NCBI GenBank assembly: GCA_029932605.1 | Contig: JAOZPT010000011.1 | Location: 1-57,068 of the forward strand | Reading direction: 5' to 3' | DNA: 57,068 nt | Source: Candidatus Zixiibacteriota bacterium | GTDB taxonomy: Bacteria; Zixibacteria; MSB-5A5; UBA10806; 4484-95 | Part shown: positions 1 through 57,068 of the stretch, one piece after another | How the letters are laid out: each line of letters starts with the position of its first letter | Position numbering within the stretch: position 1 is the stretch's first letter | The notes under the pieces: generated by a model | What the model saw: only the letters and a program-made list of their open reading frames with translations | What the model was told of the DNA's origin: nothing | Databases searched by the model: none | Made by a program: the position numbers and the translations under genes

Positions 1-30
1 CGCTAAAATAAATAGCCCTGTCCTTTTCAT
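1..30 (-). CDS. N-terminus of a CDS running off the window (MKRTGLFILA...), signal-peptide-like
   Basis: Minus-strand ATG at 30 preceded by SD-like GGAGA; only 10 codons visible. Confidence 0.5.
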   Translation of the reverse strand, partial: MKRTGLFILA

Positions 31-416
31 ATTTCGTCTCCAGCTTTGGCAGTTTGTCGTTGTAGTTTTCCTGTAAGATCCCGCTTATTCGGGTGTGTTT
101 TTAGTTATATAACTTTTATTGACAATATAATTAATATTTTGCATTAGTCAAGTCTTAGAACCTGAGAGGTGTTACCAAAAATTTTACGTCGTATCCTGGA
201 ACTAACGGACAAGTGTATTCCTGGTTTCTACACCAGGGTTGGAAAAACCTAGCCATTTAGGGTTGAAAAATATTATATATCAAGCTCTGCATTTTCATCT
301 TGCTTTGTTCAATAGAGGATGCTGACTTAAGAGTATAATGATGGATAATGTTTGTTGATATTTATATTATGATGTTTTAACTTTACATTAGGTATGGTTT
401 AGGATGTTAATTGTTT

Positions 417-1805
417 ATGACTGAAAACAGGAAAAAACCGATAAAAAAAACTAAACTTTCACATGATGAAATAACTGCTATTTTAGATAGCGTTGCTGAA
501 GGTGTTTTCACGGTGGATGAGAACTGGCGTATCACGTCTTTTAATAGAGCTGCCCAGAAGATTACCGGTGTTCCTGAGGAAGAGGCTGTTGGCTCTTTTT
601 GTTTTGATGTGTTTAAGGCCAGTATCTGTGAGACAGACTGTGCCCTTCGCCAGACAATGAAGACTGGAAAGCCGATAATAAACAAGGCAGTATATATTAT
701 AAATGCGGTAGGTAAGAAAATTCCCATAAGCATCTCTACGGCCTTGTTGAAGGATAAAAATGATAAAATAATCGGCGGGGTTGAGACATTCCGGGATTTG
801 AGCATGGTTGAGCAGTTACGCAAAGAGCTTAAGGATAGATATACATTTGAGGATATAGTAAGCAAAAGCCCCAATATGAAACATATATTTAACTTGTTGC
901 CATTGATAGCCAACAGCGACAGTACAGTTGTGATTATGGGTGAAAGCGGTACCGGTAAGGAGCTTTTAGCCCGGGCTATTCATAACTTGAGCTATCGGCA
1001 TACCCAACCTTTTGTCATTGTAAATTGCGGAGCCTTACCTGATACGTTATTAGAATCAGAGCTTTTTGGTTATAAGGCTGGAGCTTTTACGGATGCGAAG
1101 AAGGATAAACCGGGACGGTTTACAATTGCTCGAAACGGGACGATATTCTTAGATGAAATAGGTGATATATCACCTGCCCTGCAAGTAAAACTTCTCCGGG
1201 TTCTTCAGGATAAAACATATGAACCTTTAGGAAGTGTTCAATCCTACAAGTCAAGGGCTAGGATTATAGCTGCCACCAATAAAGACCTTCCCCAGCTTGT
1301 AAAAGAGGGTAAGTTCAGGCAGGATCTTTATTACAGGATTAATGTAGTAAAGATTGAAATTCCCCCTCTTCGCCAGAGAAGGGAGGATATACCGCTATTA
1401 TTGGAGCATTTTATATATAAGTTTAATAAATTGAAGGGGAAAGAGGTCGTCGGTGTTTCTCCTGATGTCATGAAGATTTTGATGAACCATAATTATCCTG
1501 GCAATGTCCGTGAGCTGGAGAATATAATAGAGCATGCCTTTGCGGTTTCATCTGAGAACCTTATAAAACCACAACATCTTCCTGAAGAGATTACTAAAGT
1601 TTCAACAAGAGCACCTCAACCAGGTTACAACACCTTAAGCCAGCTTCAAAAGCAGTATATACTGAATGCTCTTGAGCGAAATAATTGGAACCGTTACCAG
1701 ACAGCCAAGGAGCTCGGTATACACAAAACAACCCTTTATCGAAAAATACGCAAACTAGGGATTGATTTTCCTGAATACGATGGGCGTTCCAAACCCAAGG
1801 AGTAA
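417..1805 (+). CDS. PAS-domain sigma54-dependent transcriptional activator (OrpR-like bEBP)
   Basis: N-terminal PAS with C-x8-C-x3-C; Walker A GESGTGKE; ESELFG; GAFTDA loop; Walker B FLDEIG; RQDLYYR; C-terminal Fis HTH (TAKELGIHKTTLYRK). ATG 417 preferred over TTG 411. Confidence 0.93.
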   Translation: MTENRKKPIKKTKLSHDEITAILDSVAEGVFTVDENWRITSFNRAAQKITGVPEEEAVGSFCFDVFKASICETDCALRQTMKTGKPIINKAVYIINAVGKKIPISISTALLKDKNDKIIGGVETFRDLSMVEQLRKELKDRYTFEDIVSKSPNMKHIFNLLPLIANSDSTVVIMGESGTGKELLARAIHNLSYRHTQPFVIVNCGALPDTLLESELFGYKAGAFTDAKKDKPGRFTIARNGTIFLDEIGDISPALQVKLLRVLQDKTYEPLGSVQSYKSRARIIAATNKDLPQLVKEGKFRQDLYYRINVVKIEIPPLRQRREDIPLLLEHFIYKFNKLKGKEVVGVSPDVMKILMNHNYPGNVRELENIIEHAFAVSSENLIKPQHLPEEITKVSTRAPQPGYNTLSQLQKQYILNALERNNWNRYQTAKELGIHKTTLYRKIRKLGIDFPEYDGRSKPKE

Positions 1806-1858
1806 AGTTGTATTAATGCTACTATATTATCATTACAGTTTCAATAATGCAACTATAT
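1806..1858. promoter_or_regulatory. Tandem imperfect palindromes, candidate enhancer (UAS) for the bEBP
   Basis: AGTTGTATTAATGCTACTATAT (1806-1827) and AGTTTCAATAATGCAACTATAT (1837-1858): 18/22 identical, 31 bp apart, consensus AGTTGCA-N4-TGCAACT, upstream of a sigma54-like promoter. Confidence 0.65.
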
Positions 1859-1940
1859 GTAGCTTGTTTTTAATTATTGGAGCATAAGAGAATTTATATA
1901 ACCATTTCATATACAAACAGTTGTAACTCTATTTAATATA

Positions 1941-1957
1941 TTGGCACAGATATTGTC
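1941..1957 (+). promoter_or_regulatory. sigma54 -24/-12 promoter
   Basis: TTGGCAC-AGATA-TTGT versus consensus TGGCAC-N5-TTGC (one mismatch at -12), directly upstream of the operon and downstream of a bEBP gene. Confidence 0.7.
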
Positions 1958-1977
1958 ATGTTATATCACAGAGGAGA

Positions 1978-2358
1978 TTGAAATTGAGAGTTGCTATTCC
2001 ATATTGGGGAAACAGAATCTCGCCGGTTTTAGACACCGCCGAGAATTTCCTTTTTGTGGATATTCAGAATGGTAAATGTGTCAAGAAAGATGAGATCAGT
2101 TTTAGTGGAAAATCACATTTTGAGAAGGTTGATTATTTAAAAAAACATAGTGTCAATTGGCTTCTATGTGGAGCGATTTCGGATTATTACTATAATTTGT
2201 TTTCCGCTAAAAGGATAAAGATAATTCCCTGGCTGAGGGGTGATATTGACCATGTTCTTGAGGCTTTTTTGTGTAATAATCTGTTTGAACCCGGTTTTGT
2301 AATGCCAGGTTGCAAAGGATTTGGCCGCAGAAGACGTCGCTTGAGAGGAGGATTTTAA
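1978..2358 (+). CDS. NifB/NifX (dinitrogenase Fe-Mo cofactor) family protein
   Basis: RVAIP...RISPVLDTA, LLCGAIS, Arg-rich tail MPGC..GRRRRR; SD GAGGAG before TTG. Confidence 0.8.
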   Translation: MKLRVAIPYWGNRISPVLDTAENFLFVDIQNGKCVKKDEISFSGKSHFEKVDYLKKHSVNWLLCGAISDYYYNLFSAKRIKIIPWLRGDIDHVLEAFLCNNLFEPGFVMPGCKGFGRRRRRLRGGF

Positions 2359-2391
2359 AATACTTTTATTTAATTTAAAAAGGAGAAAAGT

Positions 2392-2754
2392 ATGTTAATT
2401 GCCGTTACAGCAAAATCATGTGATCCTGATAGCGAGGTGGATCCTCGTTTTGCAAGAGCCCAATGTTTCCATATAATCGATACTGAAACTGGAGAGTTTG
2501 AAGTTATCGATAACACTGAGAATTTGAATGCGATGCATGGTGCCGGTATACAGACATCGGAATTGATTGCTAACCACAAGGTTGAAACTGTCCTGACCGG
2601 ACATTGCGGTCCCAGGGCCTTTCAGACATTAGGTGCAGCAGGGATAAAAATAGTCACAGGAGTTGAAGGAAAGGTTAAAGATGTGGTAGAAAAATTTAAA
2701 GAGGGGCAATATAAATATTCAAGTTCCCCGGATGTTCAATCGCACTGGGGATAA
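2392..2754 (+). CDS. NifB/NifX family protein (Orp/orange-protein-like)
   Basis: IAVTA...VDPRFARA, HGAGIQ, VLTGHCGPRAF; SD AAGGAG. Confidence 0.85.
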   Translation: MLIAVTAKSCDPDSEVDPRFARAQCFHIIDTETGEFEVIDNTENLNAMHGAGIQTSELIANHKVETVLTGHCGPRAFQTLGAAGIKIVTGVEGKVKDVVEKFKEGQYKYSSSPDVQSHWG

Positions 2755-2778
2755 AACTGTAAAGAAAGGAGTGTTAAA

Positions 2779-3177
2779 ATGCCAGGAGGAGATAGAACAG
2801 GACCTTTAGGTGCTGGTCCAAGAACAGGTCGAGCGGCCGGTTATTGTGCCGGTTATGGAATGCCCGGTTATGCCAATCCTTATGGGGGAAGAGGACTTGG
2901 ATATGGCTGGGGATTTGGAAGAGGTTTTGGTAGAGGTTTCGGCAGGGGATTTCGTGGTCGAGGCTGGTTTGGTCGAGGTTGGGGTTATGGTGCGCCCTAT
3001 TGGGGACGGGGACGGTATGCGTATCCTTATGACGAACCATATTATCTTCCTCAATCGACTGTTAATGAAGTTGAAGAACTGAGGGCACAGGAAAAATACT
3101 ATTCAACAATTTTAAAAGATATTCAAGACAGAATTGGAAGTCTTGAACAGAAAGTGAATTCTCAAAGCAAACAATAG
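2779..3177 (+). CDS. DUF5320-like protein with Gly/Arg-rich repeats and a C-terminal coiled coil
   Basis: N-terminus MPGGDRTGPLGAGPRTGRAAGYCAG; GFGR repeats; EVEELRAQ...RIGSLE coiled coil. Confidence 0.8.
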   Translation: MPGGDRTGPLGAGPRTGRAAGYCAGYGMPGYANPYGGRGLGYGWGFGRGFGRGFGRGFRGRGWFGRGWGYGAPYWGRGRYAYPYDEPYYLPQSTVNEVEELRAQEKYYSTILKDIQDRIGSLEQKVNSQSKQ

Positions 3178-3221
3178 AATTTAGAAGCCAAGGGGAAAAA
3201 AACAATTAAGTGAGGGATGTA

Positions 3222-3422
3222 ATGCAAGGTGGAGGTAAAAGAGGTTCCGGTGGAATGGGGCAAGGGCAGGGGCGTGGTGGTCGTCAGGGTGGTTTTGGTT
3301 TCGGACCTGGTGGACAATGTGTATGTCCCAGTTGTGGACATAGCATTCCGCATCAGAGAGGAGTTCCGTGCAGCCAGAAAAAGTGCCCCCAATGTGGTGC
3401 AGTAATGACCAGGCAGGGATAA
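3222..3422 (+). CDS. Small Gly-rich, Cys-rich metal-binding protein
   Basis: GPGGQCVCPSCG...HQRGVPC...CPQCG; SD GAGGG before ATG 3222. Confidence 0.75.
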   Translation: MQGGGKRGSGGMGQGQGRGGRQGGFGFGPGGQCVCPSCGHSIPHQRGVPCSQKKCPQCGAVMTRQG

Positions 3423-3425
3423 AAA

Positions 3426-4628
3426 TTGAAAATCGCTGTTGCCAGCGGGAAAGGGGGTACAGGTAAGACCACAGTCGCTGTCAATCTGGCTTGTTTGATG
3501 GCCGAATCATCCGACCATATTTGTTATGTTGATTGTGATGTGGAAGAACCCAATGGGCATCTATTTTTAAAACCGTCCATAACTCGCCAATGGACAGTAT
3601 CCATCCCTTTTCCTTCGGTTGATGATAGACTTTGTGATGGCTGTGGTAAATGCAAAGAGATATGTCAGCAAAACGCCATCACTGTCATAAATGGCAAGGT
3701 TCTGGTTTTTCCGGAGTTATGCAACGGATGTGGAGGTTGTAGTTTAGTATGTCCACAGGAGGCTATAAGGGAAATTCCAAAGGAAATCGGCAAGGCGATG
3801 GCTGGTCATGCAGGGGAACTGGGGTTTATATCGGGTAGGCTTAATGTGGGTGAACCTATGGCAGTTCCGGTGATACGTGATGTTAAAAAAGCTATTACGG
3901 ATAATGTTGAGGCGATAATTGATGCCCCGCCAGGGACGACCTGTCCGATGATTGAGGCTGTCCGTCAAGTCGATTATGTTCTGCTGGTAACCGAACCAAC
4001 TCCCTTTGGCTTAAATGATCTAAAAATTGCAGTTGATACAATGTCCAAGCTAGATCTTCCTCATGCTGTTATTATTAACAGGGCCGGAAGTGGTGATGAA
4101 TCGGTTAAAGATTTCTGCTTAGATAGAAATATTCCGGTTGTAACTGAAATTCCGGATGACCGTCGGGTAGCAGAATTGTATTCGCAGGGGAAAATAATAT
4201 ACAAATCATTACCTAGGTTTAAAGAGTATTTTGAGGATATCCTGAGAGCGATAAATGATAAACGAAAAGAGAGAGAGGGTAATTTTATGAAGATAGCGAT
4301 TCCGGTTGCTGACGGCAAATTATGCGCCCATTTTGGTCATTGCCAGAAATTCGCTATAATTGAAGTTGATACAGATAGCAGAAAAATAATCAGCAAAACA
4401 GATGCCGAACCTCCTCCTCACGAACCAGGTATATTGCCTCAATGGCTTTCGGAACAGGGTGTTAATCTGATAATCGCCGGGGGCATGGGACAGCGCGCCC
4501 AGCAGTTTTTTAACCAATACAATATAGAAGTAATAACAGGTGTGACAGATGTTACATCGGCTGAAGAAGTGACAATGAATTATCTCAACCATACATTACA
4601 AGCCGGGGATAATATCTGTGACCATTGA
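3426..4628 (+). CDS. MinD/CobQ-type P-loop ATPase with inserted 2x[4Fe-4S] ferredoxin, fused in frame to a C-terminal NifB/NifX domain
   Basis: SGKGGTGKTT, DCDVEEPN, CxxCxxCxxxC twice, DAPPGTTCP, EPTPFG; from 4287 MKIAIP...HFGHC...HEPG...GGMG...NICDH. Confidence 0.88.
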   Translation: MKIAVASGKGGTGKTTVAVNLACLMAESSDHICYVDCDVEEPNGHLFLKPSITRQWTVSIPFPSVDDRLCDGCGKCKEICQQNAITVINGKVLVFPELCNGCGGCSLVCPQEAIREIPKEIGKAMAGHAGELGFISGRLNVGEPMAVPVIRDVKKAITDNVEAIIDAPPGTTCPMIEAVRQVDYVLLVTEPTPFGLNDLKIAVDTMSKLDLPHAVIINRAGSGDESVKDFCLDRNIPVVTEIPDDRRVAELYSQGKIIYKSLPRFKEYFEDILRAINDKRKEREGNFMKIAIPVADGKLCAHFGHCQKFAIIEVDTDSRKIISKTDAEPPPHEPGILPQWLSEQGVNLIIAGGMGQRAQQFFNQYNIEVITGVTDVTSAEEVTMNYLNHTLQAGDNICDH

Positions 4629-4666
4629 TAAGTTTGGAATTTAAAACAAGGGTAGCGGAGAAAAAG

Positions 4667-4915
4667 ATGCCAACTTACGAGTTCAGGTGTAAAAGTTGTG
4701 GTAACATATTTGAATTATTTTTGCCAATGAACTCATCAAAAAACCAGAAATGTCCTGTTTGTGGTAAAACGGCAATCAGAGTTTTGTCGCCTACAGCTGG
4801 GTTTGTAGTGAATTCTTCATCGGGTTCAGGATTTCATAGAAGGGAAACGTGTGATCGCAGTAGTCCTTGTTGTGGCCGCGATGAACCCTGTGAACATAGA
4901 CCATGTGAGGATTGA
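4667..4915 (+). CDS. FmdB-family zinc-ribbon protein with a Cys-rich tail
   Basis: MPTYEFRCKSCG...CPVCG; tail CDRSSPCCGRDEPCEHRPC; SD GGAG before ATG 4667. Confidence 0.8.
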   Translation: MPTYEFRCKSCGNIFELFLPMNSSKNQKCPVCGKTAIRVLSPTAGFVVNSSSGSGFHRRETCDRSSPCCGRDEPCEHRPCED

Positions 4916-4937
4916 TATACAGGAAATCAAAAGGAAA

Positions 4938-5849
4938 GTGAAAGAGATAGTTGTTATCAGCGGTAAAGGGGGAACCGGCAAGACGAGCATAGTTGCCTCA
5001 TTTGCATCGTTGGCCCAGAATGCGGTTTTAGCTGACTGCGATGTTGATGCCGCTGACCTTCATCTTGTATTGGATCCTCATATTAAACGCAGTCAGGATT
5101 TTTACGGTGGTAAAAAAGCTTATATTGATCCAGAAAAATGTACTGGCTGTGGTGTGTGTATGGAAATGTGCCGTTTCGAGGCAATTATCGAAGACGGAAA
5201 ATTGAAAAATCAGGATTCGAACATTTATAAAATTGACCCGATTGGTTGTGAGGGATGCGGGGTCTGTGCATATTTCTGCCCCGTGACGGCAATCACGATG
5301 GAACCGCAAAAAAATGGCAAACTTTTTATATCCGAGATGCGGTACGGTCCAATGGTCCATGCCAAATTGGGTATTGCTGAAGAAAACACGGGGAAACTCG
5401 TAGCCTTGGTTCGTGAGAATGCAAGAGAAATCGCCAGGAAGGAAGGAGCTGATTACATAATCGTTGACGGTCCTCCCGGCGTAGGGTGTCCAGTCATATC
5501 GTCGATAACAGGCGCTGACATCATATTAATTGTAACCGAGCCAACGGTTTCCGGTTTAAGCGATTTGAAAAGAGTCGAGAAATTGGCAAGACATTTTAAT
5601 ATCCCCGCAACAGTATGTATCAACAAATGGGATATTAACCCTTCGATCTCGGAGAAAATATGCGATTACTGTGATAAACATCAAATCAGGGTGCTGGGAA
5701 AAATCCGTTACGATAACGCTTTCACAAAGGCTCAGATTATGAAAGCCACAATACCTGAATATACATCTGGCTACCTGGCAGATGAGATAAAATCAGTATG
5801 GGGCCGCCTTCAACAACAATTAATTGAACTACCTTCGGCAATACAGTAA
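4938..5849 (+). CDS. Second P-loop ATPase with inserted 2x[4Fe-4S] ferredoxin
   Basis: SGKGGTGKTS, DCDVDAADL, two CxxCxxCxxxC motifs, DGPPGVGCPV, EPTVSG; GTG 4938 after AAGGA. Confidence 0.88.
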   Translation: MKEIVVISGKGGTGKTSIVASFASLAQNAVLADCDVDAADLHLVLDPHIKRSQDFYGGKKAYIDPEKCTGCGVCMEMCRFEAIIEDGKLKNQDSNIYKIDPIGCEGCGVCAYFCPVTAITMEPQKNGKLFISEMRYGPMVHAKLGIAEENTGKLVALVRENAREIARKEGADYIIVDGPPGVGCPVISSITGADIILIVTEPTVSGLSDLKRVEKLARHFNIPATVCINKWDINPSISEKICDYCDKHQIRVLGKIRYDNAFTKAQIMKATIPEYTSGYLADEIKSVWGRLQQQLIELPSAIQ

Positions 5850-5943
5850 TGAAAAATAAAAATGAAGTTTGCCCCGTATGCGTTGAACAATTAAATGCAT
5901 AAAAAATTGAAATACCATTTTTGACAGGTAAAGGCAGTTTATA

Positions 5944-6756
5944 ATGCTTACTGATGAGCAAAAAAAACAGATTGAAATTCAAGATAAATTAATATCGGAC
6001 AATATTCATAAAATCAAGCACAGAATTGTTGTCTTCAGTGGTAAAGGTGGAGTTGGAAAGACAACGGTAAGTGTAAATATAGCTTATGGTTTGCAAGCCA
6101 AAGGAAATAAGACGGGAATTCTTGATGCAGATATAACAGGCCCAAATGTACCCAAGATGTTAGGTTTAAGCGGTGATCTTCTTATGGAAAATAAACGTGT
6201 TATGCCTAAGGAAATTAACGGTGTAAAAGTTATATCCATTGCTAACATTATTCCACCAGACCAGCCTGTTATTTGGCGTGGACCTTTACGCTCAAAGTTG
6301 CTGTTTCAATTCTTGGGTGATGTTGAGTGGGGATATCTTGATTATCTTGTAGCTGACCTTCCACCGGGGACAGGAGATGAAATTATTACAATGACTCAGA
6401 AGATGGAGCCGGATCTGGCTATTATTGTAACCACACCTCAGGAAATTTCATTGGTGGATTCAAGAAGAGCTGTGAATATGGCCAAGAAGATGAATATACC
6501 GAAAATCGGTATTATTGAAAATATGTCAGGCTTGATGTGTCCTGAGTGTGGTTATCGTATCGACCTTTTTGGTTCTGGAGGTGGTAAAAAGCAAGCAGAA
6601 GAGATGAATGTTTTGTATTTAGGGATGTTACCTATAGATACCGAGGCGAGAAAAATGGCCGATGAGGGTAAGCCAATTATTCTTGAGAATAAAAATGCTG
6701 ATATATCGATTGCTATTTCCAATGTGGTGGATATTATTAAAAATATGTTAATTTAG
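5944..6756 (+). CDS. Mrp/ApbC/NBP35 family Fe-S cluster carrier ATPase
   Basis: SGKGGVGKTT, DADITGPNVP, WRGP, DLPPGTGDE, TTPQ, ENMS...CPEC. Confidence 0.92.
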   Translation: MLTDEQKKQIEIQDKLISDNIHKIKHRIVVFSGKGGVGKTTVSVNIAYGLQAKGNKTGILDADITGPNVPKMLGLSGDLLMENKRVMPKEINGVKVISIANIIPPDQPVIWRGPLRSKLLFQFLGDVEWGYLDYLVADLPPGTGDEIITMTQKMEPDLAIIVTTPQEISLVDSRRAVNMAKKMNIPKIGIIENMSGLMCPECGYRIDLFGSGGGKKQAEEMNVLYLGMLPIDTEARKMADEGKPIILENKNADISIAISNVVDIIKNMLI

Positions 6757-6960
6757 TGGCAATAAAAATGCCTTTGCGAAATAAAAACAGATATTTGATT
6801 TTTATAACAACTCGTTTGATGTTTTTATGTTTTAGATAAGAGATACATTGTTACAAAAGACGCAACTTATTCAACATAAAAAATTATATATATCTCTTGC
6901 AACGACCCCAACAGTTTTTGTAAGATATTTAAATGATGGAATCTAATGGGAGAACTTAAG

Positions 6961-7407
6961 ATGAAAGATAATATTAAAATAGGAATTATAATTTGCGATC
7001 GATACCGTATGTGCGCCGGAGGCAAATGTTTAAGAGCTCTTAAAAATAAAGAGGGAGCATTCAGCATTTATAATGAGACGCAGGTGGAATTGGTCGGCTA
7101 TGTAACATGTGGTGGTTGCCCCGGTGGTAATGTCGAGTATGCTCCCGGTGAAATGGTCAAGAATGGAGCGCAGGTGATTCACCTTGCTACGGGATTAATC
7201 GTTGGTTATCCGCCATGTCCCTATATAAAATTTTTTAGAGATTTCATAAAAACAGGTTATGGAATAGATGTCGTTTTCGGGACTCATCCAATTCCCCAGA
7301 AATACTATAATATTCATGCAAAGTTGAAAACATGGGATTCTCCAGAATGGAAAAATATTATTCAGCCAACGTTAACGGATGAGAAAACTCGTTTGTCTTA
7401 TGATTGA
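6961..7407 (+). CDS. CGGC-domain protein
   Basis: IIIC...CAGGKC...TCGGCPG...IHLAT...PPCP...GTH; alternative start 6946. Confidence 0.85.
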   Translation: MKDNIKIGIIICDRYRMCAGGKCLRALKNKEGAFSIYNETQVELVGYVTCGGCPGGNVEYAPGEMVKNGAQVIHLATGLIVGYPPCPYIKFFRDFIKTGYGIDVVFGTHPIPQKYYNIHAKLKTWDSPEWKNIIQPTLTDEKTRLSYD

Positions 7408-7644
7408 TAAAAAGCTCGTATTTAGCCTGAGTATAACACAGCATATATTTAATTGGTTTGGATGAGATAAAAAGATACAAAAAATGCAAGATTTTATCTT
7501 GATAAAAAGGTATCTATAAGATTAATATAGTAGTAGCTATGAAAAAGTTATGTTTTGGGTTTCAAGAAAAAGTGTACTTTATAAATAAAGGAGCTTAGAC
7601 CTTTTAATAATTATTCATTATAAGACACAAAGGAGAGATGGATA

Positions 7645-7950
7645 ATGGCTGAGAATATCTCTGAAGAAGAGGTTCGCAAAGTGGTTGGCCAGGTAAAACA
7701 TCCGGTTATTGATTGCACCCTGGTTGAACTTGGGATAGTAAAGGATATAACGGTTGAAGATAAAAAGGCCATAGTTACTATGGTTTTTCCTTCTCCTAAT
7801 ATTCCCATCAAGGATGACCTTGTAAACAGCTTAAAAGAAGCTTTAAATAAGCTGGATGTAGAAGTTGAGGTGAGGTTGGGGGTAATGGACCATGAGGAAG
7901 TTGAGAAATTTTTAGATATGGAGAAAGAAAATTGGAAAGGCGGTGCCTAA
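7645..7950 (+). CDS. DUF59 (Fe-S assembly/SufT-like) domain protein
   Basis: VKHPVIDCTLVELGIVKDI resembles the DUF59 V.DPE...IV.LG.V motif; SD AGGAG. Confidence 0.7.
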   Translation: MAENISEEEVRKVVGQVKHPVIDCTLVELGIVKDITVEDKKAIVTMVFPSPNIPIKDDLVNSLKEALNKLDVEVEVRLGVMDHEEVEKFLDMEKENWKGGA

Positions 7951-8111
7951 TTATCGGATAGAATCTCTGATATTATTTAAAGGATATTAATTATCAGTAT
8001 CATATCAGAAATCGTTATTTATTTGATCGTATGTTGTTTTGATCGGCGTGGGCATACCTGTTATATAGCAGTGGTATTATATGGAAAACGGCATTTGAAA
8101 AAGGGAGACAT

Positions 8112-8747
8112 TTGAAAATTACAATTGTATATGACAATGAGGTATATAGAAAAGGCCTTAAACCTGATTGGGGCTTTTCCTGTTTTATAGAGGCGTATGG
8201 TAAAAAGTTACTTTTTGATACAGGCGCAAACGGTTTAATACTTCTTGAAAATATGAAAGTGCTTGATATAAATCCAGCCAGCGTTGAAGAGATTTTCATT
8301 TCTCATGACCACTATGATCACGTTGGTGGCCTCTCAGATTTCCTTAAGATAAATCCTGTCAGGGTTTATGTTCCGTCATCATACCGTGAACAGGGTCATG
8401 CAAAAGATATAATTAAAATAAAAGAGACCGTTGAAATCCATGAAAAATTTTATTCAACAGGTGAACTTGAAAATATCGAGCAATCTCTTGCGATAAAGAC
8501 AGAAAAAGGATTGGTTATAATTGTGGGTTGTTCTCACCCCGGGGTTGGCAATATCCTGAAGGCGGCTTCACAATATGGGAAACCTAATGCGATTATCGGG
8601 GGTTTACATGGATTTGAGGATTTCGATTTAATTAAAGATTTGGAGCTGGTCTGCCCTACTCATTGTACCCAGTTTAAATCAGAAATAAAATCACTTTATC
8701 CTGAGAAATGTGTTGAGGGTGGTGCTGGTAAAGTGATAGAGATATGA
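8112..8747 (+). CDS. Metallo-beta-lactamase-fold hydrolase
   Basis: WGFS, LFDTG, SHDHYDHVGG, GCSHPG, GGLH, PTHCT. Confidence 0.88.
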   Translation: MKITIVYDNEVYRKGLKPDWGFSCFIEAYGKKLLFDTGANGLILLENMKVLDINPASVEEIFISHDHYDHVGGLSDFLKINPVRVYVPSSYREQGHAKDIIKIKETVEIHEKFYSTGELENIEQSLAIKTEKGLVIIVGCSHPGVGNILKAASQYGKPNAIIGGLHGFEDFDLIKDLELVCPTHCTQFKSEIKSLYPEKCVEGGAGKVIEI

Positions 8748-8915
8748 AATCGCAACTTAAGGTATTGGAATTAAGTATCTTGCATTTTTAGGTTTTTAAC
8801 CGGCCATAGACTTTCTTGAAGTTTTTTTGATAAAAGTTTTCCCAATGAAAGATTTTGCTCGGGTTTGTACCGATAGTTATATGATCGTTAATAGACTTAG
8901 AAAGGACAGAATAAA

Positions 8916-10085
8916 ATGAAATATAACTGGAGAATATCAAAAAGAGTTTCACAGATACAAAAATCTGCCATCCATGAAATGACAAGGTTATCAAAAGAGG
9001 TGGAGGATGTGGCATTTTTATCCTGGGCCAAACCAACATCTGATACACCGGAACATATCAAAGAGGCTGCAATTTCTGCAATAAGAAACGGCTCTGTAGG
9101 CGGATATTCCGAAAATTCCGGTTTAGTTGAACTGCGTGAAGAGATTGTCAAAAAGCTCAAAAAAGATAACAATGTAAACGCCAATATTTCCCAGATATTG
9201 ATCACTGTAGGGGCTATTGAGGGGTTAGCCTCTGCTGTAATGGCTTTGGTTGATCCTGGTGATGAAGTCATTTTACCGTCACCAACCTATTCTACACATA
9301 TCCGTCAGGTTGTTATTGCTTCCGGAAAACCGGTTCTTGTCCCCACTATCGAGGAAGAAGGGTTTATTCTGGATATTGAGGGTATCAAGAAAGCAATAAC
9401 TCCAAAAACAAAAGCCATTATGTATTGTTCCCCAAACAACCCGACCGGAACAGTAATTGATGAGGAACAACTCCGTCAGTTAGCTGAGATTTCTTTAGAG
9501 AATAATCTAATGGTCATTACAGATGAAGCTTACGAATATTTTGTTTATGATGGCCACAAGCATTTTAGTATAGCCTCGATTCCCGAGATGAGCAAGAATG
9601 TGGTGAGTTGTTATACTTTTACAAAGACATATGCTATGACAGGCTGGCGTATCGGTTATTTACATGCCCATGAAGAATTGATTCCACAGATTGCTAAAGC
9701 ACATATTCCCTTTGCAATTTGTGCACCGGTGGTTTCTCAATATGCGGCGCTTGGAGCTTTGAAAGGTCCTCAGGATTGTGTCGTAAAATTCAGGGAGCAC
9801 TACTTGTCCACTCGTAATTTAATGTGTCAGCGCCTGGATGATCTCGATTCTGTTTTTGATTACCACAAACCAGAGGGTTCATACCTTATGTTTCCACGGA
9901 TATTATTAGATGAGGGCAGGGATTCGACGACTTTTTGCAAAAAGCTTTTAAAAGAGGCTAAAGTTTCAACAACGCCTGGAATAGCCTTTGGACCAACCGG
10001 CCAGAGGCACCTAAGGTTATCGTTCTGCGTCTCTGAGGAGGAGATAAATAAAGCGTTTGATAGAATGGAAACTTATTTTTTATAA
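8916..10085 (+). CDS. PLP-dependent aminotransferase class I/II
   Basis: SPNNPTG, DEAY, FTKTYAMTGWRIG (PLP Lys intact), LRLSF. Confidence 0.9.
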   Translation: MKYNWRISKRVSQIQKSAIHEMTRLSKEVEDVAFLSWAKPTSDTPEHIKEAAISAIRNGSVGGYSENSGLVELREEIVKKLKKDNNVNANISQILITVGAIEGLASAVMALVDPGDEVILPSPTYSTHIRQVVIASGKPVLVPTIEEEGFILDIEGIKKAITPKTKAIMYCSPNNPTGTVIDEEQLRQLAEISLENNLMVITDEAYEYFVYDGHKHFSIASIPEMSKNVVSCYTFTKTYAMTGWRIGYLHAHEELIPQIAKAHIPFAICAPVVSQYAALGALKGPQDCVVKFREHYLSTRNLMCQRLDDLDSVFDYHKPEGSYLMFPRILLDEGRDSTTFCKKLLKEAKVSTTPGIAFGPTGQRHLRLSFCVSEEEINKAFDRMETYFL

Positions 10086-10145
10086 TAAACTAAACGTTTA
10101 AAAAAATAAACAGAGGTAAATAAGCTTAAAGCCAGTTATAGTATA

Positions 10146-10991
10146 ATGAGAACATATCTTGACTGTATTCCCTGTTTCTTCAAGCAGGCACTTCGCGCCG
10201 GCCGATTGGCAACAGATGATGAAATGAAAATCAAAAAGCTTCTGGAGGAAGTGGGGGAGATGCTGAAAGATATTTCTATTGAAAGCACTCCACCGGAAAC
10301 CGGGGAATTGATATATGAGAAAGTTAGAGAAATTACCGGTAATGTTGATCCATACCTCGAAATAAAAAGAGAAAATACCCGAAAAGCCCTTACATTATAT
10401 AATCTTTTAAGGGAGAAAGTTGAAAAATCCAATGACGGGCTCCTTACAGCTATAAGGATAGCGATTGCCGGTAATGTGATGGACTTTGGCGTTAATGAAA
10501 ACTTTGATATAGAGCAAGAAACAGATGAAATACTCAGTAAAGATTTTGCGATATGTGATTACGATAAGTTTAAAAGCTATTTAGATGAAACTGATAAAGT
10601 ATTGTATATAGGTGATAATGCCGGGGAGTCTGTTTTCGATAGAATATTGATAGAGCGACTAAATAAGCCGGTGACATATATAGTTAGAGAAATACCCATT
10701 ATAAATGATGTGACATACAAGGATGCTCTACAGGCGGGCATCGATAAGGTGGCAACAATATTTTCCTCAGGAACAAGAGCGCCCGGCACTTTTCTTAAAA
10801 AATGTAGTAGAGAATTTATAGAGATGTTTAATAGTGCAAAATTTATAATAAGCAAGGGACAGGGAAATTATGAAGGGCTTTCAAATGAAAAACATCGCAT
10901 ATTTTTTCTATTAAAGGCAAAATGTTACGTTATTGCCAATGACATTGGCGTCAGTGAAGGCGATATCGTTTTAAAAGGAATAAATGTTTGA
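10146..10991 (+). CDS. DUF89/ARMT1-like damage-control phosphatase
   Basis: DCIPC, DPY..K, AIAGN.MD, GDNAGE, PIINDVT, SKGQGNYE, LKAKC. Confidence 0.88.
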   Translation: MRTYLDCIPCFFKQALRAGRLATDDEMKIKKLLEEVGEMLKDISIESTPPETGELIYEKVREITGNVDPYLEIKRENTRKALTLYNLLREKVEKSNDGLLTAIRIAIAGNVMDFGVNENFDIEQETDEILSKDFAICDYDKFKSYLDETDKVLYIGDNAGESVFDRILIERLNKPVTYIVREIPIINDVTYKDALQAGIDKVATIFSSGTRAPGTFLKKCSREFIEMFNSAKFIISKGQGNYEGLSNEKHRIFFLLKAKCYVIANDIGVSEGDIVLKGINV

Positions 10992-11357
10992 GTATTTGCG
11001 AAATGATCAAACCTCGATAATATTTTTGAATCTTTTAACCATCGTTCGGTTTCAGCGTTGAGCAGTTCTACACAACACTAATGAATGTTTTATTAATGTA
11101 CACTCATATTTTTGAATAAATAAATTTATCTAATCGTTGACGATTGTTGGTTGTTTTGAAAACGTTGCGGAGCGTATTGAACGTATTTTGCATCCTTGTA
11201 GTTGACAGACATTCTTGAATATAATAATTAAGGGATGTAAAAATGAAAAAACACTTTGAATTTTTTATTAATTAGACAATAATTGGGAAAAGAGATGCAG
11301 GTATAAGTTTGATTACTTAATACTTGGCAATTTGAAAGCATAAAAGAAGGTGATGAC

Positions 11358-11780
11358 ATGAAGGCGAAGATAAATCAGATTGATGGCCTGGCTTTGGCTG
11401 GAATAAGCGATTCGAATCATTGGATTACTATGGATGCTCCTGAAGACTTTGGTGGGTATCGTGCAGGATCCCGTCCCATGGAATTGATACTTGTAGGACT
11501 GGCTGGTTGCACGGCAATGGACGTGCTTTCAATCTTGAAAAAGAAACGCGTTAACTTGATTGATTTTAATATGGAGGTCGATGCTGAGAGAGCAGAGGAG
11601 CATCCAAAGGTGTTTACAAGAATAACACTTCATTATATTTTTATCGGTAAAGGTATTCGTCCTGTTGATGTTGAGCGGGCAATAAAATTAAGCGAGGAGA
11701 AATATTGTAGCGCTACAGCAATGCTTAGAAAAGCTGTTGATATAAAGCATGATTACAAGATAATAGAGCCCGACTTTTAA
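11358..11780 (+). CDS. OsmC family protein
   Basis: GSRPMEL...LAGCTAMDV...EKYCSAT. Confidence 0.9.
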   Translation: MKAKINQIDGLALAGISDSNHWITMDAPEDFGGYRAGSRPMELILVGLAGCTAMDVLSILKKKRVNLIDFNMEVDAERAEEHPKVFTRITLHYIFIGKGIRPVDVERAIKLSEEKYCSATAMLRKAVDIKHDYKIIEPDF

Positions 11781-11821
11781 GCATTGTTGTGTTTGATCTT
11801 ACGATAGTAAAGGGATAGATA

Positions 11822-12451
11822 GTGGCAAAGATAGAACCGTTTGAAGAGAATACATCAAGATATGAAGATTGGTTTGAAAAGAATAAATTTGCCTATTTAT
11901 CAGAACTGCAGGCGGTAAAGATACTATTACCTGAAATCGGGGATGGTGTTGAGATAGGCGTGGGGAGTGGTCGCTTTTCGGCTCCATTAGGGGTTAAATT
12001 TGGCGTTGAGCCCTCGGGACGTATGGGGAAAATTGCGAAACAGAGGGGAATTGAGGTTGTTGGAGGTGTTGCCGAGAATTTGCCTTTTGCTGATGGCAGG
12101 TTCGATTATGCACTTATGGTGACTACGATTTGTTTTTTAGATGATATCAAAATTGCTTTTTTAGAAACACGCAGAATACTCAAAACAGACGGGCAGTTTG
12201 TCATAGGATTTGTCGATAAGGGAAGTTCTCTTGGAAAAATGTATTATAAGCTTAAACGGGAAAATATATTTTACAGGATAGCAACTTTTTATTCTGTAGA
12301 TGAAGTTGTTTTTCATCTGGAGCAAGCTGGCTTTAAGTATTTCAGTTTTAACCAGACTATATTTCATGATCTGAACGAGCTAACGAAAATCGAGTCTATA
12401 AAAGAAGGTTTCGGAGAAGGTTCATTTGTTGTTATCAGGGTTAGTAAGTGA
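11822..12451 (+). CDS. Class I SAM-dependent methyltransferase
   Basis: YEDWF, EIGVGSGRF motif I, AENLPF, TTICF. Confidence 0.88.
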   Translation: MAKIEPFEENTSRYEDWFEKNKFAYLSELQAVKILLPEIGDGVEIGVGSGRFSAPLGVKFGVEPSGRMGKIAKQRGIEVVGGVAENLPFADGRFDYALMVTTICFLDDIKIAFLETRRILKTDGQFVIGFVDKGSSLGKMYYKLKRENIFYRIATFYSVDEVVFHLEQAGFKYFSFNQTIFHDLNELTKIESIKEGFGEGSFVVIRVSK

Positions 12452-12502
12452 GGTTTAGAGTAAGTGTTTAAAGTAAGTGTAAAGTAAAGAGGGGGAATTT
12501 AT

Positions 12503-13522
12503 ATGCTAGGCATTTTTAATACCGCATTGTTGATTACCGGTTTTGTTTTTATGATGATGTTAGTTATCGAATACCTCAATGTTTTAACCCGAGGTGCTTG
12601 GCAACGTGGCTTAAGCAAACATAAGTGGGCACAGTATATCATAGCTGTACTTTTGGCTGGCTCCCCTGGTTGTTTAGGAGCGTTTGCGGTGGTGGCTATG
12701 TATTCCCACGGTGTTGTGACTATCGGGGCTATAGTAGCCGCCATGATTGCTACCAGCGGTGATGAAGCGTTTGTAATGTTTGCTGTATTTCCCGGGAAGG
12801 CTTTTGTATTAACAGGGGTTTTAATCGGCATAGGATTGATAACCGGATGGCTGGTTGATGTCTTTGTAGGCAAGCGGGTTGCCGATAAGCTTAAAGCCTG
12901 TAAGAAGCTTGAAATCCATGAGTTGGAAACCTGCGAATGCTTTCCCAAAGATAAAATCGTCAAGCAATGGCAACAGCTTTCACTTGCTAGGGGAGTTCTT
13001 ACGGGAGTTCTGCTCTTGTTTGTTTTGGGTATTGTCACCGGTTCGGTTGGACCCCAGACATGGGACTGGAAGAAAATTACCATTGTCATATCCAGCTTAG
13101 TTGGATTATTCATAGTTGTCACAGTTTCAGAACACTTCCTTCAGGAGCATCTCTGGAAGCATTTAGCCCTGAAACACTTGCACAGTATTTTCCTCTGGAC
13201 ATTTGGAGCTCTTTTGGTAACTCATCTTATATCAAATTATCTTCACCTTGAAAATGTCATCCAAGCAAATTTACTTTTGGTGGTTATAGTTGCCTGTCTG
13301 ATTGGGATTATTCCCGAATCCGGTCCTCATATGATTTTTGTTACTCTTTTCAGCCAGGGGTTAATTCCTTTTAGTGTTTTATTGGCCAGTTCAATCGTTC
13401 AGGATGGTCACGGTATGCTTCCCCTATTGGCTCATTCGAGACGTGTGTTTATATTTGTTAAGGCAGTTAATTTAGCAATTGGTTTGACAATTGGACTTTT
13501 AGGTTGTTTTATAGGTTTGTGA
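12503..13522 (+). CDS. Multi-pass membrane protein, putative manganese/metalloid permease family
   Basis: About 10 hydrophobic segments; PGCLGAF, ATSGDEA, IPESGPH, QDGHGMLPLL. Confidence 0.7.
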   Translation: MLGIFNTALLITGFVFMMMLVIEYLNVLTRGAWQRGLSKHKWAQYIIAVLLAGSPGCLGAFAVVAMYSHGVVTIGAIVAAMIATSGDEAFVMFAVFPGKAFVLTGVLIGIGLITGWLVDVFVGKRVADKLKACKKLEIHELETCECFPKDKIVKQWQQLSLARGVLTGVLLLFVLGIVTGSVGPQTWDWKKITIVISSLVGLFIVVTVSEHFLQEHLWKHLALKHLHSIFLWTFGALLVTHLISNYLHLENVIQANLLLVVIVACLIGIIPESGPHMIFVTLFSQGLIPFSVLLASSIVQDGHGMLPLLAHSRRVFIFVKAVNLAIGLTIGLLGCFIGL

Positions 13523-13572
13523 TGCTTATCTTAAGTGGCCAAAATACAGCGTGGAAGTAGAAAGGAATAGAA

Positions 13573-14499
13573 ATGTACACCTATGGTCCAGTTCCCTCGC
13601 GAAGGCTGGGGCGCTCCTTGGGTGTAAGCCCGATTCCACCAAAAACATGCTCTTATTCCTGTGTTTATTGTCAGCTGGGAAGAACTAAGAATCTTACGAT
13701 TGAAAGAAAAAGTTATTTTCCAAAAGATGATATTCTCTCTGAAATTTTAAAGAACGCCGGCGGTTCCAAGCCGGATTATATCACTTTTGCCGGTGATGGC
13801 GAGCCTACTTTATGCCAAGATTTGGGCTGGCTTATAAATAAAACCAAGGAAAGGTTGCGCTTGCCGATAGCTGTAATTACCAACGGTTCTCTACTGTTTC
13901 TTAAGGATGTAAGACGAGATTTAAAAGAGGCTGATGTAGTGCTTCCAACCTTGGATGCAGGAAACGAAAAAGTATTCCGGCATACAAACAGGCCTCATGG
14001 CGATATCGGTTTTTACACTATGTTGGGTGGGCAGATAGATTTTCGGCATGATTATGCCGGGCAGATATGGCTGGAGGTTATGCTTGTGAGCGGGTTGAAC
14101 GATTCAGAGGAAGAGCTAAGTAACATCAAGCAGGCCGTTGATATGATAAAGCCGGATAGAGTTTATGTTGTAACCCCGATTCGTCCCCCGGCTGAATCGT
14201 GGGTAAAACCATCGTCTCCAGAAAATATTCTGAAGGCTCAAAAAATTCTTGGCAAGGTTGAATCGCTTGTGGGTTTAGAGTCAGGTGAATTTGGTTTACA
14301 CGAATTTTCAAATGCCCGTCAGGCTATACTTGAGATCGGGTCACGCCATCCCCTGCGCTGGGAACAGGCAGTAGATATCGAGAATGCGTTCTCTGAGCCG
14401 AATACAATCAATCAAATGCTTGAGGGGAAAAAACTTGTTAAGGTTAATTTCAATAATAGCTGGTACCTGCTTCCTGGACATTTTGTCAGAGGGGAATAA
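13573..14499 (+). CDS. Radical SAM protein (COG0731-like)
   Basis: YGPVPSRRLGRSLG, CSYSCVYC, GDGEPT, ITNGSL. Confidence 0.88.
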   Translation: MYTYGPVPSRRLGRSLGVSPIPPKTCSYSCVYCQLGRTKNLTIERKSYFPKDDILSEILKNAGGSKPDYITFAGDGEPTLCQDLGWLINKTKERLRLPIAVITNGSLLFLKDVRRDLKEADVVLPTLDAGNEKVFRHTNRPHGDIGFYTMLGGQIDFRHDYAGQIWLEVMLVSGLNDSEEELSNIKQAVDMIKPDRVYVVTPIRPPAESWVKPSSPENILKAQKILGKVESLVGLESGEFGLHEFSNARQAILEIGSRHPLRWEQAVDIENAFSEPNTINQMLEGKKLVKVNFNNSWYLLPGHFVRGE

Positions 14500-14584
14500 A
14501 CCCGTTTTAATCAATAAAAAAAACGGCTATTTCTATTATTTGTAAGCCCAGATCAGGGCTTCTCTATATGGTTCTATAAATGAG

Positions 14585-14615
14585 ATTAAAGGGAGTTACC
14601 GAAACTCCCTTTAAT
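14585..14615. terminator. Bidirectional intrinsic terminator-like hairpin between convergent genes
   Basis: ATTAAAGGGAGTT-ACCGA-AACTCCCTTTAAT, 13-bp perfect inverted repeat. Confidence 0.65.
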
Positions 14616-14682
14616 AAAAGCTTGAGATTAATGAATAGACCTTCCAGCGGGAAGGGTTTAATTAGAAATTTAATCTGTGGAA

Positions 14683-15036
14683 TTACTTTCTTCTGCCGAT
14701 TTCTCTCATTTTCTTTTTGAGGTCGGGATTCTCAGCCATTTTTTCAAGCATTGTCTCGCCCATTCCCTCATATTCAAGCAGTTTTTCAAACAGCACGTCG
14801 CGGTTTGCGGGTGATTCTACGAGCCGATCCATTATATTGTTAACCCAGATGGTATCAGCCAGAAGATTATCGACCATTTCAGCTTTGAACTCTTCGTCGT
14901 TGACCAGCTTTTCTATAAGGTAGCTTTTCATTTCAGGGGTTGCCAGTATTTGGTCAAGTGCCTTTTGTTTTTCGCAACCAGCGAAAAATGCCACCAAAAC
15001 GGCGATAGCAATTAATCCGAGAATTAGTCTTTTCAA
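14683..15036 (-). CDS. Predicted lipoprotein with 14-aa helical repeats
   Basis: Signal peptide ending FFAG-C lipobox; SD GGAGG before TTG; periodic helical body. Confidence 0.75.
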   Translation of the reverse strand: MKRLILGLIAIAVLVAFFAGCEKQKALDQILATPEMKSYLIEKLVNDEEFKAEMVDNLLADTIWVNNIMDRLVESPANRDVLFEKLLEYEGMGETMLEKMAENPDLKKKMREIGRRK

Positions 15037-15162
15037 TTTTTCCTCCCTTAAAATTCAACTTTTTCCTTCTGAACACATTTTATAAATATTAATGGGATAT
15101 GTGTCAAGCTAAAATTCGATTGATATGTATACAGAATATCATGTATTCGAAGTTGATTGTCG

Positions 15163-15650
15163 ATGTCAGATAGTGATAAGCAAATAGCCTTAGAAGAGTT
15201 AAATCATTTTCGTTGTGGTAAAAAACTAAGGTTTTCAAAAGAGAGGATAACAGTTCTTAAGAAGGTGATGGTCGCTTAAGGACATCTTGAGGCTGATGAC
15301 CTTCTTAGCTATTTTAAAAAATACAAGGTGTTAAAACTTCAAGAGCGATAGTCTATAGGACACTGATGCTGTTAGGGCAATCGGATATTTTACGCAGGAT
15401 TTATTTTGGAGCAGGGGTAATACATCTTGAAAAAGTGTCAGCCGGACACATGCATTATTATATGATATACAAAAACTGCGGGATCGGTTACGGATTTCAC
15501 CATCCTGAGTCACAAGCGTTTTTGAGACAACCTTGTGAAAAATCTAATTTTGTCATTAGCGACTACTGTTTTCAGATATTCGGGATATGTTCTGATTGTC
15601 GTAGGAGAGAAATTAAACATAAATGGGACGTTCGCAATAAAAACGTTTAA
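15163..15650 (+). pseudogene. Fur/PerR/Zur-family regulator pseudogene
   Basis: LRFSKER...A*GHLEADDL (TAA 15277-15279); frameshift near the A-run at about 15315; then GVKTSRAIVYRTL...HMHYYMIYKNCG...QIFGICSDC. Confidence 0.8.
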
Positions 15651-15725
15651 AGAAAGTAAGCCAGAGTTGTAGTTAACCTATATCTTTTTATAAAGTACAA
15701 ATTTTCCGTTAAGGTCTGTATGATG

Positions 15726-16964
15726 TTATCTTTTCGGTTCTTCAAGTTGCTTGATATAAAGATAGGATATTAGTAGGCCAATAAAGGTTGTGAAGAATAA
15801 TATCCAGAAATTAAAAATCTCCAAAATAAGCCCGCCAATGCTTGATAAGAACACAGTGGGAGCAATGAGTGTATGAACTAATCCAACCGAGATCGGCCTG
15901 CTTTTTTCGGGGGCTATTTCCAACAGGTAGTTTGTATATCCCATTGAGGTTCCACTTAGGGCTGCTCCGTTAAAGAAGAAAGCTAGGCCAAAGATGAAAT
16001 AACCCGGGTTTATATTCAGTGATACAAAGCCGATTATGGGGGGGATGAAGGCGCAAATGGTGGAGATTTTCAGGAGACGCTTGTTGGAGACATGGTTGGA
16101 CAGCCATGCCCAAAGAAAGTTTAATCCAAGGTAACCGACCATTTCAAAGGAGAGGTAAGTAGCAGCCATAGCTTTAGATATCCCCAGTTGTTGATTAGCC
16201 AATATCACATAAAATGGACCTGCTAACAAAATGGCGTTAGATAAAAATCTGGCGACCACCAAGCGCTGGATGTTTGAATCTTTTTTTAGCAATTTTAAAC
16301 CATTAGATAAATTTTCTTTAAACTTTCTTTTTGGTATTTGTACTGGCAATGGTTTTTCCTTAACCAGGGCAAAACATGAAAGGCCGATAATTATGGCTAA
16401 AAGGGCGATGGTAAAAACGTAGCCAAAATTAGCCGGATAGGAGTAACAGTCTATAATCTTTTTAACAAGTGGGGCTGATATAACAGCTAAGAACCCGCCT
16501 AAAAACATCCTCAAGCCAAAAAACGTTCCCCTTTTGGAAGTGGGGATCATCTTGCCTACTATCTCCATAAATGATATTCCTGCCAGACCAGAGGATAAAG
16601 AAAAAGCTGTAAATAATATTCCAAAGGCAATAAGTAAAAGACCGTGGTTGGTATCCTTAATTAAAAATATTAAACCTATTGCAGAAGCAAAAGTGATACT
16701 CCTTACTACTGAGTTTCTGTTATAAAATCCGAGTACTAACGGTCTTCCGACAATTAAAGCTCCCGCAAATAGCTGAGGGAAATACCAACCAAAAGCCTCT
16801 AAAGAGGAGAAAGCGCCAATTATTATGTTAGATTTAGTTAAACCAGATATAAAAAGAGGGATTACGGTAGCTCCACTTACGAATGCTAAAGCTAAGGTAA
16901 AAAAGATGCCGTTTATGACGCCGAGAGTCATATTTTGGCCAAGATGTTCGTAGGTGTTTTTCAC
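15726..16964 (-). CDS. MFS transporter
   Basis: About 12 TM segments; IPTSKRGTFFG, LLEIAPEKSRP. Confidence 0.85.
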   Translation of the reverse strand: MKNTYEHLGQNMTLGVINGIFFTLALAFVSGATVIPLFISGLTKSNIIIGAFSSLEAFGWYFPQLFAGALIVGRPLVLGFYNRNSVVRSITFASAIGLIFLIKDTNHGLLLIAFGILFTAFSLSSGLAGISFMEIVGKMIPTSKRGTFFGLRMFLGGFLAVISAPLVKKIIDCYSYPANFGYVFTIALLAIIIGLSCFALVKEKPLPVQIPKRKFKENLSNGLKLLKKDSNIQRLVVARFLSNAILLAGPFYVILANQQLGISKAMAATYLSFEMVGYLGLNFLWAWLSNHVSNKRLLKISTICAFIPPIIGFVSLNINPGYFIFGLAFFFNGAALSGTSMGYTNYLLEIAPEKSRPISVGLVHTLIAPTVFLSSIGGLILEIFNFWILFFTTFIGLLISYLYIKQLEEPKR

Positions 16965-17006
16965 GGCGTTAAGTTATGAGCACAACCGGGCAAGTCAAGG
17001 AAAAGA

Positions 17007-17035
17007 TTGACCGCACATTGGCATAACCGTATATT
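17007..17035 (+). promoter_or_regulatory. sigma70-like promoter of the ecfT-truA operon, leaderless geometry
   Basis: TTGACC-N17-TATATT, then 6 nt, then ATG 17042. Confidence 0.55.
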
Positions 17036-17038
17036 TAA

Positions 17039-17818
17039 ATGATGAAATTTTTTGGGTACAACCCCGGTAGCAGGCTTGCCTTGGTTACGGCTGATGTTAA
17101 GGTTGTTTGGGCATTAGGAATTTCAATTGGGATTCTTCTATCAGATTCGGGAGTTGTTCAGCTTGTTTTGGGCTCGATTTTACTCGGTATCACGTTTTAT
17201 GCAGGGATGAATTTAATCGAACTTGCAGGTTACCTTAAGCTATTTTTACCGGTATTTTTGATAATTTTTTTACTGCATTTGTTTTACCAGCCGGGAGGAA
17301 CCATATTACAGGTATGGTTCTTAGAGGCTACCGATAAAGGTTTGAAAGCAGGTTTGTTCAATCTCTTGAGGTTTATCAACTTCATCCTTTTAGCAATATG
17401 TTTTTTTTCAACGACTTCTCCGGTTGAGTTTATCCAGAGTATTTTCAGATTAAGTAAACCGATATCGGGTTCAGGTCCTGTTAAGAAGAGGTTTTTTAAG
17501 GATATGGTTCTTACGTTTTTTGTAGCCCTGAGATTTGTGCCGGTCTTAACTCAAGAAACCAGGATAGTAAAGATGGCAATGATTTCCAGGGGAGCAGATT
17601 TTAGACATGGCCTGGTGAATAAAATAAAAACCAATTTTATGCTAATACTACCTCTTTTTTTAAGGGTGTTAAACCAATCAAATGATGTAGCCGCTGCCCT
17701 CGCCTTGAAAGGTTACAGAGGAGAATATCTTGCTATAAATAGAAATTCATTAAAAGGCAGAGACATTTTATTGATAATTATAGCTTTAATATTGACGTGT
17801 ATCCTGGTTCTGTTATGA
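17039..17818 (+). CDS. ecfT: ECF transporter transmembrane component T (CbiQ/EcfT)
   Basis: TM helices, TTSP, ALRFVP, AMISRG, ALALKGY; true start may be 17042. Confidence 0.8.
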   Translation: MMKFFGYNPGSRLALVTADVKVVWALGISIGILLSDSGVVQLVLGSILLGITFYAGMNLIELAGYLKLFLPVFLIIFLLHLFYQPGGTILQVWFLEATDKGLKAGLFNLLRFINFILLAICFFSTTSPVEFIQSIFRLSKPISGSGPVKKRFFKDMVLTFFVALRFVPVLTQETRIVKMAMISRGADFRHGLVNKIKTNFMLILPLFLRVLNQSNDVAAALALKGYRGEYLAINRNSLKGRDILLIIIALILTCILVLL

Positions 17819-18558
17819 GCGGATTTTATTATAAGATGATAGTTGAGTATGACGGCACAAATTTTTCGGGGTGGCAGATTCAGCCACGGAAACGCACAGT
17901 TCAAGCTGTCTTGAAGGATGCCATTGAAAAATATACCAGACAGAGGGTTAGGTTAACCGGAGCAGGCCGGACTGATGCTGGTGTGCATGCTACCGGGCAG
18001 GTTTGCTCATTTGGCCTGCTTAAAAAAATGCCGGTTGATGAATTATATTATCGTATTAACAGAATCCTGCCAGATGATATCGGGGTAAAAGAGATTGTCA
18101 ATGTTTCTGATGGTTTTGATCCGCGTCGCGATGCCATATGGCGCAAATACAGATATTACATATCTGAATATCCACAGCCACTTGTAAGGTATTATCAGTA
18201 TCAATATCGTAGGAGGTTAAATATTGATATACTTAATAAAGCGGCTCGATTATTTTTAGGTTGTCATGATTTTACTGCTTTTTGTAAAAGAAAATCCTTA
18301 AAAGAGAGAAGTTATTGTAAGGTTTATGTATCCCGATGGTTTCGTTATGGGGGAGCATTGATATATGAGATTATAGCTGATAGGTTTTTGCATCATATGG
18401 TACGGCGAATAGTCGGGGTGATGCTTGCGGTTGAGAATGCAAAATTGAACTTGACACATATTAAAATGTTTTTGGATAATAAAGATAATGTGCGTTTTAG
18501 CATTCCGGCATGTGGTTTGGTTTTAACCGAGGTTAGATATAGAAAGGATAAAAAATGA
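17815..18558 (+). CDS. truA: tRNA pseudouridine(38-40) synthase
   Basis: [34 protein letters not shown]. Confidence 0.95.
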
Positions 18559-19202
18559 AAGTTTTTATCGACACCGCAAATATCGATGAGATTAAAAGGG
18601 CAGCAGAGCTTGGTCTTCTTGATGGCGTAACCACAAACCCAACTCTATTATCAAGGGAAAAGGGTAATTTCAGGGATAATTTGAAAAGCATATGTGAAAT
18701 CGTTGATGGACCGGTTTCTGCCGAGGTAACCGCGCTGGATGCTGATAATATGGTGCTTCAGGCGGAAGATCTCAGCCGGATACATAAAAATATTGTCATC
18801 AAGATACCTTCCACACGCGATGGTTTAATTGCTACGAAGCAGTTGAAAGGGAAGGGGATTCGGGTTAATATGACTCTTTGTTTCTCGCCTTTACAGGCGC
18901 TTTTAGCAGCAAAAGCAGGTGCTACCTTTATATCACCTTTTGTGGGCAGACTTGATGATGTCAGCCATGTGGGTATGGAAGTTGTCGAGCAGATCATTCA
19001 AATATATGAAAATTATGGTTATGAGACAGAGGTTTTAGTTGCCTCCGTGCGCAACCCCCTTCATGTTGTTGAAGCAGCCCTTATGGGTGCCGATATCGTT
19101 ACCATGCCTTTTAAGGTAATAGAGCAGATCGTCAAACATCCATTGACCGATGTCGGCATCAAGAAATTTTTAGCTGATTGGGAGAAGGTGAAAAAAGATT
19201 AG
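18555..19202 (+). CDS. fsa: Transaldolase / fructose-6-phosphate aldolase family
   Basis: FIDTA, GVTTNPT, VIKIP, NMTLCFS, SPFVGR. Confidence 0.92.
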
Positions 19203-20495
19203 ATGATCGAGAGATACACACTTTCCCAGATGGGGCAACTGTGGAGCGACGAGAACAAGTTTGCTACATGGCTTGAGGTGGAGATTGCTGTCTGCGAGGC
19301 CTGGGCCAGTTTGGGGAAAATACCGAAATCAGCAGTAACCGCCATAAAGAGAAAAGCCCGGTTCAACACCCGGAGAATCCTTGAGATTGAAGAGGAAACG
19401 AAGCACGATATGATAGCTTTTTTAACCAATGTTGCTGAGTATGTGGGACCTCAGGCGAAATATATCCATTATGGCTTGACCTCTTCTGATATTCTCGATA
19501 TTTCTCTGTCCATAACCATCCAAAAAGCGATTGTTTTAATTAAGAAGAGGTTGGTTAAAGTATCAAAATTGCTTAAGGCAATGGCCAAACGTCATAGTAA
19601 GACTGTTTGTATCGGGCGAACTCATGGGATTCATGCAGAGCCCACCATTTTTGGTTTAAAGTTAGCATTGTGGTACTGTGAGATAAAACGTGGTCTCAAG
19701 CGCCTTGATAGTTGCGCTCGTGGTTTAGCGGTTGGTAAGGTTTCGGGAGCGGTGGGTAATTTCGCCCATGTCGATCCACGGGTGGAACGATATGTCTGTC
19801 GAAAATTCAGGCTATCTCCAGCCAAAGTATCAACCCAGATAATCCAGCGCGACCGTCATGCAGAATTTCTTAATTCGTTGGCTGTTATTGGTGGTTCCCT
19901 TGAGAAAATTGCGACCGAAATAAGGAACCTCCAGCGCACTGAAATCGGCGAACTTGAGGAGGGTTTTGCCAAAAAGCAAAAGGGTTCCTCGGCAATGCCT
20001 CACAAAAAAAATCCAATAACCTGCGAAAGGGTTGTCGGCCTAGCCAGGGTATTACGGGGCAATGCTCTTGCCGGTATGGAAAATCAGGCTCTGTGGCATG
20101 AACGGGACATCACTCACTCCTCAGTTGAGCGGATAATTATCCCCGATTCGTGCATATTGATTGATTATATGCTGTATCTGTTAGAGGGTATTTTGCGTGG
20201 TCTGGTGGTCAATAAAAAGAGGATGTATGTTAATGTATTTACGGGTGGTGGGCTTGTATTTTCGCAAAGGGTTTTACTTGCTTTAACGCTCAAAATGCCC
20301 AGCCGAGAGGAGGCTTATAAACTGGTTCAATCGATGGCTATGAAAGCACACTCCAAAAATTATAGCTTTAAAGAGCTGGTGTGCAACTCATCGGTTGTTA
20401 AGAGATATTTATCAAATGATGAGATTGAAAGCTGTTTTGATGTTAAGTATTATACCCGGAAAGCGGCATTTATCTTAAAACGCGCTTTAGAGTGA
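19203..20495 (+). CDS. purB: Adenylosuccinate lyase
   Basis: MIERY, TKHD, GRTHGIHAEP, GSSAMPHKKNP, LWHERD. Confidence 0.96.
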   Translation: MIERYTLSQMGQLWSDENKFATWLEVEIAVCEAWASLGKIPKSAVTAIKRKARFNTRRILEIEEETKHDMIAFLTNVAEYVGPQAKYIHYGLTSSDILDISLSITIQKAIVLIKKRLVKVSKLLKAMAKRHSKTVCIGRTHGIHAEPTIFGLKLALWYCEIKRGLKRLDSCARGLAVGKVSGAVGNFAHVDPRVERYVCRKFRLSPAKVSTQIIQRDRHAEFLNSLAVIGGSLEKIATEIRNLQRTEIGELEEGFAKKQKGSSAMPHKKNPITCERVVGLARVLRGNALAGMENQALWHERDITHSSVERIIIPDSCILIDYMLYLLEGILRGLVVNKKRMYVNVFTGGGLVFSQRVLLALTLKMPSREEAYKLVQSMAMKAHSKNYSFKELVCNSSVVKRYLSNDEIESCFDVKYYTRKAAFILKRALE

Positions 20496-21115
20496 TGGCA
20501 CGCGAGGGCTTATTATTTTTCCTGCCGTTTATGGTGTTATCGATACTGTTTTTTTACGTATTTAGAAGCCATCCGGATATGCTATACGTTTATCTGGGTA
20601 GCGGTTTTTTTTGTTTTGGTTGTTTGATTATCTTATTTTTCAGGGATCCTGAAAGGAGGATTCCCCAGGGTAATGACCTGATAGTCTCGCCTGCTGATGG
20701 TCGGGTTATTCAGCTAAGAGAAGATAAGCGGCAGGTAATTATTTCTATATTTATGTCGATATTTAATGTCCACATCAACAGGGTACCAGTTTCGGGAATT
20801 GTTGAAAGGATTGAATACAAGCCGGGCAAATTTTTGACCGCTTTTAAAGACAGTGCATCCCGGTTAAATGAGCGCTTTGAAATAGAGATAAGGACAAACA
20901 AAGGTACTGTGGTTTTACACCAGATAGCAGGTGTCGTTGCTCGGCGAGTAGTGTGTCGTTTGAAGAAGGGTCAGGAGGTGCGGGCTGGTGACAGGTTTGG
21001 AATGGTAAGATTTGGAAGCAGGGTTGACCTTTTTCTCCCGCTTTCGGTGGAAATTGAGGTTAAAAAAGGGCAGAAGGTTAAGGGAGGGCAAACATTAATA
21101 GGGAGGATGGTATGA
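20495..21115 (+). CDS. psd: Phosphatidylserine decarboxylase proenzyme
   Basis: FFRDPER, SPADG, NVHINR, FGSRVD cleavage motif. Confidence 0.92.
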   Translation: MAREGLLFFLPFMVLSILFFYVFRSHPDMLYVYLGSGFFCFGCLIILFFRDPERRIPQGNDLIVSPADGRVIQLREDKRQVIISIFMSIFNVHINRVPVSGIVERIEYKPGKFLTAFKDSASRLNERFEIEIRTNKGTVVLHQIAGVVARRVVCRLKKGQEVRAGDRFGMVRFGSRVDLFLPLSVEIEVKKGQKVKGGQTLIGRMV

Positions 21116-21876
21116 ACAGGTACCGTGGCATATTTCCCAGTATTTTCACCATGGGTAACTTGTTTTGTGGGTTTGCCTCAATATTGGTTTCTGTAAAGGG
21201 TGAGAAACCTACCGAAGCTGCCTGGCTAATAATCATTGCTTCCTTTTTTGATTTCCTTGATGGTTTAGTTGCCAGAATTTCACGCAGTGCCTCGCGATTT
21301 GGTATTGAGCTTGATTCCTTAGCTGACATCGTTTCCTTTGCAGTAGCTCCTGCAGTTTTGTTGTATTCGTTTAAGATGATCAATTTTGGCAACATAAGTT
21401 GGATTTTGGGGTTTACTTTCATAATGGCTGGCGCTTACCGGCTGGCCAGATATAACCTTGCTGCTAAACTTGAATCAAAAAGTAATTTTATAGGCTTACC
21501 TTTACCAGCAGCGGCCGTGACTCTGGCCTCATTCGTGATTTTCTGCTATTACTTCTGGGGAGAGATGAAACTCGACCGTTTTTTATCCATTATGATAGTT
21601 CTCTTCTCGGCTTTGATGGTATCGACTATCGAATATGAAGCTATCCCGAAATTTGACCTGTCTACGAGAAAGGACAGAAACAAGATATTTTTACTTATCG
21701 TTGCCGGTTTGGCATTGATGATAAAAACACAACTTGTAATGTTCCCCATTTTAGCTATATATATACTTTCGGGCATAGTGAAATTAATTGTCGGGCTTCT
21801 TGATAGAACAGTGCGTGAGGAACTTACTCGACCGAGGAACCTTTTTAAGAAGAAAAATAAAGATGACGAGGTTTAG
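21112..21876 (+). CDS. pssA: CDP-diacylglycerol--serine O-phosphatidyltransferase
   Basis: DFLDGLVAR...FGIELDSLAD, RLARYN, FIGLP. Confidence 0.92.
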   Translation: MNRYRGIFPSIFTMGNLFCGFASILVSVKGEKPTEAAWLIIIASFFDFLDGLVARISRSASRFGIELDSLADIVSFAVAPAVLLYSFKMINFGNISWILGFTFIMAGAYRLARYNLAAKLESKSNFIGLPLPAAAVTLASFVIFCYYFWGEMKLDRFLSIMIVLFSALMVSTIEYEAIPKFDLSTRKDRNKIFLLIVAGLALMIKTQLVMFPILAIYILSGIVKLIVGLLDRTVREELTRPRNLFKKKNKDDEV

Positions 21877-22128
21877 ATGGCAAAATATACAGTTAAAATT
21901 GAAGTAAGATTCAAACCCGGGGTTTTAGATCCTCAGGGTGAAACTATAAAACATGCTCTTTTCAACCTTGGTTACGATAACGTAGAGTCGGTAAAAACGG
22001 GCAAGCTGTTCTGGGTAGAGCTGGAATCTAACACAGTTGAGAATGCTATTCAAACGGTCCGGCAACTTGCGGACAAACTTTTAGCAAACCCTGTGATTGA
22101 GGATTTTGAGGTCGTGTCTAGAAAATGA
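21877..22128 (+). CDS. purS: FGAM synthase subunit PurS
   Basis: [18 protein letters not shown]. Confidence 0.95.
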
Positions 22129-22817
22129 AATTTGGAGTTGTCATCTTTCCTGGGTCAAACTGTGACTTTGACTCTTACCAGGCGATAAAGACGACTGCGG
22201 TGGGAGATGTATGTTATTTATGGCACGGCAGCACTTCGCTCAATGGCTGTAATGTGATAATCCTTCCCGGTGGTTTTTCCTACGGTGATTATCTTCGCTC
22301 AGGAGCGATTGCCAGGTTCTCTCCCATAATGCATGCAGTAGTTGATTTTGCAAAAAAAGGTGGTTTAGTTATTGGTATTTGCAATGGTTTTCAGGTTCTT
22401 CTTGAGGTTGGTTTACTGGTTGGAGCTATGCGTAAGAATCTGGGAATGCGGTTCGTCTGCAAGGATGTTTATCTCAAAGTCGAAAACAACCGGACACGGT
22501 TTACCAGAAAATGTCCGGATGGTAAAGCCTTGCGCATGCCGATAGCTCATGCCGAGGGCAATTATTTTGCTGATGAAGAAACACTTAAAATGCTTCATGA
22601 TGAGAACCGAATTGTTTTCCGATATTGTGATAAGAAGGGCGATATCAATCCAGAGAATAACCCTAACGGAGCTTTGGAGAATATCGCTGGTATAATAAAC
22701 AAAGAGGGTAATGTCTTGGGTATGATGCCACATCCGGAGAGAGCTTGCGAGCGGATTCTTGGTTCTGAGGATGGAAGGTTTATATTCGAATCAATTGTGG
22801 CTGAGAGGGTTGAATGA
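22125..22817 (+). CDS. purQ: FGAM synthase glutaminase subunit
   Basis: [29 protein letters not shown]. Confidence 0.96.
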
Positions 22818-23080
22818 AAAAACGCGAGATCACATTTTTGACAGTAGCTCTAATTTTAGGGGCGGTGATAGGAGGGCTCATTGGAGACATGGTGGGCTCT
22901 TTTTTACCAGAAGGTGCAGTTAAGACGTTGTTTACCAAGTCAATCGAAATAGGGTTTAAACCGTTTACATTGGAGTTATATGCATTAATTTTCACACTTG
23001 GTTTAATGGTTAAAATAAATTTCGTTTCTATTTTGATGATAATATTTGTTATCGTATATTTTAGATGGTGGTATATTTAA
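22814..23080 (+). CDS. Small membrane protein, DUF4321-like
   Basis: Two hydrophobic segments; operon position. Confidence 0.6.
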
Positions 23081-23092
23081 AGAGAGGACCTT

Positions 23093-23332
23093 ATGGCAGA
23101 TTTTATCCTTATTGGAACTCCTGGCCCGACAGAGCTGATTGTCATTCTGCTTTTGATATTGATTTTATTTGGAGCTAAGAGGATTCCTGAAATCGCCCAG
23201 GGATTGGGTAAAGGTATTCGGGAGTTTAAAAAGTCAGTTCGGGATGTTCAGGACGAGATTGAATCGCCGGAACCGAAGCGGTTGAAAGAGACTAAAGATA
23301 AAGAGAAAAAAGAAGACAGTAAAAATGGCTGA
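23093..23332 (+). CDS. tatA: Twin-arginine translocase TatA/E
   Basis: GPTEL...LFGAKRIPEIAQGLGKGIREFKK. Confidence 0.93.
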   Translation: MADFILIGTPGPTELIVILLLILILFGAKRIPEIAQGLGKGIREFKKSVRDVQDEIESPEPKRLKETKDKEKKEDSKNG

Positions 23333-23798
23333 ATCTAAATCCGGTGAGACCCAGCGTCCGGTTTTTACTGAGAATGATATCAAGGCGATTGCCCGGGTGT
23401 TAAACAATGCTGAAGTATTAAAACTTCAGGATCACTGGCGGATGAAGGTTATCAACGCCCAGGAGAAAAGACATCTTTCGGTAGATATCTATCCAGTCGC
23501 CAGTCTTTCGGAGAAAAAGCAGGGTGCCCTTATAGCGGTTTACGCCCAGAACAGTCACCTTCAACTTCATTGTTGCCGGGGTTTTGTGATATCGGAAGAG
23601 CTTGGTGAGGTCACTTTTGTTGGTGATGCGAACGGTAAATTAAGTGGTCTGGTCGTTGAGAAAGAGGCGGCATGTTCGTTGTATGCTAACGCCGATAAGG
23701 ACCTGCTTTCCGGTGATTTTACAAAACTCGGTGTGGAGGTTATGCTTTCCGGCGTTGCTTTATCTTTAGCTGAGGATATCCTGGAAAAGAAAGAGTAG
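23325..23798 (+). CDS. Hypothetical protein
   Basis: 157-aa ORF overlapping the tatA stop; no family recognised. Confidence 0.7.
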   Translation: MAESKSGETQRPVFTENDIKAIARVLNNAEVLKLQDHWRMKVINAQEKRHLSVDIYPVASLSEKKQGALIAVYAQNSHLQLHCCRGFVISEELGEVTFVGDANGKLSGLVVEKEAACSLYANADKDLLSGDFTKLGVEVMLSGVALSLAEDILEKKE

Positions 23799-23986
23799 TT
23801 GTAAAGCATTCTATTACTTAGCAACCTGAAAATTGCAGACATTAGTATTAGCCATACTGTAAAAAATATTTTTCTGCTTTATGAAACTAATCGTATATAA
23901 ACCGGTGTTCGTATATTAAGAGGATCCGGGGTGTGCTTGCAATGGCTGTTAGAAAAATTAAGATGAAGAAGTTTTTGGCGGGTTAA

Positions 23987-25195
23987 ATGTCTAAGATGGT
24001 ATATTTTGATAGGGTAGCAACAGCCCTTATGGCTAAAGAGGCTGTTAAAGCCATTACGGAGTTTTTGCAGGTTCCCGTTGGTAACCCCTCTGCTCACATC
24101 CATTCTGCCGGAATCACGGCGGCTAAATATATTGATGAGGCAAGGCATAAGGTCGCTGATCTAGTTAACGCCAAGGATAATGAGATATATTTTACCTCTG
24201 GAGCAACCGAATCAAACAATCTGGCCATTAAGGGATACATATCTGGAAAAAATGAAGGCGAGATTATCATTTCCGAGATTGAGCATTATTCTATTTTAGA
24301 CCAGGTAAGAACGCTTTCTTCGTTGGGTTTCGAGATAAAATTTTTAAAGGTTGACAGGTTTGGCATGGTTAACCCTGATGATCTGGGTAAGCTCATTACT
24401 TCTAAAACGGTTTTAGTATCTGTAATGATGGCCAACCCTGAGATAGGCACAATTCAACCTGTAAAAGAGCTTGCAAAAGTATGCGGGCATAAAGGGGTTG
24501 TTTTTCACACTGATGCTACATCTGCTGTGGGTTATATCCCTGTTGATGTCACAGAGCTGGGTGTAAATATGATGACGATATCTTCACAGGTGCTTGGTGG
24601 ACCAATGGGAACCGGTGCCCTATATATTGATAAAAAGACGATTCTCAAACCGATATTTGATGGCGGCAATCAGGAGCGCGGGTACCGCCCGGGAACTGAG
24701 AATGTTGCCGGTATAGTTGGTTTCGGTGCAGCTTGTGAAATGATCAAAACGCGGCTGGCAAACGAATCGGTTAGATTAAAAGAGTTGGGGAATAAACTCT
24801 GGCAGGGTTTAGAAAATAAAGTGGAGCATATCGAATTTACGGGTCATCCCAAACTGAGGTTGCCCGGGCATGTCAGTTTCTGGCATAAGTTCATCGAGGG
24901 AGAATCATTACTTTTACATCTAAATTTAAAGAATGTGATGGCAGCTTCCGGTTCATCGTGTTCATCCAACTTGAAGGGCATTGATGAGCATGACCTGCGT
25001 GGCTCGCATGTTTTAACTGCTGTGGGTGTACCTGAGGAATACTGTACCGGTTCGATCACTTTTAGTCTTGACTATTGTAACACTGTTGACGAGATTATAT
25101 ATGTTTTGGATATTTTACCGGGGATAGTAGAACGGTTAGAGGAAATGTCTCCGGTTTATGCTGATTATATAAAAAAAAGAGAGCAAAATGGGTAA
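23987..25195 (+). CDS. iscS: IscS/NifS-like cysteine desulfurase homologue with the PLP Lys substituted
   Basis: GNPS, FTSGATESNN, NPEIGTIQP, RPGTEN, SGSSCSS; but ISSQVLGGPMG where S(A/G)HK..GPKG is expected. Confidence 0.85.
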   Translation: MSKMVYFDRVATALMAKEAVKAITEFLQVPVGNPSAHIHSAGITAAKYIDEARHKVADLVNAKDNEIYFTSGATESNNLAIKGYISGKNEGEIIISEIEHYSILDQVRTLSSLGFEIKFLKVDRFGMVNPDDLGKLITSKTVLVSVMMANPEIGTIQPVKELAKVCGHKGVVFHTDATSAVGYIPVDVTELGVNMMTISSQVLGGPMGTGALYIDKKTILKPIFDGGNQERGYRPGTENVAGIVGFGAACEMIKTRLANESVRLKELGNKLWQGLENKVEHIEFTGHPKLRLPGHVSFWHKFIEGESLLLHLNLKNVMAASGSSCSSNLKGIDEHDLRGSHVLTAVGVPEEYCTGSITFSLDYCNTVDEIIYVLDILPGIVERLEEMSPVYADYIKKREQNG

Positions 25196-25574
25196 AGAAT
25201 ATCCCTATTCAGAGAAAGTAATGGATCATTTCATGAATCCCCGTAATATGGGTGAGATAGAGGATGCTACGGTAGTTGCCGATGTTGGCAATCCTACCTG
25301 TGGGGATCTGATGAGACTATATTTAAAAATAGAAGGTGAAGTTATTGTTGATGCCAAGTTCAAGACATTTGGTTGTGGAGCTGCTATCGCCTCATCCTCG
25401 ATATTGACCGAGATGTTGAAAGGCAGGAAAATCAAGGACGCATTGAAAATATCCAATGAGGCAGTAGCTGAGGCTTTGGGCGGTCTGCCGAAAGTGAAGC
25501 GTCACTGTTCAATAATGGCCGAGGAAGCTTTAAAGAAGGCATTAGAGAACTGGAAGGAAAAGGAAAAGAGTTAA
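25188..25574 (+). CDS. iscU: Fe-S cluster scaffold IscU/NifU-N
   Basis: YSEKVMDHF.NPRN, GNPTCGD, FGCGAAIAS, LPKVKRHCS. Confidence 0.95.
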   Translation: MGKEYPYSEKVMDHFMNPRNMGEIEDATVVADVGNPTCGDLMRLYLKIEGEVIVDAKFKTFGCGAAIASSSILTEMLKGRKIKDALKISNEAVAEALGGLPKVKRHCSIMAEEALKKALENWKEKEKS

Positions 25575-25641
25575 TTAGTTATATTATTTCCACTTATGGA
25601 CTTTTAACAAACGGGGTTGTAAAGTTTGGTTATTATTAGTT

Positions 25642-26751
25642 TTGGAGATACAATTGGATCATAAACTAGCCATCCTTCCCGATGAATATCGCACAGCCAG
25701 TGAGGATGAATTAAGGAAACGGATAATAGCCCGAAAAAAACAACTTGGTGAAAAGCTTGTTATTTTAACTCATCATTACCAGCGCTTGGAGATAGTCGAT
25801 TTCAATGATTTTGTGGGTGATTCTTATGGTCTGTCCGAAGCGGCATCACGGCAGGAGAAAGCAGAGTACATAGTTTTTTGTGGTGTTCGTTTTATGGCTG
25901 AGGCGGCTGATATTCTCAGCGATGATAACAAGAAAGTATACCTTGCCAATCCAACCGCCGGTTGTCCTATGGCCAATATGGCTGGTGTCGAGGAAGTCCA
26001 AGAATCCTGGGATTACCTTGAATCGGTTCTCGGCCCCGGAAAGATTATTCCCTTATCATACATTAATTCCCTGGCCACATTAAAGGCATTCTGCGGACGG
26101 CATGGTGGTCTGATATGTACGTCATCAAACGCCAGCACCGCTTTTGATTATTGTTTTGCCAAAAAAAAGAAGCTGTTCTTTTTCCCCGATCAATATCTGG
26201 GAAGAAACACCGCCAACAGAAAGGGTATCCCCAAAGATAAAATCGTAATGTATAACCCGAACTTGAAAAACGGTGGACTTGACCCGGAAAGTATCGAGCG
26301 GGCTGATGTTATACTCTGGTATGGATATTGCCATGTTCATACTAATTTCAAACCGGAGCATGTAGCAGATGTCAGAAAAAAATACCCCGATGTTAAAGTA
26401 GTGGTTCATCCTGAATGTCGTGAGGAGGTTGTCAATTTAGCAGATTCAGTGGGTTCAACCTCTCATATCGTAAAGTATGTCGAAAAGGCTCCCTCCGGTT
26501 CGACGATTGCTATCGGCACCGAGCTTAACCTGATTTACCGCCTGGCGATTACTCATCCCGATAAAAAGGTGGTTAATTTGGCCGGTAAGATGTGTGTGGT
26601 ATGCCCCAATATGTTCAGGACCTCTTTGCATGATTTATGCTTTACACTTGAGAATTTTGATGAATCAGGTCTGGTAAAAGTTCCCGATGACATTTCCCGT
26701 GACGCTTTTGTAGCCTTAGAGCGAATGCTTGAGGTGGGGACTGAGGATTAA
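25642..26751 (+). CDS. nadA: Quinolinate synthase
   Basis: HHYQ, GDSY, FCGVRFMAE, AGCPMA, YINS, CTSSNA, CHVH, HPEC, CPNM. Confidence 0.94.
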   Translation: MEIQLDHKLAILPDEYRTASEDELRKRIIARKKQLGEKLVILTHHYQRLEIVDFNDFVGDSYGLSEAASRQEKAEYIVFCGVRFMAEAADILSDDNKKVYLANPTAGCPMANMAGVEEVQESWDYLESVLGPGKIIPLSYINSLATLKAFCGRHGGLICTSSNASTAFDYCFAKKKKLFFFPDQYLGRNTANRKGIPKDKIVMYNPNLKNGGLDPESIERADVILWYGYCHVHTNFKPEHVADVRKKYPDVKVVVHPECREEVVNLADSVGSTSHIVKYVEKAPSGSTIAIGTELNLIYRLAITHPDKKVVNLAGKMCVVCPNMFRTSLHDLCFTLENFDESGLVKVPDDISRDAFVALERMLEVGTED

Positions 26752-26899
26752 TACTCGTATAATCAAATAAAGCAAAAAACCGGTTGTATGCGCTACTAGT
26801 TGATTTGAGCACCAGGACTGGTCAAAGGCGATTGTTCAATTAAATATTTAAACAATTAAGTGTCTGTTGCTTTAAGAACATTTTTTTAAGGGTAATAAA

Positions 26900-27427
26900 A
26901 TGAATGGATTTCATGGTGTGTTTTTAGAGCGAGATGATCCTGATAATGCGGAATGGTATGAAATATATAATAAGTCGGTAGAATTAGTTGAACGTATGGA
27001 TAAGATTCACATAGGATTGAAATCTGTAAGAATCCCGAAAATATTTCCAAAAAAATTTCGGAAAGACTTGAAAGAGGCGCAAAAAGATTTCCCTGCACTT
27101 GTTCCTGATTTTAACGATTGGTGGAATAAAGCGATAAATTTTACTGAACTTCCGCATATTTCGGTTACAGCAAGAAAGGACAGTTAACTTGATAAAGGCA
27201 TTGGCTGCTTGCATTTCCTTTCAGTAATTGTCAATCGCATAACAATATTGGAATCGAAGATGAACAATATGACTAGAGATTTCTATCAATACGGACTTAT
27301 GCTAAAACACAAGGAATCAAACTTTAAATCTATATTATTCTTTTCAATTAGCACATTTATCGCTTTAGTATTAGCGATTATAAGTATTGCCCTTTCTCTA
27401 TTTTCAGATGGGCAAGTACTTAATTAA
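26900..27427 (+). pseudogene. Hypothetical membrane-anchored protein interrupted by one in-frame TAA (27185-27187)
   Basis: ORFs 26900-27187 and 27209-27427 share a frame, with only one stop between them; C-terminal TM helix. Confidence 0.45.
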
Positions 27428-27483
27428 ATAACATGTTATATTTTCCGTTTCTATGTTGCCTTTCATGTATTTCATACTAATTA

Positions 27484-27599
27484 TGTCACCCCTGCGAAAG
27501 CAGGGGTCTATAGTTGATTCACCTTTATTCATTGATGTTTTTATTTTTCTATCGGGTTAACGAAAAGCGTTCTGGATTCCCGCCTCTGCGGGAATGACA
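27484..27599. repeat. Inverted pair of YGTC-tagged palindromic repeats (REP/RPE/dRS3-like)
   Basis: TGTCACCCCTGCGAAAGCAGGGGTCTA (27484-27510) and TGGATTCCCGCCTCTGCGGGAATGACA (27573-27599; revcomp TGTCATTCCCGCAGAGGCGGGAATCCA). Confidence 0.75.
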
Positions 27600-27638
27600 A
27601 TAATAAAAGGGCTAACCAACCCATCGGTTTGGCTAAGC

Positions 27639-28766
27639 TTACAAACCGTTAATATTTATTTTCCTTTTCCTTAACTCTTCAATAAACTTGTCAGCCGGCA
27701 CGCAACGTTCCTGAGGGTTTACGCCCATTTTGGTGATTTGACCACGTGCCTGCATCTGTGAGATGATCGCCGCTGGAAAAGCGGTTGTGCGCATCATCGC
27801 TGTTAAGGGAGGATTTTTCGTTGCTTTATCTATGATTGTCAATTCGTGGCATTTTGAACCTCCTTCAAAGATGATTTTTACGAGTGTTACATCATCGTCA
27901 CAAAGTGGTATATTCTTTTCGAACATGGCTGATGTCATCTGGCGAGGTTTGACATTTTTTGAATTGACTTTTATAAGTTCATTCGAGAAAAATCCCAGTT
28001 CGAGCAAAACCTTTAAAGCATGGCAATGCCCGGGATAGCGGATTGTTTTATAGTCGAGGTTTTTCAGACGGTTTTTGTATGTTTCAACCAACGTTGAAGT
28101 ACCCCCGGAGGTTGTGAAAGCTTCAAGCACTCCATGGGGAGCGGGAAATTCAACCGTTTCAAGTTCCGTTAATGGTTTTATTATCTGAATCCTGCCATCT
28201 CTTAAGACTCGCACCGGTTCGGTATATTCGTTGATCAATCCCTCAACAGAGAAAAGACGACCATAGTTTAGTATTCCGGTTGGTTTATTCGGCAGCCCGC
28301 CAACACGTATTTTGATGGTGTCGACCCAGTCGAATTTCTCCACTCCCCATTTTACAAGCACCGAGACCATTCCTGGAGCAAGACCGCAATCGGGTATAAT
28401 TGAGATTTCGGCTTTTTCAGCCATTTTATTCATGGTTAGCTGTTCGTCTACTACGGTGTTGTTACCTCCCAGGTCACACATGTGGGTTTTGGTCTCTATG
28501 GCCACTTTGGTAAACGCAATATTGTATCCATAATGGATAGCGGCTACAAATGCGTCGACATCTTTTACGATATTTATTACCTGATCTAACTTCTCGGCAT
28601 TGAGTAACTCGGTGTGTAAACGGCTGTCATCAAGAAAACTTGAGGCCTCTTCTAAGGCGTTTGGTTTTACATCGGCAAGAAAAACCTCAACCGTGTCATC
28701 CTGATTTAAGAGGTCATATGCGACAGCTTTGCCCATCAGACCTGCGCCAAGAACCAGGTATTTCAT
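27639..28766 (-). CDS. Saccharopine dehydrogenase / lysine 6-dehydrogenase family
   Basis: VLGAGLMG Rossmann motif, CDLGG, DCGLAPG, VGGLP, GLINEY, KTIRYPGH. Confidence 0.88.
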   Translation of the reverse strand: MKYLVLGAGLMGKAVAYDLLNQDDTVEVFLADVKPNALEEASSFLDDSRLHTELLNAEKLDQVINIVKDVDAFVAAIHYGYNIAFTKVAIETKTHMCDLGGNNTVVDEQLTMNKMAEKAEISIIPDCGLAPGMVSVLVKWGVEKFDWVDTIKIRVGGLPNKPTGILNYGRLFSVEGLINEYTEPVRVLRDGRIQIIKPLTELETVEFPAPHGVLEAFTTSGGTSTLVETYKNRLKNLDYKTIRYPGHCHALKVLLELGFFSNELIKVNSKNVKPRQMTSAMFEKNIPLCDDDVTLVKIIFEGGSKCHELTIIDKATKNPPLTAMMRTTAFPAAIISQMQARGQITKMGVNPQERCVPADKFIEELRKRKININGL

Positions 28767-28768
28767 AT

Positions 28769-29305
28769 TTAAAAAATATCCTTTGTTGGTTTATCAAGGT
28801 TTTGGGTTTGTCGTTTTTGAATTTTCTTAAACCGTCCATCCGATTTGTAAGTTTTGGAATTATTTGCAATTTCAGAAAGCCAGCCTACCTTATCTGTTTT
28901 ATAAACATCGAATGTGGGGACATATGGTTTGATATCCAATAGAGGGGTACCATCGACGATATCGACATTTTCAATATGAAGAATGTTGTTTTCGATATCG
29001 ACAAGTTTGACTACCGATAGGCCGATTGAGTTGGGGCGATTGGGGGCTCTGGTGGCAAATACGCCATGATGCTTCTCTTCTAAGAAAGGTTTAACCACAA
29101 GAGAGTAGCCGTTTGAAAGGTGAAAATGGTAGATAAGGATGATATGTGAAAATCCCTCAATATCTTTTAGGCCGGCAACATAATTCGGGTTTATTTCCAC
29201 CGTTCCTTTTACCCCGGTGGCGCCTGATGGTTGGATCGGCATTTTCTTAGAATCTTTAAATGGAGAACGGATTATTCCGATAGGTTGGTATTTTATTGTC
29301 TCCAC
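28769..29305 (-). CDS. trmO: tRNA (t6A37)-N6-methyltransferase TrmO (TsaA)
   Basis: PIGIIRSPF, GFSHI, GVFATRAPNRPNSIGLS, DGTPLLDIKPY. Confidence 0.9.
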   Translation of the reverse strand: METIKYQPIGIIRSPFKDSKKMPIQPSGATGVKGTVEINPNYVAGLKDIEGFSHIILIYHFHLSNGYSLVVKPFLEEKHHGVFATRAPNRPNSIGLSVVKLVDIENNILHIENVDIVDGTPLLDIKPYVPTFDVYKTDKVGWLSEIANNSKTYKSDGRFKKIQKRQTQNLDKPTKDIF

Positions 29306-29348
29306 GTTAAAGCTCCTTTATTTTATTTGCGGGTAATGAAGATGACGG

Positions 29349-30686
29349 TCAATTTCCGGCTACGATCATCTGTGATATTTTCAATGTGGGAGAGGATACG
29401 GGTCCCATCATTTTCAAATCATTACCCACCATCTCGACGTTTTTCAACATTTCCAGCATATTGGAGGCAATAGTCAATCCCTCAACAGGTCTGGTCAAAT
29501 TTCCGTTTTCGATCCAGATTCCGGAAGCGCCTCTTGAGTAATCTCCGGTGACAATGTTAGCTCCATATCCCATTAAATTAGTTACGTATAAACCATCTTT
29601 AACAGAACCTATAATCTCCTCGGGGGAATAATCACCAGCCTGGAGATAGAAATTAAAACCTCCGATTTCGGGAATCGTAGCGTAACTTCTCTGAGCATTA
29701 GCGGTTGATTTTACACCGGCCTTTTTCGCTGTGTAAGTATCGTAAAGGTATGTTCTCAAGACACCTTCGCTGATGACCTCCTTATTGGTTGTGGGAACTC
29801 CTTCACCATCTATCGGAGCTGAGGCGAGTCCTCTGGTAAGTTTTCCATCATCGTTGATATTTAAACATGGTGAGGCAATTTTCTGGTTGAGTTTATCTAC
29901 AAGGAACGTAGCCCTTTTAAAAATGGCATCTCCATTAATGGCGGAAAGCAGGATTCCTATAAGCGAACTGGCGGTGAGGGGGTCAAACACGACTGGCACA
30001 AGTTTTGTTTTGGGGGTTGTTGCCCCCAGCATCCTGATAACCCTCTCAGCGGCGATAGTGGCCACCGTTTCTGGACTATCCAGCTCATCGAAAAACCTTT
30101 TGAATGAGAACCAGAAACCTGATTGCATTTTTCCACCTTTTTCTGCTACGGGTACACAATACATGTAGCAATAAGAGCTTTTGTAACTATGATGGAAACC
30201 TTTTGAATTTGCTATATGGATCAGAGAATCACCATCCCAGAAACAGGCGCCTTCGGAATTATTGATGTGCTTATCATAGCCAAACATGGTTTTTTCCATT
30301 CTCTTGCATGTTTCTATTTTCCAGGAGGTCTTGATCCGGCTGATTTTTGGATCGAACAGGTCTAATGCGGGAATATCAAAAGATGGTTCAGGAAGGCCGT
30401 TAAATTTATCCCGGGTAGTTTCATCAGATAGTTCGATTGTTTTATCGATAAAATCTTTAAGGTTATTTTCTGAGAAATCGGAGGTATGAGCAAAACCCAA
30501 CTTTTTGTTTTTAAATATTCTTAATCCCAGCCCCTGTGATGTTGCCTCTTTTAATCGTTCGAGGTTTTCGAGCCTTGTACCAACTTCCGATTCCCGCCCC
30601 ATTTCAATATACACCTCGACCTCATCAGCGCCTTTTTTCAGGGCATATTTTATTATGTTGTCGGCCAATGTCTTGTAATCACTCAT
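29349..30686 (-). CDS. pmbA: TldE/PmbA family protein
   Basis: GADEVEVY, GLGLR, DGEG, TGDYSRGASG..IENG, TIASN; no HExxxH. Confidence 0.9.
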   Translation of the reverse strand: MSDYKTLADNIIKYALKKGADEVEVYIEMGRESEVGTRLENLERLKEATSQGLGLRIFKNKKLGFAHTSDFSENNLKDFIDKTIELSDETTRDKFNGLPEPSFDIPALDLFDPKISRIKTSWKIETCKRMEKTMFGYDKHINNSEGACFWDGDSLIHIANSKGFHHSYKSSYCYMYCVPVAEKGGKMQSGFWFSFKRFFDELDSPETVATIAAERVIRMLGATTPKTKLVPVVFDPLTASSLIGILLSAINGDAIFKRATFLVDKLNQKIASPCLNINDDGKLTRGLASAPIDGEGVPTTNKEVISEGVLRTYLYDTYTAKKAGVKSTANAQRSYATIPEIGGFNFYLQAGDYSPEEIIGSVKDGLYVTNLMGYGANIVTGDYSRGASGIWIENGNLTRPVEGLTIASNMLEMLKNVEMVGNDLKMMGPVSSPTLKISQMIVAGN

Positions 30687-30692
30687 GCAGTT

Positions 30693-32192
30693 TTATACCT
30701 TTCCTCCAGTCATCGGCATATTTTTTATAGCGGTACCGCCAACCGTAATCTCTGATATCTTGCAGGTTGGGAGGCCCACTCCTACCGGCACCGATTGGCC
30801 ATCTTTTACACAGGTGCCGATACCGCTGTCAAGCATCAAGTCGTTGCCGACCATAACGACTCTTTCCAATACCTGTGGTCCGGAGCCAATCAGACTTGCA
30901 CCTTTAACAGGTGCGGTTATTTTACCGTTTTCAATTAAATATCCTTCGGTGACTTCAAAGACGAACTGGCCGTTTGAGATATCCACCTGGCCACCACCAA
31001 ACGACTTGGCGTAAAAACCTTTCTTCACAGATCTTATGATTTCCTCAGGAAGGTGTTGGCCCGCAAGCATGAAAGTGTTAGTCATTCTTGGCAGAGGATA
31101 AAATTTAAATGATTCTCTTCGGCCAGAACCGGTAGGTTTGGTTTTCAGTAAACGAGCATTAAGGTAGTCACATAGATAGCCTTCGAGTATGCCTTTTTCA
31201 ATCAAGACATTTCGTGAGGTTTTGTATCCTTCGTTATCGATATTCAATGAACCGCGACAGTTGGGGATTGTGCCATCATCAATTATGGTGCATAGCTCGG
31301 AAGCTACTTTTTGACCGATGCGTCCTGAATATAAAGATGTTTTTTTTCTGTTGAAATCTGCCTCCAGACCATGGCCAACCGCTTCGTGTAAGAGGACACC
31401 AGCCCAGCCGTTTCCCAGCACAACCTCCTGGGGTCCCGCTGGAGCTTCAATGGCATCGAACTTTATCAATGCAGTTCTAACCGCCTCCTTAGTGATATCT
31501 TCAGGAGTAAGTTTATTGTAATAAGAGAAATCAACACGACCTCCGCCACCGTGATAACCTGACTGTCTTTTGTTATCTTTTTCAGCTACCACGCTGACAT
31601 TCATCCGACACAGCGATTCCTGATTGTCAATGAATATACCTTCGGAGTTGGCGATGCGATAGAATTTTATCGAGTCGGCAAAGGAAGTATTAACCTGTTT
31701 GATACGTTCGTCAGCTGAATAACCGGCTTCATTGGCGCGCCATAGTAAAGCTGATTTCTCTTTTATCGCTACCTCCAGAGGATATAATTCGATTGGGGAG
31801 ATATTGATTGATTTTTCTGGTGAAGCATTTAATCTTACCGGAGAACCCGTCGTTGCGTTTTCAGCTATATACGAGGCTGTTTTTGCCGCTTGTTTGAGAT
31901 GGTCATAATCAAGTGAATCGGAATATGTATAACCGGTTTTTTCGCCAGACAAAACTCTTATACCAACCCCACATGTAACGCCCATCTGAGCCTGTTTTAA
32001 TTTGTTTTCCTCAAGAGCAACAGCATTGTTAATAGCGTATTCGAAATAAATTTCAGCGAAATCACTACCTCTTGACATGGCTATGGAGATTAAGTTTTCT
32101 AATGTTGCAGAAGAAAGTATCTTGTCAAATTCATCTATTTTTTTTGTTATAATTTCTGCATAGTGCTGGGGGATCGATCTTTTTTCAACCAT
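30693..32192 (-). CDS. tldD: TldD metalloprotease
   Basis: GVGIRV, LLHEAVGHGLEADF, PRMTNT, GGGQVD, TC.KDGQSVPVG. Confidence 0.93.
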   Translation of the reverse strand: MVEKRSIPQHYAEIITKKIDEFDKILSSATLENLISIAMSRGSDFAEIYFEYAINNAVALEENKLKQAQMGVTCGVGIRVLSGEKTGYTYSDSLDYDHLKQAAKTASYIAENATTGSPVRLNASPEKSINISPIELYPLEVAIKEKSALLWRANEAGYSADERIKQVNTSFADSIKFYRIANSEGIFIDNQESLCRMNVSVVAEKDNKRQSGYHGGGGRVDFSYYNKLTPEDITKEAVRTALIKFDAIEAPAGPQEVVLGNGWAGVLLHEAVGHGLEADFNRKKTSLYSGRIGQKVASELCTIIDDGTIPNCRGSLNIDNEGYKTSRNVLIEKGILEGYLCDYLNARLLKTKPTGSGRRESFKFYPLPRMTNTFMLAGQHLPEEIIRSVKKGFYAKSFGGGQVDISNGQFVFEVTEGYLIENGKITAPVKGASLIGSGPQVLERVVMVGNDLMLDSGIGTCVKDGQSVPVGVGLPTCKISEITVGGTAIKNMPMTGGKV

Positions 32193-32391
32193 TTCGAGTT
32201 TCCTTATGTATTAAGAACTGGTTTTTCAAATAATTGGGTCACTTTTTACTATTTATTTGTGTTTGTTTCATCTGTCAACATATATTACAAAAATTAATTT
32301 AATATAATAAAAAATTCAATGGTAGAAATGTAAAATTTGTTTTTTGTTTGTAAAGTATTTTGTCTAACTGGACGATTAACATAAAAAAATT

Positions 32392-33705
32392 ATGAACAAA
32401 AATGAGGTTTTTAACAAGTTAGGGAAGGTCAAGGAGCTTTCCACATCGCCAACGATTTTAAAAGAAGTACTTGACCTTGTTAATTCTCCAGATACTTCAG
32501 CTAAAGACTTATCAGAATTGGTCCTTAAAGATCCCGGTTTGACGACACGGTTGTTAAAAATTGCCAATTCCTCTTATTATGGTTTTCGTCATGAGATTAG
32601 CAGTGTCCAGCAGGCTATTGTTATGATGGGACTAAGTGCGGTTAAGTATTTTATTTTATCACTTACGGTATTAAATCAGTTGTATACACAAAAGGGAAAA
32701 AGCAGGCTCAATCAAAAACAGTTATGGTTACATTTTCTTGAGGTTGCCTCGGCCACAAAACGAGTGGCTCTGCAAACTGGCTATAAGTATGCTGATGAGG
32801 CTTATATTGCCGGTCTGCTTCATGATATAGGTATTGTTCTGCTTGAGAATAATTTCCCCGATGAATATCAGGATGTTTTAAAATTGGTCTCTAAGGGTAA
32901 TACTATTATTGAGGCAGAATTGGAGATTTTTGGTGTTGACCATCAGGAGGTTGCGGGCAATATAATCAGCCACTGGAATATACCATCAATACTTCACGAC
33001 CCCATAAGTAAGCACCACTTAAATGATGGTGAAGATGTCAATAATCTTTCAAAGATTGGCAAGATGGTTGCATTTGTTGACAGTATGGCCATGGTTCCTT
33101 TTGATGAACTGAAAAATATTGAAAATGCTCAAAAACGTCTCGACACTTTAAATATTTTATCTGATGAATTAAATATTGAAGCTTCTAAACTTGTAGAGAT
33201 ACATAATAACCTTGCCGACGAGATAGTTTCATCGGCGGCCTTTATGGAGTTGGATTTGGGTGATGCGGTAGATATCCTTTCAAAGAGTAATTCGGAGCTG
33301 TTTAATCTTTATCTGGATACAGCTAACCTGTTTAAGGAGAGACAGGAGCTTTCTCGCAGGATATTGCGAGCAGAAAGGATGGAGGGAACCCTGGAATCTC
33401 TAAAAATCGCTATAGCCACGCTTTCCCACTATATAAATAACGCAACGATGAACATACAGGGCAAATGCGAAATCCTTCATTTATTTTTAAATAAAAAAGA
33501 TATTAAAACCCTTGTGAGTAATCTACCATCATCTTTAGAATCGATAGGAAAATCGATTAAAAAGATCTCTCTTGTTCTAGATGAGCTTTCAAATATTTCC
33601 TCAATGGAAAAAATAAACTTCTTTCACTTTTCTAAAGCTATTGATATTGAAAAGAGCATTAAAGATAAGTTGAATTCCCAGCTTGAGGAAGTAGGAGTTG
33701 AATAG
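32392..33705 (+). CDS. HDOD-domain signalling protein with a C-terminal HisKA-like helix
   Basis: DPGLTTRLLKIANS, AIVMMG, AGLLHDIG, GVDHQEV, HWNIP; tail ATLSHYINN. Confidence 0.85.
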   Translation: MNKNEVFNKLGKVKELSTSPTILKEVLDLVNSPDTSAKDLSELVLKDPGLTTRLLKIANSSYYGFRHEISSVQQAIVMMGLSAVKYFILSLTVLNQLYTQKGKSRLNQKQLWLHFLEVASATKRVALQTGYKYADEAYIAGLLHDIGIVLLENNFPDEYQDVLKLVSKGNTIIEAELEIFGVDHQEVAGNIISHWNIPSILHDPISKHHLNDGEDVNNLSKIGKMVAFVDSMAMVPFDELKNIENAQKRLDTLNILSDELNIEASKLVEIHNNLADEIVSSAAFMELDLGDAVDILSKSNSELFNLYLDTANLFKERQELSRRILRAERMEGTLESLKIAIATLSHYINNATMNIQGKCEILHLFLNKKDIKTLVSNLPSSLESIGKSIKKISLVLDELSNISSMEKINFFHFSKAIDIEKSIKDKLNSQLEEVGVE

Positions 33706-33914
33706 CAGAGACTACTATTGTATAAAAAATAATAGAGTTTCATAATCAATAAATAAATATTTGATAACCCGTTTTTACATATTAAAATTCAATCCTAACA
33801 TTAATCGGCTATATGAAAAAGATATCAAGGCAGATAAAGAGGTGTATCTCTATCGGGAAATATCCAAAGGTCAAACAGTGATAGTTGAATTTGTTTAACT
33901 ATGCCATTAAAAAT

Positions 33915-33939
33915 GCCGGGCCACTTATAGTAACCCGGC
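33915..33939. terminator. Hairpin between convergent genes
   Basis: GCCGGG...CCCGGC with an upstream A-run (U-tract on the minus strand). Confidence 0.4.
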
Positions 33940-33984
33940 GGTCGTCGTCAAATTTCATATTTTGTTTAACGAACAGGTAACCCC

Positions 33985-34833
33985 TTATTTTTTTGTTTCT
34001 TCGCCGACAGTGCCCTTTATTGGGATAGTGATTCTCGAGCCAGGTTTACCTTCGGCTTCAAGAGTTAACGAGGAGGCAATGGTTCCAGCGGGGACTTTTT
34101 TAGAGAGAGTGAATTCGATTTTAGTTGAGTCTCCCGGTTTCAATTTGGTTTTTTTAATCTTGGTTTTTATTAAATCTGATGCTGGGTTTTCCACGACAAC
34201 AAGTTTGGCTTCAGTTGAATCTGTATTGGTGAGATTGATTGTAGCCTTCTTTTTTTTGCCTACGGGTACTGTACCGAAATCAACCATCAAAGGAGTAGTT
34301 TCCAGCTTTTGCCTTGGGTCGTTGACGATTGCTCTGAAACGAAGCTCTATGAAAGGGTTTAGAGAATCATTACAATTGACTTTCAAACTTTTACTTACTC
34401 TGCCGTTGTATCTACCTGAGTTAAAAATGGCATCTATGTAAGATTTTTCTCCTGGTGGAATAACTATTCCACTTTTTCTCGAAGATGTGCAACCTCACGT
34501 CGGTTTTACGCGGCTGATAATCAGGGTATCACTACCTGTGTTTTTAAACCAAAAATTATGAATGACTTTTGCGCCCTTGGGGATTGAACCGAAATTGAAG
34601 GTGGTGTTGTCGAACGTAAGCCTGGCATTGGTTAGTTTAATTTCGGGGACTTTGGAACGAGGTTTTCGAGGTTTTCTTTGTTGTTTTTTGGTTGGAGCGG
34701 TTTTTTTAACCTTGTTGGTTGTAGTATCCTGTTGCTCGATAGCTGTTTTTGTTCCTTGGGTTTGGCAAAATGCTAATGGTGATGATAACAGGCTGAGCGA
34801 CAGGATGATAATTATAAATTTCCAGGTTCGCAT
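33985..34833 (-). CDS. Secreted DUF1573 / Ig-like protein, 282 aa with in-frame TGA (codon 113) read as selenocysteine (candidate selenoprotein)
   Basis: ORFs 34495-34833 and 33985-34386 form one frame: FNFGSI...FKNTGSDTLIISRVKPT-TGA-GCTSS...IPPGEKS...KSLKVNCND; the TGA sits at Cys1 of the DUF1573 CGCT motif. Confidence 0.75.
34455..34472 (-). promoter_or_regulatory. Bacterial SECIS-like hairpin
   Basis: mRNA GUGGAAU-AGUU-AUUCCAC at +23..+40 after the UGA; loop G followed by U. Confidence 0.6.
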
Positions 34834-34909
34834 AAAATCAACTCCTTTTTTTTAAAAATAAATGCATCGTGTTTAAAGTCAAGTCATTTTTATAAAGAAT
34901 CATTGTCTG

Positions 34910-35914
34910 TTAAATATAGCCTTTATCTTCCATCCACTTATCTGAGTACAGCTTGGAAAGATATCTGTTACCGGAATCGGCAAATATTATTACTACGTTA
35001 CCGGTGATTTTATATTTTTCGACAGCTTGGATTGCACCTGCCAGAACGGCTCCGCTTGAACCACCACAGAATATACCCTCTAATTGAGCAATCTTGCGGG
35101 TTGTCAAAAATGACTCCTTATCGCTTATGGCAATCATGTCATCAATGGCAGAGAAGTCCATTGCTTTTATCAGCTTATCACTTCCTATTCCCTCGACCTC
35201 ATAATGTTTTGCTTTTATTATCTCACCTGTCCTGAAATAATGAGACAACATTGACCCTTGGGAATCAATAGCTATGATTTTAATTGATGGTTTTTTTTGT
35301 TTTAAGTAACGCCCTATGCCTGATATCGTTCCGCCGGTGCCGGCACCAGCCACAACGCACTCGATATCTCCACCTGTTTGTTCCCAGATCTCCGGGCCGG
35401 TTGTACGGTAATGGCAATCTATGTTGGCGGGATTATCATATTGATTAAGATAGATGCTGTTGGGTGTCTTTTTAACCAGCATTTCGGCAACGCTATAATT
35501 GGAACGGGGATCATCGGGCTGGACCGTATGAGGTGTAAGGACGAGTTCGGCGCCATAAAGTTTCATCATGTTCTGTTTTTCCTGGGAGTTTTTATCGCTC
35601 ATCACCAGCAAAGCGTGGTAGCCTTTAATAGCGCAAACCATTGCTACGGCGATACCTGTGTTGCCCGAGGTGACCTCGATAACTGTCCCACCGGGTTTAA
35701 GCTGGCCTGATTGTTCTGCATTTTCTATTAAAGCATTGGCAAGGCGGTCTTTTAGCGAACCAGCCGGATTATACATCTCAAGCTTGGCGAATATCTTTGC
35801 CGGAATACCGGAGGTAATTTTTTTTAGCGGGACTATTGGAGTATTACCTATGAGCTTTGAAATATTTGGGATTCCCTTAAGGTCTTGTTTTTTTAAAGTT
35901 TTTTTTTCTCGCAT
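34910..35914 (-). CDS. Cysteine synthase / cystathionine beta-synthase family PLP enzyme
   Basis: IGNTP, NPAGSLKDR, TSGNTG, NQYDNP, GAGTGGT, VEGIG, DSGNRYLSK. Confidence 0.9.
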   Translation of the reverse strand: MREKKTLKKQDLKGIPNISKLIGNTPIVPLKKITSGIPAKIFAKLEMYNPAGSLKDRLANALIENAEQSGQLKPGGTVIEVTSGNTGIAVAMVCAIKGYHALLVMSDKNSQEKQNMMKLYGAELVLTPHTVQPDDPRSNYSVAEMLVKKTPNSIYLNQYDNPANIDCHYRTTGPEIWEQTGGDIECVVAGAGTGGTISGIGRYLKQKKPSIKIIAIDSQGSMLSHYFRTGEIIKAKHYEVEGIGSDKLIKAMDFSAIDDMIAISDKESFLTTRKIAQLEGIFCGGSSGAVLAGAIQAVEKYKITGNVVIIFADSGNRYLSKLYSDKWMEDKGYI

Positions 35915-36040
35915 TTATTCATAATACATTAAAAAAAGGGTTGAGTTCCACTGTTTTTATAAAAAAATACAGTCTAAAATAATCATTGCCGGTAAACTTA
36001 ATCTATGATAAAATTCATTAATGGTGGAATATGCTATTAA

Positions 36041-37351
<1,311 letters not shown>

Positions 37352-37352
37352 G

Positions 37353-37706
37353 GTGGCCAAAAAAAGAAAAATTTCAACAGGTTTTTCGGGTAAGATTAAT
37401 AAAAGGACTTTTTCAAAAAGGGTGAGGGTGTTTTTAATTCTAACAGCATTGGTATTTCTTGTTGTATTATTTTGCAGTGGTGATTATGGCCTTTTGAAAA
37501 TATACCGTTTGTATTCAAAGATTAATGAAACCAAAAAAGAAATAACCCTTCTGAAAGTGCAGGCTGTCGATTTAGAGTGGAAAATAAACAAACTTAAAAA
37601 CGATTCATCTTATATCAAGCTTTATGCCTCTGAATATTATGGTTATGCTAAATCCGGCCAGACCATAATCCAATTTCTACCCGCCCCTGTGGATAGCCTC
37701 GAGTAA
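37353..37706 (+). CDS. Septum formation initiator FtsB/DivIC family
   Basis: Basic N-terminus, TM helix, coiled coil, YIKLYASEYYG; typical position after eno. Confidence 0.75.
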   Translation: MAKKRKISTGFSGKINKRTFSKRVRVFLILTALVFLVVLFCSGDYGLLKIYRLYSKINETKKEITLLKVQAVDLEWKINKLKNDSSYIKLYASEYYGYAKSGQTIIQFLPAPVDSLE

Positions 37707-38473
37707 TGTCAAAAGTACAGTTCAACGGATATGTTATCCGGGGGATTTCAACCGGTGAAACATCTAGGATTGTGACGTTATTTACGCTGGAGTATGGTAA
37801 AATCAGGTGTATGGCCAAAGGTGTGAAAAAATCAGCCACGAAAGAAGGCGGAGCACTCGAACTTTTTTCCTTTCTAAAAGGTACTATTTATAAAAAAGAA
37901 AATGTTGAACTTGGAACTATCAGCTCTTTTGATATAATCGATAGCCACTCTGAAATCACGGTTGAACCGTTTAAATATGGTTACTGTTCGGCTTTATGCG
38001 AGATAATTGATAAAAGTTTAAATATCGACCAACCTCAACCAGAGATTTTTGATACGATAGGAAGTTATTTTAAATATATACATAAAGCTGATAGACAATA
38101 TGCCCCGCCTTTATTCTGGTCTGCTTTTATCAAGGTCATACGACTTCTGGGTTATGAGCCGGAGTTATATGAATGTGTTATCTGCGGTAAAAAAAATCCT
38201 GGACGGGCAGCATTTTACAGCCCTGAGAAAGGTGGTATCATCTGTTCAAAAGATGTATCTGCTGATGAACACTATGGCAAAATATCAGCTAAAGGTTTGC
38301 GCACACTGCAATATTTTTTGGCAAAACCTTTTTCAGATTTAGTAGATGTGAAATATTCTAATTCGATTTTAAAAGAGGTCGCTCATTTCGTTTTCACCTT
38401 TGCCGAATACCATATAGGGTTGCGTAGAGACCTCAAATCGTTTAAATTCCTCTCTCAATTGAAACGGATATAA
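37706..38473 (+). CDS. recO: DNA repair protein RecO
   Basis: [29 protein letters not shown]...GGIIC zinc finger. Confidence 0.9.
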
Positions 38474-38486
38474 AAGCGGAGGTGAT

Positions 38487-39803
38487 GTGGCTAAAAAAAA
38501 TAAACCAACTGATCCTTTGATGGATAAGTTGGTATCTCTTTGTAAAAGGCGCGGTTTTGTTTTTCAGTCATCAGAGATATATGGCGGACTGGGCTCATGC
38601 TGGGATTATGGACCTTTAGGAGTTGAGCTTAAAAACAACGTCAAACGTTTCTGGTGGGAGGCAATGACTCATCGGCGGGATGATATCGAGGGGGTTGATG
38701 CCGCTATACTGATGGCGCCACAGGTGTGGAAAGCCTCTGGCCATGTCGATGGTTTCACCGACCCACTTGTGGATTGCAAAAAATGTAAACGTCGTTTCAA
38801 GGGTGACCAGGTTGAGGGTAACAAATGCCCCGACTGTGGCGGTGAGCTTACCCAGCCCCGCAACTTCAACCTGATGTTTAAAACATTCATGGGGCCGGTC
38901 GAGGAGGACTCATCGATAGTGTATCTTCGTCCGGAGACGGCTCAGGGGGTTTATGTTAATTTCCTCAATGTTATGGGGCCATCTCGCCAGAAAATTCCAT
39001 TCGGCATCGCTCAAATTGGCAAAGCCTTCAGAAACGAGATAACTCCCGGCAACTTCATTTTCCGGACACGTGAATTTGAGCAGATGGAGATGCAGTATTT
39101 TGTGCACCCTTCAGAGGATGAAAAATGGTTTGAATATTGGAAAGAACAACGCTGGCAGTGGTATCTCGACCTTGGCATTAACAAGAACAAACTTCGTTGG
39201 CACCAGCATGGTCCTGATGAGCTTGCTCATTACGCCAAAGTAGCGTTTGATATCGAGTACGAATTCTCATTTGGCTGGAAAGAGATCGAGGGTATCCACA
39301 ACCGTACAGATTTTGATTTGAAACGGCATAAAGAAGCCTCCGGCAGGGACCTTTCATATTATAATGACCAGACCAAAGAGCGTTATATCCCCTATATCAT
39401 CGAGACCGCAGTTGGTGTCGATCGGACTGTGCTTGCCTGCCTTGCCGATGCCTACCGCGAGGAGGAGGTAAGAGGCGAAAAACGGGTTGTGCTTTCGTTT
39501 TCACCGAAAATAGCGCCAATAAAAGCGGCGGTTTTTCCGCTGGTTAACAGAGAAGGCATGCCCAAGGTCGCCGAGAAGATATACCATGACTTGAAAAAAC
39601 ATTTTAAGGTGTTTTATGATGATGGTGGCGCAGTTGGACGGCGGTATCGGCGTATGGATGAGGCCGGCACGCCCTATTGCATCACTGTCGATGGCCAGAC
39701 ACTCAAGGATGATACGGTTACCCTTCGCGAGCGCGACAGCATGGAACAGACAAGACATAAAATAGCCGAGCTGGTGGATATTATAGGGGAGCGGTTGAAA
39801 TAA
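38487..39803 (+). CDS. glyQS: Glycine--tRNA ligase, homodimeric type
   Basis: [42 protein letters not shown]. Confidence 0.96.
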
Positions 39804-39807
39804 AATG

Positions 39808-39841
39808 CAGGTTACGTACTATGGACTAGGGCTTGACGGAA
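39808..39841 (+). repeat. Degenerate copy of the RAYT-flanking palindrome
   Basis: 29/34 identical to 40493-40526. Confidence 0.7.
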
Positions 39842-39951
39842 AGGAAGTTGAAGAAAATAAAAAAGTTGTTGAATTTTTGTAAAATAGTAGTAATTATTAA
39901 TGGTAAGTAAGGTGATTTGGAAGCATTTAGGATTTAAAAAAGATATTTTAT

Positions 39952-39988
39952 GTTCAGTCAGGTCGTAGGTGAAACCGTGACCTGACTG
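39952..39988 (+). repeat. Left REP-like hairpin of the RAYT element
   Basis: CAGTCAGGTC...GACCTGACTG 10-bp stem with inner GGT-GAA-ACC hairpin. Confidence 0.8.
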
Positions 39989-39996
39989 CTACGTAT

Positions 39997-40476
39997 ATGG
40001 GATTAAGATTAAAAAATCAGGAATATGGGAATTGTTTTTTTGTAACCACTTCTTTTAAAAATCGCCGTCCTTTAGGTAATATAAAAGGCGTTTATGAAGC
40101 TTTAGCCGAAGCGCTTAACTATAGGGTTTTGAAGACAAAATCAAAATTAATAGCCTATGTATTTATGCCTTCTCATATACATTTGTTGTTGATTATAGAT
40201 GGCAAAACACTTTCGAATTTTATGCGAGATTTCAAGAAATATACCGCTCAGAAAAGCCTTTCGGGATTGTGTGGTACAAGAAGTGTCTGGCAATCAAGGT
40301 ATGATAGACAGGCCATCTGGAATTATGATTTATTAGAAACAAAACTTGAATATATTCACAATAACCCTGTCAAAGCTGGGCTTGTGAATATGCCGGATAA
40401 ATGGTATTATTCCAGTGCTGGTGATTATATTGGCCGAACCGATAACCCAATTATGGTTTGGAAGGATTGGTATTGA
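39997..40476 (+). mobile_element. REP-associated tyrosine transposase (RAYT, HUH Y1 family)
   Basis: FFVTT, YVFMPSHIHLL (HUH), FKKYTA, WQ, YIHNNPVKAGLV...WYYSSA; flanked by inverted palindromes. Confidence 0.9.
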
Positions 40477-40488
40477 TTATTAAATGAA

Positions 40489-40527
40489 CCGTCAGGTCAC
40501 GTCCTATGGACTACGACCTGACGGAAC
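40489..40527 (-). repeat. Right REP-like hairpin of the RAYT element, inverted relative to the left one
   Basis: CCGTCAGGTC...GACCTGACGG 10-bp stem with inner GTCC-TAT-GGAC; revcomp matches the left copy. Confidence 0.8.
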
Positions 40528-40573
40528 GAGAAAAAAATAATCAAGTCCACGGGGGACTTGACCTGCCGAAAGA

Positions 40574-40597
40574 GGGCGAATATCAATTCGCCCCTAC
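40574..40597 (-). repeat. GTAG-family REP
   Basis: Minus strand GTAG-GGGCGAAT-TGAT-ATTCGCCC. Confidence 0.7.
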
Positions 40598-40615
40598 TAA
40601 ATATTATATAATGGA

Positions 40616-41329
40616 TCATGGCAAATACTGAAATATCAGATGCACACCTAACTGGTTGCCGGTGTATTCAAGCGGCAGGGGTGGTGGTCTTGACGATAGA
40701 ACCGCCCTCAAGGCAGACTGGTCGAAGGCGGCTATACCTGATGACTGCTCAACCGTGGCATCAACGACATTGCCATTGCGCAGGATGGTGAAATAAATGG
40801 TGCAGTTTATTTTGTCTATACCAAGGTAGGGATTATCCCATCGGTTTTTGATCTTAGCAAAAAGGATATTAAGATAGGTCGGGGTTTCAAAACTTGCCCC
40901 GTCAAGTTGAACCGTGCCAAACTCACTTCCCAGGTCAACCCCATCGGGCAGGCCTGATCGGTTCTTGTCAATTCCCGGTTTAGCTGATTCATCGATCTCT
41001 TTTTTTATCTTTGAGATATCTTCTTCATCAACCTTTTGAACTTTAGGTTTCTTGCGTGTGGTTTTTTTCCTTTTTTGAACCTCGGCCAAATGTGGTGACT
41101 CGGGAGCCTGTTCTATTTTGGTTTGTGGTTTGACCTTAACGGTTTTAGCCTGAGGTTGCCCCGGTGTTTTCGTTCCCTCTGGGATGCCTTTAGATATCGG
41201 TGGCAATGACACCAGATCAACGCTCATGATTCTTGGGTAAGCTTTGGCTTTCTCCCGGTACTGGCCCAAAATGATGTAGGAGAAAACTAACAGATGCAGT
41301 ATAGTTGAGATTATTACAGCGTATATCAA
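40616..41329 (-). CDS. TonB/TolA-like energy transducer
   Basis: TM with SxxxH (STILH), Pro/Lys-rich linker, C-terminal domain FTILRNG...SSG..AFDQSALRAV. Confidence 0.85.
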   Translation of the reverse strand: MIYAVIISTILHLLVFSYIILGQYREKAKAYPRIMSVDLVSLPPISKGIPEGTKTPGQPQAKTVKVKPQTKIEQAPESPHLAEVQKRKKTTRKKPKVQKVDEEDISKIKKEIDESAKPGIDKNRSGLPDGVDLGSEFGTVQLDGASFETPTYLNILFAKIKNRWDNPYLGIDKINCTIYFTILRNGNVVDATVEQSSGIAAFDQSALRAVLSSRPPPLPLEYTGNQLGVHLIFQYLP

Positions 41330-41739
41330 AATGTTTTCTCCGGTTCGGTGACAAGGCCTACGTTTTGTATGCCGAGTTTTTTAATTATCGCCATATAGCG
41401 CATAACAACACCATACGGCACTCTCTCATCAGCGCGAATATAAACCGGCCGGAATTTTTTTACCTCGCGTATCGTTTTGAGACGGGCTTCGAATTGGTCC
41501 TCGGGAATTTTATAGTTGTCTATGTAAACAACTTTATCGCGAGTGATTGAGACCACAATGCCGGTGGAAACATCGCGAGGCGATTCACTTGCTCTGGGAA
41601 GCTTTATATCAACACCTGATTGCATCATAGGAGCTGTTATCATAAAGATAATCAAAAGCACCAGGACTACATCGACCAGGTTGGTGACGTTTATCTCGGC
41701 CATAGGATGATATTCTCGTCTAAACTTCCGCAACTTCAC
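41326..41739 (-). CDS. ExbD/TolR family protein
   Basis: EINVTNLVDVVLVLLIIFMITAP, IRAD..VPYG. Confidence 0.92.
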   Translation of the reverse strand: MKLRKFRREYHPMAEINVTNLVDVVLVLLIIFMITAPMMQSGVDIKLPRASESPRDVSTGIVVSITRDKVVYIDNYKIPEDQFEARLKTIREVKKFRPVYIRADERVPYGVVMRYMAIIKKLGIQNVGLVTEPEKTF

Positions 41740-42451
41740 TTAGCTCCTTTTTAATTGCCGAAAACAGTTCCGATTTAAAATTGTCTATCTCCGAGGCGAT
41801 TCGCCTGAGTTTGTTAGTGAAGTAGTTATAACCGATTAGGGCTGGTATAGCTGCAGCCAGGCCGGCAACTGTTGCGATTAAAGCTTCAGCGATGCCAGGT
41901 GCCACAACCGCCAATGTAGCTGTACCCCTAACGCCGATCTGAGCGAAGGATGTCATTATACCCCAGACTGTACCTAAAAGACCCAGAAATGGCGAGGCAT
42001 TGGCAGTGGTGGCTAAAAAGACAATATATTTCTCCAGATTTATCACCTCATCGGTGCCGGCGCGGTCGATTGCCTCAGCGATATGTTCTAACCCCTCATC
42101 GTCTATTGCCACCTTTCCAGTATCGCTTGCATTGCTTGCCAATGATTCAAGTTCTACGAAAGCTGCTCCTAAAATGCCTGCAAAAGGTGAGGCTTTTATG
42201 TGTGAGAGAATCGAGAAGCTTTTTTCAAGGCTTTGACGACGCCGAAATTGAAGAAGGAATTTTTCGGTTGAGGAAACCACCGATTTAAATTGGAAATACT
42301 TATATATTATTATGGCCCAGGAAATAACCGAGAAAAACACCAGTATCAGCAATACAATCTTGGCGAAAATCGATGATTCACTAATCAGGTCGGTTAATCT
42401 TCTACCAGCAACCATACCCGGCGTCTGTAAAATTGTAATTAATATTCCCAA
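41720..42451 (-). CDS. MotA/TolQ/ExbB proton channel protein
   Basis: SPFLGLLGTVWGIM, VAPGIAEALIAT.AGL.AAIPA. Confidence 0.93.
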   Translation of the reverse strand: MGILITILQTPGMVAGRRLTDLISESSIFAKIVLLILVFFSVISWAIIIYKYFQFKSVVSSTEKFLLQFRRRQSLEKSFSILSHIKASPFAGILGAAFVELESLASNASDTGKVAIDDEGLEHIAEAIDRAGTDEVINLEKYIVFLATTANASPFLGLLGTVWGIMTSFAQIGVRGTATLAVVAPGIAEALIATVAGLAAAIPALIGYNYFTNKLRRIASEIDNFKSELFSAIKKELSEVAEV

Positions 42452-42496
42452 GTAACTCTCCTTTTTGTTCTCAGCTTACATTCTCCGATTTGCATC

Positions 42497-42525
42497 ATTT
42501 TAGGCAAGATGTGTTGTTGTGTCAA
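42497..42525 (-). promoter_or_regulatory. sigma70 promoter of the tolQ-like operon
   Basis: Minus strand TTGACA-N17-TAAAAT. Confidence 0.65.
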
Positions 42526-42682
42526 GATTATTGTCATCTTGTTGATAATACGTTTGTTAAACGTTTTCAGTTCCGTTGTTGGCCAAGGACCATAAAGCCA
42601 ATGTGGAGTGATTACCTTTGGCTTTACATAAGAGGTCAGGATATCTGACTTTTGAGATTTTTGGAAACGGTTAAAATTTTTC

Positions 42683-42719
42683 TTGACAAATATACAAATG
42701 TTCACTATACTATTGTTCA
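42683..42719 (+). promoter_or_regulatory. sigma70 promoter of dinB-dnaE2 overlapped by two LexA-box-like repeats
   Basis: TTGACA(42683)-N17-TATACT(42706); TATACAAATGTTCA 42691-42704 and TATACTATTGTTCA 42706-42719. Confidence 0.7.
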
Positions 42720-42778
42720 GATATGGCGATACTAATATGGGTAAAGGCAAGCCCTATTAATACAACAGGTGATTAATT

Positions 42779-44035
42779 GTGAAGCCGGTAATTGCGTTGG
42801 TTGACATGGATGCCTTTTTAGCCTCTGTTGAGCAGGCTATAAATCCTGACCTTGCCGGTAAGCCGGTTATTGTCGGTGGCTTGCCCGGTATGCGAGGTAT
42901 AGTTATATGTGCATCTTATGAGGCTCGGAAGCTTGGTGTTGGATTTGGTTTACCTTTGGCTGAAGCTTATCGGCGTTTGCCCAAAGCTGTTTTTTTGAAA
43001 GGTGATATTAAAATCTATCGGGATTACTGGGCTGAAATTTGTGATATATTGTACAGTTTTACTTCCCAGGTAGAACCGGTTTCAATGGATGAAGCTTATC
43101 TTGATTTGACCGGTTCGCTTTCTCTATTTGGAAATAATGGTAGGCAACAGAGACCTGAGATCTTATCTCGACAAATTAAAAATACTATAAAACAGCGACT
43201 TAACATAAGCTGTTCGGTTGGAGTAGGAACCTCGAAACTTTTTGCTAAAATAGCCTGTGGAATAGCAAAATCCAAGCGCACTATAAACGATGGTGGTGTT
43301 TGCATTATAAGGCCAAAATCCCAGATGAGTATTCTTAATGAGGCACCTGTCTCAAAGCTACCAAATATTGGACATAAGACCGAAAAACTTTTAGCTAAAC
43401 TGGGTGTTTATACAATTAAACAACTTCGTGAGGTACCAAGGCCTGTGCTTCTGGATCTTTTCGGCAAGCGGGGTGCTGAATGGTATGAATTTGCCCGGGG
43501 GATTGATAAGCGCCGGGTTAAATCCGCATCTTCACCGAAATCGATCTCCCGGGAGACAACTTTTAATACCGACTCGGTGGATAAGAAATTCCTGGGTGGT
43601 GTATTATATTACCTTCTGGAACGAGTTTGTCTTGAACTAAGACGAAAATCTTTGCAGGCACGCCATATTGCTGTTAAAATACGCTATGTTGATTTTCAGT
43701 TCAACGAGTCGGCGATTTCACTGGCCTATCCCTCTGACAGTGAACCTGAAATATTTCCCATAGTGGAAAAGCTTTTTTCTGATATGTATAAGTGTAAGGT
43801 TGGTATTCGTCATCTCGGGGTAAACGTTACACGTCTTGTTCCCGCGATAAGGCAATGGGGGCTATTTGATGGGACAGGAAGCATTAAATATACAAACTTG
43901 AGTGCTGGTCTTGACAGGGTGCGACAGCATTTTGGCTATCATGCCATATTTTACGGCAAGACTATGCCGCTCGGGAGTAAATTCCGTGAGGTTATCGATG
44001 GTTACCGGTTACGTACCCCTTCGCTGTCACTCTAA
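42779..44035 (+). CDS. dinB: Y-family DNA polymerase IV
   Basis: VDMDAFLASVE, SYEAR, SMDEAYLD, KSISRETTF, clamp-like QWGLF. Confidence 0.92.
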   Translation: MKPVIALVDMDAFLASVEQAINPDLAGKPVIVGGLPGMRGIVICASYEARKLGVGFGLPLAEAYRRLPKAVFLKGDIKIYRDYWAEICDILYSFTSQVEPVSMDEAYLDLTGSLSLFGNNGRQQRPEILSRQIKNTIKQRLNISCSVGVGTSKLFAKIACGIAKSKRTINDGGVCIIRPKSQMSILNEAPVSKLPNIGHKTEKLLAKLGVYTIKQLREVPRPVLLDLFGKRGAEWYEFARGIDKRRVKSASSPKSISRETTFNTDSVDKKFLGGVLYYLLERVCLELRRKSLQARHIAVKIRYVDFQFNESAISLAYPSDSEPEIFPIVEKLFSDMYKCKVGIRHLGVNVTRLVPAIRQWGLFDGTGSIKYTNLSAGLDRVRQHFGYHAIFYGKTMPLGSKFREVIDGYRLRTPSLSL

Positions 44036-47006
44036 TTTTTCATTTTTATATGGGCCTCTCAGTCTGGACCGTTTGCTTGAGGGAGTAAGAGGATTTGGAT
44101 ATAAGACTATTGGTTTGACCGACATCGATGGTCTTTACGGAGCTGTTGAGTTTCATGATAAAGCGTTGGAGAAAGGCTTAAAGCCGATAGTTGGCTGTGA
44201 GATAGAAACCCAGGTTGGCAGATGTATTTTTTTGGCGAAGGATTTAACTGGTTATAGTTCATTATGCCGATTGTCCACTGTTAAGATGCTTTATAAACGT
44301 AAGCCATCGCTTGATGATATCGCCTATCATTCTTGTGGTCTAGTGCTTTTATACCTTGATACGGGATATCTCCAGCATTTAAGAGAGATGTTTGGCGATG
44401 ACCTTTATATGGGGATTGAATCATTTGATGATATAGCGACAAGACGTTTAAACCGTTACAAGTTATGTTTAAGTAATAGGTTATCTGTAAAGACAATTTC
44501 CGCTGACCCTGTTTATTTTCTACAGCATGAGGATATTATAATTCATCGCGCACTTTCTGCCATCAAAAACCTTACAACCATTGCGGATATTGACAATTTT
44601 CAACATGAGCGTCCAGAAGCGTTTTTGCATCCACCTAATGAGATTATAAAACTATATGGAGAACATCCTGAGATTTTAAATGCCACACTTGAAGTAGCCG
44701 AGAAATGCAATCTCAATCTTCCAGTAGGCAGATTGAATTTCCCTGAATATAGAAATGGTGGTGGTATATCCAACTATCGGTTTTTACGTGGTAAAGCTGA
44801 GACCGGTTTGAAGAAACATTATTCTAAATTATCCGGTGAGGTTTATTCACGTTTTGAATCCGAGCTAGCGATAATCAATCAGACAGGTTATATAGATTAT
44901 TTTTTGATTGTCTCCGAGATAGTTGATTTTTGTCGGAAGAATGGTATACCGGTTGTTGGGCGTGGTTCAGTAGCTTCCTCGATAATATCATATGCTCTTG
45001 GGATTACCGAAGTTGACCCGATCGCTTGTAATCTGTATTTTGCCCGGTTTCTTAATGAGGCCAGGTCTGACCCTCCTGATATAGACCTTGACCTCTGCTG
45101 GCGACGGCGGGATGAAGTGCTGGATTTCGTTTATGAAAAATATGGTCGAAACAGGGTGGCAATGATATGCACATTAAATACTTTCGCTGCTCGTGGTGCT
45201 ATTCGTGAACTGGGTAAGATATTCGGTCTTTCAGGTGATGAGATTTCCGATTTCACGAAAAGGTTACCCTGGGGTAGGATTGGAGATTTGCAAGAAACTT
45301 TGCGGAAGTATCCTGAGTGCAGAAACCTTCCTCTTCATGAGGAGCCATACAGAACGATCATAGACCTGGCTTATAAAATTGAGGGCTATCCGCGACATCT
45401 CTCTATCCATTGTGGAGGTATTGTAATCTCTCCGGTAGAGTTGTTGGACCTGGTGCCTTTGCAGATGTCGGCAAAGGGGATAGCCATCACCCAGTATGAT
45501 ATGCATTCGGTAGCCAGGCTTGGCCTGATAAAAATTGACCTTTTAGGACAACGAGGTTTATCGACAATCACCGATGGTGAAAAACTTGCCAGAGAAAAAA
45601 GCGGATTACCTGTGAAATACCGTTATAATGATAAAAAGACATTCGAGCTTTTACGGAAGGGCAGAACTATCGGCGTCTTTCAGATCGAATCACCGGGGTT
45701 ACGGTCTCTTTTAATTGAGCTGAAGCCAAAAAGTATTAATGATATCACACTTGCCCTGGCTTTAATTCGTCCGGGTGCCTCGGAATCCGGTATGAAGAGA
45801 CTGTTTCTGGAACGGCTGGCCAGAGTAAAGCCTGTCGAGTATACTCACCCGTTGTTGGAACCTGTCCTTTCGGAGACATTGGGTAATATAATTTACCAGG
45901 AGCAGGTATTGAAGACGGCGGAAGCATTGGCAGGTTTCTCGCCGGCTCAGGCTGACTTTCTCAGGCGAGCGATAACGAAAAATCGAAACAAAAACAAGTT
46001 CAAGTCTATTGCTAATAGGTTCATATCGCAGACATTGAACAGGGGTGTTTCAATTGACAAGGCTAAAGAGGTATTTGAGCATTTAAGCCAATTCGCTGGT
46101 TATGGATTTTGCAAGGCACATGCTGCTACCTATGCTAAGTTGAGCTACCGGGCGTGCTATCTTAAAGCTCATTTTCCTGTCGAGTATATGACAGCAATGA
46201 TTAACAATTTTGGCGGATATTACAGGTCATTTGTTTATGTCGATGAAGCCCGCCGTTTGGGTGCAAAACTTACACCGCCCGATATGGATAAACCCTCCAG
46301 ATTGTGTACAATCGATGATAATAATGTGTTGAGAATAGGCCTAACCTTTGTGAAAAATCTTTCTCAGAAGACGATTGAGAAAATAATCAGACAGAGAAGC
46401 GAAGCGCCATTTACATCGCTGGCTGATTTTTTGATTCGTGTGCGACCGTCTGTAAATGAGGCTGAAAACCTCATCAGGATAGGAGCCTTTGATTTTTTGG
46501 GTAAAACACGTCCGGAGCTGTTATGGTATCTAAAACTGTATGGTAAAAAACTTGTGAAGAAAAATCCGGATACAACTTTATTGAGTGACATACCACCCCA
46601 GGATGCCGCATTTGCTGTGAATTTACCGGATTATAATATTGATGAGAAGTTGTCCGCTGAAATGGAAATCCTCGAAATAGCTGTAACATGTCATCCAACC
46701 GAACGTATCATAGCAGGTAACGGACATGTCAAATCAATCGAGTTGTCCAGTTTAATAGGGAAAAATGTTAAGATTATCGGGCAGGTTATCAACAGGAGGC
46801 GGATTAAGACTAAAAACGGCAAGTCTATGGTCTTTTTAAGCATGGAAGATGCATTCGATTATTTTGAGGTAACTTTATTTCCTGAGATGTATCGCAGATT
46901 CGGACAGAGGATTTTTAAAAAACCTTTTTTAGAGGTAAGCGGTAAGGTCGAAAATCGAGATGGCTTACTGACTATTGTTGCTGATGGTCTGGAGGTTTGC
47001 GTTTAA
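43998..47006 (+). CDS. dnaE2: DNA polymerase III alpha, error-prone DnaE2 type
   Basis: PHP domain (CHSNFSF), GRGS, PPDIDLD, KIDLLG, YQEQ, YGFCKAHA, terminal OB fold with no tau-binding CTD; ATG 43998 overlaps the dinB end. Confidence 0.85.
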   Translation: MVTGYVPLRCHSNFSFLYGPLSLDRLLEGVRGFGYKTIGLTDIDGLYGAVEFHDKALEKGLKPIVGCEIETQVGRCIFLAKDLTGYSSLCRLSTVKMLYKRKPSLDDIAYHSCGLVLLYLDTGYLQHLREMFGDDLYMGIESFDDIATRRLNRYKLCLSNRLSVKTISADPVYFLQHEDIIIHRALSAIKNLTTIADIDNFQHERPEAFLHPPNEIIKLYGEHPEILNATLEVAEKCNLNLPVGRLNFPEYRNGGGISNYRFLRGKAETGLKKHYSKLSGEVYSRFESELAIINQTGYIDYFLIVSEIVDFCRKNGIPVVGRGSVASSIISYALGITEVDPIACNLYFARFLNEARSDPPDIDLDLCWRRRDEVLDFVYEKYGRNRVAMICTLNTFAARGAIRELGKIFGLSGDEISDFTKRLPWGRIGDLQETLRKYPECRNLPLHEEPYRTIIDLAYKIEGYPRHLSIHCGGIVISPVELLDLVPLQMSAKGIAITQYDMHSVARLGLIKIDLLGQRGLSTITDGEKLAREKSGLPVKYRYNDKKTFELLRKGRTIGVFQIESPGLRSLLIELKPKSINDITLALALIRPGASESGMKRLFLERLARVKPVEYTHPLLEPVLSETLGNIIYQEQVLKTAEALAGFSPAQADFLRRAITKNRNKNKFKSIANRFISQTLNRGVSIDKAKEVFEHLSQFAGYGFCKAHAATYAKLSYRACYLKAHFPVEYMTAMINNFGGYYRSFVYVDEARRLGAKLTPPDMDKPSRLCTIDDNNVLRIGLTFVKNLSQKTIEKIIRQRSEAPFTSLADFLIRVRPSVNEAENLIRIGAFDFLGKTRPELLWYLKLYGKKLVKKNPDTTLLSDIPPQDAAFAVNLPDYNIDEKLSAEMEILEIAVTCHPTERIIAGNGHVKSIELSSLIGKNVKIIGQVINRRRIKTKNGKSMVFLSMEDAFDYFEVTLFPEMYRRFGQRIFKKPFLEVSGKVENRDGLLTIVADGLEVCV

Positions 47007-47099
47007 GGTTATATGGTAAAAAATTCAGAAGGTTTGTAAGAAGGAAATACCATAACGTTTTTATGGTATTGATGGTTAACCTAAACAAAAGGAGAAACG

Positions 47100-47336
47100 A
47101 TGGACAAGTTTTGTCATTCATGTGCAGCACCGTTGAACGTGCCCGATTTTAAGGGGCCAGCAGAGAACTACTGTAAATACTGTAGTGATGATAGCGGTAA
47201 GTTAAAGTCTCGTGATGAGGTAAGAAAGGGTATTACTGAATGGTTTAAAAGCTGGCAACCGAATATTGACGAGCAGACGGCATTAAATCGTGCTGATGCA
47301 TACATGAAATCAATGCCGGCATGGGCTGAGGATTAA
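47100..47336 (+). CDS. Putative zinc-ribbon domain protein
   Basis: FCHSCAAPL...YCKYC...MPAW; SD AAGGAG. Confidence 0.75.
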   Translation: MDKFCHSCAAPLNVPDFKGPAENYCKYCSDDSGKLKSRDEVRKGITEWFKSWQPNIDEQTALNRADAYMKSMPAWAED

Positions 47337-47359
47337 TCCTTGAAAAATGATTGTATCAT

Positions 47360-47405
47360 ATAGGGGCATATTGCATATCCATACGGATTTTTAGGATGCC
47401 CCTAT
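47360..47405. terminator. Inverted repeat between convergent genes
   Basis: ATAGGGGCAT...ATGCCCCTAT followed by a T-rich run. Confidence 0.5.
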
Positions 47406-47455
47406 TGCTTTTTATGGAAGAATTAAAAATTTATGTGTGTTACGAGCTATGATGT

Positions 47456-48259
47456 TCACCGCAATATAGTCATTTTTCGCGTTAGATTACCATCAGGTGT
47501 TCTCAGCTGGTAGAAATATAAACCGGAAGTTATGTAATTACCTTTGGTATCGCGACCATCCCAGTTTATAACGTAACATCCGGGTTGAGCATCAGAGATG
47601 GTGAAGATACGAACTAATTGGCCAAGAAGGTTGGATATCTCAAGAACGATATTGCATCGTCTGGATATCTCAAACGGGATAGTGGTGGCATTATTAAATG
47701 GATTTGGGTAGTTTTGGTTTAATGATATTTTTTCTGGCAATTCGGGAACATAGATGATTTCAGATGATTGTTGTGATGCCTGGAGGACTATTTGCTGATC
47801 TGCGCCATTGGCACGAGAACCCTGCAGACCCGACCAGTATAATGTTACATCTCCAACACCGGGTTCGGGAGCGGTCCAGATAAAAGTTCCTGAATCTGTA
47901 TCAGCTGTTGACCAGTGAACGCCATTGGTTTCGTTGGTAGTATTGTATATAGAGGTGTTCTCGTCGGCTGAGACCGTTCCGGCGATGGTGGAATCGGAGT
48001 TGTTTCTTATCGAACAGTTAAATTGATTAATCGGTTGTTCCCCGTTGTGATGAACACTTATAAGGTATTGTTGTCCTGGTATATAGATTTCAGGAAAACC
48101 TGTTACCTGGCAGGATGGTGAGAAGCTGTTCTGGATATGGCAGGATCTGGTGCATGTGCCATTTGAGGCAGGCGCACCAGAATAACCGATATAATTAGTA
48201 AATGCTAAAAGCGGGCAGGGTATCATCAAACACGTTATATAAATCATTAAGGTTTTCAT
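47456..48259 (-). CDS. Secreted Reeler-like domain protein with T9SS/FlgD-type C-terminal domain
   Basis: Signal peptide; YSGAP..GTCTRSCH; YIPGQQY; F.WTAP; LNQNYPNPFN...WDGRD...SGLYFY. Confidence 0.8.
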   Translation of the reverse strand: MKTLMIYITCLMIPCPLLAFTNYIGYSGAPASNGTCTRSCHIQNSFSPSCQVTGFPEIYIPGQQYLISVHHNGEQPINQFNCSIRNNSDSTIAGTVSADENTSIYNTTNETNGVHWSTADTDSGTFIWTAPEPGVGDVTLYWSGLQGSRANGADQQIVLQASQQSSEIIYVPELPEKISLNQNYPNPFNNATTIPFEISRRCNIVLEISNLLGQLVRIFTISDAQPGCYVINWDGRDTKGNYITSGLYFYQLRTPDGNLTRKMTILR

Positions 48260-48510
48260 AATGGTCCCCTCGTTTGTTTTTGTATGCTTTATTTAAGTTC
48301 AACCATCTTATAAAATTATCGTCAGCAGGATATATTTCAAAAGCAGAAAATAGTTGATGACGGTTTTATTTTATATTATTAAGTCGCTGAGGTAGAATGG
48401 ATTTTACTAATATGGTCTTTGTCGGTTTTGATTTTGGGCGTTTGTGAGTGAATATGCTTGGGCTTGTGACAATAAAATTTTAATTTAATAGAGATAAAAA
48501 AGAGGTGGTT

Positions 48511-48849
48511 ATGCCGGTGAAAAAGAAAACAAAGAAAACTATCAAGAAAACGATAAAAAAGACTGCCAGAAAAAAAACACAAAAGGTTTCTGATAGTAAG
48601 AAGTCTGAAATGGTAAAAGACATCCCTTTAGAGGAATTGGTTGATTGTAGCCATTGCGATGGGACTGGCAAATGTGCCGCTGGCGAACCTTATGATAAAA
48701 TGCACCACCAGGGTATTTTTACTCAGAAACGATTGACAAGTTGCTTTGAATGTCTTGAAGCTGCTGGTGAGAAACGTAACTCTAAAAAGATGGTTAATTG
48801 CCGTTTCTGTAACGGGACTGGAAAAGTAAAAAAACCAGCGATAAGTTGA
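48511..48849 (+). CDS. Small Lys-rich protein with DnaJ-type zinc-finger motifs
   Basis: KKKTKKTIKKTIKKTARKK; CSHCDGTG, CFEC, CRFCNGTG; SD GAGGTG. Confidence 0.7.
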   Translation: MPVKKKTKKTIKKTIKKTARKKTQKVSDSKKSEMVKDIPLEELVDCSHCDGTGKCAAGEPYDKMHHQGIFTQKRLTSCFECLEAAGEKRNSKKMVNCRFCNGTGKVKKPAIS

Positions 48850-49037
48850 GACTTTAGGTGTATGGGTTTTCCAACTCAGGTTTAGTCATGATGATTTGGG
48901 GAAGGTTGATTGCAACCTTAAAATTGCTGGAGGCTTACCGGTTGGATTATAAGTTTTATTGATTTAATCATTGGCTTGGTAGATTTATAACCCAAGCAAC
49001 TTTTTAATTCTGCCGATAGTAATATCATAATAAAGAT

Positions 49038-49385
49038 ATGTTAAACGATGATTCTATAACAAACAAGTCTGTCAAACACATAATCAACGAGGTGAATCTT
49101 ATCCTCTCGGAAAAAAGGACTGCCCTTTCTGTGCTTCGCACAGGTATAGCTATAATCATGTTTCCTCTTTCGGTACTGACCGTTCTTGTCGCTACCAGCA
49201 GGTTCTTTGATATCAAGGATGCCCTAATTTTTGCAATACCTCTGGGATTTCTCTGTTTGGTGTTTTTTATCTATGGTGTTCTTTTGGTAATCCGTTCATC
49301 AATATCTATAAGAAAATATGATGAATTAGCAAAAAAACTGCTCAAGCAATCGAATTATTTATCCCAGCTATTAGACCTTGAATGA
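49038..49385 (+). CDS. DUF202-like membrane protein
   Basis: LSEKRTALSVLRTGIA plus two TM helices. Confidence 0.65.
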   Translation: MLNDDSITNKSVKHIINEVNLILSEKRTALSVLRTGIAIIMFPLSVLTVLVATSRFFDIKDALIFAIPLGFLCLVFFIYGVLLVIRSSISIRKYDELAKKLLKQSNYLSQLLDLE

Positions 49386-49416
49386 TAACTGTTGTTGTTT
49401 GATTGCTTAGGGCAAG

Positions 49417-49445
49417 TTGACATCAGCTTCAACTTGTTTTATTAT
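49417..49445 (+). promoter_or_regulatory. sigma70 promoter of the tilS operon, leaderless geometry
   Basis: TTGACA-N17-TATTAT, then 6 nt, then ATG 49452; no SD. Confidence 0.65.
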
Positions 49446-49451
49446 AAAATA

Positions 49452-50828
49452 ATGCAGAAATTACTTAGCAGGGTTGAATCGACTAACCGCAAGTATGGAT
49501 TGTTTAACAACGGCGATAGGATACTGGTAGCCTTATCAGGTGGTCCCGATTCGGTAGCTCTTTTTCATCTTCTTTATTTTTTAGCTCCAAAATACGATCT
49601 TACACTTGCAGCTGCCCATGTTGACCATAGGTTACGCCGATTTTCCGATAGAGATTGCAAGTTTTGCCGGATGCTGTGTCGTGCTCATGGGATTAAATTT
49701 CATTCCAAGAAAGTGGATGTAGCTGTTTTAGCCAAGCGGATGCATGTGGGGATTGAACAGGCGGGGCGCCAGGCACGTTATAATTATTTTAACAAGCTAT
49801 CTGATAAATATGGCTATACTAAAATCGCCACCGGTCATACCACTGATGATGCTGTTGAGACCTTTCTTTTGAATCTCGCTCGAGGTGCTGATATGGGTGG
49901 ACTCGGGGGGATCCACCATAAAAGAGAGAATGTGATAAGACCGATTCTCGGGATAAGCAAAACGGAGATTCTGAATTTCCTGAAAGAATTTGGTATATCC
50001 TACATGGTTGATGAAAGTAACATTGAGGATACTTACAATCGAAATATAATCAGGAATAAGTTGATACCCGTATTGAAAAAAATCAACCCAGGAGCTTTGA
50101 AGAATATTTCAAAAGCATCAGAGAAAATAAGAGAAGGGTTTGATATAATCGATGATATCGTTGATAAGCTATATCAAAGATATGTTTTAGAAGAATCTAA
50201 TACTAAAATAGTTCTTGACTTACGAAAAATAAAAAAATACAATGAAGGTTTAATAAATTGGATTTTTTTAAGAGCTTATTCCCGCTTGACTGGCGACTAT
50301 AGCCGTCCAGAGTCGGAGAAAATAGAAAGAGCAGTTAATCTTAAAAGGAGGGGTTCATTTATACAGTTTAAGGGTGAAATATTAGTTTCAAATCATGCCG
50401 GCAAGCTGATTTTAGGTAGACCACATGGCAGGTTTAGACGTATAAATATTATAATAGGTGAAACCATCAGGTTAGGAAAGACCGGTTTGATGATTAAGGC
50501 CGAGAAATCAAATGAGGTTAATCTGCTTGAGATTAAGAATAACAAGGATGAGAGTCGTGCTTACTTTGATTTCGATAAAGTTGGTGGATTAGCTGTTCGT
50601 TGTTTGAAGAAGGGTGATAGGTTCAGACCGTTAGGGATGAAAGGCTCAAAAAAAGTGGTAGATTACCTTAACGAGAAAGGGTTACCTCGGATATTCAAAT
50701 CGTCGATACCGATTGTGATTTCCGATGGTGAAATAGTTTGGATAGCTGGTTTTGGCATTGCTGATAACTATAAAGTAACCGGCCAAACTCGAAATGTATT
50801 GAAACTTGAACTTTTATATGGTCCATAA
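49452..50828 (+). CDS. tilS: tRNA(Ile)-lysidine synthetase
   Basis: ALSGGPDS, HVDHRLR, ARY, TGHTTDD.VET, RNIIR, TilS C-terminal GDRF.PLG. Confidence 0.95.
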   Translation: MQKLLSRVESTNRKYGLFNNGDRILVALSGGPDSVALFHLLYFLAPKYDLTLAAAHVDHRLRRFSDRDCKFCRMLCRAHGIKFHSKKVDVAVLAKRMHVGIEQAGRQARYNYFNKLSDKYGYTKIATGHTTDDAVETFLLNLARGADMGGLGGIHHKRENVIRPILGISKTEILNFLKEFGISYMVDESNIEDTYNRNIIRNKLIPVLKKINPGALKNISKASEKIREGFDIIDDIVDKLYQRYVLEESNTKIVLDLRKIKKYNEGLINWIFLRAYSRLTGDYSRPESEKIERAVNLKRRGSFIQFKGEILVSNHAGKLILGRPHGRFRRINIIIGETIRLGKTGLMIKAEKSNEVNLLEIKNNKDESRAYFDFDKVGGLAVRCLKKGDRFRPLGMKGSKKVVDYLNEKGLPRIFKSSIPIVISDGEIVWIAGFGIADNYKVTGQTRNVLKLELLYGP

Positions 50829-50836
50829 GCGGGCGG

Positions 50837-51346
50837 ATGAAGGTATTAATTTCCAAGAGCAAGATTTCATTGAGGGTTAAGGCTTTAGCAAAACAGATAA
50901 GAGCCGATTACAAGGGTGAAGTTCCTGTTTTTATAGGTATCTTGAAAGGCAGTTTTATGTTCATGTCCGATTTGATTAGAAATTATGGTTTGGATTGTGA
51001 ATTGGATTTTATGGCTCTTGCCAGTTATGGTGGTTCGAAAAGGGGTTCGGGCATTATACGTCTGATAAAAGACATAAATATAAACATAAGGAAGCGTCAT
51101 GTGTTGATTGTTGAGGATATAATTGATACTGGGACAACCTCGAATTATATCAGGGAATATCTTATTCTAAGATCACCAAAATCAGTCGAGTTTGTTGTTC
51201 TTTTAGACAAGGCGGATGCTCGTAAGGTCGATGTAGATATTAAATATATCGGCTTTGAGATTCCTAATAAGTATGTCGTTGGTTACGGTCTTGATTGTGC
51301 AGAGAAGTATAGGAACTTACCGTATATTTGCGTATATGAAGATTGA
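50837..51346 (+). CDS. hpt: Hypoxanthine phosphoribosyltransferase
   Basis: GILKGS, VEDIIDTGTT, LLDK, VVGYGLD, RNLPY. Confidence 0.95.
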   Translation: MKVLISKSKISLRVKALAKQIRADYKGEVPVFIGILKGSFMFMSDLIRNYGLDCELDFMALASYGGSKRGSGIIRLIKDININIRKRHVLIVEDIIDTGTTSNYIREYLILRSPKSVEFVVLLDKADARKVDVDIKYIGFEIPNKYVVGYGLDCAEKYRNLPYICVYED

Positions 51347-51358
51347 ATTGAGGCAAGA

Positions 51359-53302
51359 ATGGACATCAATAGATTAAATCGTGATAATCCCGGCAGGAAT
51401 AATCGTCCGCCCCCAAAACCTCCAGAGGGTGGGGGGCCTGAGTTTAAATGGCAGAGGAGTGCTCGAACACTCCTTTTCTGGGCGGTAATCTTTATGGCGG
51501 GTTTATTGTTATATCAGGTTTTAGTTGGAGGAAGGCAAGACCTTATCGAGATTTCTTATACGGAATTTGTCGAGCAGATTAAAAGCGGTAACATAACCCG
51601 TGTTGTTTTCATAGAAAAAGAGGTTAAAGGGGAATTTTTAAACGAATACACAAGTGAAAGCGGCGGCAGGACGGTTACTGGCAAGAAGTTCAAATCGCGT
51701 GTTCCTTTTGATGATCCGAAGATTGTAGAGCTTTTAGAGGAAAACAACGTTTCCATTGAGGCGGAGACATCCCAACACTGGGGTGGACTTTTGATAACAG
51801 CTTTGCCCTGGTTGATTCTTGTTTTCTGGATGATGTTTATGCTCAGGCAGATGCAGGGAGGCGGGCCAAAGGGGCTTTTCTCTTTTGGCAAGTCGCGGGC
51901 AAAGCTCCTTACTGGTCATCGTCCCAAAGTTACGTTCAACGATGTTGCTGGAACTGACGAAGCCAAGCAGGAGCTTCAGGAGATAATAGAGTTTTTAAAG
52001 GACCCGGCAAAGTTCCAGAAACTCGGTGGTAAGATTCCAAAAGGGGCGTTGCTTTTAGGTCCGCCGGGTTCGGGCAAGACGCTTCTTGCCCGTGCGGTTG
52101 CCGGTGAAGCCGGTGTGCCGTTTTTCTCCATGTCCGGTTCTGATTTTGTTGAAATGTTTGTTGGAGTGGGTGCCTCCCGTGTGCGTGACCTATTTGACCA
52201 GGGTAAAAAGAATGCACCCTGTATAATATTCATAGACGAGATTGATGCGGTGGGCAGGCACCGTGGTGCTGGTCTTGGGGGTGGCCATGATGAGCGAGAG
52301 CAGACTTTAAATCAGCTTTTAGTAGAGATGGATGGCTTTGAGTCCAATGAAGGAGTAATCCTTTTAGCTGCAACAAATCGTCCTGATGTTTTAGACCCAG
52401 CGCTTTTAAGGCCTGGTCGGTTCGATAGGCAAATTATGGTGGATCAACCAGATATAAAAGGCCGTGAAGGAATTCTCAAGGTTCATGTGCGTAAGATAAA
52501 TATCGATGATAATATTGACCTGAAAGTATTGGCTCGTGGTACACCCGGATTATCCGGAGCTGACCTTGCTAACCTTGTAAATGAGGCTGCTCTTTTAGCT
52601 GCCAGGAAAAACCATAAGCGGGTTTTCATGGAGGATTTCGAAGAGGCTAAGGATAAGGTGATGATGGGCACTGAACGTCGCTCTATGGTAATAACACCGG
52701 AGGAGAAAAAGACCACGGCTTATCATGAAGCTGGGCATGCCCTGGTTGGAAAGCTTATTCCCGGTTCGGATCCGATTCACAAGGTAACCATTATACCTCG
52801 TGGTATGGCTCTGGGGGTGACTCATTACCTACCTATAGATGAAAGGCATACTCTTTCAAAAAAATATCTTGAGACCAAGCTGGTTCATATGCTGGGAGGT
52901 CGCGTTGCTGAGGACCTTATATTTAACCAGTTGACAACCGGAGCTGGAAATGACCTTGAACAGGCTACCAATTTAGCAAGAAAGATGGTATGCAATTGGG
53001 GAATGTCTGATAAGCTGGGACCTTTGACATTCGGCAAAAAAGAAGAACATGTATTTCTAGGAAGAGAATTAGCCACACATCGCGATTACTCTGAAAAAAC
53101 CGCTATTGAGATAGATTCGGAGATAAAAAATATCGTGATGAAAGCTCAAGAACGGGCAAGGGAACTGCTTTCTAAAAACATTAATAAATTACACAGATTG
53201 GCGCAGGTTTTACTTGAGAAGGAATGTCTTGATGGTGTTCAAATAGATGAAATCTTGAAGGAATTTGATGAAGAAAAAGAGGTTACTGAAGAAAAAGATT
53301 AA
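51359..53302 (+). CDS. ftsH: ATP-dependent zinc metalloprotease FtsH
   Basis: Two TM helices, [25 protein letters not shown]. Confidence 0.98.
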
Positions 53303-53855
53303 TAAAGATGTTATCGAAAAAGGTGTCAATATAATACTTGAGGGATTGGGTTTAGATCCTTCTTCCGAGGGTTTGAAAGATACCGCTCGTCGCATGGCTG
53401 ATTTTTACCAGAAGTTTTTTATAGGTTTAAGCCGTAACCCTCGGGAAAAATTGAAACTTTACCATGCCGATAACCGCGATGAGATGATTATTGCCAAGGG
53501 CATTCATTTTTTTTCGATGTGTGAACATCACTTTCTGCCTTTTTTTGGCAATGTTCATATAGTTTATATTCCTCAGAATAACACTATCACCGGTTTCTCA
53601 AATCTTGTCCGGGTGGTGGATATTATTTCCCGCCGGCCGCAGATTCAGGAGAGGATGACCACCGAAATAGCGGAGACCCTGATGGATGTTCTTCATCCCA
53701 AAGGAGTGCTGGTTGTGGTGGAAGCAGAGCAGCTCTGTTTGACTATGAGAGGAGTCGCTCAGCACGGTGTTAAAACTGTCAGCTCTGCAATCAGGGGCGT
53801 TTTGCGGAAGGACGCTACTCGCGAGGAAGCACTTTTATTGATAAAATCTAATTAG
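53268..53855 (+). CDS. folE: GTP cyclohydrolase I
   Basis: [30 protein letters not shown]; start overlaps the ftsH end. Confidence 0.93.
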
Positions 53856-53860
53856 TAGTG

Positions 53861-54733
53861 ATGAGTTTAAGAAGACCCAATCTAAGTTACAAAGGTAATA
53901 AAGAAAAAAATGAAGTAGTTATTTTGCCTATAGGTGAGCGACCGCTTGTAACAGGTATACTAAATGTTACACCTGATTCGTTCTCTGATGGTGGCAAGTT
54001 TGATAACGTTGATAAGGCAGTGAAGCAAGCTCTGCTGATGACTTCACAGGGAGCTGATATAATCGATATAGGGGGTGAATCGACCAGACCCGGTGCCAGA
54101 CTGGTCAGTGCAGACGTGGAGCTTGAGAGAGTGTTGCCGGTTATCGAGAGTCTGAGGGATAAGACTGATGTTCCGATTTCAATAGATACTATGAAATCCG
54201 AGGTTGCCAGGGAAGCTTGCCGGGCAGGTGCAACAATCATTAACGATGTTTCTGGTTTGCAGAACGATGAGGGTATCGCTGAAGTCGCCAGAGAATACTC
54301 AACTTATCTGGTGCTGATGCATATGCGTAAAACACCCGAAACGATGCAAATCGAAATTCATTATGATGACCTGATTGGTGAAATCTCCGATTTTTTGTAT
54401 GGAGCGGTTAATAAAGCAATAAAGATTGGAGTGTCCAGGGAGAAGATTATTATCGATCCCGGTATTGGTTTCGGTAAAACCGTTGAACATAATTTTAGCA
54501 TTTTAAAAAATATTCCCGCTTTTAAAAGTCTGGGATTTCCTGTAATGATAGGGGTCTCGAGGAAGTCATTTATAGGTAAAACCCTAGATTTACCGGTGGA
54601 TGAGAGGCTTGAGGGCTCACTGGCAGCGGCTTTGTATGCTGTTTTGAATGGAGTTTCTATCATTAGGGTTCATGATGTCCTGCCGACAATCAGGGCCTTA
54701 AAGATCGTAGAAAGAATCGTTAGGGCGGATTAA
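53861..54733 (+). CDS. folP: Dihydropteroate synthase
   Basis: GILNVTPDSFSDGG, GGESTRPG, DPGIGFGK, SRKSF, RVHDV. Confidence 0.96.
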   Translation: MSLRRPNLSYKGNKEKNEVVILPIGERPLVTGILNVTPDSFSDGGKFDNVDKAVKQALLMTSQGADIIDIGGESTRPGARLVSADVELERVLPVIESLRDKTDVPISIDTMKSEVAREACRAGATIINDVSGLQNDEGIAEVAREYSTYLVLMHMRKTPETMQIEIHYDDLIGEISDFLYGAVNKAIKIGVSREKIIIDPGIGFGKTVEHNFSILKNIPAFKSLGFPVMIGVSRKSFIGKTLDLPVDERLEGSLAAALYAVLNGVSIIRVHDVLPTIRALKIVERIVRAD

Positions 54734-55497
54734 TGACATTATTCAATATCGGTTTTTTGAAATTTACTGTTATTGATATGGTGGATGTTCTTCTTGTGGG
54801 ATATTTTTTCTACAGGTTGCTCTTACTGTTAAAGGGAGCTCGTTCATTGCAACTTCTTATCGGCTTAATCTTTTTTTTCGTGATAGGCTTGATCGCATAC
54901 TGGCTTGATTTGTCAATGGTAAAATGGTTCATATCCAATATTGCAGCGGTTGGCATTTTGATCCTTGTTATAATCCTTCAACCAGAGTTAAGGCGGGCAT
55001 TTGCCAGATTGGGACAAAGCCGGATATTGAGGATGCTTTTAAGGCAAGAGTCGAAGAGTGCCATTGATGAGATAATAAGAGCCACAGAGAAGCTTTCAGA
55101 TATGCATTATGGTGCTTTAATAGTTTTGGAGAATAACATCAGACTCAGTAATATAATCGAGACAGGAAAATCTATGAATGCCACCGTGTCTCAGGAGCTT
55201 CTTCAAACCATATTCACCCCCTATACACCGCTTCATGACGGGGCGGTTGTAATCAAAGGTGACCAGATCGTAGCGGCGAGTTGTAGTTTGCCGCTTTCCC
55301 AGAATCCGGCATATCACCGTTTACATGGTATGAGGCATAAAGCGGCAGTTGGCGCAACTGAGGAAACGGATGCATTCGTTGTAATTGTCAGTGAAGAAAC
55401 TGGCCAGGTTTCATATGCAAGTGGGGGTAAGCTCTTTCGAGATTTGCATCTTCAAGAACTGAAATCAAAGCTTGATGAAATTTTTATCAGTCAATAA
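54733..55497 (+). CDS. cdaA: Diadenylate cyclase CdaA
   Basis: Three TM helices, QPELRR, GALIV, LHDGA, GMRHKAA, VSEETG. Confidence 0.9.
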   Translation: MTLFNIGFLKFTVIDMVDVLLVGYFFYRLLLLLKGARSLQLLIGLIFFFVIGLIAYWLDLSMVKWFISNIAAVGILILVIILQPELRRAFARLGQSRILRMLLRQESKSAIDEIIRATEKLSDMHYGALIVLENNIRLSNIIETGKSMNATVSQELLQTIFTPYTPLHDGAVVIKGDQIVAASCSLPLSQNPAYHRLHGMRHKAAVGATEETDAFVVIVSEETGQVSYASGGKLFRDLHLQELKSKLDEIFISQ

Positions 55498-56475
<978 letters not shown>

Positions 56476-56476
56476 T

Positions 56477-57068
56477 TTGGTTGAGGTTGATACAAGATTT
56501 GCTTTGATGCTTTCGATGGTCAATGGGGTTGGTCCAATAAAATATCAGCAGGTCATAAATCATTTTCAGGATTTTGACCAATTTGCTGGAAACGATGATA
56601 CCGGAATATTTGAAAATTGCGGATTGAACGAAAAGCAGGTTTCGTCCATGTTAAATTTTAGCCGTTGGAATGAAATCGATGAGATTTTACAAAAAGCAGC
56701 ACGGTTTGATGTCAAGGTCATCTGCCTTGGCCAGAAAAACTACCCGGAACGATTGCTTAATATATACTCGCCTCCTCTTATTCTTTACCTGAAAGGTGCA
56801 TTGGAACTTTTATCAAAACCATCAGTAGCTATTGTAGGTTCACGAACGCCAACAGAATACGGGCGAGCGATGACAAGGAAAATAGCCGGAGGGTTAGCAT
56901 CACGTGGTTTAGTCATTATTTCAGGTATGGCCTGGGGCATTGATTGTGAGGCTCACAAAGCGGCCATCGATAATGGAGGTATAACAGCTGCTGTTTTTGG
57001 TTGTGGTATCGATATCATTTATCCCCGGGGTCATCGAAACCTCGCCAGTAAAATTCTTGAAAAGGGTT
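56477..57068 (+). CDS. dprA: DNA-processing protein DprA, truncated by the window end
   Basis: Manual translation: GVGP...YPERLLNIYSPPLILYLKG...AIVGSR...ISGMAWGID.EAH...GCGIDIIYP. Confidence 0.9.
   Translation, partial: MVEVDTRFALMLSMVNGVGPIKYQQVINHFQDFDQFAGNDDTGIFENCGLNEKQVSSMLNFSRWNEIDEILQKAARFDVKVICLGQKNYPERLLNIYSPPLILYLKGALELLSKPSVAIVGSRTPTEYGRAMTRKIAGGLASRGLVIISGMAWGIDCEAHKAAIDNGGITAAVFGCGIDIIYPRGHRNLASKILEKG

Follow-up and report, generated by a model that had tools for sequence, protein, structure and literature searches.

The closest described system is an entry named 'DUF1573 domain-containing protein', with the domain PF07610 and the motif UGC, which appears in the selenoprotein tables of two reviews (PMC9312934; PMC13188914) and is placed under 'Predicted with high confidence' in Table 1 of the latter. 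Both entries cite the 2007 paper on the Olavius symbiont (PMC1976440), where OS_HP2 is one of six new families; as judged from the NCBIfam match reported below, the order of the tables and the shared reference, we infer that OS_HP2 and the reviews' entry are the same family. No function of DUF1573 was found in the literature searched, which includes the DUF1573 entries of both reviews, and the main text of PMC13188914 contains no mention of Zixibacteria. A related arrangement on an Ig-like fold is known from CsgC of E. coli, a periplasmic protein with an invariant redox-active CxC motif (-139 mV; PMC3173608).

The gene described here is located at 33985-34833 on the minus strand of the window, i.e., the whole analysed stretch of 57,068 nucleotides from a Candidatus Zixiibacteriota bacterium. 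Its read-through product matches PF07610 over residues 72-169 with 112.6 bits against a gathering cut-off of 26.1, and a second domain of the DUF1573 type gives a weaker match. With the family of the reviews it shares PF07610, the U-G-C motif, a single Sec, a downstream bacterial SECIS and the existence of Cys homologues, but it differs from their entry in its two-domain architecture, its signal peptide and its own G-I-V-I-P-P type of SECIS. The best NCBIfam match is the OS_HP2 family (seleno)protein NF041425 (E 7e-21, profile positions 2-97 of 98), with a score of 74.4 bits (65.3 on DNA) that stays below the curated cut-off of 100, and the gene represents a sister subfamily of OS_HP2 rather than a member of that model. 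Because it exceeds the PF07610 cut-off and carries U-G-C while falling short of NF041425, it belongs to the family of the reviews, albeit not to NF041425. It is therefore a further member of an already predicted selenoprotein family and not a new system, and the novelty which the initial annotation had been unable to confirm falls away, since a DUF1573 family with the motif UGC is already recorded in both reviews.

Translation of the gene yields a single frame of 282 codons whose sole internal stop is the TGA at 34497-34495, in the context ...ISRVKPT*GCTSSRKSGIVIPPGEKS..., exactly as the initial annotation had described it; full-length homologues with either TGA or Cys indicate that this is a complete coding sequence of 282 amino acids if TGA is read as Sec. 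Gene calling with table 11 splits it into a 112-aa ORF (34495-34833) and a 133-aa ORF (33985-34386), and the predicted fragmentation by annotation pipelines has indeed occurred: both halves are deposited in NCBI/nr, where a search with the read-through protein (Cys at the TGA) did not retrieve a joined form. The 5' fragment of one relative has likewise been deposited in public databases as a fragment. Residues 1-23 (34765-34833) constitute a predicted signal peptide, recognized by eye from its basic N-terminal end and hydrophobic stretch, with cleavage likely before Gln24 by the same criterion; the region contains a helix (residues 4-17) in the AlphaFold2 model, and the N-termini of the homologues are alike. 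It is followed by a low-confidence linker rich in Lys, Arg, and Thr (residues 24-65, 34639-34764; pLDDT 52-63 over residues 21-50), by domain 1, a DUF1573 (PF07610) domain with a PapD/ASH-like Ig sandwich (residues 72-169, 34327-34620; from profile and structure), and by domain 2, a Cys-free Ig-like sandwich (residues about 176-276, 34006-34308; from profile and AlphaFold2). The U113-G114-C115 motif (34489-34497, placed by homologue alignment) lies within domain 1. A Shine-Dalgarno-like AAGGAG (34842-34847) is found 8 nt 5' of the ATG and an intrinsic-terminator-like hairpin (33915-33939) 3' of the stop codon, and a weak sigma-70-like site with 9 of 12 matches (34855-34882) may be due to chance, given 14 such sites in the region versus 6.3 expected; all three are on the minus strand. 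The upstream gene on the same strand (34910-35914) codes for a PALP enzyme of the cysteine synthase/cystathionine beta-synthase family and serves as a conserved synteny marker. This enzyme obtains similar scores with the models for cystathionine beta-synthase and 'cysteate synthase', all below cut-off. No further DUF1573 gene was detected in this genome (99.96% complete, 101 contigs).

The AlphaFold2 model (pLDDT 89), with Sec modelled as Cys, comprises two beta-sandwiches preceded by a signal helix and a linker of low confidence, and its U-G-C motif occupies the loop that follows strand 104-111; when modelled alone, domain 1 reaches a pLDDT of 95. The best structural match of domain 1 is PDB 2QSV, a protein of unknown function from Porphyromonas gingivalis (Z 13.5, rmsd 1.7, 101 aligned); ASH/Hydin PapD-like domains match equally well. 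Like our protein, 2QSV consists of two tandem Ig-like domains; it shares 17% identity with domain 1 and gives a profile match of E 2e-7. A phmmer search against the PDB gave no real match. The similarity to CsgC and nDsbD, which also place a CxC-type pair on a loop-to-strand junction of an Ig-like sandwich (PMC3173608), is one of analogy only: both lack Sec, no sequence link to either was found, and CsgC is a single-domain protein tied to curli. Neither these two nor Cox11 occur among the structural matches listed, in which other Ig-like folds rank first. There is no known function that could be transferred from any solved relative.

The TGA stands where the C-G-C motif of DUF1573 has its first Cys, in agreement with the initial proposal: all 67 aligned protein homologues have Cys in this column, and C113, G114, C115, and T116 are invariant across 68 aligned sequences. 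Homologues are present in 60 of the 61 genomes searched, those that are named all belong to Zixibacteria, and a metagenome scan returned only two loci. Among the 150 matches listed, at least 64 contain a TGA; 47 of these were inspected, showing the TGA at this very column in 44 cases and as a plain terminal stop in three. In 89 homologous genes from 45 genomes, the codon at the column is TGA (45), TGC (37), or TGT (7) and never any other, where the ratio of 45 TGA to 44 Cys codons does not represent a frequency because the sampled regions were chosen and are enriched for TGA. A TGA copy occurs in 33 of the 45 sampled genomes, and 21 of them contain both TGA and Cys copies. The part of the gene downstream of the TGA is intact and conserved. 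As to sequencing errors, five of eight runs (X1, X2, X3, X5, and X9) provide contigs across the TGA codon, and these assembled contigs, as distinct from raw reads, show no difference there and hence neither TGC nor TGT; contig L105 reads the same, and the codon lies outside the contigs of X4, X7, and X8. Note that the assembly may stem from X1 and X2, and that X3 comes from the same study as X2; X3, X5, and X9 are not flagged in this way.

The SECIS-like hairpin noted initially was confirmed at 34472-34455 on the minus strand. Its 7-bp stem starts at the 23rd nucleotide past the TGA codon, its AGUU loop (34465-34462) lies 29 nt from the UGA, its folding energy amounts to -7.7 to -9.0 kcal/mol, and it encodes the peptide S-G-I-V-I-P-P. 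The bSECIS model demands a loop of 3-9 nt that has G among its first two nucleotides, a stem of 4-16 bp, a spacing of 16-37 nt, and an MFE of at most -7.5 (PMC13188914), and the hairpin conforms to all values as quoted in that review. Folding energy alone was nevertheless rejected as evidence for a SECIS, because the folding z-scores are weak (-2.3, -0.8, and -1.2 for 60, 80, and 100 nt) and a bSECIS-like filter also accepts ordinary Cys codons from this genome, 58 of 400 overall and 31 of 400 if a G[G/U] loop is required. In a scan for hairpins over 66 nt, mean energy did not distinguish the TGA genes from the Cys genes either (-10.2 versus -9.6 kcal/mol); only position-specific conservation did so. 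The dipeptide I-V is encoded as ATA-GTT in 18 of 18 TGA genes of the near clade, compared to one of the eight Cys genes that share this dipeptide. In these 18 TGA genes 94.4% of the cells are paired and 13 changes are two-sided, most of them affecting third codon positions; none of 500 shuffles is as high. These figures are not p-values, as the genes are related to each other and the tested structure derives from the present gene, which favours it. The ten Cys sisters, a control with the same kinship, show 61.4% pairing, a value reached by 286 of 500 shuffles and thus at shuffle level. Conservation and covariation of the hairpin exceed chance. More distant TGA genes possess different hairpins. 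A second hairpin recurs in many TGA genes of one distant clade (L064-L082); its GGU loop follows the codon at about 42 nt, farther than the customary 16-37 nt, and the hairpin encodes A-V-G-D-S and is retained by a few Cys paralogues.

All components of Sec synthesis and insertion that had been suggested for a search were found in the genome: selA above cut-off (as in 57 of the 61 genomes searched), selB with a match of 357.8 bits, tRNA-SeC(tca) as the sole tRNA found with a TCA anticodon, and selD, which itself carries a TGA. The genes selA, selB, and part of selD lie together on contig C89, and the TGA-bearing 5' part of selD ends contig C97, so these sequences probably form one selD-selA-selB operon extending across the C97 end and the C89 start. 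Further genes of known Sec families have a TGA at a Cys position, all followed by a G-containing loop, namely PrxU (C59:15612; 401.7 bits, above cut-off, also with an AGUU loop), an HdrA-type gene (C82:14621), a thioredoxin-type gene (C19:20604), and SelD (C97:33172). The genome-wide TGA screen retained 41 of 4530 candidates and missed the DUF1573 gene, so the resulting selenoproteome is incomplete; one candidate (C21) was discarded as an artefact of the adjacent efp and rnhC genes. Another case is an M28-type aminopeptidase gene (L095, C16:232, minus strand) with an in-frame TGA in the context G-C-Y-*-G-D-E-A-A-F-W, followed by a strong hairpin (-12.6 kcal/mol, GGGA loop, 19 nt). Its two relatives found in 80 other genomes of the class have R or T at the TGA site and H in place of its E, which leaves a gene in decay or an unusual Sec candidate as the two readings.

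Translation as a selenoprotein is very likely because a single frame with one UGA coincides with a conserved hairpin and with selA, selB, selD, and tRNA-Sec; the conserved TGA, the agreeing assemblies and the intact downstream half likewise support the selenoprotein reading of the initial annotation. The alternative, that the TGA is a true stop in a pseudogene, split gene, or erroneous sequence, or that it specifies Cys or Trp under another code, could appeal to the two ORFs annotated in databases, to the single change that leads from TGC to TGA, and to the Cys found at this column in all 21 other syntenic genes. It is very improbable, however, in view of the same-column TGA in 45 genes of 33 genomes, the restriction of hairpin covariation to TGA genes, the halving of domain 1 that termination would entail, the assignment of the only TCA-anticodon tRNA as SeC and the independent assemblies agreeing on TGA. 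As far as can be read from the sequence data, the gene is thus very likely decoded with Sec: SelB carrying Sec-tRNA would bind the AGUU hairpin and insert Sec at codon 113, with the required components encoded in the genome. The signal peptide would then very probably direct the product to the periplasm, where it is predicted to fold into two tandem PapD/ASH-like Ig domains.

For the predicted exported protein, a selenol/thiol redox site at U-G-C outside the cytoplasm appears about an even prospect, by analogy to known proteins. It is favoured because the motif is invariant, CsgC offers a precedent, and the genome codes for a CcdA/DsbD-type membrane protein (a DsbD_TM gene) and the thioredoxin-type TGA gene. 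In such a reaction, for which the chances again seem balanced, the nucleophile U113 would form a mixed bond with a Cys of a partner protein bound by the Cys-free domain 2, C115 would resolve it, and re-reduction would proceed via the CcdA/DsbD-type protein and an exported thioredoxin. A resolving C115 is not universal, because four of 45 TGA genes (L058-L061 of family f4) have lost the second Cys and read U-G-V or U-G-L, with the AGUU hairpin kept. Against a redox role stand the neighbouring genes, which show no consistent redox context (only three loci lie beside an AhpC/TSA-type gene), and the nearest folds, which are non-enzymatic ASH/PapD-like domains. The motif might instead be a soft-metal site for Cu(I), Hg, or Zn serving periplasmic binding or delivery, which we judge, also by analogy, to be unlikely, if still a serious contender. 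Exposed CxC-type motifs can bind Cu(I), as in the CFC motif of Cox11, and the U-G-V/L variants would retain just the selenol. Furthermore, metals figure in about 70% of the ligand interactions predicted for selenoprotein families (PMC13188914). On the other hand, no copper or metal-transport families are encoded among the 12 neighbouring proteins in the window or among 35 representative neighbours in relatives, and a conserved additional Cys ligand is missing, with C155 being Cys in none of 67 homologues. A still lower probability is assigned to an envelope scaffold or PapD-like chaperone whose Se-S bond would be structural or act as a regulatory switch for the binding of secreted clients. Every top structural match is an interaction module (ASH/Hydin, MSP, or PapD-type chaperone), the mature protein, at pI 10.2, is strongly basic, and several related loci adjoin secreted proteins with Por_Secre_tail/FlgD domains; yet a common Ig fold proves no function, and a purely structural bond would leave it unexplained why 33 of the 45 sampled genomes retain a costly Sec codon with its SECIS.

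In 22 genomes (21 of the 24 belonging to the order, plus G032) the gene has a cysteine-synthase-family gene immediately upstream, and it contains TGA in this genome alone, as opposed to Cys in the 21 others; G015 and G016 are outside this comparison, and the contig of G017 ends at the locus. Two genera (g2 and g5) have a Sec copy with the same SECIS type at another locus, and a more distant Sec paralogue occurs in genus g3 and in G003 of genus g4, while no TGA copy was seen in G007 of the same genus. The Sec paralogues at L045, L046, L048, and L049 (g2/g5) are oriented divergently from a cluster of genes for 4Fe-4S, CCG-domain, and FAD-binding proteins, which resembles heterodisulfide reductase/fumarate reductase. 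Tandem arrays of two to four DUF1573 genes with TGA and Cys mixed are present at L049, L062, L063, L068, L069, and L071, with further mixed arrays at L072, L074, L075, L079, and L082.

At 11 of 16 multi-copy loci, Sec and Cys genes are adjacent and often sisters in the tree; these tandem pairs suggest repeated switching between Sec and Cys, as read from the sequences. All trees are quick trees, and the one with 89 rows requires 14 changes between the Sec and Cys states, a count obtained without a shuffle control; Cys copies are nested within Sec clades at L049 and L069. In the best tree our gene joins the Sec clade (96), and its grouping with the Cys genes of the family is not rejected by the AU test (p 0.40). 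These Cys genes mostly contain (G/N/Q/S)-I-(V/T)-(V/A)-(P/S)-P, resembling the SECIS-encoded G-I-V-I-P-P, whereas the sister family mostly has D-R/K-I-A-P at the hairpin-encoding site. The resemblance of the peptide and the nested Cys copies fit a Sec ancestor with later reversions. We put forward, tentatively and at somewhat less than even confidence, that the zixibacterial DUF1573 genes represent a class-wide Sec/Cys toggle, in which repeated duplication and Sec-to-Cys reversion would have left most genomes with a Sec copy and Cys back-ups, the SECIS would have changed D-R/K-I-A-P to I-V-I-P-P and left the peptide as a relic in the Cys sisters, and this genome would have kept, at the cysteine-synthase locus, the single Sec gene ancestral to the family. 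Against a Sec ancestor it may be held that a G-G...P-P peptide pairs by itself and that the AU test leaves the grouping with Cys genes at p 0.40; gene conversion within tandem arrays, transfer, or a Sec paralogue moving into the locus fit the data as well. Reversion from Sec to Cys is described as rare in bacteria (PMC13188914), and the literature search for bacterial Sec-to-Cys paralogues returned papers on eukaryotes only.

The present analysis corrects an annotation gap, in that the database fragments represent one probable selenoprotein gene, and it adds a widespread branch from Zixibacteria to the DUF1573 selenoprotein family, predicted since 2007. The near-identical adjacent Sec and Cys paralogues constitute a natural test set for the questions of why bacteria keep Sec and how often reversion occurs.
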